Assembly (NCBI GenBank): GCA_043826355.1
Contig: JBDRQI010000003.1
Coordinates: 1-64,000 of the forward strand
DNA from: Candidatus Omnitrophota bacterium
GTDB lineage: Bacteria; Ratteibacteria; UBA8468; MWAK01
DNA length: 64,000 nucleotides
Reading direction: 5' to 3'
In this document: positions 1 to 64,000 of the stretch, one piece after another
Position numbering within the stretch: position 1 is the first letter of the stretch
Layout of the letters: each line of letters begins with the position of its first letter
Notes under the pieces: model-generated
The model's input: only the letters and a program-made list of their open reading frames with translations
Databases searched by the model: none
What the model was told of the DNA's origin: nothing
Position numbers and translations under genes: made by a program

Positions 1-385
1 GAGAAATGAAACGAAAAACAGGCAAAAATTCTTCTGTCCTGAATTTTTTAAAAAAATACTCAATTTGCCTCCCGGTGAAACGCTAATGCTTTTGTATTTT
101 ATTGGCCACATAAATAACCGGCGGGTTACCGTCTGCCGCCGTCAAGTTTCAAATAAGGGGGAGTTACTGTAATTTGCATTACCGTATTGCGATTAAATTA
201 AAACACACCCTCGTTTTTCTGTCAAATTACGTTTTAGTGTCCGGAACAAATTTCTACCTGCAGTTTAACCTGGTTCAACCTGGATGCCGGCAGAAGCGGG
301 GTTACGCCCGGAAAACTCAAGAATAAAGAGAATTTTCGAAAGCTGTTCCTGGCGTCGGTTTTTAGTTTGCCGAAAAAATTTGACT

Positions 386-414
386 TTGACAAAGCCAAAT
401 TTTGATGATATAAA
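386..414 (+). promoter_or_regulatory. sigma70-type promoter upstream of phasin-like gene
   Basis: TTGACA (386-391), 17-nt spacer, TG-n-TATAAA (409-414); AAGGAGGTG SD at 422-430. Confidence 0.6.
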
Positions 415-434
415 TATAATGAAGGAGGTGACAC

Positions 435-737
435 ATGGCGGAAAAAAAGATTGTGGACCGGATGCTGGAGCTTGGTTTGGGAATTGTTGCCTACGGCGAG
501 GAAAAAGTAGCGGATTTCCTGAAGGAGGTAACCGCCAAAGGAGAGATAAAACGCGGTGATGTTGAAAAGATGAAAAAGGAATTCAAGAAGAAGGGCGAAC
601 TTTTTCGTAAGGAATTTACCCGGAGAGTCAACAAAGAAGTTGAGGGCGTGCTTAAAAAGATGAACCTGACAACCGCCAAAGAAGTTGCCGCGTTAAAAAA
701 GCGGATTGATAACCTGGAATCCAGAATAAAAGAATAA
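435..737 (+). CDS. phasin-like coiled-coil protein (PhaF/PhaI-like)
   Basis: LGLG...EKV...KGEI N-terminus, 'MNLTTAKEVAALKKRIDNLE' C-terminus; strong SD; directly upstream of an ABC1/UbiB kinase. Confidence 0.7.
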   Translation: MAEKKIVDRMLELGLGIVAYGEEKVADFLKEVTAKGEIKRGDVEKMKKEFKKKGELFRKEFTRRVNKEVEGVLKKMNLTTAKEVAALKKRIDNLESRIKE

Positions 738-765
738 ATCAGGCACAAAATATGAATTAATTATC

Positions 766-916
766 GACGCTGATTACCGCAGATAAAAAATCTTTACCAC
801 GGAAACACAGAAAACCACGGAAACACAGAAAAAGATTTTAATTTAAGGTGTTTCTTTCCGTGCTTCCGTGGTATTCGTTTTAGCGTTATTCTGCTGTTTC
901 TGCTTATATCTGCGTC
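766..916. repeat. nested inverted tandem-repeat element
   Basis: outer GACGCTGATTACCGCAGATA...TCTGCTTATATCTGCGTC; inner (CCACGGAAACACAGAAA)x2...TTCCGTGCTTCCGTGG; AT-rich core. Confidence 0.8.
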
Positions 917-934
917 CTATTTGTTTTGGCCTCT

Positions 935-2479
935 ATGCTTCCTATTCGCAATATTGGGCGGGTCCGGCAGGTTTTGACGGTGGTAACCAGGAACGGCCTG
1001 GGTTACCTGACCGACCGTCTTCTCTCCGAACCTTTTTTCCGCTTCCTGAAAAGACACACGGTTTCCGCGCTTCCGGAAAATGCCGCCGGTGAAAGATTGG
1101 TTTCAGCCCTGGAGGAATTAGGTCCCACCTATATTAAATTGGGGCAATTTTTAAGTATGAGGCCCGATATCTTTTCCCCGCCGGTTATCAACGCTTTGAA
1201 CCGGTTGCACGAAAGAGTCAAACCGATACCACTGGCCGAAGTTGAAACCGTAATTCAGGAGGAGTTGGGCAATCCGCCGAAAAAAATCTTCCGGGAATTT
1301 TCCGCTGCTCCCCTAGCGGCTGCTTCCCTGGCCCAGGTGCATTCCGCCATTTTATCAACCGGTGAAGAGGTTGCGGTAAAGGTCCAGCGGCCGGGAATCA
1401 AGCAAATTATCCGGGCGGACCTCGCTATCCTGGCGGAGATCGCTTACCTGGTCAATCAACGCATACCGGAAGTCCGAATATTCAATCCGGAAGATTTGGT
1501 AACCGAGTTTGAACACCAGTTGACGCGGGAATTAGATTTTCAGTTGGAGGCGATGCGGATTGAAAGGTTCCGTTCCCATTTTAAGGATGACCCGGACTTG
1601 TATATTCCGGAAGTTTTCTGGGACTACACGACGGAAAAAGTGCTGGTTATGGAACGGGTCAAGGGGCCGAATCCTTACCCGGAACAGGTTAAGGCGAGCG
1701 GTATTTTACCGCAGGAAACCGCGGCCCGTATTTTCCGGATATTTCTTGAAGAAGTTTTTGAGTTCGGTTTTTTTCACGCCGACCCGCATCCGGGCAATAT
1801 CTGCCTTTGCAAAGACCGGGTCTGCCTGGTTGATTTCGGTATCGTCGGTACCCTGACCGAATCGGACCGCGAAGTAATTCTGGATATCGTTTTGAGCCTG
1901 GTGGAGGAGGACCTGGATTCGCTGATTGCGTCTTTTTACCGTTTTCGCTTGATTTCACCGGAAATAAATGAACGTCTTTTCCGTAGAGAAATGGCTGACC
2001 TTTTTGAACGGTACCGCGGTTTGCCTGCCCGTCGAATACGTCTGGGCCAATTTCTGGTGAATAGTATCCGTATCGGCCGGCGGTTCAATATCTCTTTTCC
2101 GACCGACCTGGCTTTGCTTGGCAAAACACTGATAATGGTGGAGAGTCTTTGCGCCTCGCTGGACCCTGATTTTGAACCCTTGTCCGCGGCCCAGCCGGTC
2201 ATTAAAGCAATCCGGGAGCAGAAGATTAATCCCGCTTACTTCATACCCAGGTTTTGGCGAAAATCCAGAAACACCGTCCAAGCCATTTCGGAATTGCCTG
2301 ATATTTTCTTCTCCATTTTGCGGAAGGTGGAAAGCGGTAATTTCAAAATTCAGTTTATCCACCGGGAACTGGAGGGAGTAACGCGGGAACTGGAGCATTC
2401 AATCAACCGATTGGCCTGGGCTATTTTGCTCTCGGCGGTAATTATCGCGGCAACCCTGCTCCTGGTCCGTCTTGGATGA
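935..2479 (+). CDS. ubiB: AarF/ABC1/UbiB family kinase
   Basis: LGPTYIKLGQ, AAASLAQVH, VAVKVQRP, FFHADPHPGN and DFG motifs; ATG at 935 preferred over TTG 926. Confidence 0.9.
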   Translation: MLPIRNIGRVRQVLTVVTRNGLGYLTDRLLSEPFFRFLKRHTVSALPENAAGERLVSALEELGPTYIKLGQFLSMRPDIFSPPVINALNRLHERVKPIPLAEVETVIQEELGNPPKKIFREFSAAPLAAASLAQVHSAILSTGEEVAVKVQRPGIKQIIRADLAILAEIAYLVNQRIPEVRIFNPEDLVTEFEHQLTRELDFQLEAMRIERFRSHFKDDPDLYIPEVFWDYTTEKVLVMERVKGPNPYPEQVKASGILPQETAARIFRIFLEEVFEFGFFHADPHPGNICLCKDRVCLVDFGIVGTLTESDREVILDIVLSLVEEDLDSLIASFYRFRLISPEINERLFRREMADLFERYRGLPARRIRLGQFLVNSIRIGRRFNISFPTDLALLGKTLIMVESLCASLDPDFEPLSAAQPVIKAIREQKINPAYFIPRFWRKSRNTVQAISELPDIFFSILRKVESGNFKIQFIHRELEGVTRELEHSINRLAWAILLSAVIIAATLLLVRLG

Positions 2480-2483
2480 AAGT

Positions 2484-2522
2484 TGTCATTGCGAGACGCA
2501 CAATTTACGCCGTGGCAATCTC
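2484..2522. repeat. TGTCATTGCGAG...GTGGCAATCTC palindromic repeat (half element)
   Basis: starts 5 nt after ubiB stop; related degenerate copy at 30611-30698. Confidence 0.65.
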
Positions 2523-2532
2523 ATCCTAAAAT

Positions 2533-2556
2533 GTAATGTGACCCTTTCAGGGTCGC
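2533..2556 (+). repeat. REP-like repeat, GTAGTGCGACCCTTTCAGGGTCGC family
   Basis: near-identical copies at 13698, 15181, 16749 and (reverse) 19049. Confidence 0.8.
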
Positions 2557-2563
2557 CAATTAT

Positions 2564-3865
2564 TCACACCTTTTCCCACCGCAGTAATTCGGTAATCTGC
2601 GCCAGAGTTCCACCCTTGCGAATTTCTGCCCTTAAACGGTTTTCTTTCTCCAGGACATCCATCGCCCGGTTGGCAAACTCAATCGCTTCTTCTTTTGGAA
2701 CGATCACGACCCCATCTTCGTCGCCTATCACCCAATCGCCCGGAAACACCCTGCATCCGCCCACGTAAACGGGAACGCCGATTTCGCCGAAACCCTTAGG
2801 TTCTCCGGCCTGGGGGCAAATCTGGCGGCTGTACGCCGGAAACTTTAATTTTCTGATTTCCGAAACATCACGAATGGCTCCGTCAATGACTACTCCGGCC
2901 AATTTCCGGACAACCGAACTGTTGGTCGCCAGGTCGCCCCAGACAGCCGGCGGGACTCCGCCGGCATTGATGACAATTACCTGTCCTGTTTGAGCCCGGT
3001 CTATCGCTTCCACCGGTTTAGCCCAGTCACCCGGACAGGTGCGTACCGTAAAGGCCTCGCCCACCATCTTCATTCCCGGCCATTGAGTCACCGGAATGAT
3101 GCCGGAAAGGCCGAAGGCACGGTGCATCGCGTCGGATATGTTGGCGGTGGAAACGTTTTTTAAAATTTTAAATATTTCCGCCGTAGTTCCCGCCCGGCGG
3201 TAAAGGGTGGTCGGAATGCTTTTTTGTTCCGCCATCGCTTTTTTAATCAAACGAGTGGCCGTAGCCGCATCAGGACTTTTAATGATGGCGCCGCCCACAA
3301 TCACGATGGTGGCGCCGGCTTTCAGAGCCAGCGGAGCGGTTTCCGAATTTATGCCGCCGGAAGCCACAACCGGCACACTGGTTGCTCCGGTCAATTTTTT
3401 GATGATTTCAAATGAAACTTTCCCCTGCATCTGCTGGTCAATGCCGAGGTGGATATTAAAAAAATCAACGCCGGTTTCAGCCAGTTGCCGCGCCCGCGTT
3501 TCTACGTCCGCTATACCGAGAAAATCGACCATAATCCGGCAACCGTAATTCCGGCCGGCCAGGACACTATCTACAATGGTCTCAATCGGAGCGGCCGCCA
3601 TTACCGAAACGATATCCGCGCCGGACTTGGCTGCCATCTCCACTTCAGCTCGACCGGCATCAAATGTCTTCAAATCCGCCACAATCGTTTTTTTCGGGAA
3701 GAGTTTCTTCAGGGTTCTAACCGCATTGAGACCTTCGCTCTTGATTAACGGCGTACCGACCTCCAGCCAGTCGGCTCCGCCTTCAACCGCTTCCCGGGCA
3801 ACCTTGACGGCACGTTTTAAATCAACGAAATCCAGCGCCACCTGTAAAATCTTTTCTGTTTTCAT
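2564..3865 (-). CDS. bifunctional 3-hexulose-6-phosphate synthase (OMPDC fold) / RraA-like domain protein
   Basis: LQVALD, EVGTPLIKSEG, VADLKTFDAG in N-half; STANISDAM, WGDLA, VIDGAIRDV, PGDWVIGDEDGV in C-half; start at ATG 3865. Confidence 0.88.
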   Translation of the reverse strand: MKTEKILQVALDFVDLKRAVKVAREAVEGGADWLEVGTPLIKSEGLNAVRTLKKLFPKKTIVADLKTFDAGRAEVEMAAKSGADIVSVMAAAPIETIVDSVLAGRNYGCRIMVDFLGIADVETRARQLAETGVDFFNIHLGIDQQMQGKVSFEIIKKLTGATSVPVVASGGINSETAPLALKAGATIVIVGGAIIKSPDAATATRLIKKAMAEQKSIPTTLYRRAGTTAEIFKILKNVSTANISDAMHRAFGLSGIIPVTQWPGMKMVGEAFTVRTCPGDWAKPVEAIDRAQTGQVIVINAGGVPPAVWGDLATNSSVVRKLAGVVIDGAIRDVSEIRKLKFPAYSRQICPQAGEPKGFGEIGVPVYVGGCRVFPGDWVIGDEDGVVIVPKEEAIEFANRAMDVLEKENRLRAEIRKGGTLAQITELLRWEKV

Positions 3866-3906
3866 TTGTTTCGCTCTCAGGCGGGGGGGTGTATCCCTCC
3901 CGAAAA

Positions 3907-4815
3907 TTACAGCCATTTCCGAAAGAAGGCGATGACTTCCTGCCGCATGGCAGCGGTCTCTTTATGTCCGACGTTATAGCGGATAAGGCTCCAGGCATTT
4001 GACGCTTTCTGGTCAGCGTAAATTTTTTTAAGACCGGCGTCAATTTTATCCAAACCTTCCGGCGGTGTCAACAAATCAAGATTTCCGGCTAATCCAAGGT
4101 GGGGCCGTGGCGCAATAAGACTGTTTATGGCAACGGTATCAAATTCTTTCAAAAGGTTCGGCACATAATAATAAATTCCATGCTGGTCAAGGGTTCGGTT
4201 GTTGACCATGGTTTGAAAATCACTCAGGCAGCAAATATCAACGCAGACTTTTATCCGGACATCCAGGGCGGCTATCCACCAGGCCATAGTACTCCCCATT
4301 GACATGCCAACCGTTCCCAACCGTTTTTTATCCACTTCCGGCCGGGAGATGAGGTAATCGACCGCCCGGATACTATCGTACACCATCATCCCCCACAAAA
4401 CCCGGCCTTTCCAGAGCATTTCCTTAAAAAGTTCCAACTCGGTGCGTCCGGAACGTTCTCCAAAATTCCAGGCGTCAATAGTCAGCACCGCATAGCCTTC
4501 TTTTGTCAGCGTTTCGGCGTACGGCGGTTTCTGCTGGGAGGGCGCACCGTTAATAAGCTCATCTTTACCGTCTCCGTACCTGCCGCCGTGCGCATGGTTA
4601 TACAGAATAGCCGGGATATTTTTCCGGGCGTTTTTCGGCAAAAGAAAGTAGGCGGGTACTTCCTCTAAACCATTGAGGTCCAGCATCAATTTTTCCAGCC
4701 AAAAACCATTTTTTTGCTCGCGGCTGACCAGGCGGCTTGAAATCGGCCTTTTCCGGACCGGCAGGTCGCCTAATAAGTTATAAAGTTTTTCCTTTTGTCC
4801 GTCTTCATTCTTCAT
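3907..4815 (-). CDS. alpha/beta hydrolase (dienelactone hydrolase / acetyl xylan esterase-like)
   Basis: HAHGG, GMSMG nucleophile elbow, LIAPRP, C-terminal GH. Confidence 0.85.
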
Positions 4816-4821
4816 GTTAAT

Positions 4822-4850
4822 AGTTTACCCTTTCTGTATTAAGGCGTCAA
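4822..4850 (-). promoter_or_regulatory. sigma70 promoter predicting a leaderless mRNA
   Basis: minus strand TTGACG-17nt-TAAACT-6nt-ATG(4815); no SD. Confidence 0.55.
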
Positions 4851-5103
4851 TTGAAAAATGCGCGCGCGTCGCGCGTACTGCTGATGAATAATTGACGGGA
4901 TAAGGTTAAAGCAATTTAAAATAATAAATTAACAGCGCAAAAAAATCGCAGTTTTTGTCAAATTTGACAGAGTCTGTAATTCCAGAGCCAATTTGACCGA
5001 ACAACACTTTTTATTATACTATTTAAAGAAATTAAACTGTCATTGCTTTTGAATTCGATGACCCGATGACCCGGAACTCTATCCATGATGTCAGGAGAGG
5101 GAT

Positions 5104-5403
5104 ATGTCTAATAACGAGTACCCTTACGACAAATTTTGCAAGGAAGAACTGATTTTAAGGGATTTTTTAGCTACCGACCGAACCGTACTTGCCAACGAAA
5201 GAACGTTTTTGGCTTATATCCGGACCGCCTTATCCGTTTTTGCGGTAGGCGCTTCCTTTCTTCAGTTTTTCCGTTCGTTCTTTATGGAAATTATCGGCTG
5301 GATATTTATCCCCCTGGGAATAATTATTTTTATAGTTGGATGGGTGAAATACGAGAAAATGAAAAGACAAATCAATAAAATAAAAACAGTTCAAATTAAA
5401 TAA
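5104..5403 (+). CDS. DUF202 (YidH-like) small membrane protein
   Basis: RDFLATDRTVLANERTFLAYIRT plus two TM segments. Confidence 0.9.
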   Translation: MSNNEYPYDKFCKEELILRDFLATDRTVLANERTFLAYIRTALSVFAVGASFLQFFRSFFMEIIGWIFIPLGIIIFIVGWVKYEKMKRQINKIKTVQIK

Positions 5404-5745
5404 TATCTGTACGTTCTTTTTTATAATCTCTGAGGTAAACGCCAAGGATACGAACTGAAGTGGAGATTTTCTACGCGCCCGTAAACCACTTGCCCCACGA
5501 CAGTTTCCTTTTTTACGCCAATTTTACCCCTGGCCTGGACAGACGACTCCGCGAAAAATATGCCCTGGCATCTGACGCCAGCCTCCGGAAAGGGTACCCG
5601 TGCACTACGATAATACGACTATTTTTACGGTATTCAAACTGTGCGATTTTACCGTCAGCCGCGCCGGTTACGTTCTGTTTAAACTTGAAATCAGGCGATT
5701 GTCAAAGCAGTTATGCCGCCAAATGGTTGATTAGGAGGAATTGAT

Positions 5746-6867
5746 ATGACCGTCAAGCCCTGCAGAAACAAATGGAAAGGAACGATGACCGACCGGCAAC
5801 GGTTCAATAACCAGATGCACTACCGGAGCGTTGACCGATGTTTCAATATGGAGTTCGGTTACTGGGATGAAAATTTTACCCTTTGGCCGTTGTTTGCGGA
5901 AAACCACGTTACCAACAATGAAGAAGCGGACCTTTTTTTTAATTTTGACAAAATTATCTCTATCTCCGGCACTGCATGGCTCTTCCCGCAATTTGTCGAA
6001 AAAGTTGTCCAGGAGACATCCGACACCCTCATCATGATGAATAGTGACGGCCTGCTCGCGGAAATCCCCAAAAACCGGCACGGCACCATCCCCCATTACA
6101 TCAAAGCTTCAATCGTCACTCCGGATGACTGGAAAAGATGCAAGGAGGAACGCTTGGTCCGAGACAATCCGGCCCGGCGGGTAGACGTTGAGCTCCTTAA
6201 AAAACAATATCCCGTTGGCCGCGATTTCCCCCTGGGTGTTGACTGCGGCTCAATGATCGGCAAAATCCGTGATATGCTGACTTTTGAAGGCCTGGCCTAC
6301 GCCACGCATGATTATCCTCAGATGGTTGAAGATATGGTGGAAACGGCCTGTGTCCTGGTTGAAGATTTTCTGGATCAAGTCCTGGGCAAGATCGATTTTG
6401 ATTTTGCCTCCGGCTGGGAAGATATCTGTTTTAAAAGCGGCCCGATCGTTTCGGTGGATTTTTTCAAAAACATTGTTGTGCCTCGTTATAAACGCATCAG
6501 CCGCAAACTGCATTCGGTTGGAATCGATATCTGGTACACTGATTGCGACGGAGACGTGCGTCCGATTATGCCTTATTTGCTGGAAGGAGGCATCAATTGT
6601 CTCTTCCCGTTTGAAGTCAACGGCTGCGCCCACCCGCGGGAACTGCTGGACCAATACGGCCAAGAGCTGCGGATAATGGGCGGAGTGAACAAGATTGAAT
6701 TGGCCAGGGGCCCGAAAGCGATCAAAGCATATCTGGAAACCCTGGTGCCGCTGGTCAAACGCGGCGGATATATTCCCTTCTGCGACCACCGCTGTCCGCC
6801 GAACGTCAAACCGGAGGATTATCTCTATTACCTTGGCTTGAAAGAAAAAATGTTCGGGATGGCGTGA
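5746..6867 (+). CDS. uroporphyrinogen decarboxylase (URO-D/MtbA) family protein
   Basis: WEDICFKSGP, DCDGD, GGYIPFCDH; AGGAGG SD. Confidence 0.85.
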   Translation: MTVKPCRNKWKGTMTDRQRFNNQMHYRSVDRCFNMEFGYWDENFTLWPLFAENHVTNNEEADLFFNFDKIISISGTAWLFPQFVEKVVQETSDTLIMMNSDGLLAEIPKNRHGTIPHYIKASIVTPDDWKRCKEERLVRDNPARRVDVELLKKQYPVGRDFPLGVDCGSMIGKIRDMLTFEGLAYATHDYPQMVEDMVETACVLVEDFLDQVLGKIDFDFASGWEDICFKSGPIVSVDFFKNIVVPRYKRISRKLHSVGIDIWYTDCDGDVRPIMPYLLEGGINCLFPFEVNGCAHPRELLDQYGQELRIMGGVNKIELARGPKAIKAYLETLVPLVKRGGYIPFCDHRCPPNVKPEDYLYYLGLKEKMFGMA

Positions 6868-6924
6868 ACAAAAATAAAAGAAAATCTTGACAAAGCAAGG
6901 AAAGGGGAGGAAGGGGAATTGTCC

Positions 6925-8001
6925 ATGACATCCAGGACGCTAATACGCGATACATTAGCCAGAAGAAAAACCAGCCGGATTCCCATGACCGATTTGTGCT
7001 ATTGGGCTGAAACGATAAAAAGATGGGAAGGAGAAGGACTTCCTTTCGGAACGGACCTGTACAACCACTTTGGCCTGGACCGGATATTCCTGTACTACCC
7101 GAATGACTCTCCCCGGCTCGAAGCCAGGGTAATTGAGGCGGATGAGAAAACAATCTTAGTAACCGACGAGTGGGGCCGAACGGTCAAGCGATGGAAAAAT
7201 GCAACCGCTACTCCGATAAATCTTGGATATGGCGTCAGAGACATATCTGAAGTACCGGCATATCTGGACCATTACGACAAGCTTGAAAATGAAAGCGCAG
7301 ATGAGAAACAAATCAATGATTACCGGCAAAGCTTAAACCGGGGAGATTTTACCGCCATCAGCCCCATGGAACCCGCCTGGTTTATCGTTGAATATTTACT
7401 CGGTTTTGAAAAAGGTCTTCCGGCATTTTTGACTGACCCGAAAGAAGTATCCCGGGCGATGTGGAAATTGATGAATTACAGTCTTAGACACGTAAAATGG
7501 CTAATTGAAGTTAAAGGAATCCATTTTGACGCTCTCTACTTTTCGGCCGACCTTTGCTACCGCAACGGCATGCTCTTTTCCCCGAAAATATACCGTGAAC
7601 TGATTATGCCAATTCATCAGGAATATAAGCGATTTTGTGCTGAACACAATATGTTCTTTATGCTGCATTGTGACGGCGATGTGCGGGAGTTTATTCCGCT
7701 GGTCATCGAATCTGGTTTCGACGCAATAGAACCTTTAGAAGCAAGGGCTGGAAATGATGTCCGGGAGCTGAAAGCCCTGTACGGCGACCGGATTACTTTT
7801 TTCGGGAATATAAATGCGGATATAATAGCCAACGGCACGAAAGAACAGATTCGGGAAGAGGTTATATCTAAAGTTAACGTAGCCAAACAAGGCGGGGGTT
7901 ACATATATCACATAGACCACTCTGTTCCACCAACGATTAGTCTTGACAATTATTCTTTTTTAATCAAAACGCTCAAAGAAGCAGCAAAGATTGTAAGATA
8001 A
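6925..8001 (+). CDS. uroporphyrinogen decarboxylase (URO-D/MtbA) family protein
   Basis: ADLCYRNG, LHCDGD, FFGNI, GGGYIYHIDH. Confidence 0.85.
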   Translation: MTSRTLIRDTLARRKTSRIPMTDLCYWAETIKRWEGEGLPFGTDLYNHFGLDRIFLYYPNDSPRLEARVIEADEKTILVTDEWGRTVKRWKNATATPINLGYGVRDISEVPAYLDHYDKLENESADEKQINDYRQSLNRGDFTAISPMEPAWFIVEYLLGFEKGLPAFLTDPKEVSRAMWKLMNYSLRHVKWLIEVKGIHFDALYFSADLCYRNGMLFSPKIYRELIMPIHQEYKRFCAEHNMFFMLHCDGDVREFIPLVIESGFDAIEPLEARAGNDVRELKALYGDRITFFGNINADIIANGTKEQIREEVISKVNVAKQGGGYIYHIDHSVPPTISLDNYSFLIKTLKEAAKIVR

Positions 8002-8125
8002 ATACTTGAGTTCGGCACTTTCAAATTAGAATCACCCTGTCTCAACTTTTCAAACAATCTTAAATATGGGCTTCTTATTTTCCGGGTATCCCTTATTGGC
8101 GGGGCAGGGGGGGGGTGACAAACAT

Positions 8126-8154
8126 TTGACACAATAAAGAAAATATAGTAACAT
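8126..8154 (+). promoter_or_regulatory. promoter of stand-alone 5S rRNA
   Basis: TTGACA (8126-8131), 17 nt, TAACAT (8149-8154), ~8 nt before the 5S 5' end. Confidence 0.7.
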
Positions 8155-8162
8155 TATACTTG

Positions 8163-8282
8163 TCCCTGGTGACTATAGCGAAAGGGCCACACCCGTTCCC
8201 ATTCCGAATACGGTCGTTAAGCCTTTCTGCGCCAATGGTACTGCTCTGGATAACGGAGCGGGAGAGTAGGTCGTCACCGGGG
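8163..8282 (+). rRNA. rrf: 5S ribosomal RNA
   Basis: terminal stem CCCTGGTGAC/GTCACCGGGG; CACACCCGTTCCCATTCCGAA; GTTAAGC; ATGGTACTG; GGGAGAGTAGG. Confidence 0.95.
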
Positions 8283-8392
8283 GCATTTTTATATCAATCC
8301 GCCTTTATTCAACATCACATTCCATCGTATTTTTCTTCCCTCTCTGTCGGTTTGCTTGCTGTCTTTTCCCATATTGAGTTATAATAAAAAGA

Positions 8393-8429
8393 TTGGAGTT
8401 TTATAAATAGGTTGGAGTTTTATAAATAG
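8393..8429. repeat. tandem direct repeat TTGGAGTTTTATAAATAG x2
   Basis: two exact 18-nt copies, period 19; degenerate copy near 8373. Confidence 0.8.
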
Positions 8430-8475
8430 AGCGTTTTTTCGGTTTTATTCTTTTCGCAATTACTCGGGAGAAAAG

Positions 8476-10404
8476 ATGCGCAGAATAAGGAACATCGGTT
8501 TCTTTGGGCAGGGCAAAAGCGGTAAAACCACTTTGATTGAAGCGCTGCTTTTAAAAGCCGGGTCCATTAACCGGGCCGGAAACATTGCAGACGGAAATAC
8601 AACACTGGATTTTGACCCCGAAGAAGTAAAAAGGCAACTCAGTGTAAATCTGGCTCTCGGCCACCTGGATTGGAAAGACGTCCGAGTCAACCTGATCGAT
8701 ACACCCGGATACGCCGACTTTTGCGGAGAGGCAATTTCCGGAGCCGTTGCAGCCGATTTTGCCGTTATTACTGTTCCGGCGGATAGTGGTCCGGCAGTCG
8801 GCGCCGAACATGCCTGGAAATTAGTTTCCAAACTTAACCTGCCAACCATCTTTTTTTTAACCAAGGCAGATCTCAAGCCGGACGCCGGCGAAGAACTGGC
8901 AAACAAATTAAGTCAGAAATGGCAGGTCCGGATTGTGCCGGCAAATAACCGGCAGGCGCTGGTAGAGGTTGCTGCGGAAACAGATGAAGCAACGCTCGGC
9001 AAATATCTGGAAGAAGGCGCTCTTTCTTCGGAAGAGTTTAAATCCGGTCTGAAAAAAGCGATTATGGACCGTCAGGTATTTCCGCTTTTTACCGCGTCGG
9101 CAACCAAAGGGGACGGCCTGGCGGAGTTTCTTGACTTTACGGTTGATTTTCTGCCGGAATACTCAGAACTACCGCCGATTCCATTCCAGGGGGAAGGTTT
9201 TTGCCTCCGTTCTGATTCAAATCCACTATTCCTCCGTGTTTTTAAGACAACCAGTGACCCTCACGTTGGCCGACTTTCCTATTTTAAAGTTGAATCCGGC
9301 ATCCTTTCACATAACTCAACATTATTTAATATCAACCACTCGGAAAAGGAACGCCTGGGACAATTTTTCTTTATTCAGGGCAAAAAACAGGAACCGGTGG
9401 AAAAAGGAGAGCCGGGTGATATTCTGGGCGTGGCCAAATTAAACTATACCCATATCGGAGACACAATATCTGTTAACGGTCAGACAAAATCTTTTCCGGC
9501 GCTTAATTTCCCCAATTCCGCTATTTCGGTGTCGTTATCTCCCAAAGAAAAGGGGAACGAGGATAAATTAGGGGTTGCTTTCAACCGAATACTGGAAGAA
9601 GATCCGACTATTAAAATTCATCGGGATGCCGAAACCGGCGAAACGATTCTTTCCGGTATCGGCGACCTGCAACTTGACGTTTGGGTGAGCCGTCTGGCAA
9701 AACGTTTTAGTGCGGAAGTAGTTAAGGGTATCCCCAGAATTGCTTACCGGGAAACGGTTACGGCGCCTGCCAGCGGTCAAGGAAAGTTTAAAAGACAGGC
9801 CGGCGGTCACGGCCAGTATGGTGACTGCTGGCTGAAGATTGAACCTCTTACCCGGGGCGGCGGTTTTGAATTTGTAGACGCGGTTGTCGGCGGAGCCATT
9901 CCCAGGCAGTATATACCTTCAGTGGAAAAGGGCGTCCGGGAAGCAATGAACAAAGGCGTTCTGGCTAACTATCCGATGACCGATATCCGGGTTACCCTTT
10001 ACGATGGTACATTTCATCCGGTGGATTCCTCGGACATTGCTTTTCAACTCGCCGGTTCTCTGGCGTTAAAAAAAGTGGCGTCGGAAGCAAAATCCGCCCT
10101 ACTGGAACCGATTATGAACGTAGAAGTTATTGTACCCAAGGATTATGTTGGGGACATCATCGGAGACATAAACGGACGCCGGGGCAAAGTCTTAAGTATG
10201 GATACGGCCGAGGGTGAAAACCAGGTGGTTGTTACCCAGCTGCCCCTGGCTGAAATGGCCAATTACGCCACTTCGCTGCGTTCCCTGACCAGCGGACAGG
10301 CCAGTTACCAGGCAAACTTCTCTCATTATGAATTTGTCCCCTATCACATTTCGGAAAAGATTGTTAAGGAACGGGAAACGGCCAAGGGAGTTACGAAAGA
10401 ATAA
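8476..10404 (+). CDS. fusA: elongation factor G-like protein (divergent EF-G paralogue)
   Basis: DTPGYADF, IAYRET, GGHGQYG, FHPVDSS, LLEPIM; non-canonical G1 (GQGKSGKTT), G2 (RQLSV), G4 (TKAD); 642 aa. Confidence 0.9.
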   Translation: MRRIRNIGFFGQGKSGKTTLIEALLLKAGSINRAGNIADGNTTLDFDPEEVKRQLSVNLALGHLDWKDVRVNLIDTPGYADFCGEAISGAVAADFAVITVPADSGPAVGAEHAWKLVSKLNLPTIFFLTKADLKPDAGEELANKLSQKWQVRIVPANNRQALVEVAAETDEATLGKYLEEGALSSEEFKSGLKKAIMDRQVFPLFTASATKGDGLAEFLDFTVDFLPEYSELPPIPFQGEGFCLRSDSNPLFLRVFKTTSDPHVGRLSYFKVESGILSHNSTLFNINHSEKERLGQFFFIQGKKQEPVEKGEPGDILGVAKLNYTHIGDTISVNGQTKSFPALNFPNSAISVSLSPKEKGNEDKLGVAFNRILEEDPTIKIHRDAETGETILSGIGDLQLDVWVSRLAKRFSAEVVKGIPRIAYRETVTAPASGQGKFKRQAGGHGQYGDCWLKIEPLTRGGGFEFVDAVVGGAIPRQYIPSVEKGVREAMNKGVLANYPMTDIRVTLYDGTFHPVDSSDIAFQLAGSLALKKVASEAKSALLEPIMNVEVIVPKDYVGDIIGDINGRRGKVLSMDTAEGENQVVVTQLPLAEMANYATSLRSLTSGQASYQANFSHYEFVPYHISEKIVKERETAKGVTKE

Positions 10405-10428
10405 TGGAGTTATGAAAAGAGGTGGGCT

Positions 10429-11178
10429 ATGAGCGGACATTCCAAGTGGGCAAGCATCAAGCACAAAAAAGCGGCAACCGATGCGAAGAAAGGCAAAGCC
10501 TTTACCAAACTTATCCGCGAGATTATGATGGCGGCGCGCAACGGAGGCGGTAACTCTGACTCCAATTCCAGACTGCGCCTGGCTGTTGAAAAAGCGAAAG
10601 AAGAAAACATGCCGGCCGAAAATATCAAAAGAGCGATCCAGAAAGGAACCGGTGAAGGCAACGAAAACCAGATGGAAGAGATTTCCTACGAAGGATACGG
10701 TCCGGCCGGCGTGGCGATTAAACTTGACGTCGTTACCGACAACAAGCGCCGCACCGCCTCGGAAATCCGGTCGGTTTTTTCTAAAAACAACGGGAATCTG
10801 GGCGAAGTAGGGTGCGTTTCCTGGATCTTTGAACGAAAGGGGCAGATTTCGATTCCCCGAACCGGAGCAGATGAAGACGCGCTCTTTACCCTGGCAATCG
10901 AATCCGGAGCGGAAGATGTTGTTTCGGAACCGGACTTTTTCCAGATATACACCCGGGCCGAAGACCTGGAAAAGGTAAAGAAATCCGTGGAGGCGGGCGG
11001 CATTAAGGTACAATCAGCGTTCTTTACGATGCAACCCAAAACAACAATCCGAATTGAAGGCAAAGATGCAGAACAACTTTTACGCCTGCTTGACGCCCTG
11101 GAAGACCACGACGACGTGCAAACGGTCTATTCCAACTTTGAAATTTCAGACGACCTTTTGGAAAAATTAAATATTTAG
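10429..11178 (+). CDS. yebC: YebC/PmpR family protein
   Basis: MSGHSKW, YEGYGPAG, DDVQTVYSN. Confidence 0.97.
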   Translation: MSGHSKWASIKHKKAATDAKKGKAFTKLIREIMMAARNGGGNSDSNSRLRLAVEKAKEENMPAENIKRAIQKGTGEGNENQMEEISYEGYGPAGVAIKLDVVTDNKRRTASEIRSVFSKNNGNLGEVGCVSWIFERKGQISIPRTGADEDALFTLAIESGAEDVVSEPDFFQIYTRAEDLEKVKKSVEAGGIKVQSAFFTMQPKTTIRIEGKDAEQLLRLLDALEDHDDVQTVYSNFEISDDLLEKLNI

Positions 11179-11202
11179 TGTAATTTACTGAAACGAGGAC
11201 TA

Positions 11203-11358
11203 TTTTTTTGCAACACTTCGCGTAATGTCAGCTGCAAAACAAGCAATACGGAGGTTTGAGTATCCGGGGCTCGCCGGTTCTCCTGGCGAGAACACGGAGA
11301 GGCTCAAGCCGTAAGTTGCGTAGTTTTGTCTGATACGCAGAGTGTGTAGCAAAAAAAA
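11203..11358. repeat. long structured palindromic element, copy 1 (homologue at 53950-54185)
   Basis: shared core TGTCAGCTRCAAAACAAGCA..GAGTATCCGGGGCTC..AACACGGAGAGGCTC..GTTGCGYAGTTTTGTCTGA; folds into a long hairpin. Confidence 0.85.
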
Positions 11359-11373
11359 CATCCGAGAGACCGA

Positions 11374-11862
11374 ATGATAGTGGCCGGATTTGACCCGGGA
11401 CTGAACCGAACCGGTTTTGGAATTATCGAGAATTTAGCGCCGCTTTCGGTTCTGGGCTTCGGGGTAATTGCGCCCCGTGCCAGTAAAATTTTCGCGGAAC
11501 GCTTATCCGAAATTTACGCCGGCGCCCGCCGGGTTCTGAAGGAGTATGCTCCGGACGTAATTGTGGTGGAAGAGATTTATTTTGCGAATAATCCCCAGAC
11601 TACTCTTAAGATTGGGATTGTCCGGGGTCTTCTCTTTGCGGCGGCTCTGGAGCAAAAAATTGAAATCGCTTCCTTTTCGCCTGCGGAAGTAAAGATGGCG
11701 GTTGTCGGAAAAGGCAACGCCACCAAAGACCAGGTTGGTTTTCTGGTTGCCAGAATTTTGGGGATAAAAAAAGAAATTCCGGAAGACAGCGCAGACGCCC
11801 TGGCGGTTTCTCTTTGTTATCTCAGCCATCAAAAGTATAAGAGCAAATTATTGTTGGTGTAG
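11374..11862 (+). CDS. ruvC: Holliday junction resolvase RuvC
   Basis: GFDPG...TGFG, EVKMAVVGKGNATKDQV, DSADALA. Confidence 0.96.
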   Translation: MIVAGFDPGLNRTGFGIIENLAPLSVLGFGVIAPRASKIFAERLSEIYAGARRVLKEYAPDVIVVEEIYFANNPQTTLKIGIVRGLLFAAALEQKIEIASFSPAEVKMAVVGKGNATKDQVGFLVARILGIKKEIPEDSADALAVSLCYLSHQKYKSKLLLV

Positions 11863-11943
11863 GGGAGGGGCTGTGCCCCTTCTCACAGTAGGACAGTCGT
11901 CTCGCTTGTCAAAACACGGGCGGGGATGTAACCCCGCCCCTAC
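11859..11943. repeat. GTAG-type REP cluster (inverted doublet plus internal unit)
   Basis: GTAGGGGAGGGG...GTAGGACAG...GGGCGGGG..CCCCGCCCCTAC; first GTAG contains the ruvC stop. Confidence 0.8.
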
Positions 11944-11959
11944 AAAAATATTTTAATTT

Positions 11960-12538
11960 ATGTACGCCTATCTGCGCGGAAAATTAGCGGTTAAGAACCC
12001 GACCTCGGTAATCCTTGATTTGGCCGGCGTGGGTTACGAAGTGAGCATACCGCTTTCTACCTTCGACCATCTACCCGAAACGGGCGGCGAAGTTTTTCTT
12101 TATATTTACCCCTGCTACCGGCCGGAAAATATTACCCTTTGCGGTTTTGCCACCAAGGAAGAGAAACTGCTCTTCAACCTTCTTCTGGGGGTAAACGGCG
12201 TGGGTCCAAAACTCGGGCTGACCATCCTCTCCGGCACAACCGCGGCTCACTTCCGGGATGCTATTATTTCCGGAGACGATAAGACACTCTGCGCTATTTC
12301 CGGTATCGGTAAAAAACTGAGCCAGCGCCTGATTACCGAACTGAAAGACCAGATTATCAATCTGGAAGAATCTCTTTCCTCCGGTACGGAATCATCTCTG
12401 GAGAAAGAGGCGATTGGTGCCCTGGTAACACTGGGCTATTCCCGCGCCAAAGCCTACAAAGCAGTTCAGGACGCAATGAATTCCAGGAAACCGGGTAGAT
12501 TGGAACCGTTAATTAAAGAGGCCCTGAAACGGATTTAA
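11960..12538 (+). CDS. ruvA: Holliday junction branch migration protein RuvA
   Basis: GVGYEV, VNGVGPK, ISGIGKK, ALVTLGY. Confidence 0.96.
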   Translation: MYAYLRGKLAVKNPTSVILDLAGVGYEVSIPLSTFDHLPETGGEVFLYIYPCYRPENITLCGFATKEEKLLFNLLLGVNGVGPKLGLTILSGTTAAHFRDAIISGDDKTLCAISGIGKKLSQRLITELKDQIINLEESLSSGTESSLEKEAIGALVTLGYSRAKAYKAVQDAMNSRKPGRLEPLIKEALKRI

Positions 12539-12546
12539 TGCAACGG

Positions 12547-12578
12547 TGTCATTCCCGCAGACAGCAAGCGGGAATCCA
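12547..12578. repeat. TGTCATTCCCGC...GCGGGAATCCA palindromic repeat
   Basis: ATTCCCGC/GCGGGAAT stem between ruvA and ruvB. Confidence 0.75.
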
Positions 12579-12611
12579 TTTTAGTAGGTTTGATGTCATA
12601 ATTGATTCCCG

Positions 12612-13655
12612 ATGGAAAAAAAACGGATTGACCTTACCGCACCCGATACTCTCCCCGAGGACACAAAGTATGATATCGCCCTGCGTCCGGTCAGCCTGGA
12701 CGATTTTATCGGCCAGGATAAACTGAAACGAAATCTGAAAATTTTTATCCAGGCCGCATCCGAACGTAAGGACCCGCTTGACCACACGTTATTTTCCGGT
12801 CCGCCGGGTCTGGGTAAAACGACGCTGGCGCACATTATCGCTGCGGAAATGGGTGTAAAGATCAAAGCCACTTCCGGTCCCGCGATTGAACGCCCGGGAG
12901 ACCTGGCCGGCCTGTTGACCAACCTTGGCCGTTCCGACGTAATCTTTATTGACGAAATACACCGGCTTAATCATACCGTAGAAGAATACCTGTACGGTGC
13001 GATGGAGGACTTTCACATTGATATTATGACTGGGGACGGTCCGCGCGCCAATTCCATCCGATTGACCCTGGAACCGTTTACCCTGCTCGGCGCCACCACC
13101 CGCGCCGGCCTTTTAACCGCGCCCCTGCGGTCCCGGTTCGGCATCAACCTGCGGCTGGATTATTATCCGTCGGACAACCTGGCGGCCATCGTGCGGCGCT
13201 CCGCCGGAATTCTCAAAGTTGTGATTGAAGACGGGGCCTCCGGAGAGATTGCCCGGCGCAGCCGCGGGACTCCCCGGATCGCCAACCGTCTTTTGCGCCG
13301 GGTGCGGGATTTCGCCCAGGTTTCCGGCGAGAAGATAATCCGGCAGGAACTGGTTGTTTCGGCGCTGGACAGCATGGATGTCGACCGGTTCGGACTGGAC
13401 GAGATGGATAAGCGTATTCTGGAGGTCATCATCCAAAAATTTTCCGGAGGACCGGTAGGCGTTAAAACCCTTTCGGTAGCGGTCGGCGAAGAAGTGGATA
13501 CCCTGGAGGAGATTTACGAACCGTTTCTGGTCAGGGAAGGATATTTGGAGCGGACCCTGAAAGGCCGCCTGGCAACACCCCGCGCTTATCAGCATCTTAA
13601 TCTGGAAATTCCGAAGTCGTTGTCCGACCAGTCTAAACTTTTTAATAATACATAG
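12612..13655 (+). CDS. ruvB: Holliday junction DNA helicase RuvB
   Basis: LRP, GPPGLGKTT, FIDEIHR, GATTRAG, SRGTPRIANRLL. Confidence 0.98.
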   Translation: MEKKRIDLTAPDTLPEDTKYDIALRPVSLDDFIGQDKLKRNLKIFIQAASERKDPLDHTLFSGPPGLGKTTLAHIIAAEMGVKIKATSGPAIERPGDLAGLLTNLGRSDVIFIDEIHRLNHTVEEYLYGAMEDFHIDIMTGDGPRANSIRLTLEPFTLLGATTRAGLLTAPLRSRFGINLRLDYYPSDNLAAIVRRSAGILKVVIEDGASGEIARRSRGTPRIANRLLRRVRDFAQVSGEKIIRQELVVSALDSMDVDRFGLDEMDKRILEVIIQKFSGGPVGVKTLSVAVGEEVDTLEEIYEPFLVREGYLERTLKGRLATPRAYQHLNLEIPKSLSDQSKLFNNT

Positions 13656-13697
13656 TTATTATGCCGTTCTGAGCGTAAGCGAAAATCCCGTGGTAAC

Positions 13698-13721
13698 GTA
13701 GTGCGACTCTGTCAGGGTCGC
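13698..13721 (+). repeat. REP-like repeat (GTAGTGCGAC family)
   Basis: GTAGTGCGACTCTGTCAGGGTCGC. Confidence 0.8.
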
Positions 13722-13733
13722 CCACAGAACACT

Positions 13734-14450
13734 ATGCTTTCAGCCGAAAATATTTTCAAGAGTTATCGCGACAAACCGGCGGTAAACGGTCTTTCCCTCG
13801 AGGTTAAAAAGGGTGAAATCGTAGGGCTTCTGGGACCAAACGGCGCCGGCAAGACAACTACATTTTACCTTCTGATCGGCTGGCTCCGTCCGGACCGGGG
13901 AAATATCCGCCTGAACGATAAAGAGATAACGCGATTGCCGATGTACCGGCGGGCGAGGTTGGGCCTCGGTTATCTGCCGCAGGAACCATCGGTCTTCCGC
14001 AAATTGACCGTGGAAGATAACCTGACCGCGGTCCTTCAGTTTCAGCCGCTTTCGGCGAAAGAACAAAGAAAACGCCGGCTGGAAGTACTGGAAAAAATGG
14101 GGCTGACCGCGCTTTCAACGCAAATCGCCGGTACTCTCTCCGGCGGTGAACGCCGCAAGGTTGAGATTGCCCGCAGTCTTGTGCTTAACCCTTCGTACCT
14201 CCTGCTGGATGAACCGTTCAGCGGAATCGACCCGATTACCATCGAAGATATCCGCGTGATTATCCGGAACCTGGCCCGCTCCGGCATCGGAATTTTGATT
14301 ACCGACCACAACGTCCGCGAAACCCTGTCAATTACGGACCGCTCCTATCTTGTTTTCCAGGGAAAAATTCTGATTTCCGGTTCCGGGCCGGAACTGGTAA
14401 ACAATCCGGAAGCCAGGCGTTTTTACCTCGGCGAAACATTTACTTTGTAG
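13734..14450 (+). CDS. lptB: LPS export ABC transporter ATP-binding protein
   Basis: GPNGAGKTT, GYLPQEPSVF, LSGGERR, ITDHNVRETL; the longer start (13701) lies inside a repeat. Confidence 0.95.
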   Translation: MLSAENIFKSYRDKPAVNGLSLEVKKGEIVGLLGPNGAGKTTTFYLLIGWLRPDRGNIRLNDKEITRLPMYRRARLGLGYLPQEPSVFRKLTVEDNLTAVLQFQPLSAKEQRKRRLEVLEKMGLTALSTQIAGTLSGGERRKVEIARSLVLNPSYLLLDEPFSGIDPITIEDIRVIIRNLARSGIGILITDHNVRETLSITDRSYLVFQGKILISGSGPELVNNPEARRFYLGETFTL

Positions 14451-14494
14451 ATTTCTCTCTCGGGGGAGAGGGTGAAAGGTAAAGGGTAATTTCT

Positions 14495-15181
14495 GTGCAT
14501 ATTGGAATCATTATGGACGGGAACGGCCGCTGGGCTAAAAAGCGCGGCCGGCCGAGGATTTTTGGCCACAAAACCGGCGCGGACCGGATTGATGAAATCG
14601 TGCGCGCCTGTCCGGATTTAGGCGTCAAATATCTATCGCTTTACGCTTTTTCCACGGAGAACTGGAACCGGCCGGGAAAAGAAGTCGGTTTTTTGATTAA
14701 ACTTTTCGCGGAAAAGATAAAGAAGAAAACGGCCGGGATGAAGAAGGAAGGCGTCCGGGTTCTATTTTTAGGCGACCGGACCGCTTTTCCGGAAAACCTG
14801 CAGAGCTTGATGGCGTACTGTGAATCTGAAACCGCATCCGGCCGGAAAGTTAACGTGGCACTCTGCCTTAATTACGGAAGCCGGGATGAAATCGTAAGGG
14901 CGGCGCGCAGAATCAGCGAAGAGGTGCAGGCCGGAAAACTGAAACCGTCACTGATTACCGAAAACCTCTTCAGCCAATATCTTGACACCCGGGAACTGCC
15001 GCCGCCGGATTTAATAATCCGCACCAGCGGAGAGTTGCGGTTATCCAACTTTTTCCTCTTTCAATCCGCCTACGCGGAGTTATATTTTACCCAAACCCTC
15101 TGGCCGGATTTCAGCACCGGGGAATTCGCTTCCGCGCTTGCTGAGTTAAAAAAACGGAAACGGCGTTTCGGAGACGTTTAG
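14495..15181 (+). CDS. uppS: undecaprenyl diphosphate synthase
   Basis: HIGIIMDGNGRWA, YAFSTENW, IRTSGELRLSNF, RRFG. Confidence 0.97.
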   Translation: MHIGIIMDGNGRWAKKRGRPRIFGHKTGADRIDEIVRACPDLGVKYLSLYAFSTENWNRPGKEVGFLIKLFAEKIKKKTAGMKKEGVRVLFLGDRTAFPENLQSLMAYCESETASGRKVNVALCLNYGSRDEIVRAARRISEEVQAGKLKPSLITENLFSQYLDTRELPPPDLIIRTSGELRLSNFFLFQSAYAELYFTQTLWPDFSTGEFASALAELKKRKRRFGDV

Positions 15182-15234
15182 TAGTGCGACCCTTTCAGGG
15201 TCGCCTGCAGGGGAGGGGTTCTGTCTCCTCCCGC
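15181..15234 (+). repeat. two adjacent REP-like units
   Basis: GTAGTGCGACCCTTTCAGGGTCGC followed by GCAGGGGAGGGG...CTCCTCCCGC. Confidence 0.8.
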
Positions 15235-15264
15235 ACCTTTTGTCAGTGCGTCCAAATAATTTTA

Positions 15265-16458
15265 ATGTTTGCTAAAAAACGAATTGTAATTCTCGGCTCC
15301 ACCGGTTCCATCGGCTGCAGCACGCTGGCGGTTATCCGGCGTTTCCCGGAGCGGTTTAAGGTTGTGGGTCTTTCCGGACACAGCCGGGTCGGATTGCTGA
15401 AAAAACAGGCGGCTGAATTCAAGCCGGAGGCGGTCGCTTTAACCGGTACGGCGGTTTTCAACCGCGCCGTTTCAGTAAAAAAAAGTTTTACGGAAGGAAC
15501 AAAATTACTCCTGGGAACCGACGGATTACGCCGGACGGTCTTCTGGCCGGAAGTGGACCTGGTGGTCCTGGCAATCCCTGGAACAGAATCGCTGATGCCG
15601 GCTTTCTGGGCCGTAGAATCAGGCGCAAACCTGGCGCTGGCCAGTAAGGAGGCGCTGGTAATGGCCGGCAGTCTCCTGACGGATAAAGCGAAGAGAGCCG
15701 GTGTTCAAATCATTCCGCTGGACAGCGAACATAATGCCGTTTTTCAAATCGTTTCCGCTTTTCCGGAACGAAGTATCAAAAAAATTTACCTTACCGCCAG
15801 CGGCGGTCCCTTCTGGCAAAAAAAGAAGGGGAAGGTGAACCGGCAAAAGGTCCTGGCCCACCCGGTCTGGAAGATGGGTCGGAAAGTTACCGTTGACAGC
15901 GCGACGATGGTAAATAAGGCTCTGGAAATAATTGAGGCGCATTATCTTTTCGGTTTACCGCCGGAAAAAATCAAGGTTTTAATTCACCCGGAGGTTGCGG
16001 TCCACGGGATGGTTGAGTTTGACGATGGTTTCACCATGGCCAACCTTTCCGCACCGGATATGCGGCTTTCAATCGCCTCCGGGCTCTTCTGGCCGGAAAG
16101 ACCGCCGGCCAGCCCAATATCTACTTCGCTTTCTCTGGGGAGCCTGGGTAAACTCACCTTTCACCGGCCGGCTCACCGCCAATTCCCGGCCTTGACTCTT
16201 GCTTACCGTATTCTGGAAAAGGGCGGCGGTTATCCGGCAATCTTTTCGGTGGCTAACGAAGAAGCAGTTAATGCTTTCCTGAACGGATTGATTGAATTTG
16301 AAGGAATCCTGCCTCTGATAAAAAAAGTTCTGGAAAAAGAAGCGCCTTCTTCCCGGTTAACTCTTACCGAAGTACTGAAAATTTCCGAAGAGACCCGGCA
16401 ACTCACCCGCTTTCTTTTAGGGATTCCCACTAACGCTGCAGGCTTTTTTTCGCAATGA
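15265..16458 (+). CDS. dxr: 1-deoxy-D-xylulose-5-phosphate reductoisomerase
   Basis: LGSTGSIG, PLDSEH, TASGGPF, HPVWKMG, DSATMVNK; start ATG 15265. Confidence 0.97.
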   Translation: MFAKKRIVILGSTGSIGCSTLAVIRRFPERFKVVGLSGHSRVGLLKKQAAEFKPEAVALTGTAVFNRAVSVKKSFTEGTKLLLGTDGLRRTVFWPEVDLVVLAIPGTESLMPAFWAVESGANLALASKEALVMAGSLLTDKAKRAGVQIIPLDSEHNAVFQIVSAFPERSIKKIYLTASGGPFWQKKKGKVNRQKVLAHPVWKMGRKVTVDSATMVNKALEIIEAHYLFGLPPEKIKVLIHPEVAVHGMVEFDDGFTMANLSAPDMRLSIASGLFWPERPPASPISTSLSLGSLGKLTFHRPAHRQFPALTLAYRILEKGGGYPAIFSVANEEAVNAFLNGLIEFEGILPLIKKVLEKEAPSSRLTLTEVLKISEETRQLTRFLLGIPTNAAGFFSQ

Positions 16459-16459
16459 A

Positions 16460-17713
16460 ATGACCCCTTACCATTCTTTGCCGCTCCAAAACATCTTCTC
16501 TTTTCTCAAGGATAAAGAACCTTTTGCGCTTCTGGAGACCACCCGCTGCGACCCCGAAAACTTTCTTTCCTATATTTTTTATGAGCCGGATGGCAAGATT
16601 GAAATCAGCAATTATTCGGACCTGCCCCGGTTTTTCAACCAGATAGAATCCTTTTTACGAAAAGGCTATTACCTGGCCGGATTCTTTTCTTACGAAGCCG
16701 GCAATTTCCTTAATGTAGGGGAGGGGCTACGAACCCTCCCGCTTTTACGTAGTGCGACCCTTTCAGGGTTGTCGTCTTTGTCTTTTCCCCTGGCCCGTTT
16801 TTATCTCTTCCGGAAACCGCTGGTATTTGACCACCGGTCCGGTCTTTTTCCCGGCAATTTCCAACCCGGAGGTTCGGAATTTCCCGAAAATTACACCCTG
16901 GAAAAACCCCGGCTCAACACCGGTTTTACGGAATACCAGAAGAACGTCGGCCGCATCAGAGAATTAATAAAAGCCGGAGACACTTACCAGGTCAACTATA
17001 CCCTGAAATGCAACTTTAATTTCTCCGGTTCGCCTTTCGGCCTTTACCAAGACCTGCGGGAAAAACAGACGGTCGCTTATTCTGCTTTCATCAAAAACCG
17101 CGACTTTTCCCTGCTCTCTTTCTCTCCGGAACTATTTTTCCGCAAGGCCGGCCGGAAGATTATGGTCCGGCCGATGAAAGGCACCATCAGCCGGGGAAAA
17201 AATACCTGTCGGAACAGACAGCAAATGCAAATTTTGAAACAGAGTCCCAAAGAACGTTCCGAAAACGTAATGATTGTTGACCTTTTGCGCAATGATTTAG
17301 GCCGGGTCTCCGAGGTGGGTACGGTCCGGACCGATTCGCTCTTTGATATTGAAGAATATGAAACACTTTTCCAGATGACTTCCACCATCTCCGGCATCCT
17401 GAGAGAAAACCTCTCTTTTGGGGAGTTATTTGAAGCCGTCTTCCCTTCCGGTTCGGTTACCGGCGCACCCAAAATAAGGACGATGGATATCATCCGGGAA
17501 CTGGAAAAAGAGGCACGCGCCGTCTATACCGGAGCCTTGGGGATTTTCTTCCCGAACCGTGACGCAGTCTTTAACGTGGCTATCCGCACCCTTCGTATTA
17601 CCGGGGAAGAAGGTGAAATGGGGGTCGGAAGCGGAATCACCTTTGATTCCGATGCCGGGCGGGAGTATGAAGAGTGCAAACTGAAAGCGCTCTTTCTGAC
17701 CAAAAAAATGTAA
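16460..17713 (+). CDS. pabB: aminodeoxychorismate synthase component I
   Basis: GDTYQVN, SPELF, PMKGT, ENVMIVDLLRND, FPSGSVTGAPK; in-frame REP units at 16715-16772. Confidence 0.92.
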   Translation: MTPYHSLPLQNIFSFLKDKEPFALLETTRCDPENFLSYIFYEPDGKIEISNYSDLPRFFNQIESFLRKGYYLAGFFSYEAGNFLNVGEGLRTLPLLRSATLSGLSSLSFPLARFYLFRKPLVFDHRSGLFPGNFQPGGSEFPENYTLEKPRLNTGFTEYQKNVGRIRELIKAGDTYQVNYTLKCNFNFSGSPFGLYQDLREKQTVAYSAFIKNRDFSLLSFSPELFFRKAGRKIMVRPMKGTISRGKNTCRNRQQMQILKQSPKERSENVMIVDLLRNDLGRVSEVGTVRTDSLFDIEEYETLFQMTSTISGILRENLSFGELFEAVFPSGSVTGAPKIRTMDIIRELEKEARAVYTGALGIFFPNRDAVFNVAIRTLRITGEEGEMGVGSGITFDSDAGREYEECKLKALFLTKKM

Positions 17714-17745
17714 CAAAACTGTCCTTTCCATGTCAAAACTCCAAC

Positions 17746-17932
17746 CTCGGCAAATTCCGCACCGCCGGACCCCTTTTCCAGCCGGTGTCGTGAGGAGGCA
17801 GCGGGCAGGGGTTTTCGTGCCGGAAGGGCACGAAAAGAGCGCCGACGAGCGTCAAGTGAAATAAATCCTCGCCGGGGATTGATGAACGTCCGGCTGGAAA
17901 AGGGGGTCTGGCAAAGGTACGGTAATTCCGAG
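17746..17932. other. large intergenic hairpin element (MITE-like or structured RNA)
   Basis: ~22-bp stem 17764-17785 / 17890-17912; internal 10-bp hairpin 17812-17836. Confidence 0.7.
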
Positions 17933-17984
17933 ATGCTGAATTTAGATTACAGAAAAACAGCCTAATATGGTAAAATAAATAGCT

Positions 17985-19058
17985 ATGACAGTTAACCTGA
18001 TACATATCCTGGCGGTCGTCTTTATTTTTGGGGTATTAATCATCTCCCACGAACTCGGTCATTTCTGGGCCGCCCGGAAATGCGGGGTGAGGGTGGAATT
18101 GTTTACTTTTGGCTTCGGACCGAAATTATTCGGTTTCAAACGGGGAGACACCCTCTACCAGGTTGCCCTGATTCCGTTCGGCGGCGCGGTAAAATTGGCC
18201 GGGGAAGATGGTTACGGTAAAGAAGAACCGAAAGGCGATGAATATTTTGCCAAACCGGCCGGAAAGCGCGCCCTGATTCTTATTATGGGTTCGCTGCATA
18301 ACTTTATTCTGGGTTTCCTGGTCTTTGTGCTCGTCTTTATCCTGGGGATACAGACGGTCAATTACCGGCAGCCGCTGGTGGGCGAAATACAACCCGGTTT
18401 TCCGGCTCAAAGCATTGGAATTAAAAGTGGGGATTTAATCACCCGGGTCGCCGGCAAGAAGGTGACCGATTGGCTGACCCTGTCCAAAGAAATTCACCGG
18501 TACCCGGGTCAGGAAATTAACCTGGAGGTTCTTCGGGAAAAAGAGGTCCTGAATTTCAAAGTTACCCCGAAGAGCGAAACGATTAAAACCGCGCAAGGAG
18601 AAGAGACTGTCGGTTTAATCGGTATTATACCGGCCGCAACCAGGGAAAAGTTTGGTATTATCCCGGCGCTCGGCCGGGCCGGCAAAGAGACATTCCGGGT
18701 GGCCGGACTTATCTTCTACTACCTGGGAAAACTATTCACCCGCGAACTTTCCACCCGGGAACTGGCCGGTCCGGTAGGCATTGCCCAGATGACCGGGCAG
18801 TTTGTGCAAACCGGTTGGAGCGGTTTTCTTTACTTTCTGGCGCTTTTAAGCGTGAACCTTTCCATCGTAAACCTGTTCCCTTTCCCGATGCTTGACGGCG
18901 GGCACGTTGCCGGCGTGCTGATCGAGCGCATCCGGAAACGCAAGCCCAGCCGACGTTTCCTGGAAATCTCCCAAACGATCGGATTTGGCCTGATAATCCT
19001 CCTGGCGCTCTTCGTTACCTATAACGACATTTTAAGAATTTTTAGCAAGCGACCCTGA
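17985..19058 (+). CDS. rseP: RIP metalloprotease RseP
   Basis: HELGH, PDZ domain, NLFPFPMLDGGH. Confidence 0.96.
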   Translation: MTVNLIHILAVVFIFGVLIISHELGHFWAARKCGVRVELFTFGFGPKLFGFKRGDTLYQVALIPFGGAVKLAGEDGYGKEEPKGDEYFAKPAGKRALILIMGSLHNFILGFLVFVLVFILGIQTVNYRQPLVGEIQPGFPAQSIGIKSGDLITRVAGKKVTDWLTLSKEIHRYPGQEINLEVLREKEVLNFKVTPKSETIKTAQGEETVGLIGIIPAATREKFGIIPALGRAGKETFRVAGLIFYYLGKLFTRELSTRELAGPVGIAQMTGQFVQTGWSGFLYFLALLSVNLSIVNLFPFPMLDGGHVAGVLIERIRKRKPSRRFLEISQTIGFGLIILLALFVTYNDILRIFSKRP

Positions 19059-19075
19059 AAAAGGGGTCAGACTAC
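19049..19075 (-). repeat. REP-like repeat (GTAG family, reverse) supplying the rseP stop
   Basis: reverse complement GTAGTCTGACCCCTTTTTCAGGGTCGC. Confidence 0.75.
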
Positions 19076-19088
19076 GCAATCTTATCTG

Positions 19089-20201
19089 ATGACTCGCCGA
19101 AAGAAAACCTCTCGTCCGGTTCAGGTTGGTACCCTGGTCATTGGCGGCGGCGCCCCTGTTTCCGTCCAGGGGATGACCAAGACGAAGACCGCAGACCTTA
19201 AAAAAACGCTGAATCAAATCATTTCCCTGAAAGATGCCGGCGCGGAGATTATCCGCCTGGCGATACGCGACCGGGAAGATTTAATTGCGCTTGAATCCCT
19301 TCGGAAAAAGACCGCGCTGCCCCTGGTGGCCGATATTCATTTCCAAAGCGAACTGGCTTTAGCCGCCATCAAAGCCGGTGCGGACAAAATCCGGCTTAAC
19401 CCCGGAAACATCAAAAACCCGGAAGAACTGAAGAAGATTACCAGAGAAGCAAAAAAGAGAGAAGTTGCCATCAGGGTCGGGGTTAATTCCGGTTCTTTGA
19501 ATTTTCCCCCTCATCATGCCTCTCCCCACAGGGGAGAGGGAAACAAATCAGTTCTTGCCTGCGCCATGGTTTCCGCAGCCAAAAACTACCTGAAAATTTT
19601 TGAAGCCGAAGATTTCCAAAATTTAATCTTTTCCCTTAAGTCGTCTTCGGTCCGAACTACCATCCTGGCAAACCGCATATTCAGCCGGCAATTCGATTAT
19701 CCCCTGCACCTGGGAATTACCGAATCGGGCCGGGGTAATATAGCCCTGGTCAAAAGCGCAATCGGCATCGGCGCTCTCCTGGAAGAAGGAATCGGCGACA
19801 CGATCCGGGTATCCCTGTCCGAATCTCCGGAAGAAGAAATTAGGGCCGGACGTCAGATTCTTCAGGCGCTGGGATTGAGATATTTTTACCCGGAAATTAT
19901 CTCCTGTCCAACCTGCGGTCGTTGCCGGGTTAATCTTTTTGGAATCTTGCGAAAAGTGGAGGCCGGACTCAAAGGGCTGCCCGGTTATCCCCGGGATTAT
20001 GCGGGACTCAAGGTTGCGGTAATGGGCTGTGAGGTTAATGGCCCGGGTGAAGCCGCAGCCGCCGATATCGGCATTGCCGCCGGCCGCAAAACCGGTCTTC
20101 TTTTTGCAAAAGGAAGGAAGGTTGCCAGAACCAGCGAAAGAGAACTACCGTCCATCCTTTTGAGGGAAATTCTCAAATTGCGAAGAATACGCGGCAAATG
20201 A
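19089..20201 (+). CDS. ispG: HMBPP synthase (flavodoxin-dependent)
   Basis: LVADIHF, RLNPGN, PLHLGITE, SCPTCGR, VMGCEVNGPGE. Confidence 0.97.
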   Translation: MTRRKKTSRPVQVGTLVIGGGAPVSVQGMTKTKTADLKKTLNQIISLKDAGAEIIRLAIRDREDLIALESLRKKTALPLVADIHFQSELALAAIKAGADKIRLNPGNIKNPEELKKITREAKKREVAIRVGVNSGSLNFPPHHASPHRGEGNKSVLACAMVSAAKNYLKIFEAEDFQNLIFSLKSSSVRTTILANRIFSRQFDYPLHLGITESGRGNIALVKSAIGIGALLEEGIGDTIRVSLSESPEEEIRAGRQILQALGLRYFYPEIISCPTCGRCRVNLFGILRKVEAGLKGLPGYPRDYAGLKVAVMGCEVNGPGEAAAADIGIAAGRKTGLLFAKGRKVARTSERELPSILLREILKLRRIRGK

Positions 20202-20231
20202 TAAGATAATTTGCGGGAGGGTGCAAACATC

Positions 20232-20672
20232 ATGGAACAGGACTTACTTGCGTATGCCTGTAAACTTCTTGGCCAGCGGGCCTACACCCGCTTGAAAATG
20301 GCTCAGAAACTGGCTGGTAGAGGGGAACCGGAAAACGTGGAAACCGTTCTGGATAAACTGACGGAATCTGGTTATCTTGATGACCGGGATTTTGCCCGGG
20401 AGTACATCCGACAGCGATTAACTACCCGTCCTTCCGGCCGGCGGCTCCTGGAAATGAAACTAAGAACCAAAGGAATCTCAAAGACGGCAATCGGGGAAGT
20501 CCTTGATGAACTTGAACCGGAGGCGGAAGAAGCCGCAGCGCAAAGCCTGGCGACAAAAAAGGCGGCTGCCCTTAAAAACCTGGAACCGATAGTTCGAAAA
20601 AGACGTATTTTCCAGTTTTTGATAAACCGGGGTTTTTCGCCGGGAATTGCAGCAAAGTACTCAAATTTATAG
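20232..20672 (+). CDS. recX: regulatory protein RecX
   Basis: GYLDDRDFA, LRTKGI, FLINRGFS; upstream of alaS. Confidence 0.88.
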   Translation: MEQDLLAYACKLLGQRAYTRLKMAQKLAGRGEPENVETVLDKLTESGYLDDRDFAREYIRQRLTTRPSGRRLLEMKLRTKGISKTAIGEVLDELEPEAEEAAAQSLATKKAAALKNLEPIVRKRRIFQFLINRGFSPGIAAKYSNL

Positions 20673-20700
20673 TTTGATTTTATTAAAGTGAGGATATCCG

Positions 20701-23319
20701 GTGCAAAGTTTTGAAATAAGGCAAAAATATCTTGATTTTTTTAAGGAAAAAGGGCATACCGTTGTGCCGGGAATTTCCCTGATACCTCCGGAGGACCCGA
20801 CATTACTGTTCACTTCGGCCGGAATGGTTCCCTTCAAGAATTTCTGGACCGGTTCCGGTGAAATCCCGTATGTCCGGGCTGCGTCCTGCCAGAAATGCCT
20901 TCGGGCCGGCGGCAAAGACAGCGATTTGGATAATGTGGGTTTTGATTTTCGGCATAACACCTTTCTGGAAATGTTGGGTAATTTTTCTTTTGGAGACTAT
21001 TTTAAAGAAGGCGCGATTGAATTTGCCTGGGAATTTCTGCTGCAACGCCTGAAACTGCCGGAAACAAATCTTTGGGTATCGGTTTACACCGAAGACCGGG
21101 AAGCGGTTGAAATCTGGAAAAAATACCTGCCGGATAAACGGATTGTCCGGCTGGGCGCAAAAGATAATTTCTGGGGACCGGCCGGCGAAACCGGCGTTTG
21201 CGGTCCCTGTTCTGAAATATATTTTGACCGCGGTCCGGCTTTTTCCTGCGGGAAAATTTCCTGCAAACCGGGCTGTGATTGTGAAAAATACCTGGAGTTC
21301 TGGAACCTTGTTTTTCCCCAATTCAATAAAACCAAAAACGGCGAACTTCTGCCTTTAAAGCGCCGCGGGATAGATACCGGAATGGGTCTGGAGCGAATTA
21401 CCACACTGTGTCAAGGGGCTGAATCAAACTTTGACACCGACCTGTTCCTGCCGATAATCAAAAAACTGGAAACGCTTTCCGGGATTATTTACCGGAAAAA
21501 CAACGATACCCGGTCCGCTTTTCGCGCGGTAGTTGACCATGTTCGCGCTTTAACCTTTACCATTGCGGAAAATATAGTTCCCGGTAACGAAGGAAGGGGA
21601 TATGTCGTTCGCCGGATTTTGAGGCGGGCGGTGCAATTTTTGCAGGTGCTGCAGGTGGACAAACCGCTTCTTGCCGAACTCGTTCCCGAAGTTGTCCGGA
21701 TAATGGGCGCATATTATCCGTATCTCCCGGAACGGGAGGGATTCGTCCGGGAAACGATTGCCGGCGAAGAAGACCGTTTTCTGAATCTTCTTTCAGAAAG
21801 CCGAACCCTTTTCAAGAGGTTCAAAACAGAATTTAAGGATAAAACCCTGCCCGGCAAAATCGCTTTCCAACTTTACGACACCCACGGTCTTCCGCTGGAC
21901 ACAATCAAGGAAATCGCGGTTGAAAATGGCCTTTTTTTTGATGAAACCGGGTTTGAACTGGAAATGACCAGACAAAAAGCGGCCGGCCGCAAAGCTACCT
22001 CTTTTGATCTGATTGCCGACCGCAGTTGCCTGGCCGGGCTTTCACCCACCAAGTTTGTCGGTTACCAAACCGGTACTGCCCGGTCTTCCGTACTGGCAAT
22101 TATCCCGGCTAAAAATAACCGGTATTCTCTGGTTTTATCGGAAACACCTTTTTACCCGGAACGGGGCGGACAGCAGGGAGATGCCGGAATAATCAGCGGG
22201 GACGGTTTTCGGTTTAATGTCTCGGAAACCAGGGTGGACGAATCCGGCTTTATCCACCATCTGGGTTTATTCCAAAAAGGAACTGCGGTCAAGAATGACG
22301 CTGTAACCGCACAGGTGGATTCAGAAATACGCCAACAGATTGCGGCAAACCATACCGCCACCCATCTTCTCCATTCGTCCCTGCGCCAAATTTTGGGTAA
22401 CGAAGTAAAACAGGCCGGTTCCCTGGTGACGCCTGAATCGCTGCGTTTTGACTTTCTTTTTTCCGGAGAAATAGAACAAGAGAAACTTGGCAGCGTTGAA
22501 GAATTAGTTAATGAAAAAGTGCGGTCAAACCTGCCGGTGACGATAACGGAAAAAGAATTAAAGGAAGCCATGGCCGAAGGCGCCATCGCTTTATTTACCG
22601 AAAAATACGGCGAAAAAGTCCGGGTAATCACCGCCGGTAATTTCAGCAAAGAAGTTTGCGGCGGAACCCACCTTGATTACACCGGCGGCATCGGCCTCTG
22701 CCTGTTTGCCAGTTTCGCTTCGATCGGACAGGGGGTGAAACGGATTGAAGCGGTTACCGGAAAAGCTGCCTATTCCCGGATAAAGGAACGGGAACGGCAC
22801 CTTTTGGAACTGGCTGCCTGCCTGAAGGTGGAACCGGCCTTGATTCGCCTGGAAATAGAACGGCGCACGGAAGAACACCGGAAGCTGAAAATAAAATCCG
22901 ACGCCTTTTTTTCCGCCTATCTCCACCGGGAGGCTGACAAAATAATCAAGGGCAAAAAATCTGTTGCCGGAATTAATCTTCTGACGACAACCCAGTTGTT
23001 GCTTTCACCGGAAGAGGCAAGGACTTTGATTGATTATCTTAAAAAAAAGTCTCCGGAAAGCGTCATACTGGTACTGCTTTCCGGAACGGATAAATCCCAA
23101 ATTTTTCTGGGCTTAACTCCCGATATTATCCCCCGGGGTTTAAAAGCCAACGAAATCTTACGACAAGCCGCCGGGTTGCTGGGCGGTGGAGCAGGGGGCC
23201 GGGCCGATTTTGCCCAGGCCGGTTTGAAAGGGAGAGTAAACCTGGAAGAAGCCGAAAAGACCCTGATAAAAATTTTGACAAATACTGATGGAAAACCCGG
23301 GCGGAACCACCACGGATAG
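20701..23319 (+). CDS. alaS: alanine--tRNA ligase
   Basis: DPTLLFTSAGM, FLEMLGNFSFGDY, DTGMGLER, HTATHLLH, CGGTH. Confidence 0.98.
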   Translation: MQSFEIRQKYLDFFKEKGHTVVPGISLIPPEDPTLLFTSAGMVPFKNFWTGSGEIPYVRAASCQKCLRAGGKDSDLDNVGFDFRHNTFLEMLGNFSFGDYFKEGAIEFAWEFLLQRLKLPETNLWVSVYTEDREAVEIWKKYLPDKRIVRLGAKDNFWGPAGETGVCGPCSEIYFDRGPAFSCGKISCKPGCDCEKYLEFWNLVFPQFNKTKNGELLPLKRRGIDTGMGLERITTLCQGAESNFDTDLFLPIIKKLETLSGIIYRKNNDTRSAFRAVVDHVRALTFTIAENIVPGNEGRGYVVRRILRRAVQFLQVLQVDKPLLAELVPEVVRIMGAYYPYLPEREGFVRETIAGEEDRFLNLLSESRTLFKRFKTEFKDKTLPGKIAFQLYDTHGLPLDTIKEIAVENGLFFDETGFELEMTRQKAAGRKATSFDLIADRSCLAGLSPTKFVGYQTGTARSSVLAIIPAKNNRYSLVLSETPFYPERGGQQGDAGIISGDGFRFNVSETRVDESGFIHHLGLFQKGTAVKNDAVTAQVDSEIRQQIAANHTATHLLHSSLRQILGNEVKQAGSLVTPESLRFDFLFSGEIEQEKLGSVEELVNEKVRSNLPVTITEKELKEAMAEGAIALFTEKYGEKVRVITAGNFSKEVCGGTHLDYTGGIGLCLFASFASIGQGVKRIEAVTGKAAYSRIKERERHLLELAACLKVEPALIRLEIERRTEEHRKLKIKSDAFFSAYLHREADKIIKGKKSVAGINLLTTTQLLLSPEEARTLIDYLKKKSPESVILVLLSGTDKSQIFLGLTPDIIPRGLKANEILRQAAGLLGGGAGGRADFAQAGLKGRVNLEEAEKTLIKILTNTDGKPGRNHHG

Positions 23320-23497
23320 AAACCGTGGTGCCGCGCTCCATCTTCGGCGGAACCCGCCGAAGCACGTCCTCCTTCGCGGTGCGGACACTAGGTACCGAGG
23401 CGGCAAAGCCGCCTCACTTGCGTCCACGCTACGGCGGACACCCTAAGACGCATTCCTCCCCGGGCAGAGCCCGGGTCTTTCTGCGAAGGCGGGTGAA
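23301..23497 (-). mobile_element. non-autonomous IS200/IS605-derived miniature element (PATE-like)
   Basis: terminal subterminal hairpins (CACCACGG/CCGTGGTG; CCCGGGC/GCCCGGG); minus strand TTCAC..GAAAG-hairpin-GAGGAATGCG; several internal hairpins; no ORF. Confidence 0.6.
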
Positions 23498-24306
23498 TGG
23501 ATGAAATAAAACTATTTACGCGGTTAAAGAAGGGCGACGAAAAGGCGCGGGAAGAGATTTTTAAGGCCCACCAAGCGCTGGTTGCTAAAATAGCCTGGAG
23601 TTATTCCAAAAAATCAACTCTTTCGGTTGAGGAAATGATCGCCGAAGGATACGTCGGACTTCTGCAGGCGATTAATAAATTTGACCTGAAGAAGGCGAAA
23701 TCGAAAGAAGTAAAGTTCGGTTCCTATGCTTTCTGGTGGATAAAGCGTAATATTATCAGAGCATTGGTTAAAAAACAGTCAATTCTCTCTATTCCGGAAA
23801 ATGTTTCGGAGATGGTGCATCGGTATAACCATTTTGCCGTAATTCTTACCCAGACCCTTGGCCGGGAACCAACCGGGATGGAAGTAAGAAAGCTCCTGAC
23901 TCTTTCGGAACGGCAGCTGGCGAGCGTCAGCCGAAGCCGCGCCCTGAAAGTAGTCTCGCTGGACGAACAGATCTTTACCGATAATGAAAACGGTACTCTA
24001 TCCGATATTATTCCAGCCGAAAATAAGGCGGATATCGAAAAAACCCTGGAGCATGGTGTCTTGATTGAAAAATATTTTTCGGTGCTCACTCCACTGGAAA
24101 AATCCGTGTTGAACCTCCGTTTCGGGCTTCAGGGTCAACCGCAACTGACTTATCGGGAAATAGCGGAAAATTTTCAGGAGAAATTTAAGAAACCGTTTAG
24201 CCGTCAGCGCATTCACCAGATATTCCGCACCGCCCTTAAAAAGATAAAGGCGGGTAGGGATAAGGAGACAGACCGCAAATGGAAAAGGAAAAATGGCCAG
24301 GGCTGA
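23497..24306 (+). CDS. sigma-70 family RNA polymerase sigma factor (short, lacks region 1.1)
   Basis: EGYVGLLQAINKFD, FGSYAFWWIK, SLD, LRFGL, SRQRIHQI. Confidence 0.92.
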   Translation: MDEIKLFTRLKKGDEKAREEIFKAHQALVAKIAWSYSKKSTLSVEEMIAEGYVGLLQAINKFDLKKAKSKEVKFGSYAFWWIKRNIIRALVKKQSILSIPENVSEMVHRYNHFAVILTQTLGREPTGMEVRKLLTLSERQLASVSRSRALKVVSLDEQIFTDNENGTLSDIIPAENKADIEKTLEHGVLIEKYFSVLTPLEKSVLNLRFGLQGQPQLTYREIAENFQEKFKKPFSRQRIHQIFRTALKKIKAGRDKETDRKWKRKNGQG

Positions 24307-24797
24307 TTAGGAGTATTCCGGATTTTCCCCGAAAAGGAATTATTTTCCGTGATATAACCCCTCTCTTAGGTGACGGAGATGCGTTCCGTTCCGTGGTAAG
24401 CCGGCTGGCAAGGGCCTGTCCGGTTGGAACCGAAATGGTAGCCGGCATTGAGGCGCGTGGTTTTATCTTTGCCGCCGCGGTAGCCAACCAATTAGGGGTT
24501 GGTTTCGTGCCGATCCGAAAAATCGGAAAACTTCCCTACCGAACGGAAACGATTACCTATGACCTGGAGTACGGAACGGATACCATTGAGGTTCACCTGG
24601 ATTCCCTGTCCAGAAAAAAAAATGTTGTCCTGATTGATGACCTTTTAGCTACCGGCGGAACTGCTGCCGCGGCCTGCCGGCTTCTGGAAAAAGTAGGCGG
24701 CCGTGTTCTTAAGGCCGTTTTTCTGATCGAATTAGTTGATCTTAAAGGGAGAACGAAGATACCTGACCGTGCTGTTTCCACCCTGCTGCAATTTTGA
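24279..24797 (+). CDS. apt: adenine phosphoribosyltransferase
   Basis: PDFPRKGIIFRDI, YDLEYG, LIDDLLATGGT. Confidence 0.97.
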   Translation: MEKEKWPGLIRSIPDFPRKGIIFRDITPLLGDGDAFRSVVSRLARACPVGTEMVAGIEARGFIFAAAVANQLGVGFVPIRKIGKLPYRTETITYDLEYGTDTIEVHLDSLSRKKNVVLIDDLLATGGTAAAACRLLEKVGGRVLKAVFLIELVDLKGRTKIPDRAVSTLLQF

Positions 24798-24822
24798 TTA
24801 AATCCAGGGGATGGGTTATAAT
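24794..24822 (+). promoter_or_regulatory. promoter of rpsF operon
   Basis: TTGATT-17nt-TATAAT. Confidence 0.65.
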
Positions 24823-24877
24823 ATTTATTTAAATTAAACACAGCGGACAAACGGAGATCCGATAAAAAGGGGGTGTA

Positions 24878-25189
24878 ATGGAACGAGATTATGAGGGATT
24901 TATGATTTTAGACCCCACCCTTTCCGAGGAAACGGTTGAAAAAGAGGCGACCAGGATAGCCGCTTCTTTTCCGGAAGGAAAGGCAACCTGTCAAAATCTG
25001 GGTAGGAAAAAATTTGCCTATCCGATCAAGAAACAGATTCAAGGTTATTATCTGCTCTGTAATTTCACGGCTGATGCTCAAAAAAGAACTGAATTGGAGC
25101 AGACACTGCGCGGTAATCCGGCACTTTTAAGATACCTGATTATCCGGGCGCTGAGACCGAAGAAAAAGGATTTAAAGACACAGAATTAA
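24878..25189 (+). CDS. rpsF: 30S ribosomal protein S6
   Basis: YEGFMILDP, LGRKKFAYPIKK, LLRYLI; rpsF-ssb-rpsR synteny. Confidence 0.95.
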   Translation: MERDYEGFMILDPTLSEETVEKEATRIAASFPEGKATCQNLGRKKFAYPIKKQIQGYYLLCNFTADAQKRTELEQTLRGNPALLRYLIIRALRPKKKDLKTQN

Positions 25190-25200
25190 GGAGGCAGGGA

Positions 25201-25653
25201 ATGTCGGTAAACATAAACCGCGTAATGCTGGCCGGTAATTTAACCCGTGACCCGGAGATGCGTTTTACGCCTTCCGGTACCGCAGTTACCAACATAGGAT
25301 TAGCCGTCAATAGAGAATATACAACCAAGGAAGGTGAGAAAAAAAAGGAAGTGGCGTTTGTCAGAATCGTTACCTGGGGCAGGCAAGCTCAAAGTTGCCA
25401 GGAACATCTCAAAAAAGGGAGCGCTATCCTGGTAGAGGGCAGACTGCAAAGCCGTTCCTGGGAAACAGCCGAAAAGGAAAAACGCAATACCCTGGAAGTA
25501 ACCGCCGAAAGAGTTCATTTTTTAACTCGGTCAGACCGGTCAGGCTTTGCCGACCAGTCAAGCTTCGCCCAGACGAGCCGGCGAACTGAAGAGCAAACGA
25601 TTGGAGAAGAAAACTTTGAATATGACGAACCAGAGGAACAAAAAGAGGGGTAA
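25201..25653 (+). CDS. ssb: single-stranded DNA-binding protein
   Basis: [24 protein letters not shown]. Confidence 0.97.
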
Positions 25654-25885
25654 GAAAACAAAAAAGGCCAAGCGGTTTTTGATCGCCAAGAAATGCCGTT
25701 TTTGCGAAGCCGGTATTCTGGATATTGATTATAAAGACGCCGGAGCCCTGAGACGGCATCTTTCCAGCCGGGGCAAGATACTTGCGGCGCGATACACCGG
25801 AACCTGCGCCCGGCATCAGCGCAAACTGGGCGACGCTATTAAACGCAGCCGTTACATGGCTCTCTTACCTTATATTGTTCGGTAA
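25622..25885 (+). CDS. rpsR: 30S ribosomal protein S18
   Basis: [26 protein letters not shown] 25622. Confidence 0.95.
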
Positions 25886-25942
25886 AAATTAACAGGAGCA
25901 AGGGACGCCGGAATAAAACTGCGCTGGGGTTAATTTATTTTC

Positions 25943-26030
25943 CCGGTGTGAGAAAATTTGAGTTCAGGTGTCTGCCTCGTAAAATAACGATGCGCACCAG
26001 ACAAAACTCCGCAAACTTTTCCTCATCAGG
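25943..26030. repeat. imperfect hairpin element between rpsR and rplI
   Basis: GTGAGAAAATTTG..GTCTG..CAGACAAAACTCCGCAAACTTTTCCTCAT; CAGACAAAACTnCGCAA matches the reverse complement of the 11203/53950 element end. Confidence 0.55.
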
Positions 26031-26061
26031 CACCTTCGCTTAAACATTGAAAGGAGATATA

Positions 26062-26514
26062 ATGAAAGTAATCTTGAGAACCGGGGTTGCAAATTTAGGT
26101 GAAGCCGGAGAATTAAAAGAAGTAACGGGTGGATTCGCCCGCAATTTTCTTTTACCCCGGAAACTGGCTTATCCGGCTTCAAAAGCCGCGGAGAAACAAG
26201 TGGCAGAAGAACACCTGGCCAACGAACGCCGAACCATAAGGGAACACCGCACGCAACTGGAGCTGGCAAGTAAACTCAAAGATGTTTCCCTTACGCTTCA
26301 GGTTACGGCTGGAAGCGAAGAACAATTGTACGGTTCGGTCAGTGAGCGTGATATCGTAACCGCTCTGGCCGCGGAATATCAAATTAAACTGGAAGCAAAA
26401 GCGATTAAACTTGAGGAACCGATTAAACAGTTGGGCGTTTATAAGGTGCCGGTCCGGCTCAGTCCTGAAGTGGAAAGTACCATAACCGTGTGGGTTGTAA
26501 AGAACAGTGGATAG
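26062..26514 (+). CDS. rplI: 50S ribosomal protein L9
   Basis: MKVIL, GFARNFLLP, LYGSV, PIKQLG; AAGGAG SD. Confidence 0.96.
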   Translation: MKVILRTGVANLGEAGELKEVTGGFARNFLLPRKLAYPASKAAEKQVAEEHLANERRTIREHRTQLELASKLKDVSLTLQVTAGSEEQLYGSVSERDIVTALAAEYQIKLEAKAIKLEEPIKQLGVYKVPVRLSPEVESTITVWVVKNSG

Positions 26515-27865
26515 CACTAATTCCAAAGAAACCCTTAATTTACTGGAAGAACGCGTTCCACCCCACAACCTGGAAGCGGAGATGGCGCTTTTAGGCGCTA
26601 TGCTCCTTTCGGAAGAAGCGCGCCTTCTGGCTATTGAACAGGTACGAACCGGTTACTTCTACAAAAAAGCGAACAGTCGCATTTTTGAGGCAATCTGTAA
26701 ACTTTTTGAAGCAAATCAGCCCTGTGACCTGGTAACCCTCACCGACCTTCTGAACCGGGAAAATATCCTGAAAGAATTGGGCGGCCCGGCCTATCTTGCC
26801 GGATTGATTGACCTGGTTCCTACCCCATCCAATATCGGCCAGTATATCAGGATAACCGAGGAACACTTCATTCGTCGTTCCCTGATTGACGGTTGTTCTA
26901 AAATCATCTCCAAAAGTTACCAGATGGCCGATGACGTGGACGACCTCCTTGATGACTCCGAAAAGACAATTTTCCAGATTTCGGAAAGACAGAAACAGGA
27001 TATCCTTCCCATTCGCCAACTGGTAACCCAGAGTTTTGAAACCCTGTCCAAGCTTTACCAGAATCGCGAACACCTCACCGGCCTGGGCACCGGCCTGGAA
27101 GAGTTGGATAAGATTACGGGCGGGTTTCAAAATTCCGACCTGATCGTGCTTGCCTCCCGGCCGTCAATGGGGAAAACCTCCCTGGCCTGTTCAATAGCCC
27201 GTTTTCTGGTAGTGGAAAAGAAGGTTCCGGCGCTTTTCTTCAGTCTGGAGATGAGTTGCGACCAACTGGTGCAGCGAATGATCTGTTCCGAGGCCCGGGT
27301 AAATATTCGTGATTTCCGAAGCGGATTTACGAAAGAACCGGATTGGCCAAAGCTCACTTCGGCCGCTGGCAGATTAAGCGATTCGCTGCTTTACATTGAT
27401 GATACACCCGGACTTTCCGCCCTGGAAATCAGGGCAAGGGCGCGGCGGATGGTTGCCAGAGAGAAAATCAAAATTGTTTTTGTTGATTACCTTCAATTAA
27501 TAAGAGGACGGGGCAGAGTAGAAAATCGTCAGCAGGAGATTACCGAAATTTCGTCCGGTTTGAAAAATATGGCCAAAGAATTGAAAATTCCCGTAGTGGC
27601 GCTTTCCCAGTTGTCGCGGGCGGTGGAGATGAGGGAAGAACACCAGCCCCGGCTTTCGGACCTGCGGGAAAGCGGTTCTATTGAACAGGACGCGGACGTG
27701 GTCCTTCTCCTGGTTCGCGAAGAGCAGTATACACCAACCGAGGAAAACAAGGGAAAAGCAAAACTGATTGTAGCTAAACAGCGCAACGGGCCTACCGGTG
27801 AGATGGACCTTACTTTCCTTAAAGAATATACCCGTTTCGAAAACCCTTCTTACAGAATACCTTAA
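26507..27865 (+). CDS. dnaB: replicative DNA helicase
   Basis: PPHNLEAE, SRPSMGKT, VDYLQL, LSQLSR, DLRESGSIEQDAD; no intein. Confidence 0.98.
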   Translation: MDSTNSKETLNLLEERVPPHNLEAEMALLGAMLLSEEARLLAIEQVRTGYFYKKANSRIFEAICKLFEANQPCDLVTLTDLLNRENILKELGGPAYLAGLIDLVPTPSNIGQYIRITEEHFIRRSLIDGCSKIISKSYQMADDVDDLLDDSEKTIFQISERQKQDILPIRQLVTQSFETLSKLYQNREHLTGLGTGLEELDKITGGFQNSDLIVLASRPSMGKTSLACSIARFLVVEKKVPALFFSLEMSCDQLVQRMICSEARVNIRDFRSGFTKEPDWPKLTSAAGRLSDSLLYIDDTPGLSALEIRARARRMVAREKIKIVFVDYLQLIRGRGRVENRQQEITEISSGLKNMAKELKIPVVALSQLSRAVEMREEHQPRLSDLRESGSIEQDADVVLLLVREEQYTPTEENKGKAKLIVAKQRNGPTGEMDLTFLKEYTRFENPSYRIP

Positions 27866-27884
27866 AGGGTTGACGCAGAATAAA

Positions 27885-28595
27885 ATGGTAGCCGTAATTA
27901 TCGTGGCCGCAGGCAAGGGCGAACGTTTAGCGGCTGGCGTCGACAAACCGTTCATCAAGTTGAACGGCCGGCCAATCGTCTCTTACAGCTTATCCTTGTT
28001 TGAAGAAATAACGGAAATCTCTTCAATAATCCTGGTGGTTTCCGGAGAAAGGATGGCCGACGCCGCTGCTCTGGTTACCCGATGCGGTTTAAGTAAGGTT
28101 AGGAAAATAGCGATTGGCGGTGCCGTTCGGCAGGAATCGGTATTCAACGGTCTGGAAGCACTCCCCCTTACAACCCGGACCGTCCTGATTCACGATGCCG
28201 CCCGGCCCCTGGTTTCCAAAGATAAGGTCGTGCAATTAATCGCCATGGGGGGTAAAATTGCAACTATTCCGGCTCTGCCGGTTTCCGATACACTCAAAGA
28301 AGTGAAAGGCGGATGTATCCTGCGCACACTTGACCGCCGGCATTTTTATGCGGTTCAAACACCCCAGGTCTTTCCGCGGGAGGTTATTCTGACCGCCTAC
28401 CGGCAAGCAAAACGTTTCGGGACGGTCGGCACGGATGATGCCGCGCTGGCCGAGGCCGCCGGTTTCCCGGTGCAAATTATCGAAGGCGAACGCACCAATA
28501 TCAAAATTACCTACCCGGATGACCTTATTTACGCCGGGATAATACTAAAATTGAAAAAACAAAAGCATAAGCACAAATTATCAAACACAGCTTAA
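27885..28595 (+). CDS. ispD: MEP cytidylyltransferase
   Basis: AAGKGER, RQESV, IHDAARP, QTPQ, NIKITYPDD. Confidence 0.96.
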   Translation: MVAVIIVAAGKGERLAAGVDKPFIKLNGRPIVSYSLSLFEEITEISSIILVVSGERMADAAALVTRCGLSKVRKIAIGGAVRQESVFNGLEALPLTTRTVLIHDAARPLVSKDKVVQLIAMGGKIATIPALPVSDTLKEVKGGCILRTLDRRHFYAVQTPQVFPREVILTAYRQAKRFGTVGTDDAALAEAAGFPVQIIEGERTNIKITYPDDLIYAGIILKLKKQKHKHKLSNTA

Positions 28596-28772
28596 GACCG
28601 ATAATCGTAGATACAGATTAAGGATCAGGTAATGCCAAATTTGCCACGGAAACACGGAAAAGTTCAATTTAAATATTTTAATCTTTATTATTTAACTTAA
28701 AATATCTCTTTGTTTCGTGTTATTCCGTGCTTCCGTGGTATTTTTTTTAGTATCATCCGGATGTTTGCGTCC
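28596..28772. repeat. nested inverted tandem-repeat element (same architecture as 766-916)
   Basis: CCACGGAAACACGGAAA...TTCCGTGCTTCCGTGG around an AT-rich core, with degenerate outer arms ending TGCGTCC. Confidence 0.8.
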
Positions 28773-28783
28773 AAAATAATTTT

Positions 28784-29155
28784 ATGCCTTACTTAATTGA
28801 AGTCACGGGTGCTTTCAGCGCCGCCCATCAGTTGCGCGGTTACCGGGGAAAATGCGAACACCTTCATGGCCATAACTGGAAGGTGACCATAACGCTCTCG
28901 GCCAAAAAAATTGATAAAACAGGCCTGGCAATCGATTTCGGCGAAGTCAAACAGATGCTGTCCAAAATCACGCAAACAATGGACCACACCTTTTTAAACG
29001 AACATCCGTATTTTCAAAAATCAAATCCTTCCTCGGAGAATATTGCCCGGTATGTTCACGATTCCGCGCGTTCTCTGCTTTCGAAAAAGAAGGTAAAAGT
29101 GGAATCGGTTGCGGTTTGGGAATCCGAAAAAACCAAAGCTGTTTATTCAGAATAA
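28784..29155 (+). CDS. queD: 6-carboxytetrahydropterin synthase
   Basis: FSAAH, CEHLHGHNW, SSENIA, VWES. Confidence 0.95.
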   Translation: MPYLIEVTGAFSAAHQLRGYRGKCEHLHGHNWKVTITLSAKKIDKTGLAIDFGEVKQMLSKITQTMDHTFLNEHPYFQKSNPSSENIARYVHDSARSLLSKKKVKVESVAVWESEKTKAVYSE

Positions 29156-29832
29156 TGAAGAAGGCGGTAGTTCTTTTATCCGGCGGTCTTGATTCCACCA
29201 CGGTCCTTTACTGGGCAAAGAAGCGACGTTACCAGGTGCTTCCGCTTGCCTTTGACTACGGACAACGTCACGGTAAAAAAGAACTTAGTGCCGCCAGAAA
29301 GATAGCCTGCCTGAATGAATTAAACTTAAAGGTTATCCGAATCAGTTTGCCCTGGAAGGGTAGCAGTCTGATTGATAAGAGTTGCCCCTTGCCACAGGTC
29401 TCTTCGGAGAAAGATATCGGCGGGGCAATTCCTTCAACCTACGTTCCGGGCCGAAACCTTATTTTTCTCGCCTTCGCCTTTTCCTACGCGGAGTCGGTTA
29501 ACGCTTCCCTGGTCTTAATCGGCGCCAACAGCGTTGATTTTTCCGGATACCCTGATTGCCGGCCCCAGTTTTACCGCCTCCTGAATCGCCTCGCCCAGAT
29601 CGGAACCAGAGCGGGCTGTGAAGGCCAGCGAATTCAGGTCATTACACCATTAATCTATCTCTCCAAAGTCAACATCATTCGCCTGGGGAAAAAATTAAAG
29701 GTTCCTTTCCGGTTCACCTGGTCCTGTTACGCGGGCAGAAAAAAACCATGCGGAAGATGCGACAGTTGTTTACTGCGCAGCCGGGGTTTTACAGAAGCCG
29801 GAATAAAAGACCCGCTTTTTTCCGGCAAATAG
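29155..29832 (+). CDS. queC: 7-cyano-7-deazaguanine synthase
   Basis: SGGLDS, TYVPGRN, YPDCR, TWSCY, CGRCDSC. Confidence 0.97.
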   Translation: MKKAVVLLSGGLDSTTVLYWAKKRRYQVLPLAFDYGQRHGKKELSAARKIACLNELNLKVIRISLPWKGSSLIDKSCPLPQVSSEKDIGGAIPSTYVPGRNLIFLAFAFSYAESVNASLVLIGANSVDFSGYPDCRPQFYRLLNRLAQIGTRAGCEGQRIQVITPLIYLSKVNIIRLGKKLKVPFRFTWSCYAGRKKPCGRCDSCLLRSRGFTEAGIKDPLFSGK

Positions 29833-29859
29833 ACCGATTGTATTCTTTCGCAACCCCTT

Positions 29860-30558
29860 ATGCGCACCGCTAAAATAAACGAACTGTTTTTTTCCGTTCA
29901 AGGGGAAGGTATCTTTATCGGCTATCCCCAGGTATTTGTCCGGTTTGCCGGTTGTAACCTGTCCTGCCGGTATTGCGATTTGCCGGAAACTCTCCCGGTA
30001 AAAAAAATCACCGCCCCGAAACTCATCGACCGCATTTTAACTATTACCAAGGAAAAAGGAAGCGTTCATTCCGTTTCGTTGACCGGAGGTGAACCATTAC
30101 TGCAAGCCGATTTTTTAAACGGTTTCCTTCCGCGTTTAAAACGAAGGAAGCTTCCGGTATACCTGGAAACCAACGGAACCTTGCCGGAGGAACTTAAAAA
30201 AATTGGGAAACAGCTCAATTTTATTGCGATGGACCTGAAAATTCCGAGTGCAACCGAACAGGCGTCTTGCTGGTGCGTACACCGTCATTTCCTGGAGGAA
30301 TGTCAGCGTTTTCCAAGTCAAATATTCGTCAAGGTTGTGGTGACAAGCAATACCGATTCCAGCGAAATAAATCATGCCGCAAAACTGGTGCGTAAAATTA
30401 ACGCGAAGATACCCCTGATAATCCAACCGGCATTAGATCGAAACGGAGAACCGGAAGTAAGCGGTCAAAAATTAACGCATCTTTTTCAGGCGGCCTTTAA
30501 GATTTTGTCAACCACCCGTCTTATTCCGCCGGTCCACCGGTTCCTCCGCCTGCCCTGA
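29860..30558 (+). CDS. queE: 7-carboxy-7-deazaguanine synthase (radical SAM)
   Basis: SVQGEG, CNLSCRYCD, TGGEP, LETNG. Confidence 0.94.
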   Translation: MRTAKINELFFSVQGEGIFIGYPQVFVRFAGCNLSCRYCDLPETLPVKKITAPKLIDRILTITKEKGSVHSVSLTGGEPLLQADFLNGFLPRLKRRKLPVYLETNGTLPEELKKIGKQLNFIAMDLKIPSATEQASCWCVHRHFLEECQRFPSQIFVKVVVTSNTDSSEINHAAKLVRKINAKIPLIIQPALDRNGEPEVSGQKLTHLFQAAFKILSTTRLIPPVHRFLRLP

Positions 30559-30610
30559 ATTTGTGGTAAAATAGATGTAATTTAAGTTTTAGGGATTTTT
30601 GCGTTAATAA

Positions 30611-30698
30611 TGTCTTGCCCAAAAAGAGATTATCACGAACGAAATGAAGCAATCCTATACGAGATTACCGCGCCAGCCGAAGTCTGACTCGCAAGACA
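30611..30698. repeat. degenerate TGTC(A)TTGC...GCAA(T)GACA palindromic element
   Basis: terminal IR TGTCTTGC/GCAAGACA; internal GAAGCAATC..GAGATT. Confidence 0.6.
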
Positions 30699-30994
30699 CA
30701 TTCGGAAACGAGTATGGATGTTCTCAGACGCGATGGCAATGCCGGCGCGACCAACACCGTTTTGTGGAGAAACAGATTAACCACTACGGCAACCGGGAAG
30801 AAGAGGGAATCTATCTTGTTCCCACGTACCTGAGCATCGACCCTGTGTACGGTTTCACCCCGCAGGAAGTAAATGCAAACGCCCGGAGCAACTTCAAGGT
30901 AATGCGCATTACCGCGAACGGGGTCCATCCAGGAGTCGAGGGCTACCTGCAGATGGCCGACACTATTTACGGGTGGCTGAAGGGAATTTTTTAA
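30689..30994 (+). pseudogene. C-terminal remnant of an SGNH/GDSL-like hydrolase
   Basis: NGVHPGVEGYLQMADTIYGWL resembles the SGNH C-terminal HP block; no N-terminal GDS motif; the ORF start lies within the preceding repeat. Confidence 0.6.
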
Positions 30995-31048
30995 TGGGTA
31001 GTGTCAAAAAATCAAACGAAAGGAAATGAAAAATAAAAGGAAACCGGC

Positions 31049-32001
31049 GTGATGAGGCAACATCTTCTAACAACAATTCGCGTGGCGGTAAGCAGCCTGC
31101 TTATCTTTTTAATGGTTGCGCCGGCTGCAAAAATCATATCACCTGTTTTCCCGCTGGTTGATATCAGCGGTTTTTCGGAAATTATACGTAATACCGACAA
31201 GGGATTTCTTTTGCTCGCCGCCGTCTTTTCTCTTATTTCGGCGGTGATGCTGGCCTGGCGCTGGAAGATTGTTATCTTGAACAACAGACTCTCTTTCCCC
31301 TTTTTGCTGCGCCTGACCTTTATCGGTATGTTTTTTAACAACTTTCTGCCCACCGGCGCCGGTGGGGATATCGTAAAGGGATATTATCTGTTGAAAGGCC
31401 GGGAGAAGAAATTGGACCTGGGTATCTCCATCTTTATAGATCGCCTGATTGGAACGCTATCCATAATGACGATGGGTTTTGTCGCGTCTCTTTTTTTCCC
31501 GAACCTGCCCCGAGTTACCGTATATCTGATAGTTATTATTTATATATCTATTCTCTTTTTTCTGCTCCTTTCCGCCTGGCCCGAACTGGGGAGGATTTTA
31601 GGGAAGGTTCTCTTTTTCCATACCTGGGGGAAACCGGCAGAATCAATCCGGCGCTTCTATTACGGATTACATAATTACCTGCAAAACCCCCGGCCATTAT
31701 TGCAGGCGCTGCTGGTCTCTTTCGGCTGCCAATTACTCATAATCGACGTAAATTATCTGGTTGCACTCGGCTTGAAGGCACCGGTGCCTTTGGGTTCCTT
31801 TTTTGTTTCCATTCCTTTAATCTGGTCGTTTGCCGCGGTGCCCTCGCTGGGTGGTCTCGGCGTCCGGGAAACCGGCTATCTTTTATTCTTTCAGGGCCGG
31901 ATGGGCCGGGAAAATGCTTTTGCCCTGGCTTTAATTATACTTGGTTTTTCACTTTTAAACAGCCTCATCGGCGGTTTAATCTATTTTTTGGGGGGTGGAC
32001 A

Positions 32002-32020
<19 letters not shown>
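31049..32020 (+). CDS. flippase-like membrane protein (lysylphosphatidylglycerol synthase TM / UPF0104)
   Basis: AWRW, FFNNFLPTGAGGD, DRLIG, PSLGGLGVRE. Confidence 0.9.
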
Positions 32021-36470
<4,450 letters not shown>

Positions 36471-36472
<2 letters not shown>

Positions 36473-36556
36473 GGCGACCTTTACGGAAAATGCCAGAATG
36501 CCCCGTCCTGTGGACGGGGTTCTTCACTGCAACTATACGGGTTTCCTGGCTTTTTA
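36471..36556 (+). repeat. right copy of direct repeat (duplicated aminopeptidase 3' end) split by a 43-nt insert
   Basis: AGGGCGACCTTTAC[43 nt]TGCAACTATACGGGTTTCCTGGCTTTTTA; 3 mismatches to left copy. Confidence 0.9.
36485..36527 (+). mobile_element. 43-nt IS200/IS605 right-end-like insert
   Basis: follows TTTAC; GAATG-CCCCGTCC-TGT-GGACGGGG hairpin; ends TTCAC; absent from the left repeat copy. Confidence 0.7.
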
Positions 36557-36571
36557 CATAAAGTAATTATT

Positions 36572-37627
36572 TCATTGCGCAGACGCGAAATTAGAGGATA
36601 AAACAAAATATTCTTTTAACTTTGACGCCTGAAGATTGTTGGAAATTCGAAGTTTCTGTTGCCGGCCGGAAATAAAGAAACGCCGCAAGTATTCAACCTC
36701 TTCGTAATCAACCCGGTAAGAAGTATCCATCAGACCACTGAGCGCCTGGCGTAAAATCTCGCGTTGCAGGGAAATGGGAAGAGATAAAAATTCCCGGCGG
36801 GGGATTTTATATCCCTCCGCTGCGTTTGTAGGGGCTCGATTCATCGAGCCCGATGCGGGTCGCATGAATGCGACCCCTACATTATTAAAAAGACAGCGGG
36901 ATTTTAAAAAATCAGCGGCCTGGCCGGAAATGTATTGGTAATCGGCGTTCAATATCTCGGCCATCCGAAAAAGGGCTCCCTTGATGTTGGGATTATACTC
37001 CGCAAGCAACGGCAATAGTTCCAGCCGGATACGGTTACGCTGAAATTTCTGGTCCAGGTTGGTCGCATCGCTGACAAACCGGTAATCTTTTTCCGCCAGA
37101 AATCCGGATATCTCAACCCGGCTTACAGAAAGCAGCGGCCGGATGAGATTGATTTTGGAACCGCTTGAAACAGGACGATAGGGTGTTATTCCGGAAAGAC
37201 CCTGCAATCCTGTTCCGCGAATAAGGTGTAAAATAATTGTCTCGGCCTGGTCATCTAACTGGTGACCGGTCGCAATGGAATGACAGGAAAAATGGTCGGC
37301 GGTTTTTTTTAAAAAATCATAGCGCGCCTTCCGGGAAGCATCCTCAGCCGCGCCCGGTTTCAAGGAACCTTTTCCGGCCAGAAACGGAACACGGTATTTG
37401 GCAGAGAGTTCCTTGCAGAAAACCGAATCATTTTCGGAAAACGGCCGGAGTCCATGGTCAAAATGCCCGGCAAAGAGACCGAATTTCAGGCGGGTTTGCC
37501 ATACCCGCAAAAGATGGAAAAGACAGACTGAGTCCGGGCCCCCGGAAAACGCCAGGAGCACCCGATCCCCTTTTTTGACCAGGGAATGCTCGATAATATA
37601 CGCTAAAACCTTATTTTGTATTTTCAT
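36572..37627 (-). CDS. tilS: tRNA(Ile)-lysidine synthetase
   Basis: SGGPDS, DHGLR, HQLDDQAET, IRPLL, RNRIR; in-frame REP doublet 36827-36881. Confidence 0.95.
   Translation of the reverse strand: MKIQNKVLAYIIEHSLVKKGDRVLLAFSGGPDSVCLFHLLRVWQTRLKFGLFAGHFDHGLRPFSENDSVFCKELSAKYRVPFLAGKGSLKPGAAEDASRKARYDFLKKTADHFSCHSIATGHQLDDQAETIILHLIRGTGLQGLSGITPYRPVSSGSKINLIRPLLSVSRVEISGFLAEKDYRFVSDATNLDQKFQRNRIRLELLPLLAEYNPNIKGALFRMAEILNADYQYISGQAADFLKSRCLFNNVGVAFMRPASGSMNRAPTNAAEGYKIPRREFLSLPISLQREILRQALSGLMDTSYRVDYEEVEYLRRFFISGRQQKLRISNNLQASKLKEYFVLSSNFASAQ
36827..36881. repeat. GTAG REP inverted doublet inside tilS
   Basis: TGTAGGGGCTCGATTCATCGAGCCCG-ATG-CGGGTCGCATGAATGCGACCCCTACA. Confidence 0.9.
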
Positions 37628-38433
37628 ATCTGGCAGGACGGGCAGAAATAGGTGGAACGGCTTCCGTCTTTTTGGACTCTGACCAGATTTCCGCAACATC
37701 GGCACGGCTGTCCTTTCCGCCGATAAACAAAAAGGCTGTTTTGGAATTTTCCGTAGCTGCCGTCCGGTTTCAGGTAATCCTGGATTGATGTCCCGCCTGC
37801 CTTGAGCGCTTCCTTAAGCGTTGATTTTATCGCCCGATAGAGTTTTTTTGTTTCGGCCGGCTGTAAAGCGGAGACCCTCCGGTCCGGATGAATGCCGGCC
37901 CGGAAAAGCGCCTCGGTCGCATAAATATTGCCCAGACCGGCTATTCTCTGCTGGTCAAGCAGAAACGTCTTGATACGACTGTTTTTCCCGAAGATGATCT
38001 GTTTCCAACATTCAAAGGTAAAATCGGGCGTCAAAGGTTCCGGACCTAAATTTAATTTTATTTCCGGGTCTTCACGGCGCAGGGTAAACCCGCCGAAACG
38101 CCGCAGGTCATGGTAATAAAGCCGGGACCCGTCCTGGAACAAAAAAAGGACGTGATGGCGAATCTTGGGCTCCGATCCGGAAGAGTAGAGGAGTTGTCCG
38201 GAAAGTTTAAGGTGTACCTGAAGGTACAAGGACGGCTTGAGGTCAAAGATGAGGTATTTACCTCTGCGTCGGATATTACCAATTTCCCTGCCGATAATCT
38301 TTCGTTGAAAAAAAACCGGGGAAGTCTCTTTAATCAGTTTGGGAACCAGGATTTTTACTGCCTGAATTTTTTTACCGACTAAATCTTTAACCAATTGTCG
38401 GCGAATAGTCTCAACTTCCGGTAATTCCGGCAT
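37624..38433 (-). CDS. mutM: formamidopyrimidine-DNA glycosylase
   Basis: MPELPEVE, RRGKY, GLGNIY, C-terminal zinc finger. Confidence 0.97.
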   Translation of the reverse strand: MPELPEVETIRRQLVKDLVGKKIQAVKILVPKLIKETSPVFFQRKIIGREIGNIRRRGKYLIFDLKPSLYLQVHLKLSGQLLYSSGSEPKIRHHVLFLFQDGSRLYYHDLRRFGGFTLRREDPEIKLNLGPEPLTPDFTFECWKQIIFGKNSRIKTFLLDQQRIAGLGNIYATEALFRAGIHPDRRVSALQPAETKKLYRAIKSTLKEALKAGGTSIQDYLKPDGSYGKFQNSLFVYRRKGQPCRCCGNLVRVQKDGSRSTYFCPSCQI

Positions 38434-38437
38434 AATA

Positions 38438-38875
38438 TTACATCTCTTCCGTTTCTTTTTGGGGATAAGAAAGTTGATACCGCGAATCAAGATAATCCTG
38501 CAGAATTATCTGGGCGGAAAGGCGGTCAATTATATTCTTTCTTTTTTGACGGGAAAGGTCCGCGGAAAGGAGATAACGTTCCGCCAATTTACTGCTCAAC
38601 CTTTCGTCCCACCTGGTTACCGCGCACCCGGTGATTTCCCGCAACTTCTCCATAAATCCGAGTATTGTCTTGGCCTGGGAACCCTCCTGATTATCCAGGG
38701 TTTTAGGCATGCCCACCACCAGCAGTTGCACCCGGTATTCCCGGATTATTTCCGGTATTTGTTTTTCCCATTGATTTTTGGGAATGACGGCCAGGCCCCG
38801 GGCCAGGGAACCATTTTCGTCGGAAATGGCCAGCCCGATGGACCGGTGACCGTAATCAATTCCCAGGATTCGCAT
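38438..38875 (-). CDS. ruvX: YqgF/RuvX nuclease
   Basis: ILGIDYG, IGLAISD, WDERLSS, AQIILQDYLD. Confidence 0.95.
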   Translation of the reverse strand: MRILGIDYGHRSIGLAISDENGSLARGLAVIPKNQWEKQIPEIIREYRVQLLVVGMPKTLDNQEGSQAKTILGFMEKLREITGCAVTRWDERLSSKLAERYLLSADLSRQKRKNIIDRLSAQIILQDYLDSRYQLSYPQKETEEM

Positions 38876-39698
38876 TTTTTATCGCCTCGGCTATCGCCAG
38901 GGCCCTTTTTACCTCCTTGACGTCATGTACCCGGAAGATAGCGCCCCCGGATAAATAAGCGGTAACTACCGCGGCGATGGTGCCTTCCAGCCGTTCGTTA
39001 ACCGCCAGACCGGTAATTTTGCCGATAAACGCTTTTCGGGAAGGACCCACCAGAATAGGCCGGGAAAGTTCCGCGAAATCATTAAGCCGCTTCAGGATGG
39101 TCAAATTATGCTCCGGGGTTTTGCCGAAACCGATGCCCGGGTCAATTACAATCTGTTCTTCGGAAACTCCGGATTTTTTTGCCTCGGCTATTTTTTCCGC
39201 CAGAAACTGCCTTATTTCCGCAATTACGTCCCGGTAAGACGGATTCTCCTGCATGGTGGCGGGGGTTCCCTGCATGTGCATTAAAACTAAGCCGGACTTG
39301 TTCTCGGCAGCCAGTTCCAGAATGCGCCTGTCTTTTCCGGCCGTTATGTCGTTAATGATAGCAGCACCGGTTTTAAGCGCTTCCGCAGCCACCCTCGCTT
39401 TACAGGTATCCACGGAAACCGGAACCCGGGTTTTAGCGCAAATCTCTTCCAGAGCAGGCATCAATCTTTTCAATTCTTCTTCCTCAGAAACAGGAATGCT
39501 GCCGGGGCGGGTTGATACCGCGCCAATGTCGATGATATCAGCGCCTTCCTTTTCCATTAAAAAAGCATGTTCCAATGCTTTCTGGCGGGACGGGTATAAA
39601 CCGTCTCCGGAAAAAGAATCAGGCGTCAGGTTTAAGATACCCATAATCCTGGGCCGGGTAAGGTCAAAAACCGTATTTTTAATCAGCCAGTCAGGCAT
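38856..39698 (-). CDS. folP: dihydropteroate synthase
   Basis: MGILNLTPDSFS, STRPG, DPGIGFGK, SRK, RVHDV. Confidence 0.97.
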   Translation of the reverse strand: MPDWLIKNTVFDLTRPRIMGILNLTPDSFSGDGLYPSRQKALEHAFLMEKEGADIIDIGAVSTRPGSIPVSEEEELKRLMPALEEICAKTRVPVSVDTCKARVAAEALKTGAAIINDITAGKDRRILELAAENKSGLVLMHMQGTPATMQENPSYRDVIAEIRQFLAEKIAEAKKSGVSEEQIVIDPGIGFGKTPEHNLTILKRLNDFAELSRPILVGPSRKAFIGKITGLAVNERLEGTIAAVVTAYLSGGAIFRVHDVKEVKRALAIAEAIKNANPGN

Positions 39699-41181
39699 GT
39701 TTTTGTTTTCGGGTTATCCTGGGGCCGGCCGGGGTGTCGTCGACGACGATGCCGCGTCCTTCAAGGTCTTTACGAATAACGTCAGATTTTGTAAAATCTT
39801 TCCTTTTGCGAGCCGTTTCCCTTTCCGAAATCAACCGCTCTTCTTCTGGGGTCAATTCCATCTTTTCTTCCCGTAAAATAGACAGAATATTGTCAATTTC
39901 TCTGACGTAACCGGAAATTAAGTCGCTCTCCGCTTTGCTTATCGCATCTTTTTCCACCTTCGGATTAAGCTCAGTAATCAGGTTGTGGAGCGAAGCCAGG
40001 CTTACCGTCATATTCAGGTCATCATCCAATCCTTCCTTAAACTCTTTCTTTGCCCGGGCAAGTCGTTCGGTTATTTCCGGGCTGGCTTTATCCTGGACAG
40101 GCGGGACGCCTGTCCAGTCTCTTGAATCAACGTTTATAACCCTTCGGTAAAAATTTTGAATTCTTTCCACGGCATTCCGAGCGGCTGCCAAACCCTCCAG
40201 GGTGAAGTTCAAAGGGCTGCGGTAGTGGACGGAAAAGAGCAGGTACCGGATGGCTGTCGGGTCGTAACCTTTGTCAAGCAGGTCCCGCAGCGTAAAAAAG
40301 TTCCCTTTGCTCTTGGCCATCTTCTCGTTATTTACCAGGAGGTGGGCGCAGTGCAGAAAATAGCGGGCAAACGGTTTACCGTTGGCCGCCTCGCTCTGCG
40401 CAATTTCGTTTTCGTGGTGGGGAAAGATATTATCAACTCCGCCGGTATGGATATCAAGCGTTTCGCCCAGATACTTCATGCTCATCGCCGAACATTCTAT
40501 GTGCCAGCCGGGACGGCCCCCATTCGCGCGGGATCCATCTCGTTCCATGTCGCCGGCGGATATAGGAAAACCGGTTTCAATATCGTATGACGGCTCGCCG
40601 GGCTTGCTCTTCTTCCAGAGCGCAAAATCCCGGACGTCTTCTTTTTCGTATTCGTCGCTTTCAGCGCGCGCGCCTTTTTTTAGAGCCAAAAGGTTTATCC
40701 CGGATAGTTTGCCGTAACCGGGAAAACGCTCGATGGAAAAATAGACTGAGCCGTCCTTCTCGTACGTATAACCTTTTTCGTTTAACTTTTTGATAATGGC
40801 AACCATTTCCGGGATATGCTCGGTGGCCCGAGGATATTTCGTTGGGTTTTTCCGGTTGGTAAAAATTCGCAGTTTATTGCAGTCATCAAAAAAAGCTTCT
40901 TCATAGCGCCGGGTATATTCGGTTAAGGATACATTTTCCTCAATACTGCGTTTGATAGTCTTGTCGTCTATGTCGGTGATGTTCATGATGTGATTGACGG
41001 CATACCCGCAATATTCCAGGTAGCGTTTCAGAATATCCTCAAAGATATAGGCGCGGAAGTTGCCGATATGGGCAAAGTCATAGACGGTCGGCCCGCAGGT
41101 ATAGAGGCCGACCCGGCTGGGCTGAAGAGGCAGAAATTCCTCTTTTTTTCGTCTTAGCGTATTCCAGAATTGCAAGGCCAT
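39691..41181 (-). CDS. cysS: cysteine--tRNA ligase
   Basis: CGPTVY, HIGN, GRPGWHIEC, KMAKS; two short insertions. Confidence 0.97.
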   Translation of the reverse strand: MALQFWNTLRRKKEEFLPLQPSRVGLYTCGPTVYDFAHIGNFRAYIFEDILKRYLEYCGYAVNHIMNITDIDDKTIKRSIEENVSLTEYTRRYEEAFFDDCNKLRIFTNRKNPTKYPRATEHIPEMVAIIKKLNEKGYTYEKDGSVYFSIERFPGYGKLSGINLLALKKGARAESDEYEKEDVRDFALWKKSKPGEPSYDIETGFPISAGDMERDGSRANGGRPGWHIECSAMSMKYLGETLDIHTGGVDNIFPHHENEIAQSEAANGKPFARYFLHCAHLLVNNEKMAKSKGNFFTLRDLLDKGYDPTAIRYLLFSVHYRSPLNFTLEGLAAARNAVERIQNFYRRVINVDSRDWTGVPPVQDKASPEITERLARAKKEFKEGLDDDLNMTVSLASLHNLITELNPKVEKDAISKAESDLISGYVREIDNILSILREEKMELTPEEERLISERETARKRKDFTKSDVIRKDLEGRGIVVDDTPAGPRITRKQKHA

Positions 41182-41186
41182 AAGCG

Positions 41187-42623
41187 TTATAAAGCGGTTT
41201 GCAGACGATGAAGCACTTTTTCCCTGCCCAATAAAGATAGCGTTTCAAAAAGGCCCGGTCCCACCGTTTGCCCGGTTACGGCCACCCGCAGCGGGTGAAA
41301 AACCGCACTTGTCTTCAGGTTTTGACCCGTACAGTAATCACGAATGATTTTCTCCAGATTGACCGTAGAAAAATCGGCCTCTTTTTTCAGCAGTTGGTTT
41401 ACGTCGGTCAGTATTTTCCCCGCGCCTTCTTTTTGCAAAATTTTTACCTTTGCCTTAGCATCATATTCAACCTCTTCCTTCAGAAATATCTTGGCTGCTT
41501 CCGGTAAATCGGAAAATTTCTTAACGCGTTCACCCATTACGGTAATAACCCGGGCAAGATATTCCCTTTCTTCCGGAAGAACCGTCTCGGAAATCAGGCC
41601 GGCCTCCCGCAGAAAAGGCAGGCTTAAATCAACCAACCGGCTTAAATCCGCCTTATGGAAGTAAAGTCCGTTCATCCAGGTCAATTTTGCCAGGTCAAAG
41701 ATGGCCGCTCCCTCTTTGCAGCGTTCCAGGCTGAATTCTTGAATTAATTCGGCCGGCGTGAATATTTCCTTGTCTTCGGTGGTCCCCCAACCCAGAAGCG
41801 CCAGATAGTTAAAGACCGCTTCCGGCAGAAACCCCTGGATTCTCAGTTCGCGCAGTGAGGTGGCGCCGTGCCTTTTGGAAAGACGGCTGCCATCCGGACC
41901 AAGGGTCATGGCCATGTGGGCAAAAAAAGGCGGTGTTTTACCGAATGCTTCAAAAAGAAGTATGTGCCGGGGTGTGTTGGAAATATGGTCTTCACCGCGG
42001 AATACGTGCGTTATTTCCATGGTAATATCGTCCAGGACAACTGCAAAATGAAAGGCCGGTTTTCCGTCCGATTTCATGATTATCAGGTCACCCATCAAAG
42101 CGGTATCAAAAGTAATCTCTCCGCGGATTAAATCATTAAAGGTGACTTTTCTTTCCGGCAACCGGAATCGGACGACCGGTTTCCGGCCTTCTTTTTCAAA
42201 AGCGGCTTTCTGTTCCCCGGTAAGCGAGCGGCAGCGGTTATCATAGCGTGGGCTTTCCTTCCGCTGCATCTGCGCCTGGCGCATTGCCTCCAGTTCCTCC
42301 GGCGCGCAGTAACAGAAATAGGCCTTTTCCTCTTTCAGCAAACGCTGTGCTGCCTCTTGATATATTTCCAGGCGTTCCGACTGTCGGTAGGGATTGAAAA
42401 GACCGCCTATATCCGGGCCTTCGTCCCAATCCAGGCCCAGCCAGGTCAGGTCCTCTAAAATTATTTTTTCATATTCCGGCTTGCTTCGTTCCGGGTCAGT
42501 ATCCTCAATGCGTAAAATGAAAGAACCCTTATTCTTGCGCGCCAGAAGGTAATTAAAAAGTGCAGTTCTGGCGTTTCCGATATGCAGGTATCCGGTTGGA
42601 CTCGGCGCAAACCTTACTCTCAT
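41187..42623 (-). CDS. gltX: glutamate--tRNA ligase
   Basis: RFAPSPTGYLHIGN, RIEDTD, RGEDH, RLSKR. Confidence 0.97.
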   Translation of the reverse strand: MRVRFAPSPTGYLHIGNARTALFNYLLARKNKGSFILRIEDTDPERSKPEYEKIILEDLTWLGLDWDEGPDIGGLFNPYRQSERLEIYQEAAQRLLKEEKAYFCYCAPEELEAMRQAQMQRKESPRYDNRCRSLTGEQKAAFEKEGRKPVVRFRLPERKVTFNDLIRGEITFDTALMGDLIIMKSDGKPAFHFAVVLDDITMEITHVFRGEDHISNTPRHILLFEAFGKTPPFFAHMAMTLGPDGSRLSKRHGATSLRELRIQGFLPEAVFNYLALLGWGTTEDKEIFTPAELIQEFSLERCKEGAAIFDLAKLTWMNGLYFHKADLSRLVDLSLPFLREAGLISETVLPEEREYLARVITVMGERVKKFSDLPEAAKIFLKEEVEYDAKAKVKILQKEGAGKILTDVNQLLKKEADFSTVNLEKIIRDYCTGQNLKTSAVFHPLRVAVTGQTVGPGLFETLSLLGREKVLHRLQTAL

Positions 42624-42649
42624 TATTTCCCCCAGGTATTGAAAATTTA

Positions 42650-42772
42650 ACCGCAGAGCACGCAGAGCACGCCGAGAATTACTAAAGATAAAGGTTAAAT
42701 ATTATTACTGTTTTTTCTTCAAGTTTTCTTTCTTGCTTCGTACTTCTCTGCGGACTCAGCGGTCTCTGCGGT
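42650..42772. repeat. inverted 9-mer tandem-repeat element
   Basis: (CGCAGAGCA)x3-like arm ... (CTCTGCG)x3-like arm around an AT-rich core. Confidence 0.85.
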
Positions 42773-42782
42773 GCATCTTTTA

Positions 42783-43259
42783 TTATTTTACAGAACCCAA
42801 AGTAACGATTGCGAATGAAGAAATTGCCTGTCCTTTTCCGACTTCAGCCAGACCTTCGTTGGTTTTAAATTTGACACCGACCATTTCCGTACCTATCTTC
42901 AAAGCACCGGCTATTCCGGCTTGTATCTCGCCCCGAAAAGGGGAGAGGGAGGGTTGCTGGCAGACCAACACGGTATCTACCTGTTTAACCTTCATCCTTT
43001 TCCGAACGGCTATCCTTCTGGTTCTTTCCAACAACTCCAGACCGGAAATTCCTTTCCACCTGGGGTCGGTATCCGGAAAATGAACTCCGATATCCCCGAA
43101 AGCCATTGCGCCCAGTATCGCGTCGGCGATGGCGTGGCAAAGCACGTCTCCGTCGCTATAACCTAACGGCCCTTTGGCAAACGGAATCTTTACCCCGGCG
43201 ATAACCAGCGGTCTTCCTTTAACCAGGCGGTGGATATCCGAACCGATTCCTATTCTCAT
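42783..43259 (-). CDS. ispF: MECDP synthase
   Basis: RIGIGSDIH, SDGDV, GDIGVHFPD, KTNEG. Confidence 0.96.
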   Translation of the reverse strand: MRIGIGSDIHRLVKGRPLVIAGVKIPFAKGPLGYSDGDVLCHAIADAILGAMAFGDIGVHFPDTDPRWKGISGLELLERTRRIAVRKRMKVKQVDTVLVCQQPSLSPFRGEIQAGIAGALKIGTEMVGVKFKTNEGLAEVGKGQAISSFAIVTLGSVK

Positions 43260-43269
43260 AAAAGATATG

Positions 43270-43821
43270 TTACGGTTTAAAAAGTTTGGAATCTTTTTTT
43301 ATCGTCTTAAAATAATTAAGTAATTCTTCGGCTATTTCGGGTGAATCAATCAGTAAATTCGCTTCCCAATTTTTGCTAAGAGAGTAGTACGCCCAATTGG
43401 TGCTGCCCAGAAGGACCAGCCGCCGGTCAACCACTAAAAATTTGGCGTGCAGGGTTTTTTGGGGGTTGTCAAGGTATACCCTAACTTTACCTTTAGCTAA
43501 TTTCGGGGCGACCTCTAGATTGTAAGCACTGTTATCTTCGTTATAATTTTTTGACTGCTCCAGGCACACTTCAACATTTATGCCTCTCTTGGCGGCCAGA
43601 ATCAACCCGTCAATTAAAAGATTGGAAGGACTTTGAGGGTATTTCGGGTAATAACGAATTTCAAAAACGGCGAAATTAATCGATTCTTTAGCCCCCTCAA
43701 TTGCCTTCAAAGCCGCCGGGTAATACTGCCTGTCAAGGATTACCTTAACCGACTCGGCTTGAATCCTAACCGGATTGAAGGCAAATGCGAGAAAAAAGAA
43801 CAGCCAGAAAAATCTTTTCAT
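43270..43821 (-). CDS. exported phospholipase D-like (single HKD, Nuc-type) protein
   Basis: signal peptide; HAKFLVVD...GSTNW...NWE. Confidence 0.88.
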   Translation of the reverse strand: MKRFFWLFFFLAFAFNPVRIQAESVKVILDRQYYPAALKAIEGAKESINFAVFEIRYYPKYPQSPSNLLIDGLILAAKRGINVEVCLEQSKNYNEDNSAYNLEVAPKLAKGKVRVYLDNPQKTLHAKFLVVDRRLVLLGSTNWAYYSLSKNWEANLLIDSPEIAEELLNYFKTIKKDSKLFKP

Positions 43822-44645
43822 TGATATTGACGAATCATTTTAGTCAGGTCAACCTTTCCTTCGTAAAGCGCTTTACCGATAATGATTCCTTTAAGGTTGG
43901 GCACATTTAGCTGAACCAGCCGGGCAATATCTTCTTCGCCGCCGATGCCGCCGGCGGCAATCAGCGAAATTTTCGGTACGGCCAGCGCCAGTTGTTGCAT
44001 TCCCGCCACATCCGGGCCCAGCAAGGTGCCGTCCTGTTCAACCGAGGTAACGACCATCTGACGAAAACCGAACTCCTGGAAATTTTCAGCCATCTTTTCC
44101 GGCCGGGGCGGCAGGGTTAACTCCCAGCCGCTTATCGCCACCGCGCCCTTTTTGCAATCCAGACCGATGATTACTTTTTCAATAAGTTTGGCACGTACTA
44201 TGTCCTGGATAAGGCTGGAGTAGGGCAGGTCAACTTCAACGATAAAATCACCCAGTGATTTGGGGTAATTAATCTTAAGACGTTCTTCGTTAATCTTGAT
44301 TGCGTCCAGCATCGCGGCTGTTCCCAGAATGACGTAATCAACCCCCCACCCCAGCAAGCGTTGTATCTCATCTATTGTCCGGATACCGCCCCCCACTTCT
44401 ACCTGAAGATTAAACCGTTTTTTCTCCTTCAGAAGTTCCAATAGAATCGGGTCTTCTTCCAACGGGCGCAGCCCTTCCCGGGCCGCGCCCAAAAAAACAA
44501 GGTGAATACGCTGCGCCCCGGATTCGGCATATTTCCGGAACGTTTCCCCGGGGGAAAGACCGTAGTCGGTTACCTGCTGATAATTACCTTGAGTCAGACG
44601 CACTAGCCGTTTTTCCAAAATGTCAATTGCCGGAATAATCAGCAT
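43818..44645 (-). CDS. hisA: ProFAR isomerase (divergent)
   Basis: IIPAID, VRLTQG, GGGIR, DGTLLG, IIGKALYEG. Confidence 0.88.
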   Translation of the reverse strand: MLIIPAIDILEKRLVRLTQGNYQQVTDYGLSPGETFRKYAESGAQRIHLVFLGAAREGLRPLEEDPILLELLKEKKRFNLQVEVGGGIRTIDEIQRLLGWGVDYVILGTAAMLDAIKINEERLKINYPKSLGDFIVEVDLPYSSLIQDIVRAKLIEKVIIGLDCKKGAVAISGWELTLPPRPEKMAENFQEFGFRQMVVTSVEQDGTLLGPDVAGMQQLALAVPKISLIAAGGIGGEEDIARLVQLNVPNLKGIIIGKALYEGKVDLTKMIRQYQ

Positions 44646-45613
44646 AGATTCAGACCCTCCACGATTAATTCTATCTCCGGATATAAAACCGGCTTAGCCA
44701 GATTAACCGAAGGAAAACGGACACTGTCTTTTCCGGTAATAACTAAAAAATCCGCCTCTTTCAAAGGAATTTTTTGTATCTCCTGCGCCGAATAAAAATG
44801 ATGGTCGGCGAAAAGAGAAGCCCCGACTACCAAAATTCCTGTTTTTTTCATTTTTTTGATAAAACTCTGCGGGTCGCCGATTGCGGCGCAGAGCCATACC
44901 TTTTTGCCGGCCATGCCTTCAAGCGATACTGATTCTCCGGATAAAGAACGAAATCTCCGGTAATGATAATGACTTTTAACCACTGACGCCTTCGGATTAA
45001 ACCTAATCAGTTCCTTCCGAAAACTATCCGACTCTTTTTCGCTAACCAGGTCTGTTTGATTAAGCCAGACAAGATCGGCCCGGCGAATATTGGCTAACGG
45101 CTCCCGCAAAGGCCCGGCCGGCAAGAGACGGCCGTTTCCCAAACGGCTAGCGCAATTAAAGACCAGGATATTATAATCGCGGTGCAGGCGCAGGGCGTGG
45201 AAAGCGTCGTCCAAAATAATTACTTCGGCGCCAAACTTTTCACAGGCAACCTGCGCCTGAACCTCGCGGCGCCGACCCGACAGAACCGGGATACCGGGCA
45301 GGTTTTGCGCCAGAAGATAGGCCTCGTCTCCGGCCTGCCGTATGTCTGTTAAGATACTCCTTCCGTCGGAAACGACCAGACCTTCACGACTGCCGCTGAC
45401 ACCATGACTGATAACCGCCACCCGCTTTCCTTGTCCGCGAAAATAATTAGCCAGGTACTGGGTGACGGTAGTCTTTCCGGTTCCACCCGTGGTAATATTA
45501 CCTACGCTGACCACCAGAGCCGGAACCCGGACTTTTTCCAAAAATCCTTTCTGATAAAGAAGCCGCCGGGTCTCCGAAAATAAATAGTACAGCGGTGTTA
45601 AAAAAGTTAGCAT
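44639..45613 (-). CDS. lpxK: tetraacyldisaccharide 4'-kinase
   Basis: SVGNITTGGTGKT, GDE, LDDAFH, LLPAGPLRE, FADHH. Confidence 0.94.
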   Translation of the reverse strand: MLTFLTPLYYLFSETRRLLYQKGFLEKVRVPALVVSVGNITTGGTGKTTVTQYLANYFRGQGKRVAVISHGVSGSREGLVVSDGRSILTDIRQAGDEAYLLAQNLPGIPVLSGRRREVQAQVACEKFGAEVIILDDAFHALRLHRDYNILVFNCASRLGNGRLLPAGPLREPLANIRRADLVWLNQTDLVSEKESDSFRKELIRFNPKASVVKSHYHYRRFRSLSGESVSLEGMAGKKVWLCAAIGDPQSFIKKMKKTGILVVGASLFADHHFYSAQEIQKIPLKEADFLVITGKDSVRFPSVNLAKPVLYPEIELIVEGLNLC

Positions 45614-45625
45614 CAATATTCATTG

Positions 45626-45766
45626 GGACGCAGATTACCGCAGATAATCGCGGATACGGATTTAAAGACTATTTTTAGAGAATTACTAAGAAACACTTTA
45701 AAAAAATATCATTTAGCATTATCCGGTCATCTGCGTACTGTTTTAATTTCTTAGTAATCTGCATCC
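45626..45766. repeat. inverted 10-mer tandem-repeat element
   Basis: GGACGCAGATTACCGCAGATAATCGCGGATA...CATCTGCG...GTAATCTGCATCC; same arm as the outer layer at 766-916. Confidence 0.8.
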
Positions 45767-46990
45767 TCAAAAAAGCGTTGGCTGCTTTATGACGGATTCC
45801 GGCATTATTTCAACTTTGCCGAATTCGCCGTCGTAACCGGGTTCCACTTTAACCCGGCCCCGGCGCACCGAAATGATGGCGGCTGCTATCTCCGGTTCCA
45901 CCTTGTTTTCAATCTCCGATTCCGATAATGAAAGCAGAATTTCAAACTCCGGCGCCAGGCTGCTGACCAGTTTCCGGTATTTCTCTTTAACCACCGGGCT
46001 GTCCACCGGTCTCTTCAGGACAAAAGCGATAATCTGGTCAAGGGGCACCATTCGTCGAAAAGGAACACTGCTCTCCGGAACGGTGCCTTCCGGCCGGTCC
46101 GCTAATTCTACGACCCGGTGCAGTACGCCGACGGTGACCTTCCGGCCGCAAACCGGACAAAGATTTTTGCCCGCAATGGCTTTTTCCGGCGGAAGGGAAG
46201 ATTTGCAAAAGCGATGTCCGTCATAGTGATATTTCCCCTCTTCCGGAAAATACTCCACGGTATACAGGAATCTTTCCTTATCTTTTGTTTTCAGAACGTC
46301 AACAATTTCGCGGTAATCAAGAGCTTTGCTGAAAACGTTAACTTCCCGGCCAATTTTGGCCGGTGAATGAGCGTCGGAATTTGATATCAGAGAGTAGGCA
46401 TCCAAACACGAAAGCCGCCAATTCATCGCCGGGTCGCTGGAAAGACCGGTCTCCAGGGCAAATACTTCCGATAATCTTTTGGGAAAACAATCTTCGATCC
46501 GGTCAAAACCACTGTTGGAGCCAAACAGAGAGAAATGAGGAGTCCAGATATGGGCCGGGACCACAAAACCGACCTCGGCGGCATCTTTTACCCGGCCAAT
46601 CAGGTCATCCGCGGAAAGCTGCAGCATCGGACGTCCATCGGAACCAAGGCTGCCGTAGGCGGCAAGTTTCAACGAAAGCCGCTCAGCTGCTTCCAGGTCA
46701 GGCAAAAAGATAACATTGTGTATTCTTTTGATGGAATTACGGCTGGGGAAAATATTGCATACCTCAGCGGTCAGGATAAACCGGAGCCCCCGGTAAGCAT
46801 AAATCCCGTCTGCGGCCGGTTGCAGCTTTTTTCTCAGTTCCTGAAACCAGACCGGATGGGTAAAATCCCCGGTTCCTACCAGGGATATTCCTTTTTCCTG
46901 GGCCGCCTGGGCCAGATGCTCCAGGTCCATATTCAGGCTGGTAGCACGGGAATATTTAGAATGAATATGAAAATCAGCGATGAAAGACAT
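45767..46990 (-). CDS. endonuclease Q family (PHP domain + Zn finger) protein
   Basis: ADFHIHSKYSRATS, GTGDFTHP, AHIWTP, SNSDAHS, CPVCG, PGYDGEFG. Confidence 0.9.
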   Translation of the reverse strand: MSFIADFHIHSKYSRATSLNMDLEHLAQAAQEKGISLVGTGDFTHPVWFQELRKKLQPAADGIYAYRGLRFILTAEVCNIFPSRNSIKRIHNVIFLPDLEAAERLSLKLAAYGSLGSDGRPMLQLSADDLIGRVKDAAEVGFVVPAHIWTPHFSLFGSNSGFDRIEDCFPKRLSEVFALETGLSSDPAMNWRLSCLDAYSLISNSDAHSPAKIGREVNVFSKALDYREIVDVLKTKDKERFLYTVEYFPEEGKYHYDGHRFCKSSLPPEKAIAGKNLCPVCGRKVTVGVLHRVVELADRPEGTVPESSVPFRRMVPLDQIIAFVLKRPVDSPVVKEKYRKLVSSLAPEFEILLSLSESEIENKVEPEIAAAIISVRRGRVKVEPGYDGEFGKVEIMPESVIKQPTLF

Positions 46991-47468
46991 GGCTTAATTC
47001 GTCGTAAAGCGCATCCAGAGAATCCGGCAGGGATTTGATGCCGCTGACCGCCGGCATAAAATTGGTATCTCCAGCCCAGCGGGGAATGACGTGTACGTGA
47101 AGATGACCGGCGATTCCGGCGCCGGCTGCCTTACCCATATTAAGACCGACATTTAAACCTTCCGGTTTCAGCGTTTTCTTCAATCCCTCATTTGCCATTT
47201 TAATCAGAGAGAATAGTTCCTTCGCTTCTTCCGATTTCAGTACCGACAGGTCTTTCAAGTGCCGGTTGGGAAGAACCATCAGGTGTCCGTTATTATAGGG
47301 AAAACGGTTTAAAATTATGAACGCGCCCGCACCACGGAAAACAATCAGGTTCTTCCGGTCATCATTTTCCCGTATCACCCGGCAGAATAGACATGCCTTA
47401 TCTTTGTTGGGCTGAATTACGTAACCCTTGCGCCAGGGAGCCCAAAGTACATTATTTTCTTTAGCCAT
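46974..47468 (-). CDS. HIT family hydrolase
   Basis: LWAPWR, CLFC, FPYNNGH, HLHVHVIPRW. Confidence 0.93.
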   Translation of the reverse strand: MAKENNVLWAPWRKGYVIQPNKDKACLFCRVIRENDDRKNLIVFRGAGAFIILNRFPYNNGHLMVLPNRHLKDLSVLKSEEAKELFSLIKMANEGLKKTLKPEGLNVGLNMGKAAGAGIAGHLHVHVIPRWAGDTNFMPAVSGIKSLPDSLDALYDELSHVFHR

Positions 47469-47519
47469 TATTGAAAGATATAATACAACAAATCCGGACA
47501 AAACGCAAAACGAATTTTC

Positions 47520-47548
47520 TTGACTTTTTTGACGGAAAAAGGTATATT
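47520..47548 (+). promoter_or_regulatory. promoter of tRNA-Gly
   Basis: TTGACT-17nt-TATATT. Confidence 0.6.
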
Positions 47549-47571
47549 TTAGCGATTACGCAGGGATTGAC

Positions 47572-47642
47572 GCGGGGTTAGTTTAGTGGTAAAACTACAG
47601 CCTTCCAAGCTGTTAATGAGGGTTCGATTCCCTCACCCCGCT
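47572..47642 (+). tRNA. tRNA-Gly (TCC), CCA not encoded
   Basis: acceptor GCGGGGT/ACCCCGC; anticodon arm ACAGC-CTTCCAA-GCTGT; T arm GAGGG-TTCGATT-CCCTC. Confidence 0.96.
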
Positions 47643-48586
47643 CTGAAAGAAAGGCGCAGAGCTAGTTTAATTGCCGCTTCCATGCTGCGGCTATCCGCGC
47701 GATTTTTGTAGGCCAGACCGAATGCCGTACCGTGGTCCGGACTGGTACGGATAAAAGGCAGGCCAACGGTAATATTAACTCCCCGGTCAAAATAGAGCGC
47801 CTTAAACAAAGGCAGAATCTGGTCGTGGTAGGCGGATACCATCAGTTGAAACCCTCCCTGGCAATAAATACGGTAAGCGGAATCGGCCGGAACCGGTCCG
47901 GAAATATTCAGACCTTCTTTTAACAATAACTCCGTAGCCGGTTTAAAAATGGTCTTCTCTTCTTTTCCGAGGCAGCCTCCTTCGCCGGCGTGAGGATTCA
48001 AACCGCAAATCAGAATTTTTGGATTTTTGATTCCCAGGCTGGACTTTAAAAAACGGTTGGCAAGCTTCACCTTACGGAAAATCAGATCCGCGGTTATCTT
48101 CCGGGAAACATCGGAGAGAGAAAGATGGGCGGTCAGAAGAATGAAGCGAAATTTTCCGGCTGAAAAGAGCATTCCATAATCGGCAATGCCGAATTTTTCC
48201 GCCAGAACCTCGGTATGGCCGCAGAATTTGAAACCGGCCAGATTAATCGCTTCTTTGGAAACCGGAGCGGTAACCAATGCTTGAATTTTGCCGCTTTTCA
48301 AAAAAGAGATTGCATCCGAAAAATATCCGTAAGCGGCCTTTCCGGTTAAGGAGTTGACCTCTCCGACGGTAAATGTCCGGGTGTTGATTATTCCGGAGCT
48401 GATAACTGCAACGCCTTTTGGCACCGCCAACCGGGTACGCTTCAAAACCGGTCCGTCTCCGAAAAGCAAAAATTTTGTCTCCGGACCGGCTTTAATACCG
48501 GCCAGCGCTTTTAACGTAACCTCCGGACCGATGCCGGCTGGGTCACCAATAGTAATACCTAAAGAGATTTCAGTCCGCTTCCTCAA
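47633..48586 (-). CDS. pdxA: 4-hydroxythreonine-4-phosphate dehydrogenase family
   Basis: GDPAGIGPE, GHTE, GLNPHAGE, YHDQ, RTSPDHGTA. Confidence 0.95.
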   Translation of the reverse strand: MRKRTEISLGITIGDPAGIGPEVTLKALAGIKAGPETKFLLFGDGPVLKRTRLAVPKGVAVISSGIINTRTFTVGEVNSLTGKAAYGYFSDAISFLKSGKIQALVTAPVSKEAINLAGFKFCGHTEVLAEKFGIADYGMLFSAGKFRFILLTAHLSLSDVSRKITADLIFRKVKLANRFLKSSLGIKNPKILICGLNPHAGEGGCLGKEEKTIFKPATELLLKEGLNISGPVPADSAYRIYCQGGFQLMVSAYHDQILPLFKALYFDRGVNITVGLPFIRTSPDHGTAFGLAYKNRADSRSMEAAIKLALRLSFRAG

Positions 48587-49403
48587 AGTAATATTTTATC
48601 TCTGTTTTCGTTCTTAAATTGTTTATCAGTTCCTGGTAAGCAGTTATATATTTTTCGCGGAAAAGAAGTTGTTTTGCTTTCAGGGCGAAAGAAAAAGAAT
48701 CAAAATCGGCCGGTTGCTTTATTTCCGTAATTTTAAAGATGACATAGGTATCGTTAAAAAAGACAACCTGCGAAAATTCCCCAACCGCTAAACCGCTTAT
48801 CGCCCCCTGGATCTGTTCGGAAAGTTCCGGAAAAGAGATAAAGCCAAGGTCCTTCATTCTCTCTTCGATAGCGGAATGTTTTTCCGGAATCTCCGCGCGG
48901 GTGGCAAAAACGGCTTCCGAAAGACGCAAGTCGCTCTTCTGCCGCATTAGTTCATCGTGGTGATCATGCAGATAAACTTCTAATTCCTTCGGGTTAACTC
49001 TGATTTTAGCTAAAATTTCTGCCTGGATGAAAAGGCGCACCATAATCTGTCGTTCGATGCGGCGGCGCAGGACGGTAGGGGTCAACGATTCATCCTTAAG
49101 GCGCTGATAAAAACGGACCGGGTCCGGGAAAAGACGCATAATTCGTTCATACTCACCATCGACATCTTTTTGAGAAACTTCCATTTTTTGTTTTTTGGCT
49201 TCTAAAAAAATCAGGCGTTCTTCAACCAGTCTTTCGACGGCCGCTTTTCGGGATTCGCCGGATTGAATAATGTCCTGAAGATCGGTTGAGGTTATCACCT
49301 CATCGCCCACCCGGACCAGCGAAATTTCGGACCGGCAGATGACCGGGAAAAATAAAGAAACAATAAGCAAGACTGTATAAATTTTAGAATTCCATTTTTT
49401 CAA
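48570..49403 (-). CDS. SurA-like periplasmic chaperone
   Basis: signal peptide; VGDEVITSTD SurA N-domain; DLGF degenerate parvulin; next to pdxA. Confidence 0.8.
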   Translation of the reverse strand: MKKWNSKIYTVLLIVSLFFPVICRSEISLVRVGDEVITSTDLQDIIQSGESRKAAVERLVEERLIFLEAKKQKMEVSQKDVDGEYERIMRLFPDPVRFYQRLKDESLTPTVLRRRIERQIMVRLFIQAEILAKIRVNPKELEVYLHDHHDELMRQKSDLRLSEAVFATRAEIPEKHSAIEERMKDLGFISFPELSEQIQGAISGLAVGEFSQVVFFNDTYVIFKITEIKQPADFDSFSFALKAKQLLFREKYITAYQELINNLRTKTEIKYYFEEAD

Positions 49404-50286
49404 GGTTGGCCTCCATCGTCTTAATTTTGGATTTTGCCCTCAGGCTGACCAGAAAATCCTTAAAATTCTTTTCGCCGTACTTGCTGTACATAATCTTTTT
49501 AAGCAGCGGGGTGGACTCTTCATAACTCAGCTGGCGGCTGGGAATGTTCTGCCCGGCCATCAAGATGTAATATCCGGCTTCGGTCGATATGGGCGGACTG
49601 ACCTGTCCCGGTGACAGCGAAAAAGCAACCCGGGCCAATCGCTCCGACAATTTACCTTCACGCACAAAACCAAGGTCTCCGCCCCGGCTCTTACTCGGCG
49701 CTTCGGAATATTTGCGCGCCAGGTCTTCAAAACTTTCCCCCTTGCGGTGCCGGTCGCCGATATTTTCCGCAGTCTTCAGGTCGCTCACCATTATTTCGTA
49801 CAGATGGATGCTGGCCGGTTGAATAAAATCCATCGGATGTGATTGATAGTATTGGCGCATATCTTTTTCCGGGATGTCCGGATTTTCCAGTATCTCTTTT
49901 TGCACATACTCCTGAACTACAAAATCTTTTCTTAATTCTTCCAACCGTTTTTCAATATCGCGGTTCCGGGCGTAACCGCTGCGCCTGGCCTGCTGATAAA
50001 CCAATTCCCGGTCAATCAAATCCTGCAGAAACTGGCTGCGGTTGCCTGTTACGTACGCCTGATAGAACTCCGGAACCGCGGCCATCTGTTTTCTAAAATC
50101 GGAAACCCGGATCCGGTGACCATCAACCACCGCCAGGGTCAAATCCTGACTGCGCTTTTCCATAATTGTCTTTACCGCCACACCCGCAATCGCAAACACA
50201 GTCAGGGCCGCAACTACAATCAAAAGCAACCGTTGTTTCTTCAGCCACCACACCTTTAACTGCTTTAGAATAATTTCAATCTTCAT
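49384..50286 (-). CDS. parvulin-type peptidyl-prolyl isomerase
   Basis: N-terminal TM; FEDLARKYS, GGDLG, VSPPI. Confidence 0.9.
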   Translation of the reverse strand: MKIEIILKQLKVWWLKKQRLLLIVVAALTVFAIAGVAVKTIMEKRSQDLTLAVVDGHRIRVSDFRKQMAAVPEFYQAYVTGNRSQFLQDLIDRELVYQQARRSGYARNRDIEKRLEELRKDFVVQEYVQKEILENPDIPEKDMRQYYQSHPMDFIQPASIHLYEIMVSDLKTAENIGDRHRKGESFEDLARKYSEAPSKSRGGDLGFVREGKLSERLARVAFSLSPGQVSPPISTEAGYYILMAGQNIPSRQLSYEESTPLLKKIMYSKYGEKNFKDFLVSLRAKSKIKTMEANLEKMEF

Positions 50287-50390
50287 CTTATCTCCTTTTT
50301 CAAATAATATGCAAAGTGAGCAATCCTAAAATGACCATATTACCTTTACGCGTTTTAGAATTGTCTGTTTTTGTTGTTATTTCCTCACAC

Positions 50391-52473
50391 TTACTCGATT
50401 TTCCAGGACAAAAACTTCCGACGCTTGCGGCCCCGATCGTAAACCGTCGTAATCTTCTTTTCCGCCAGGACCTCCTTCTCTTCTATTTTACCATTTCCAT
50501 TGAAATCTTCAACACTCTGACCGGTAACCGTAATGCGAAAAACATTGCTGCGTACCGTTACCAGGTTGCTGATGCGGCGATAAACCAGTTCCCGCTCGTC
50601 ATCCTCGTCAATCGTCTTTATCGTCGTCTTTAAGGTTATAGCCCCACAAAGAGTTCAGTTTTGGAACCGCGGCGCCGATGTCCAAATGCGGCCGCCCAGC
50701 TACAATTTTCTTGGCTTCTTCTATCCCGATGAAGGGGAGGGTGGTCAAGACCAAAATCGGCGCGGTATTAATGTTGATTCGGGCCGGCGCCGGTAAAGCT
50801 ACCGGCTCGGAAACCGTAAAGATATCCTGGGTTTTAAGGTCCGGACCGGCTTGCCGCCAGAGATTGATTGTCCGCCACTCCCGCATCTGGTGGATATTAC
50901 CCAATTCACCGACCTGAGAGAACGGTCTGTTTTTAATCAGAAAATGGCCGGGCCAGTTTATTCGGTTGACCTCCAGGCCTATTTCGGGCAGGAAAAGCGC
51001 ATTTTGTTTACCCGGAGAAGCCGGACCGGGAAACCAGTCAAAAAGACCGCTCATCCTGGGGTCGTTCTTCTGTTTGGTTATCTTTCCGTAAAAATCCGGG
51101 CCGTAATTGGTACTCTCAATCGTGTTGCCTTTTTCGTCAGACAAAATCAACCGGGAACCCAGGATGGGCAGACCCGCGAACTCTTCATATTGTTCGCAAC
51201 CTTTCGGTATAGAGTCAAAAAAAGGAATGACGACCACCTCCGGCGGCCAGGAGGCGAAATTGATTGATATCCGGAGGGCAAACCGGTCGCCGACGGTGTA
51301 GTAACCGCCGCCGGAAATCCGGGCCTCTTTTTTGAGCATAACCGAAAATAAGTTGCCAACATCAATCTTCCACCCTCCGATAAAAATGGACTCGGGGTAA
51401 GGATTGAAGAGTTCCAGAAACTCACCTTTGCTCCACCAGAAGGTAAGCACGCTTCCGGTCCATCTTTCTTCAAGGTCCGGAGCCGCTTCCACTTCGTTAA
51501 AATACGGCGTTCTTTCCAATCCGTAATAGGTGTTATTGTCCGAGTCCGTGTCTTGGGTGGGCAGGGAATCTGAGTCCCGATAATCCCGAATGTTTACCGC
51601 CAGCTGGCAGAGCTGGGCTTCGCTGGTAAAACCGCAGCGCCGCAAACCTTCTTTAATTTCGTTGATTGACGCCCGGTTAAGGTTGATGCGCGGCCGGCCT
51701 TCGGAATCAATGTTTTTATCATACGAAAAAATGGTGACCAGATTTTTAACCTTTTCGTAGATTTCCGGTCCAACGCCGGCAACCCCTTTCAGGTCTTCCG
51801 GAGAAAAAAAGGGGCGGTCGTCGCCGCGCGCGCCGGTTTCCGCAAATTCATCCGGCTCGTTGATACCTTCGCCCGGTTCGTCGAAAATACCGTCGCCGTC
51901 GTTGTCTATCCCGTCTGCCGTTAAAAAAAAGTTGTCGGAATCATCATCGCCGGGTCCGCCCGGCAGACCGTTGGGGCCGTAGCGGTAAAGGCAGACGTTC
52001 CGGGCCGTTTCCAGACTGAAACCCGGCAGATTGCCCGGAGAGATTTCGTTCACCTTCCAACCCTCATTAACACCCTGGTATCCGTTTCGGGAAATATTTC
52101 CCGCCGCATTAAGGTGGACCTTGGCAGATTCATCCTCCACCAGAACGGCGTATCTTCCGACAATCCGGCCTCTTTTTTTAACTAAAATCCAACGGCTGTC
52201 GGCCGAGCCGTCGGTATCGTTGTCCACCTCGTCTCCGATGAAATCACGGCGCCACGATTCATCGTAATGGTCAACGGTCGGGTCATCGTTCTGCAGGCGC
52301 AGGAGGGCCTCGGCCACGCCGGCTTCAGCCATCTCTTTTGCTTTCACTTCCTGAAGATTAAAAACGGCGATTCTGGCTCCGGTGCGTCCCAGGATCAGGT
52401 AGGTCACGGTAGCCGCCAAAAAAAGCGCCAGCAGACCGATAACCAAAATAAGCACATCGCCCCGTTTGTTCAT
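50391..52473 (-). pseudogene. GspK/PilX-like protein with HhH, acidic DxDxDG and lamin-tail-like segments; frameshifted near 50610
   Basis: KRGDVLILVI N-terminus, VEDESAKVHLN, RININTAP HhH; ORF stops at 50608 but a GspK-type tail (LVTVRSNVFRITVTG...VYDR) continues in another frame to TAA 50391. Confidence 0.7.
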
Positions 52474-52475
52474 AA

Positions 52476-53114
52476 TCAGTTATTTTTAATTTCAAAAACC
52501 GCGTGATAGTTGCGGCGAAAAACCTGGCCCTCAGAGGACTTCTGCCCTGACAGTTGAAAATCCAGGAAGACCGCCTTCGGAAGGGTTCCCTTTTCCGGGC
52601 CTTCCCCGGAGCTGTCCCAGGCTGGCCGCGGCTCGTTTCCGTCAAAGTAGGAAAAACGAAATTTTGTAACGCCGCCGGAAAGTGGCTGGCTCCCGGTTTT
52701 GCCGGAAACCGAAAAAATTTTCGGACCGGCTCCGGCCCTTTCCTCGGCAACATATACCGCGTTTTCCTTTTCTTCCCAAAAGATGTTTATCCGGGCAAAA
52801 TCGGTCTTCTTTTCGTTCCCCGGAAGCAGGGCGCAAAAAGATATCTTTTCCGGACCCCCGGAAAATTTCAGCTCTGCGCCGCCGCCATCCGTTAAAACGG
52901 CGCCCGGCACAAGCCGGTTTAAAAAGGCGGTCAGGTTCCGGGCCTCAATTTGAGCGGATGCTTCCGATTCGCCCCGGAACCAGCTGCGGCTGGCCGTGCG
53001 CAGGAGAAGCAGGCATCCGCCGACAATGACCAACAGCAGAAAAGAAGCAATCAGCAATTCCAGCAAACTGAAGCCGGATTTCATTTCAGGCCGGCTAAGA
53101 TTTTTGCGCGTCAT
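52476..53114 (-). CDS. minor pseudopilin (GspJ-like)
   Basis: prepilin motif GFSLLE; C-terminal FSYFDG...W...LPKAV. Confidence 0.85.
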   Translation of the reverse strand: MTRKNLSRPEMKSGFSLLELLIASFLLLVIVGGCLLLLRTASRSWFRGESEASAQIEARNLTAFLNRLVPGAVLTDGGGAELKFSGGPEKISFCALLPGNEKKTDFARINIFWEEKENAVYVAEERAGAGPKIFSVSGKTGSQPLSGGVTKFRFSYFDGNEPRPAWDSSGEGPEKGTLPKAVFLDFQLSGQKSSEGQVFRRNYHAVFEIKNN

Positions 53115-53467
53115 TTTTTGACGAATCTTGTTTCAAAAGTTTCCTTCTCTTCTTTGCCGCCTTCCTTCCAATAAACGTCAAGCGAGACAAAATACATCCC
53201 GCCGTCTTTTTCTATTGCCGCCGTCCACCGGAATCCGTCCAGATCCTCTCCGGAAATTTCCGCCGGGGGAGGCGGGCTGTCCTCCCCGGAATAACGAACC
53301 CGGATTAAAGAAATTTCTTTTTCGGCTATCGCGGCGGCCCGGCTGTAAAAAACCGTCTGGCTTACCGCCTGGTGGCCGGAAGGCATCAGGGAAAGGATTG
53401 AGATAATCCCGGTCGCAAAAATGACCAGGGCTATGATAACCACCAGGAGGGAATATCCGTTCTTCAT
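53111..53467 (-). CDS. minor pseudopilin (GspI/PilV-like)
   Basis: KNGYSLLV + hydrophobic helix (E5 replaced by V); FRWT..VYW. Confidence 0.75.
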   Translation of the reverse strand: MKNGYSLLVVIIALVIFATGIISILSLMPSGHQAVSQTVFYSRAAAIAEKEISLIRVRYSGEDSPPPPAEISGEDLDGFRWTAAIEKDGGMYFVSLDVYWKEGGKEEKETFETRFVKK

Positions 53468-53910
53468 TCTATCTTAACCTTGCCGGTCAGGTTATACAGG
53501 ATTATCCTGTGTTTCCGGCCGGTACGCTCGTCTTTGACGACCATTGAACCGGAAACACCGAACAGCCCTCCGTCCGGTCGGAAAATAATGGGAGGAAAGT
53601 TGCTGGAAAACGAAACGATGCGTATTCCATCCGGGAGTTTTTCCTCCCGGCCGATTTTTTCTCCGGTTTTCACATTATTGATGCGCAGGGTATCTCCGGT
53701 GCGGCTGATCAGCACTTCAAAATTATTGCGGTCCTTGATCGCCTGGAAGCGCGCCAGATTAAGGGTTTGTTTTACCGTCAAACAGGCTAACTTAAGCTCC
53801 CTTTCCTTCTGATGACGCAGAAATTGAGGCAACGTTCCCCAGATTAAACAAACCGTCAGAAACAATACAACCAGCGCCTCAATCAAACTAATCCCTCTTT
53901 TCCTCTTCAT
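53464..53910 (-). CDS. minor pseudopilin (GspH/FimT-like)
   Basis: RGISLIE, LNLARFQAI, IIFRPDG, TGKV. Confidence 0.82.
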   Translation of the reverse strand: MKRKRGISLIEALVVLFLTVCLIWGTLPQFLRHQKERELKLACLTVKQTLNLARFQAIKDRNNFEVLISRTGDTLRINNVKTGEKIGREEKLPDGIRIVSFSSNFPPIIFRPDGGLFGVSGSMVVKDERTGRKHRIILYNLTGKVKIE

Positions 53911-53949
53911 TTTTCCAAACACTTGTGTAATATGTCGTTTTTCTTCAAG

Positions 53950-54185
53950 CTTGGGTGTCTGGTTCGTAAAACTTCACGGAGTGTCAGCTACAAAACAAGC
54001 AGGACGGAGAGGTGAGTATCCGGGGCTCACCTGTAATCTAGGTGAGAGCCCGGCCAGCAACTGACCCACTTCCGTCTCTTCGGCGTATGGCCGGGACAAG
54101 TGTTGTTCTCAACACGGAGAGGCTCGCCTCGCAGTTGCGCAGTTTTGTCTGACATGCAGGGCGTTTCACGGACCAGACACCCAAG
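53950..54185. repeat. long structured palindromic element, copy 2, with 64-nt extra domain
   Basis: 14-bp terminal IR CTTGGGTGTCTGGT/ACCAGACACCCAAG; core homologous to 11226-11334. Confidence 0.85.
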
Positions 54186-54187
54186 TG

Positions 54188-54625
54188 CTACCAATTGCCA
54201 ATATCATCCTCAGTCCCTCTTTTCCGGTCCGGTCCGCAGGAAAAGAGCAAAAAAGGCGCTGATTGATGTACTTGCTGCGGGTATTGATACTGGTAGGGTT
54301 CTTTCCACGGATCCAACAGTTCTCCGGCCTGAAGGTCTTTTTCCTTAAAACGCAGATAGGGACCTTTCCAACGGGGGTTTTCGGTTTCCCCGATCAGGAC
54401 ACTTAACACTTCCCGGAAGGTACCGGAATGGGTCGGATAATCGCCGAAATCGGTTTCGTACAGGGAAAGGGCTGTTTCAAGCGCAATGATGGTTGCCTGG
54501 ACTTTGGTGAACAACCCTCTCTGTCTTGCTTTTTGGCTGGCCGGTAAAACAAGACCGGCCAGAATGGCTCCGATGGCTACAACGATCAGTGTCTCCAGCA
54601 GGGAAAAACCTCTGCGATTAACCAC
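54188..54625 (-). CDS. gspG: major pseudopilin
   Basis: RGFSLLE, WKGPYL, DPWKEPYQY, SCGPD..GTEDDIGNW. Confidence 0.9.
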   Translation of the reverse strand: MVNRRGFSLLETLIVVAIGAILAGLVLPASQKARQRGLFTKVQATIIALETALSLYETDFGDYPTHSGTFREVLSVLIGETENPRWKGPYLRFKEKDLQAGELLDPWKEPYQYQYPQQVHQSAPFLLFSCGPDRKRGTEDDIGNW

Positions 54626-55898
54626 CGGACATACTCATGGCAAGTGTAATAAGCGGCATAAAGAGAGAGACAACGATAAATCCGACCACGCCACCCATAA
54701 ATACGATTAGAATTGGTTCAATCATCGAGGCAAGCGCTTCCACCGCGCGGTCCACTTCCTCTTCGTAGGCATCAGCCACCTTGTCCAGCATCGCATCCAG
54801 TGTACCGGTTTCCTCACCCACGGCCACCATGTTGATCAACATTGGCGGAAAAACAGCAGTTTTAATCATCGGGTTACTCACACCGGCGCCTTCCTTTACC
54901 TCATCATGTACTTTTCCAATCGCTTGGCTGACCACCTGATTGCCGACTGTTTCCCGCACAATTTCGAAAGCGGTTAAAATGGGAACACCGCTGGTAATTA
55001 AGGTTGCCAGTGTCCGAGCAAATCTGGCGATGATGGTTTTATATGTCACCGGTCCGGCCAGCGGGATTTTAAGTTTGGCCGAATCAATCATATACCGGGT
55101 GGTAGGAATACGTAAGAGAATCCGGTAAGCAATAACTATTACGATGAGTATCAAGATACCAAGCCAGAGACGGGTGGTTAAAAATCCGCTTAAAAAGATC
55201 AGGAAACGAGTGGGAGGCGGCAGCGCCCCGGCTTCAAAATCTTGAAATATGGTCACAAATACCGGCACGATCTTTAACATAATAAACGCGACGATACCGG
55301 TAGCAACAATTACGATTACCGTCGGATACGCCATGGCCGCCTTTATCTTCCCCCGCAACTTTGCGTCCTTTTCCGCAAATTCCGCCAGGCGGTTTAAGAC
55401 GCTATCCATGGAACCGCTGCTTTCACCGGCCCGAACCATTGCGATGTAAATGCGCGGAAAACTTTTGGGGTGTTTCGCCATCGCCTGGGAAAGAAGCGCT
55501 CCCTGTTCTACCTCGGCTGCCAGACTTTCTACAACCGTAGCCGCACCTCCTTTCTGCTGGTCTCTGATGGTACGCAAAGCACGCAACAATGCAAGCCCGG
55601 AACTTAAAAGAGTTGCTAACTGCCGGGTAATAACTGCCAGAACTTTTGTTTTGATTACGGCGCCGCCGAAGGAGAAAGAGAGAGAAAAACCGCTCTTTTT
55701 TGCCTTTACCGCCGGCCCGGACGCTGCTGTCCTTCCCGCGGCGGGCGCCGGTTTATTTGCTCTCGTTTCGGCTAAATCGGAAAGGGTCAAGCCCCGTTCC
55801 TTGAGGACGGTAATCGCCGCCTGCAGTCCTTCGGATTCAACCGTACCGGAAACAATCTTCCCTTTTCCATCAAAACCGCTGTATTTGAAGGTTCCCAT
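54618..55898 (-). CDS. pilC: T2SS/T4P inner membrane platform protein (GspF/PilC)
   Basis: RQLATLLSSG, AGESSG, AMAYP, VGEETG, MIEP. Confidence 0.95.
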   Translation of the reverse strand: MGTFKYSGFDGKGKIVSGTVESEGLQAAITVLKERGLTLSDLAETRANKPAPAAGRTAASGPAVKAKKSGFSLSFSFGGAVIKTKVLAVITRQLATLLSSGLALLRALRTIRDQQKGGAATVVESLAAEVEQGALLSQAMAKHPKSFPRIYIAMVRAGESSGSMDSVLNRLAEFAEKDAKLRGKIKAAMAYPTVIVIVATGIVAFIMLKIVPVFVTIFQDFEAGALPPPTRFLIFLSGFLTTRLWLGILILIVIVIAYRILLRIPTTRYMIDSAKLKIPLAGPVTYKTIIARFARTLATLITSGVPILTAFEIVRETVGNQVVSQAIGKVHDEVKEGAGVSNPMIKTAVFPPMLINMVAVGEETGTLDAMLDKVADAYEEEVDRAVEALASMIEPILIVFMGGVVGFIVVSLFMPLITLAMSMSGG

Positions 55899-55905
55899 AA
55901 ATATT

Positions 55906-56007
55906 CAGCATACAGCATACAGTAAACGGTAGGACAAGGGGAAAAATCATTCTTTAAATGTCTTAAGTTTTTCCCCGCATACTATGCTACTTTATGCTGT
56001 CTACTGC
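55906..56007. repeat. inverted 7-mer tandem-repeat element
   Basis: CAGCATA CAGCATA CAGTAAA CGGTAGG ... TATGCTAC..TATGCTG TCTACTG; inner GGGGAAAAA/TTTTTCCCC stem. Confidence 0.75.
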
Positions 56008-56009
56008 CC

Positions 56010-57719
56010 TTACGCGTAACCATGAATTTCATGACTAACTTCACTGATAGTCGTTATTCCCTTCAAAATTTTTTCCTGGCCGTCCAACGTCATGGTGTGC
56101 ATTCCTTGTTCTACGGCCTTTTTCCGGATTTCACTCAGTGGTTTTCGGGCGATAACCATTGCCCATAATTCCTCATTAGGCACCAGGACTTCGAAAAGGG
56201 CGGTTCTGCCCCGAAATCCGCCTTTACAACGCGTGCAGCCCTTAGGTTGATAAAATTTTTGGTCTTTGACCTTTTCCGGCTTAAAACCAACCTCCGTCAA
56301 TTCTAACTCTTTTGGCGTATATTCCAACTTGCATTCCGGACAAAGTGTTCGCACCAGGCGCTGTCCGATAATACCAATAATTGTGGAAGAAAGGAGGTAG
56401 GGTTCAATCGTCATATCCATTAACCGGGTAATCGCACTGGGCGAATCGTTGGTGTGCAGGGAGGAAACTACCAAGTGTCCGGTCAAACTGGCCTGAATAG
56501 CGATTTCCGCTGTTTCCAAATCCCGAATTTCTCCCACAAAAATAATATCCGGATCCTGCCGCAGAATAGAACGCAGACAAGAAGAAAAGGTAAGCCCGAT
56601 CTTTTCCCTGATCGGAACCTGGATGGCGCCGGGTAAAAGATACTCCACCGGGTCTTCGGTTGTAATCAATTTGATATCCGGCGAGTTAAGCTCTTTAAGA
56701 GACGCATAAAGGGTGGTGGTCTTTCCGCATCCGGTAGGACCGGTTGCCAGAATAATTCCTTGCGGTACCTTAATCAGGTTTTCAATCTTTTCCTGGTCAT
56801 CGGGATGCAGTCCGATGTTATCCAAGCGGAAATCAACCCGGGTCCGGTCCAGGACGCGCACCGCCAGACATTCCCCGAAAACCGTCGGAACCGTAGAAAG
56901 ACGCAGGTCAAGGTCCCGACCGCCCGTATGAAATTCCAGCCGGCCGTCCTGGGGAAGCCGCCTTTCCGAAATATCCATTCCGGACATAATCTTGAACCGA
57001 CAGAAAAGCCCGAAAGCCAAATCCTTGTACGGGTGAACCAGGTCGTAGAGTTTTCCATCCACGCGGTAACGCACCCGGAAATCGTTTTCGAAAGGTTCCA
57101 GATGTATATCGCTGGCATTGTCCTTGCATACCTGAAGAAGAATTACGTTAAAAAGGCTGGTAACCGGCGGCTGGTTAGCCAATTCTTCCAGGGTGGAAAC
57201 GTCGGTTATTTGGTCGGTGCCGGCTTTTACTCCAAGGTCAACGTCCGTCTCTGCGAAATAACTCATGATTTCGTTGATGGACATTGTTTCCCGGCCGTAA
57301 TATTTCTCCAGGGCGGCATCAAGTTCTTTCGGGTCAGCCAGCACCATTTTTACATTTCGACCAAGGGTAAAACGAATGTTTTCCTGGACAAAATCGTTTA
57401 AAACATCGTTAACTGCAAGGATAACTGTATCCCGGCCTTCCTGTCCCACCGGCAGAATTTGGTAGGTCTTCGCAATGACGGCCGGAATTAATTTGATTAT
57501 GTTCGGCGGGATATCTTTTTTGGCAAGTTCAATCGTTTCTATACCGCTCTGAACCGAAAGCACCCGGCGCAGGACATTTTCATCCACAAAATGAAGGTCA
57601 ACCAGGGTCCGTCCCAGGAATTTTCCGGTGCGTTGCTGCTCTTCTAAAGCAACCCGCAGCCGCTCCTCGGATAACAGGTTCATCTCCTTCAAAACTTGAC
57701 CTAAAAGTTTTCTAGCCAT
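56010..57719 (-). CDS. pilB: GspE/PilB assembly ATPase
   Basis: MshEN-like N-terminus, ASDIHLEP, GPTGCGKTT, LRQDPD, tetracysteine motif. Confidence 0.94.
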   Translation of the reverse strand: MARKLLGQVLKEMNLLSEERLRVALEEQQRTGKFLGRTLVDLHFVDENVLRRVLSVQSGIETIELAKKDIPPNIIKLIPAVIAKTYQILPVGQEGRDTVILAVNDVLNDFVQENIRFTLGRNVKMVLADPKELDAALEKYYGRETMSINEIMSYFAETDVDLGVKAGTDQITDVSTLEELANQPPVTSLFNVILLQVCKDNASDIHLEPFENDFRVRYRVDGKLYDLVHPYKDLAFGLFCRFKIMSGMDISERRLPQDGRLEFHTGGRDLDLRLSTVPTVFGECLAVRVLDRTRVDFRLDNIGLHPDDQEKIENLIKVPQGIILATGPTGCGKTTTLYASLKELNSPDIKLITTEDPVEYLLPGAIQVPIREKIGLTFSSCLRSILRQDPDIIFVGEIRDLETAEIAIQASLTGHLVVSSLHTNDSPSAITRLMDMTIEPYLLSSTIIGIIGQRLVRTLCPECKLEYTPKELELTEVGFKPEKVKDQKFYQPKGCTRCKGGFRGRTALFEVLVPNEELWAMVIARKPLSEIRKKAVEQGMHTMTLDGQEKILKGITTISEVSHEIHGYA

Positions 57720-57743
57720 TTTTTTTGTGGGGTCCCTTGTACT

Positions 57744-58838
57744 TTATACTTTGGGTGGTGGCGCTGTTTCCTGGTCAACCGATAACATGCGTTTTTCCAA
57801 CTGTTCTCCATCATAAGAGGCTTCAGCTGCCTCATGGCGAGTTATTATACCCCGGAAATACGCTTCCAGTAAAGACTGGTCCATAGTTTTCATACCATGC
57901 TTCATTCCGGTTTGAATTTCAGAGACGATCCGATAAGTTTTCTTTTCCCGGATGAGGTTGGCGATAGCCGCCGTGGCAACCATTATTTCGTAAACCGCGA
58001 TGCGTCCCTTTTTGTCAGACCGGGCCAAAAGCTGCTGTGAAACAACCGCTAAAATGGAAGCCGAAAGCATTACCCGAATCTGCTCCTGTTCTTCGATGGG
58101 AAACGATTCCACAATACGGTCAACGGTGCGGGAGGCGCCGGTAGTGTGCAGAGTCGCAAAAACAAGGTGCCCGGTTTCGGCCGCAGTTATCGCCGCTCGA
58201 ATCGTTTCGGTATCGCGCATTTCACCAACCAAAAATACATCCGGATCCTGCCGCAGGCCTCTTCTTAAACCCTCGGAAAAATTTGGCAGGTCAACACCCA
58301 ATTCCCGTTGGGAAATAATAGATTTTTTATGTTGGTGGTAATATTCAATCGGGTCTTCAACGGTAATAATGTGCCGGTCCATCGTTTCGTTAATGTGGTT
58401 GATCATGGTTGCCAACGTGGTGGTTTTTCCGCAACCGGTCGGACCGGTTATCAAAAAAAGCCCCCGGGGCCGGCTCAAAAGCTCAACTACTTTTGGACCA
58501 AGACCCAGATATTCAAAAGAATAGAATTTATACGGAATAAGCCGCAGGGAAATTGCAATTTCGCCTTTCTGCCGATAAACAGCCACCCGGAACCGGGCCA
58601 GGTCCTTAAAAGCGAATCCGAAATCGGTGCTGCCGACTTTCGCCAACTCTTCCTGGTGTTGATGGGAAGTAATTGATTTCATATAGCCAACGGTGTCTTC
58701 CGGGGTGAGCGGCTCCTGGTCCATATTCACCAAACTGCCATGCAACCGCATCGTCGGTGGACGGTGAGAGTGAATATGCAAATCGGATCCATCCTCCTTA
58801 ATAATTCGCGTCAGTAGTTCGTCTAACGGCAAAGCCAT
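57744..58838 (-). CDS. pilT: twitching motility retraction ATPase
   Basis: GSDLH, GPTGCGKTT, GEMRD, AAETGH, AIANLIRE. Confidence 0.96.
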   Translation of the reverse strand: MALPLDELLTRIIKEDGSDLHIHSHRPPTMRLHGSLVNMDQEPLTPEDTVGYMKSITSHQHQEELAKVGSTDFGFAFKDLARFRVAVYRQKGEIAISLRLIPYKFYSFEYLGLGPKVVELLSRPRGLFLITGPTGCGKTTTLATMINHINETMDRHIITVEDPIEYYHQHKKSIISQRELGVDLPNFSEGLRRGLRQDPDVFLVGEMRDTETIRAAITAAETGHLVFATLHTTGASRTVDRIVESFPIEEQEQIRVMLSASILAVVSQQLLARSDKKGRIAVYEIMVATAAIANLIREKKTYRIVSEIQTGMKHGMKTMDQSLLEAYFRGIITRHEAAEASYDGEQLEKRMLSVDQETAPPPKV

Positions 58839-58862
58839 ATTTCCTCCTTTTTCCGCAATCCC

Positions 58863-60569
58863 CTAGTCCAGCCCGGTAGCCGAAATCACTTCGTCGTAAG
58901 TAGTTATCCCTTTTTTTACCTTAATTAATCCGTCTTCACCCATAGTGCGCATACCGGAACGGCGGGCGGCGAGCCTTATTTCACTGCTGGGTGCTTTACG
59001 CAAAACCAACTGTCGTATTTCATCGTTTACAATAAAGATTTCAAATATTCCTTTTCGGCCGCGGAAACCGGTATTGTTGCAACTTTCACAACCACCGGGT
59101 CGGCAGACGTCAACCTTTTCATCCGGTCCTATTCTCAAAATTTCTTTCTCTGCCTCGGTCGGCTGATCGTGAACTTTACAGGAGGGACAGAGGATTCGGA
59201 CCAGGCGCTGGGCCATCACACCCTGAAGCGAAGAAGCCACCAGAAAAGGCGCGGTTCCAAGGTCAATCAACCGGGTGGCGGCTGCGGTGGCATCATTGGT
59301 GTGTAACGTGGAAAAAACCAGGTGGCCGGTCAGGGCGGCGCGTAAAGCGATATCCGCCGTTTCGAAATCACGAATCTCACCAACCAGGATTACATCCGGC
59401 GCCTGACGCAAAAGGCTGCGCAGAATCAAGGAAAAAGTCAGACCTATTTCGGTCCGCACCGGGGTTTGATTAATTCCTTCGATCTGGTATTCAACCGGTT
59501 CTTCCACGGTCATAAGTTTACGGTCTGTGGTGTTAAGCGATGAGAGTGAAGTATAAAGAGTCGTTGTCTTACCGCTTCCGGTTGGCCCGGTTACCAGAAC
59601 GATTCCTCCGGAATAACGGAGTAATTCGTTCCACTTTGCTTCATCTTCGGTCAAAAATCCCAGCTGGTTCATGTTTAGCAACATTGAACTTTTATCCAGG
59701 ATTCTCATTACGATGCTCTCACCGTAAATCCCCGGCAAAGAACTGACTCGCAAATCAATCTGCCGACCGCCGGCCCGAATCATAATCCGGCCGTCTTGAG
59801 GCAACCGTTTTTCGGCCAGGTCCATTCCCGCCATCAGTTTAAACCGGGCAATTAAAGAACTCTGGAGAATACGCGGTGGGCTGATGGTTTCGTGAAGAAC
59901 GCCGTCAATCCGGTAACGAATCCGGAACAGATCCTCCAGAGGTTCAACGTGAATATCGCTGGAACGTTTGTTGAGGGCATCGGTAATAATTGCGTTTGCC
60001 AACCGGATGACCGGTGCCTCCATAGCATCTTCCTGTCCTTCTTGTGGCTTGCCGACCGCAGTGAGGCTTTCTTCATTAACTTCTCCGGTATAACCCTTGT
60101 CCACCTTCCCTAAAATAGAAATAAAATCTTCTTTTTCCAGGCCGTAAAACTTACCTAAAAAAGTTTTAATGCTCTCGCTGTCGGTAATTTCCAGCTTTAG
60201 CTTAGTCACGTTCAGGAAGATTTTCAGGTTGTCAATAACCAGGTAGTTTAACGGTTCATCGGTTGCTAAAACCAGCGTTTCGCCATCAAGTTCAATCGGC
60301 ACAACATGGTGCTCCCGGGCAAAACTGGAGGTCACTTTTTCAATAACATCCGGGGGTATTTCGGAAAAAGCCAGCGGCGCCGGGGTTATTCCGATCTGAG
60401 ACAATAAAGAAACACTGGATCCTGACCCGGCAAGGTAGCCCAAATCATTCAACACCTTCTTGATCGACCCGGATTTCCGCAACTGCTCTTTGACTGCCGC
60501 ATCTATCTGCTTACGGTTTAAAAATCCGATATTTTCAATAACCCGGAGAATTTTGCTGGCGGTATGCAT
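58863..60569 (-). CDS. GspE/PilB assembly ATPase (second paralogue)
   Basis: SSDIHVEP, LPQDGR, GPTGSGKTT, LRQAPD, tetracysteine motif. Confidence 0.94.
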   Translation of the reverse strand: MHTASKILRVIENIGFLNRKQIDAAVKEQLRKSGSIKKVLNDLGYLAGSGSSVSLLSQIGITPAPLAFSEIPPDVIEKVTSSFAREHHVVPIELDGETLVLATDEPLNYLVIDNLKIFLNVTKLKLEITDSESIKTFLGKFYGLEKEDFISILGKVDKGYTGEVNEESLTAVGKPQEGQEDAMEAPVIRLANAIITDALNKRSSDIHVEPLEDLFRIRYRIDGVLHETISPPRILQSSLIARFKLMAGMDLAEKRLPQDGRIMIRAGGRQIDLRVSSLPGIYGESIVMRILDKSSMLLNMNQLGFLTEDEAKWNELLRYSGGIVLVTGPTGSGKTTTLYTSLSSLNTTDRKLMTVEEPVEYQIEGINQTPVRTEIGLTFSLILRSLLRQAPDVILVGEIRDFETADIALRAALTGHLVFSTLHTNDATAAATRLIDLGTAPFLVASSLQGVMAQRLVRILCPSCKVHDQPTEAEKEILRIGPDEKVDVCRPGGCESCNNTGFRGRKGIFEIFIVNDEIRQLVLRKAPSSEIRLAARRSGMRTMGEDGLIKVKKGITTYDEVISATGLD

Positions 60570-60619
60570 AATATTATTTAATGGTAATTGTTTATTTTTG
60601 TCAAGACCCAGGTGTCATT

Positions 60620-62293
60620 TCACATTCGTTCCGGCGCGTATACATTAAGCAAGAAAAGTCCTTTCTTTAAAACACTCGCTAAACCTGAAACCAGCGACAA
60701 CCGGGCCAGGGACAGGTTTGCATCGGGACCGACTATTTGGCAACGTTGGTAATACTGGTGGAAGGTTTTTACCAGCGCAAGAAGGTAAGTCAGCAGGATT
60801 TGCGGCTCCAAATTTTGCGCCGCCATTAGAACCGACGGGCCAAATCGGCTTAGCGTTAACATTAACTCCAACTCCTCCGGTTCCTGAAGTAAACTTAAAT
60901 CAATCTTTTCCGGGTCAAGGCTGACACCGGGCATCTTTTCCTGCTGATACCGGAAGATGGAGGTGATGCGCGCCGTCGCATACTGCAGGTAAAAAACGGG
61001 GTTTTCGGCGGAATCCTTTTTGGCCAGCTGCAGATCAAAATCAAGGTGGCTATTGGCTTTCCGGGAGAGAAAGAAAAACCTGGTCACGTCCGGGGACAAT
61101 TCTTCCGTTAAAACAGAAAGGGGTAAAAATTCTCCCCGGCGTGTTGACATTTTCAATTTTTCCTCACCCCGAAAGAGGGTTGTTAACTGAACAATAACAA
61201 TCTTGATTTTCTCCGGGTTAAAACCTAAAAAGGAAACGCCTGCTTTTAAACGGCTCATATAACCATAATGGTCCGGACCCCAAAGATTTATAATCAGGTC
61301 ATATCCTTTTTGAAACTTAACCCGATGGTACGCCAAATCCGGAGCCAGGTAAGTATACGAACCGTCTTTCTTGCGTAAAACCCGGTCTTTATCGTCACCG
61401 AAAGGAGTGGTCTTCAGGAAAAGAGCGCCTTCGGAAACATAGGTCACGCCCAACTTTTCCAAAATGCGTAGAGTTTCCAGAACCAGACCCTGTTCGGTCA
61501 ACTCACGCTGGCTCTGATACGAGTCAAAAACAACCCCGAAATTAAGCAAGTCGCGCTTGATAACTTTCAGAATTTCCTGTATTGCCGCCCGGCTAAAAAA
61601 TTCAGGCTCCTTCTCCTTTACGGCCGAGCCGAATTCCGATACCAGTTTCTGCGCGATGGAAACCAGGTATTCACCCTGGTAACCATCTTCCGAAATCCGC
61701 AGTTCTTCCCCGGAAAGCATCCGACAGCGAACCTTCAGGGATTCACCCAGAAGGTCGATTTGGCGGCCTTCGTCATTCAGGTAATATTCTTTGGTGACCT
61801 GGTAACCGCTGTGGGACAGGATTCGGCCGAGCGCCTCACCAAAAGCAGCCTGTCTTCCGTGGGCGATCGTCAGGGGTCCGGTCGGGTTTGCGCTTACAAA
61901 TTCCAATAAGACTTTTTTACCCTGACCAATATCTGCAACACCGGCTTCATTATTTTCAATAATTAACCTCAACTCCTCCTGCAACGCTTTCGGATTAAGG
62001 TGAAAATTCAGAAAAACAGGAAGAACAACGTCAATTTTTTTTATAAACAAACAACCCCGGTTTTTTAAAACTGTGCCCAGCGCATGGGAAAATTCCCGAA
62101 ACAATCTCTCCCGCGGCAGGGTAGAGGGTATCCGGCTCAGAATCGGAGTGCAGTACTCTCCGTATCCTCTTTCCCGGGGAATGGTAACGTCATTCTTTTG
62201 TACTAAATAATCTTGCGTAAAAATTTCCTTCCTGCGAAAAATATCAACCGTTTCCTGCAAAGCATCCGCCAGTTGTTGAATTATATCGGTCAT
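60620..62293 (-). CDS. argS: arginine--tRNA ligase
   Basis: EFVSANPTGP, DDKDRVL, WGPDH, KMSTRRG, YLQYA. Confidence 0.96.
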   Translation of the reverse strand: MTDIIQQLADALQETVDIFRRKEIFTQDYLVQKNDVTIPRERGYGEYCTPILSRIPSTLPRERLFREFSHALGTVLKNRGCLFIKKIDVVLPVFLNFHLNPKALQEELRLIIENNEAGVADIGQGKKVLLEFVSANPTGPLTIAHGRQAAFGEALGRILSHSGYQVTKEYYLNDEGRQIDLLGESLKVRCRMLSGEELRISEDGYQGEYLVSIAQKLVSEFGSAVKEKEPEFFSRAAIQEILKVIKRDLLNFGVVFDSYQSQRELTEQGLVLETLRILEKLGVTYVSEGALFLKTTPFGDDKDRVLRKKDGSYTYLAPDLAYHRVKFQKGYDLIINLWGPDHYGYMSRLKAGVSFLGFNPEKIKIVIVQLTTLFRGEEKLKMSTRRGEFLPLSVLTEELSPDVTRFFFLSRKANSHLDFDLQLAKKDSAENPVFYLQYATARITSIFRYQQEKMPGVSLDPEKIDLSLLQEPEELELMLTLSRFGPSVLMAAQNLEPQILLTYLLALVKTFHQYYQRCQIVGPDANLSLARLSLVSGLASVLKKGLFLLNVYAPERM

Positions 62294-62643
62294 AATTTCT
62301 TCGATTCCGTCTTTAAGCTGTCCAGGATCTCTTCCACTTTTTCCACCCGGAGCAGTTCTTCATCCAGGACGAATTCAATCTCCGGTTGAAAACGCAGGCG
62401 AAGATTGCGAGCCAGGGCGCGTTTTAGTGTCGGTTTGTTCTGCGTCAATATCTTTTCGGCCTGAATGCGTTCCACCTCGCTCCCGATGGAAGTAAAATAA
62501 ACCCTGGCGTTACGTAAATCCGCAGAGATGGTAACCTGGGTAATGTTTATCTTCCATCCTTCAGGGTCCGGTATTTCCTTTTGGAGAGATTCCGCCAGAA
62601 TGCGGTGAATTTTGCCGGCTACTCTTAACGGTCTGTGCTTCAT
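62290..62643 (-). CDS. rbfA: ribosome-binding factor A
   Basis: ITQVTISADLRNARVY, LRFQPEIEFVLD. Confidence 0.92.
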   Translation of the reverse strand: MKHRPLRVAGKIHRILAESLQKEIPDPEGWKINITQVTISADLRNARVYFTSIGSEVERIQAEKILTQNKPTLKRALARNLRLRFQPEIEFVLDEELLRVEKVEEILDSLKTESKKL

Positions 62644-62825
62644 TTTAATGCCAATTTAAAAACAGCCACAAAGTACGGCGAAAGTTATCAAGGATTTTAA
62701 ACCCTGCGCCTGTATGCCTTTTTTTGTTCTTCACTATGTGCCTCAATATCTTTGTGCCTAACTTATTTCCCTTTTGTTTGATTATTATAGTATAATTTAA
62801 GTGATTTTGACAAAAGAAAACGGCT

Positions 62826-64000
62826 ATGAAAAAAAGAATCCTAAGAGAGATAGCGGCTTTTGCATATGGCACCATCGGTCTTTTCTTAATCATCTCGCTG
62901 TTTTCTTACTCGGCCTTTGACCCCACTTTTTCCTTCTTCACCAACTATCCGGTCAGCTTCGCGCCCCAGAACCTGGGAGGTTACGCCGGTTCGTTTCTGG
63001 CCGGTTTTCTCCTGAATATCTTTGGTTGGCCGGCCTTTCTTTTTCCGATTGCCCTATTCTTTTACGCCTATCAAACCTATCAAAAAGAAGAAGTTGTTCC
63101 GCCGGAACGGGTCGTCTTCGTCTGTCTCGCGGTAATTATTGCCGGCGGGCTTCTGGGTCATCTTGCCGATCCGGTGATTTTGGAAAACTTGACACCGTCC
63201 GGAAGAAACTTTGCCTCTTTTCCGGCCGGCGGAATTCTGGGTTATTTTCTGGCCGAACACGGGAGAAACCTCTTTGGAAAAACCGGCCTGGTAATTATTC
63301 TTCTGGCGGCTTTAATTGTTCTGCTTTCCGTAACCTTCAACATCCCTCTTTCCCGATTCAAACGGAAATTTCAATTCGAAAGCACCATCCGGCCAGCAAT
63401 AAAAAAAGAGGGTTTAATAGAAAAAGAACCGGTTTTTGTGCCGGCGACAAAACTGGAAGCGCCGAAGGTCAATCCGTCAAAAATACGCGCCCGGAAGGAA
63501 CGTGACAAAAAGCGGGAGGAAACGCCGACCGCCATAACGCCTGTTTCCACCATCTTCACCCTGCCAACCCCGGACATTCTTTCTCCGGTTGTTTCCGAAG
63601 AACAGGCCAATCTTGACCTTGACCGTTATCGGAGCGTAATTGAAGATACTATCGCGGATTTTGGAATTATGGTAAAAGTAGTGGAATGCAACCAGGGACC
63701 CACCATCACGATGTTTGAACTGGAACTTTCGCCCGGGGTCATGCCGCAGCGCATCGTCAGCCTTTCTGATAATCTGGCAATGGCTTTGCGGGCAACCAGC
63801 GTACGCGTAGTGCCGCTGCCCGGAAAATCTACCCTGGGCGTAGAGGTCCCCAACCCTAAAATGTCCATCGTCCAAATATCGGAAATAATCACCGCGCCGG
63901 AGTTCGTCCAGCACCGTTCCAAACTGGCCCTGGCCCTGGGAAAAGATACGCTTGGCCGGCCGCTGGTCGCGGATCTGCGCAATATGCCCCATCTTTTGAT
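62826..64000 (+). CDS. ftsK: DNA translocase FtsK, 5' part (runs off window)
   Basis: own translation from ATG 62826: 4TM domain (SYSAFDP, NLGGYAG), then GPTITMFE, LGVEVPN, LGKD..G, DLRNMPHLL; absent from the ORF track because no stop in window. Confidence 0.95.
   Translation, partial: MKKRILREIAAFAYGTIGLFLIISLFSYSAFDPTFSFFTNYPVSFAPQNLGGYAGSFLAGFLLNIFGWPAFLFPIALFFYAYQTYQKEEVVPPERVVFVCLAVIIAGGLLGHLADPVILENLTPSGRNFASFPAGGILGYFLAEHGRNLFGKTGLVIILLAALIVLLSVTFNIPLSRFKRKFQFESTIRPAIKKEGLIEKEPVFVPATKLEAPKVNPSKIRARKERDKKREETPTAITPVSTIFTLPTPDILSPVVSEEQANLDLDRYRSVIEDTIADFGIMVKVVECNQGPTITMFELELSPGVMPQRIVSLSDNLAMALRATSVRVVPLPGKSTLGVEVPNPKMSIVQISEIITAPEFVQHRSKLALALGKDTLGRPLVADLRNMPHLL

Follow-up and report, generated by a model that had tools for sequence, protein, structure and literature searches.

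The window analysed here comprises positions 1 to 64,000 of contig JBDRQI010000003.1, read 5' to 3' on the forward strand, and belongs to an Omnitrophota genome (G000) of 1.87 Mb in 38 contigs that is 85.7% complete. The region of interest carries an aminopeptidase gene, a beta-galactosidase gene and a convergent tilS-like gene, with a short hairpin-bearing insert lying between the latter two.

32002-33387, + strand: M18 aminopeptidase open reading frame (Peptidase_M18, Pfam E = 2e-89)
33335-33387, + strand: copy A, the 3' end of the working aminopeptidase gene with an uninterrupted TTTAC/TGCACC (33344-33348/33349; the slash marks the insertion point)
33401-36472, + strand: lacZ-type GH2 beta-galactosidase, 1023 aa, between the repeat copies; context, outside the element
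36471-36566, + strand: copy B, a relic of the 3'-terminal 53 nt of the aminopeptidase gene in two pieces (36471-36484 and 36528-36566), with the 43-mer between them
36480-36484, + strand: TTTAC target motif (transposon-adjacent motif, TAM; putative left cleavage site), outside the element and also found at the uninterrupted copy A site
36485-36527, + strand: probable 43-nt one-hairpin (terminal-only) palindrome-associated transposable element (PATE); identical copy at G000:C35:40600-40642, copies with 1-2 mismatches on contigs C15, C36 and C1
36497-36500, + strand: AATG guide tetranucleotide immediately 5' of the hairpin foot, predicted by IS608 pairing to read TTAC
36501-36519, + strand: subterminal hairpin with an 8-bp stem (CCCCGTCC/GGACGGGG) and loop TGT, supported by fold and covariation
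36520-36527, + strand: right tail TTCT plus TCAC (putative right cleavage site; transposon-encoded motif, TEM), the same tail as at G000:C3:74675-74812
36572-37705, - strand: tilS-like PP-loop gene, convergent with lacZ

By direct reading of the sequence, the insert at 36485-36527 (+ strand) sits 3' of TTTAC without target duplication. Its layout in 5' to 3' direction is GGAAAATGCCAG-AATG-CCCCGTCC-TGT-GGACGGGG-TTCT-TCAC, i.e. a 12-nt leader and the guide AATG (which together make up a 16-nt left-end leader), one hairpin and an 8-nt right tail. The boundary is ambiguous by 2 nt, because the flank and the insert both end in ..AC. An earlier note on this DNA had described exactly this arrangement of insert, missing duplication and ambiguous boundary, which we can confirm base for base. 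Its term 'right-end-like' covers part of the structure: the 3' tail is indeed that of a right end, but the insert also contains the 5' part of a left end and one hairpin. Folded as single-stranded DNA, the insert has a free energy of -11.3 kcal/mol (z = -3.0), and the 43-mer is matched at one place in the window as against none in 100 shuffles. It has a subterminal hairpin and no terminal inverted repeats, and it is too short for a transposase gene. We interpret it—with a probability of roughly 0.85—as a PATE of the IS200/IS605 family, i.e. a terminal-only, core-deleted and non-autonomous element, which is probably inert at present. The minimal one-hairpin IS200/IS605-type element that the earlier note had considered is thus supported by TTAC flanks, two-hairpin relatives, guide covariation and empty sites.

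The surroundings of the insert have a composite structure. The lacZ gene starts 13 nt after the aminopeptidase ORF, and copy B starts directly after the lacZ stop codon. The sequence AGGGCGACCTTTAC occurs exactly at 33335-33348 and at 36471-36484, where it forms the first 14 nt of copy B, and a 35-nt repeat pair (33343-33377 and 36522-36556) shows 89% identity. The right flank of the insert (TGCAACTATAC..) and the intact site (TGCACCTACAA..) differ at positions 5, 9 and 11, a count given before and correct by direct reading. A derived GGGTTTCC is common to copies A and B, where congeners have either GGCCTTCC or GGGCCTTCC, and this makes local duplication followed by decay the best reading of copy B. 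What had been proposed as an insertion in the aminopeptidase gene did occur in aminopeptidase sequence, but in a displaced relic of 53 nt and not in the working gene. In the congeneric genomes G002 and G003, aminopeptidase and tilS are spaced by only about 60-90 nt, and lacZ is absent from this orthologous locus; with the locus being uninterrupted and lacking lacZ there, we consider lacZ, copy B and the 43-mer to be lineage-specific.

A close homologue of lacZ was not found among 64 other genomes of the phylum (the best match showing 31% identity over part of the protein). Contigs from soil and sediment runs, each a single low-depth contig, contain lacZ 3' ends that are 88-95% alike but diverge from the window at 36464-36470. 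This places the right junction of lacZ at about 36470/36471, i.e. 14 nt to the left of the 43-mer, with the TAG stop codon of lacZ spanning the junction. The stretch as such is contained in one sequencing run only, the probable source, and the contigs of this run break at the 43-mer. Small-share sequencing runs produced matches to the lacZ and tilS parts, not to the whole locus. A contig joint of 36556 to 36100, which could have indicated a rearrangement, was rejected because the same contig runs from copy A into lacZ.

The insert is a member of a repeat family. When up to 2 mismatches are allowed, the 43-mer is found at 5 sites in the genome, as against none for a reversed control pattern, and the copy at C35:40600 is identical to that in the window over 43/43 nt. 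A looser census by blastn-short and plain regex yields about 14 left-end-bearing copies: 10 one-hairpin forms, 2 complete two-hairpin forms of about 140-170 nt (C3:74675-74812 and C20:7850-8020), which have the same 5' leader and 3' tail as the 43-mer, and 2 forms truncated after the core (C36:14796 and C17:144). There are also a solo right end (C1:89932-89959), a fully palindromic variant (C23:5706-5740) and a fragment (C1:45226). The two-hairpin form follows TTTAC with leader-AATG-hairpin-ATGAATGG, continues with a structured core and ends with GAAG-hairpin-TTCT-TCAC, its left and right 19-nt hairpins being near-identical direct repeats. With its left leader, single hairpin and right tail, the 43-mer thus has just the form expected from a deletion between the two hairpins.

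TTTAC is found 5' of 12 of the 14 left-end-bearing copies and TTAC of 13, with the exceptions reading ATTAC and TTTGC; at a genome background of 0.0015 per position for TTTAC this corresponds to a binomial probability of 1.5e-32. The genome search with the 43-mer has thereby borne out the expectation that other copies would follow TTAC as well. The pre-insertion allele said to be preserved 3 kb upstream does exist, since TTTAC/TGCACC is uninterrupted in the paralogous copy A; the same holds for all four same-genus genomes (4/4), in which the aminopeptidase genes read ..AAGGGCGACCTTTAC directly followed by TGCACCTA.. without interruption. Moreover, the orthologous spacer in G003 and G004 lacks exactly the copy that is present at C35:40600, with the site in congeners being CTTCA or CTTA, not TTTAC. 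For the copies at C15:3108, C36:105763, C1:130774 and C3:74812, the congener contigs do not span the site. As the distance between TTTAC and the hairpin is always fixed, it is the one unambiguous empty site which suggests that TTTAC is part of the target and not of the element. This locus represents a clean natural example of IS200/IS605 'peel-and-paste' insertion, since the occupied site is preserved alongside its empty counterparts, one of them paralogous and four orthologous.

How far does this family extend beyond the present genome? By pattern search it was found neither in 40 relatives nor in 64 other genomes of the phylum. Scans of sequence collections, run with one near-exact end pattern each, detected a two-hairpin copy in a Deltaproteobacteria metagenome assembly, a one-hairpin copy in a Pseudomonadota one and matches in eight metagenome contigs. 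When up to 2 mismatches were allowed, the pattern matched 45 of the 301 genomes sampled from the order to which the Pseudomonadota genome belongs. In the class of G065, a match was seen in one genome out of nine, which was G065 itself. Viral contigs gave no match to the pattern, nor did plasmids give a blastn match to the two-hairpin element. One-hairpin forms recur in other lineages, each having the subfamily-specific right tail (TAATTCAC in L072, L079, L082 and L083; other tails in L021, L023, L026 and L028). This patchy spread, together with five near-identical copies in the present genome, points to a recent horizontal arrival.

Across these lineages both the hairpin and its guide co-vary. 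In an alignment of 73 hairpins (48 distinct rows), 96.9% of stem cells are paired, in comparison to 43-59% in slid controls, and there are 24 cells with double changes, a number that none of 500 shuffles attained (6.1 +/- 1.9). Compensatory changes are seen at three stem positions, and the hairpin is maintained by such changes. For the guides, we tabulated 73 distinct hairpin contexts from G000, two other assemblies, eight metagenome contigs and 29 loci of another order. Left guides reading AATG (n = 30 distinct) have TTAC 14-20 nt upstream in 21 cases, TTAT in two and TGAC in one, whereas AATA (n = 17) goes with TTAT in 16 cases and with TTAC in none (0/17), and CAAG with TGAC in 3/3. At right ends, TCAC is located 6-10 nt 3' of the foot for seven of nine GAAG guides and four of five GATG guides. 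The family thus falls into three subfamilies, i.e. AATG-TTAC, AATA-TTAT and CAAG-TGAC, having right ends with GAAG or GATG and TCAC. Guide base 1 is A, G or C opposite T, C or G at -3, and guide base 4 is G or A opposite C or T at -1; for base 4 and the last target base Fisher's test gives p = 4e-9, a value that overstates the case, as it counts copies and not independent events, of which there are only few (three subfamilies plus the left/right contrast).

This pattern can be compared directly with the guide code of IS608 of Helicobacter pylori, in which guide base 1 is reported to pair with target position -3, base 2 with -4, base 3 with -2 and base 4 with -1 (PMC5934647). Read by this code, AATG specifies TTAC with four canonical pairs, and GAAG specifies TCAC, including one A-A pair, which IS608 also has at its left end. 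The guide changes coincide exactly with the positions that the IS608 structures predict, and the wider family lets the DNA guide code be read off natural sequences, with three target motifs co-varying with their guides. According to the published descriptions, IS608 is cut on the left 3' of TTAC, 19 nt 5' of the foot, and has its right site TCAA 10 nt 3' of the foot, with the guides AAAG and GAAT lying directly 5' of the feet (PMC3201880, PMC5934647). Our element shares with it the insertion at TTAC without duplication, subterminal hairpins, a 4-nt guide at the foot, the same pairing positions and an asymmetric geometry with a long left leader and a short right tail: the cuts lie 16 nt 5' and 8 nt 3' of the foot here, as compared with a left cut at 19 nt and a right site at 10 nt in IS608. 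In contrast to IS608, which as described has tnpA, tnpB and two different hairpins, the 43-mer has no gene and one hairpin. Also, where IS608 uses AAAG and GAAT for TTAC and TCAA, the AATG of the 43-mer is fully canonical with TTAC and its right site is TCAC. When this sole guide is set against the right site TCAC, however, there is one mispair, i.e. A opposite C at -3, and right-end cleavage of a one-hairpin form is therefore not assured.

The closest known counterparts in terms of form are the 52-bp terminal-only PATEs of Haloquadratum walsbyi (the HqIRS46 and ISHwa23 forms), described by Dyall-Smith et al. in 2011 (PMC3119063). In that account they are traced to repeat-mediated deletion between two near-terminal palindromes and regarded as possibly mobile, and several strain-specific insertions are known in the short form only, which suggests mobility of the short form (PMC3119063). 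As described there, they have in common with the 43-mer the lack of inverted terminal repeats, a single near-terminal palindrome, the lack of target duplication and a 5' targeting sequence of 4-5 nt. Ours is, however, bacterial (Omnitrophota), measures 43 nt instead of 52 bp and is unrelated in sequence, and whereas ISHwa23 has a 1.5-kb parent, no gene-bearing IS605-type parent was found for the 43-mer. Our data thus add an uncultivated bacterial phylum to the haloarchaea as hosts of terminal-only PATEs, the kind itself having been described already for Haloquadratum in 2011. A second point of reference is the ISGst system of Geobacillus stearothermophilus, for which Meers et al. (PMC10055086) report PATEs, a TEM of ISGst2 that reads TTCAC, and TAM and TEM motifs that co-vary with the guides. 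Both systems contain many copies without genes or tnpA, and in the ISGst case a single TnpA mobilizes them in trans (PMC10055086). As far as that report describes them, the Geobacillus PATEs often carry an omega RNA scaffold and coexist with TnpB or IscB plus tnpA (PMC10055086); in G000, by contrast, neither TnpB nor a classical tnpA was found, and the 43-mer is too small for a scaffold.

Multiple copies, the target motif, the lack of duplication, the empty sites and the covariation both of the hairpin and of guide with site are shown by the data, whereas any mobilizing transposase is inferred, both that it was a TnpA and which one. In G000, two Y1 (PF01797) genes are present, which are both RAYT-like and score just below the NCBIfam cut-off: that on contig C1 (143 aa; 67 bits for REP_Tyr_transpos, cut-off 80) lies among GTAG-type REPs, a separate repeat family, and that on contig C6 (228 aa; 76 bits, cut-off 80) is bracketed by inverted TTAGGGACAGCCCCC repeats, of which the genome has four such pairs. 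No family hairpins occur near either gene (loci L006 and L007), and a transposase gene flanked by family ends was not found in G000, which is 85.7% complete. Multicopy insertion sequences are routinely lost from incomplete assemblies. In G065 and G066, none of seven Y1 matches has a family hairpin within about 1.5 kb, and in five further element-bearing genomes this applies to one of 29 Y1 loci, i.e. to one of 36 matches checked in the seven other element-bearing genomes in total. At this single locus (L113), a subfamily-3 left end lies beside a RAYT-like 220-aa homologue of the C6 protein. At 10 loci from public collections, with ORFs listed for L025 only, no Y1 TnpA was seen within about 260 nt past each left end. 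All these transposase searches used near-exact end patterns in incomplete assemblies. The C6 protein has homologues in 34 of the 45 genomes with the element, as compared with 160 of the 256 other genomes of the order (Fisher p = 0.13), which gives no clear link. Classical IS200-type tnpA genes of G150, G237 and G147 (E about 1e-40) were rejected as partners because of their unrelated ends. Cognate tnpA or tnpB loci with these ends, as envisaged in the earlier note, were thus found neither in G000 nor in the other genomes and contigs examined. Gene-less PATEs of this family are spread over distant phyla without a visible transposase partner.

The right flank had also been suggested to correspond to a TnpB guide. 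The TnpB domains PF07282 and PF01385 have no match in G000 (85.7% complete), an RNA scaffold would have no more than 35 nt up to the terminal TCAC, or 39 nt up to the right cut, and Rfam yielded sub-threshold chance matches only. With no TnpB found and no room for a scaffold, a role of this kind has no support.

By analogy with the systems outlined above, a Y1 HUH transposase (TnpA) would move the PATE as single-stranded DNA. It would bind to the subterminal hairpin, with the four bases 5' of the foot serving as a DNA guide that pairs with the cleavage site. AATG would read the target TTAC, while in the two-hairpin parent the right guide GAAG would read the terminal TCAC; cuts would be made 3' of TTTAC and 3' of TTCAC, and the element would be pasted 3' of another TTTAC without duplication. 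Deletion between the near-identical hairpins of a PATE of about 140 nt would then generate the 43-mer. At the locus itself, the simplest history would be one in which lacZ was acquired in a first step, with duplication of the last ~53 nt of the aminopeptidase gene, and the element entered the TTTAC of the dead copy B in a second, leaving the TTTAC of the live copy uninterrupted. Having landed in a dead and displaced aminopeptidase 3' end, the insertion would have been neutral.

Whether the element was already 43 nt long on arrival or lost its core after insertion at this site is, in our view, a matter of roughly even odds. In one version, which is nested within the PATE interpretation and which we regard as a serious possibility though somewhat short of probable, a two-hairpin PATE of about 140 nt or a full IS was inserted, its core was lost in place and the 43-mer never moved as such. 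For PATEs and IS605-type elements, deletion of the core between repeats has been documented (PMC3119063), and with the left and right hairpins being near-identical direct repeats such deletion should be easy and recurrent, as is also suggested by the one-hairpin forms in other lineages with their own subfamily tails; moreover, the single guide AATG mispairs with TCAC. However, not only are the window and C35 copies identical in 43/43 nt, but a T in the stem CCCCGTCC is common to the window, C35 and C36:105763 copies and is found in none of the left-end hairpins of the four longer forms (CCCCGGCC twice, CCCCGCCC and CCCGGCTT once each). Copying of a one-hairpin unit is more parsimonious here, as the alternative would be three separate deletions combined with the same substitution. 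That the 43-nt unit is itself competent for transposition, and thus the smallest natural Y1 HUH substrate, is nevertheless a tentative and rather doubtful proposal: one hairpin with AATG would have to specify both the TTAC cut and, with one tolerated mismatch, the TCAC cut, and a RAYT-like Y1 protein would have to act in trans, since no classical TnpA was found in this genome. If true, the 43-mer would be a living intermediate between IS200/IS605 elements and REPs.

REPs themselves provide another potential explanation, i.e. a REP-type repeat that relies on a domesticated RAYT-like Y1 protein, of which the genome has two, and is not an IS derivative. REPs and BIMEs are described as single imperfect palindromes of about 35-40 nt with a conserved tetranucleotide at the 5' foot and single-strand processing by a Y1 HUH protein (PMC3333891). 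The 43-mer resembles them in having one hairpin with such a tetranucleotide and in being REP-sized, RAYT-like Y1 proteins are the only ones found in the genome, the 220-aa homologue of the C6 protein at L113 adjoins a subfamily-3 left end, and TnpA-REP is reported to be able to cut on either side of a single hairpin (PMC3333891). REPs as described there, however, have a GTAG foot, are usually found around a RAYT gene and are cut between C and T (PMC3333891), whereas the 43-mer has AATG instead of the GTAG of E. coli-type REPs or the alternative foot CGTC, a fixed TTTAC target and no linkage to either Y1 gene, neither of which is flanked by a family element, with other repeats flanking both. 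In addition, C6 homologues are not clearly enriched in element-bearing genomes (p = 0.13), and the family was not found in the 64 other genomes of the phylum but is present in other phyla, which fits transfer better than the vertical inheritance reported for REPIN-RAYT systems (10.1101/2022.05.22.493013). Taken together, a REP origin seems improbable to us. Clearly more so is the speculative proposal of the earlier note that a larger unit, 33349-36527, includes lacZ and has the 43-mer as its right end, having thus brought lacZ into the TTTAC of the aminopeptidase gene. It is true that lacZ is missing at the orthologous locus of G002 and G003 and foreign to the phylum, and that IS200/IS605 motif-guide spacing is reported to be flexible and outside sequence can be captured (PMC10055086). 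Yet, there is no left-end sequence at 33349, and the lacZ junction lies 14 nt to the left of the 43-mer and not at it. The unit would start with 39 nt of the aminopeptidase 3' end and contain 14 nt more of it before the 43-mer, and with aminopeptidase sequence at both of its ends the donor would already need the duplicated structure, whereas the derived motif common to copies A and B and absent from the four congeners fits a local duplication. Also, lacZ has no close relatives in the element-rich order (a match in 1 of 301 genomes, at 37% identity) and thus no link to the element's donor group. Finally, a GC-rich hairpin between the convergent lacZ and tilS genes might look like a locally evolved, immobile hairpin or transcription terminator, a reading which we practically dismiss: near-identical copies reside at unrelated loci, the sequence is precisely missing at orthologous sites, and the hairpin is not among 12 terminator-like sites listed for 31500-38500, since its tail is insufficiently T-rich. 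For genome annotation this means that 43-nt hairpins of this type should be regarded as mobile-element scars and not as terminators or REPs.

With respect to orientation, targeting of the lagging-strand template, as reported for such elements (10.1101/279083), would put the top strand of the PATE on the G-rich strand. In the present draft genome, 11 of 15 copies have their top strand on the locally G-rich strand, a bias that is not significant (one-sided sign test, about 0.06), and the region around the copy in the window shows near-zero strand skew.

In run X1, the sequencing run from which the window probably derives, summed contig depth across window positions 36478-36531 reaches ~570-670 over the 43-nt one-hairpin element as against ~45 on its flanks, an excess that fits about a dozen copies in the source community. 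The contigs of this run end at the element, and such a copy number explains assembly breaks.

The longer, two-hairpin relative of this element (G000:C3:74675-74812, locus L011, in the genome to which the window belongs) has a core with a strong fold (146 nt, -38.5 kcal/mol, z = -5.2), for which no Rfam match was found. This core could serve in transposase binding, or it could be what is left of a guide-RNA scaffold. Directly adjoining the right end are a GCAGGCTAAAGCCTGC hairpin and CTACCCGYTCAGAAG, which are kept in elements of three phyla (loci L011, L020, L032, L034 and L036). Two of the longer copies have left flanks that are alike over ~45 nt (G000:C3:74813-74860 and G000:C17:90-143); either the flank was duplicated along with the left end, or in these places the element reaches further to the left. 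A fully palindromic variant is found at G000:C23:5706-5740, where around the same hairpin the right tail, TTCTTCAC, pairs with GTGAAGAA.

RAYT-like Y1 genes of the same genome are accompanied by repeats of their own:

G000:C6:62482-63168 (locus L006, 1186-1872), minus strand: Y1 gene for 228 aa, with inverted TTAGGGACAGCCCCC repeats on both sides
G000:C1:46368-46799 (locus L007, 1447-1878): Y1 gene for 143 aa, with GTAG-headed palindromes on either side

Inverted TTAGGGACAGCCCCC pairs occur four times in the genome (contigs C1, C6, C9 and C28), and the same bracket surrounds a homologue of the C6 gene in an unrelated genome (locus L113), in whose order homologues of the C6 protein are present in 194 of 301 genomes. 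Together with its bracket, the C6 gene looks like a separate small unit, mobile or domesticated. The GTAG-headed palindromes around the C1 gene are the classical REP family of the genome, where GTAGGGG-N(2-3)-G is matched 126 times.

The lacZ-type GH2 gene (window 33401-36472) is lineage-specific: two congeners lack it in their orthologous aminopeptidase-tilS spacer, and no close homologue was found in 64 further genomes from the phylum. At the end of the gene (window 36464-36472), the TAG stop lies across the boundary between lacZ and the aminopeptidase relic, and similar lacZ ends on soil and sediment contigs extend about two codons further. Within its 3' end, AAGGCGACTTTTAC (window 36374-36387) shares 12 of 14 bases with the duplicated 14-mer AGGGCGACCTTTAC, a likeness that may be due to chance or to microhomology used in joining lacZ. 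The aminopeptidase coding region itself contains a perfect 14-nt inverted repeat, CGAATGCATTGACA / TGTCAATGCATTCG (window 33273-33315), the right arm of which is kept in four congeners with at most one change.
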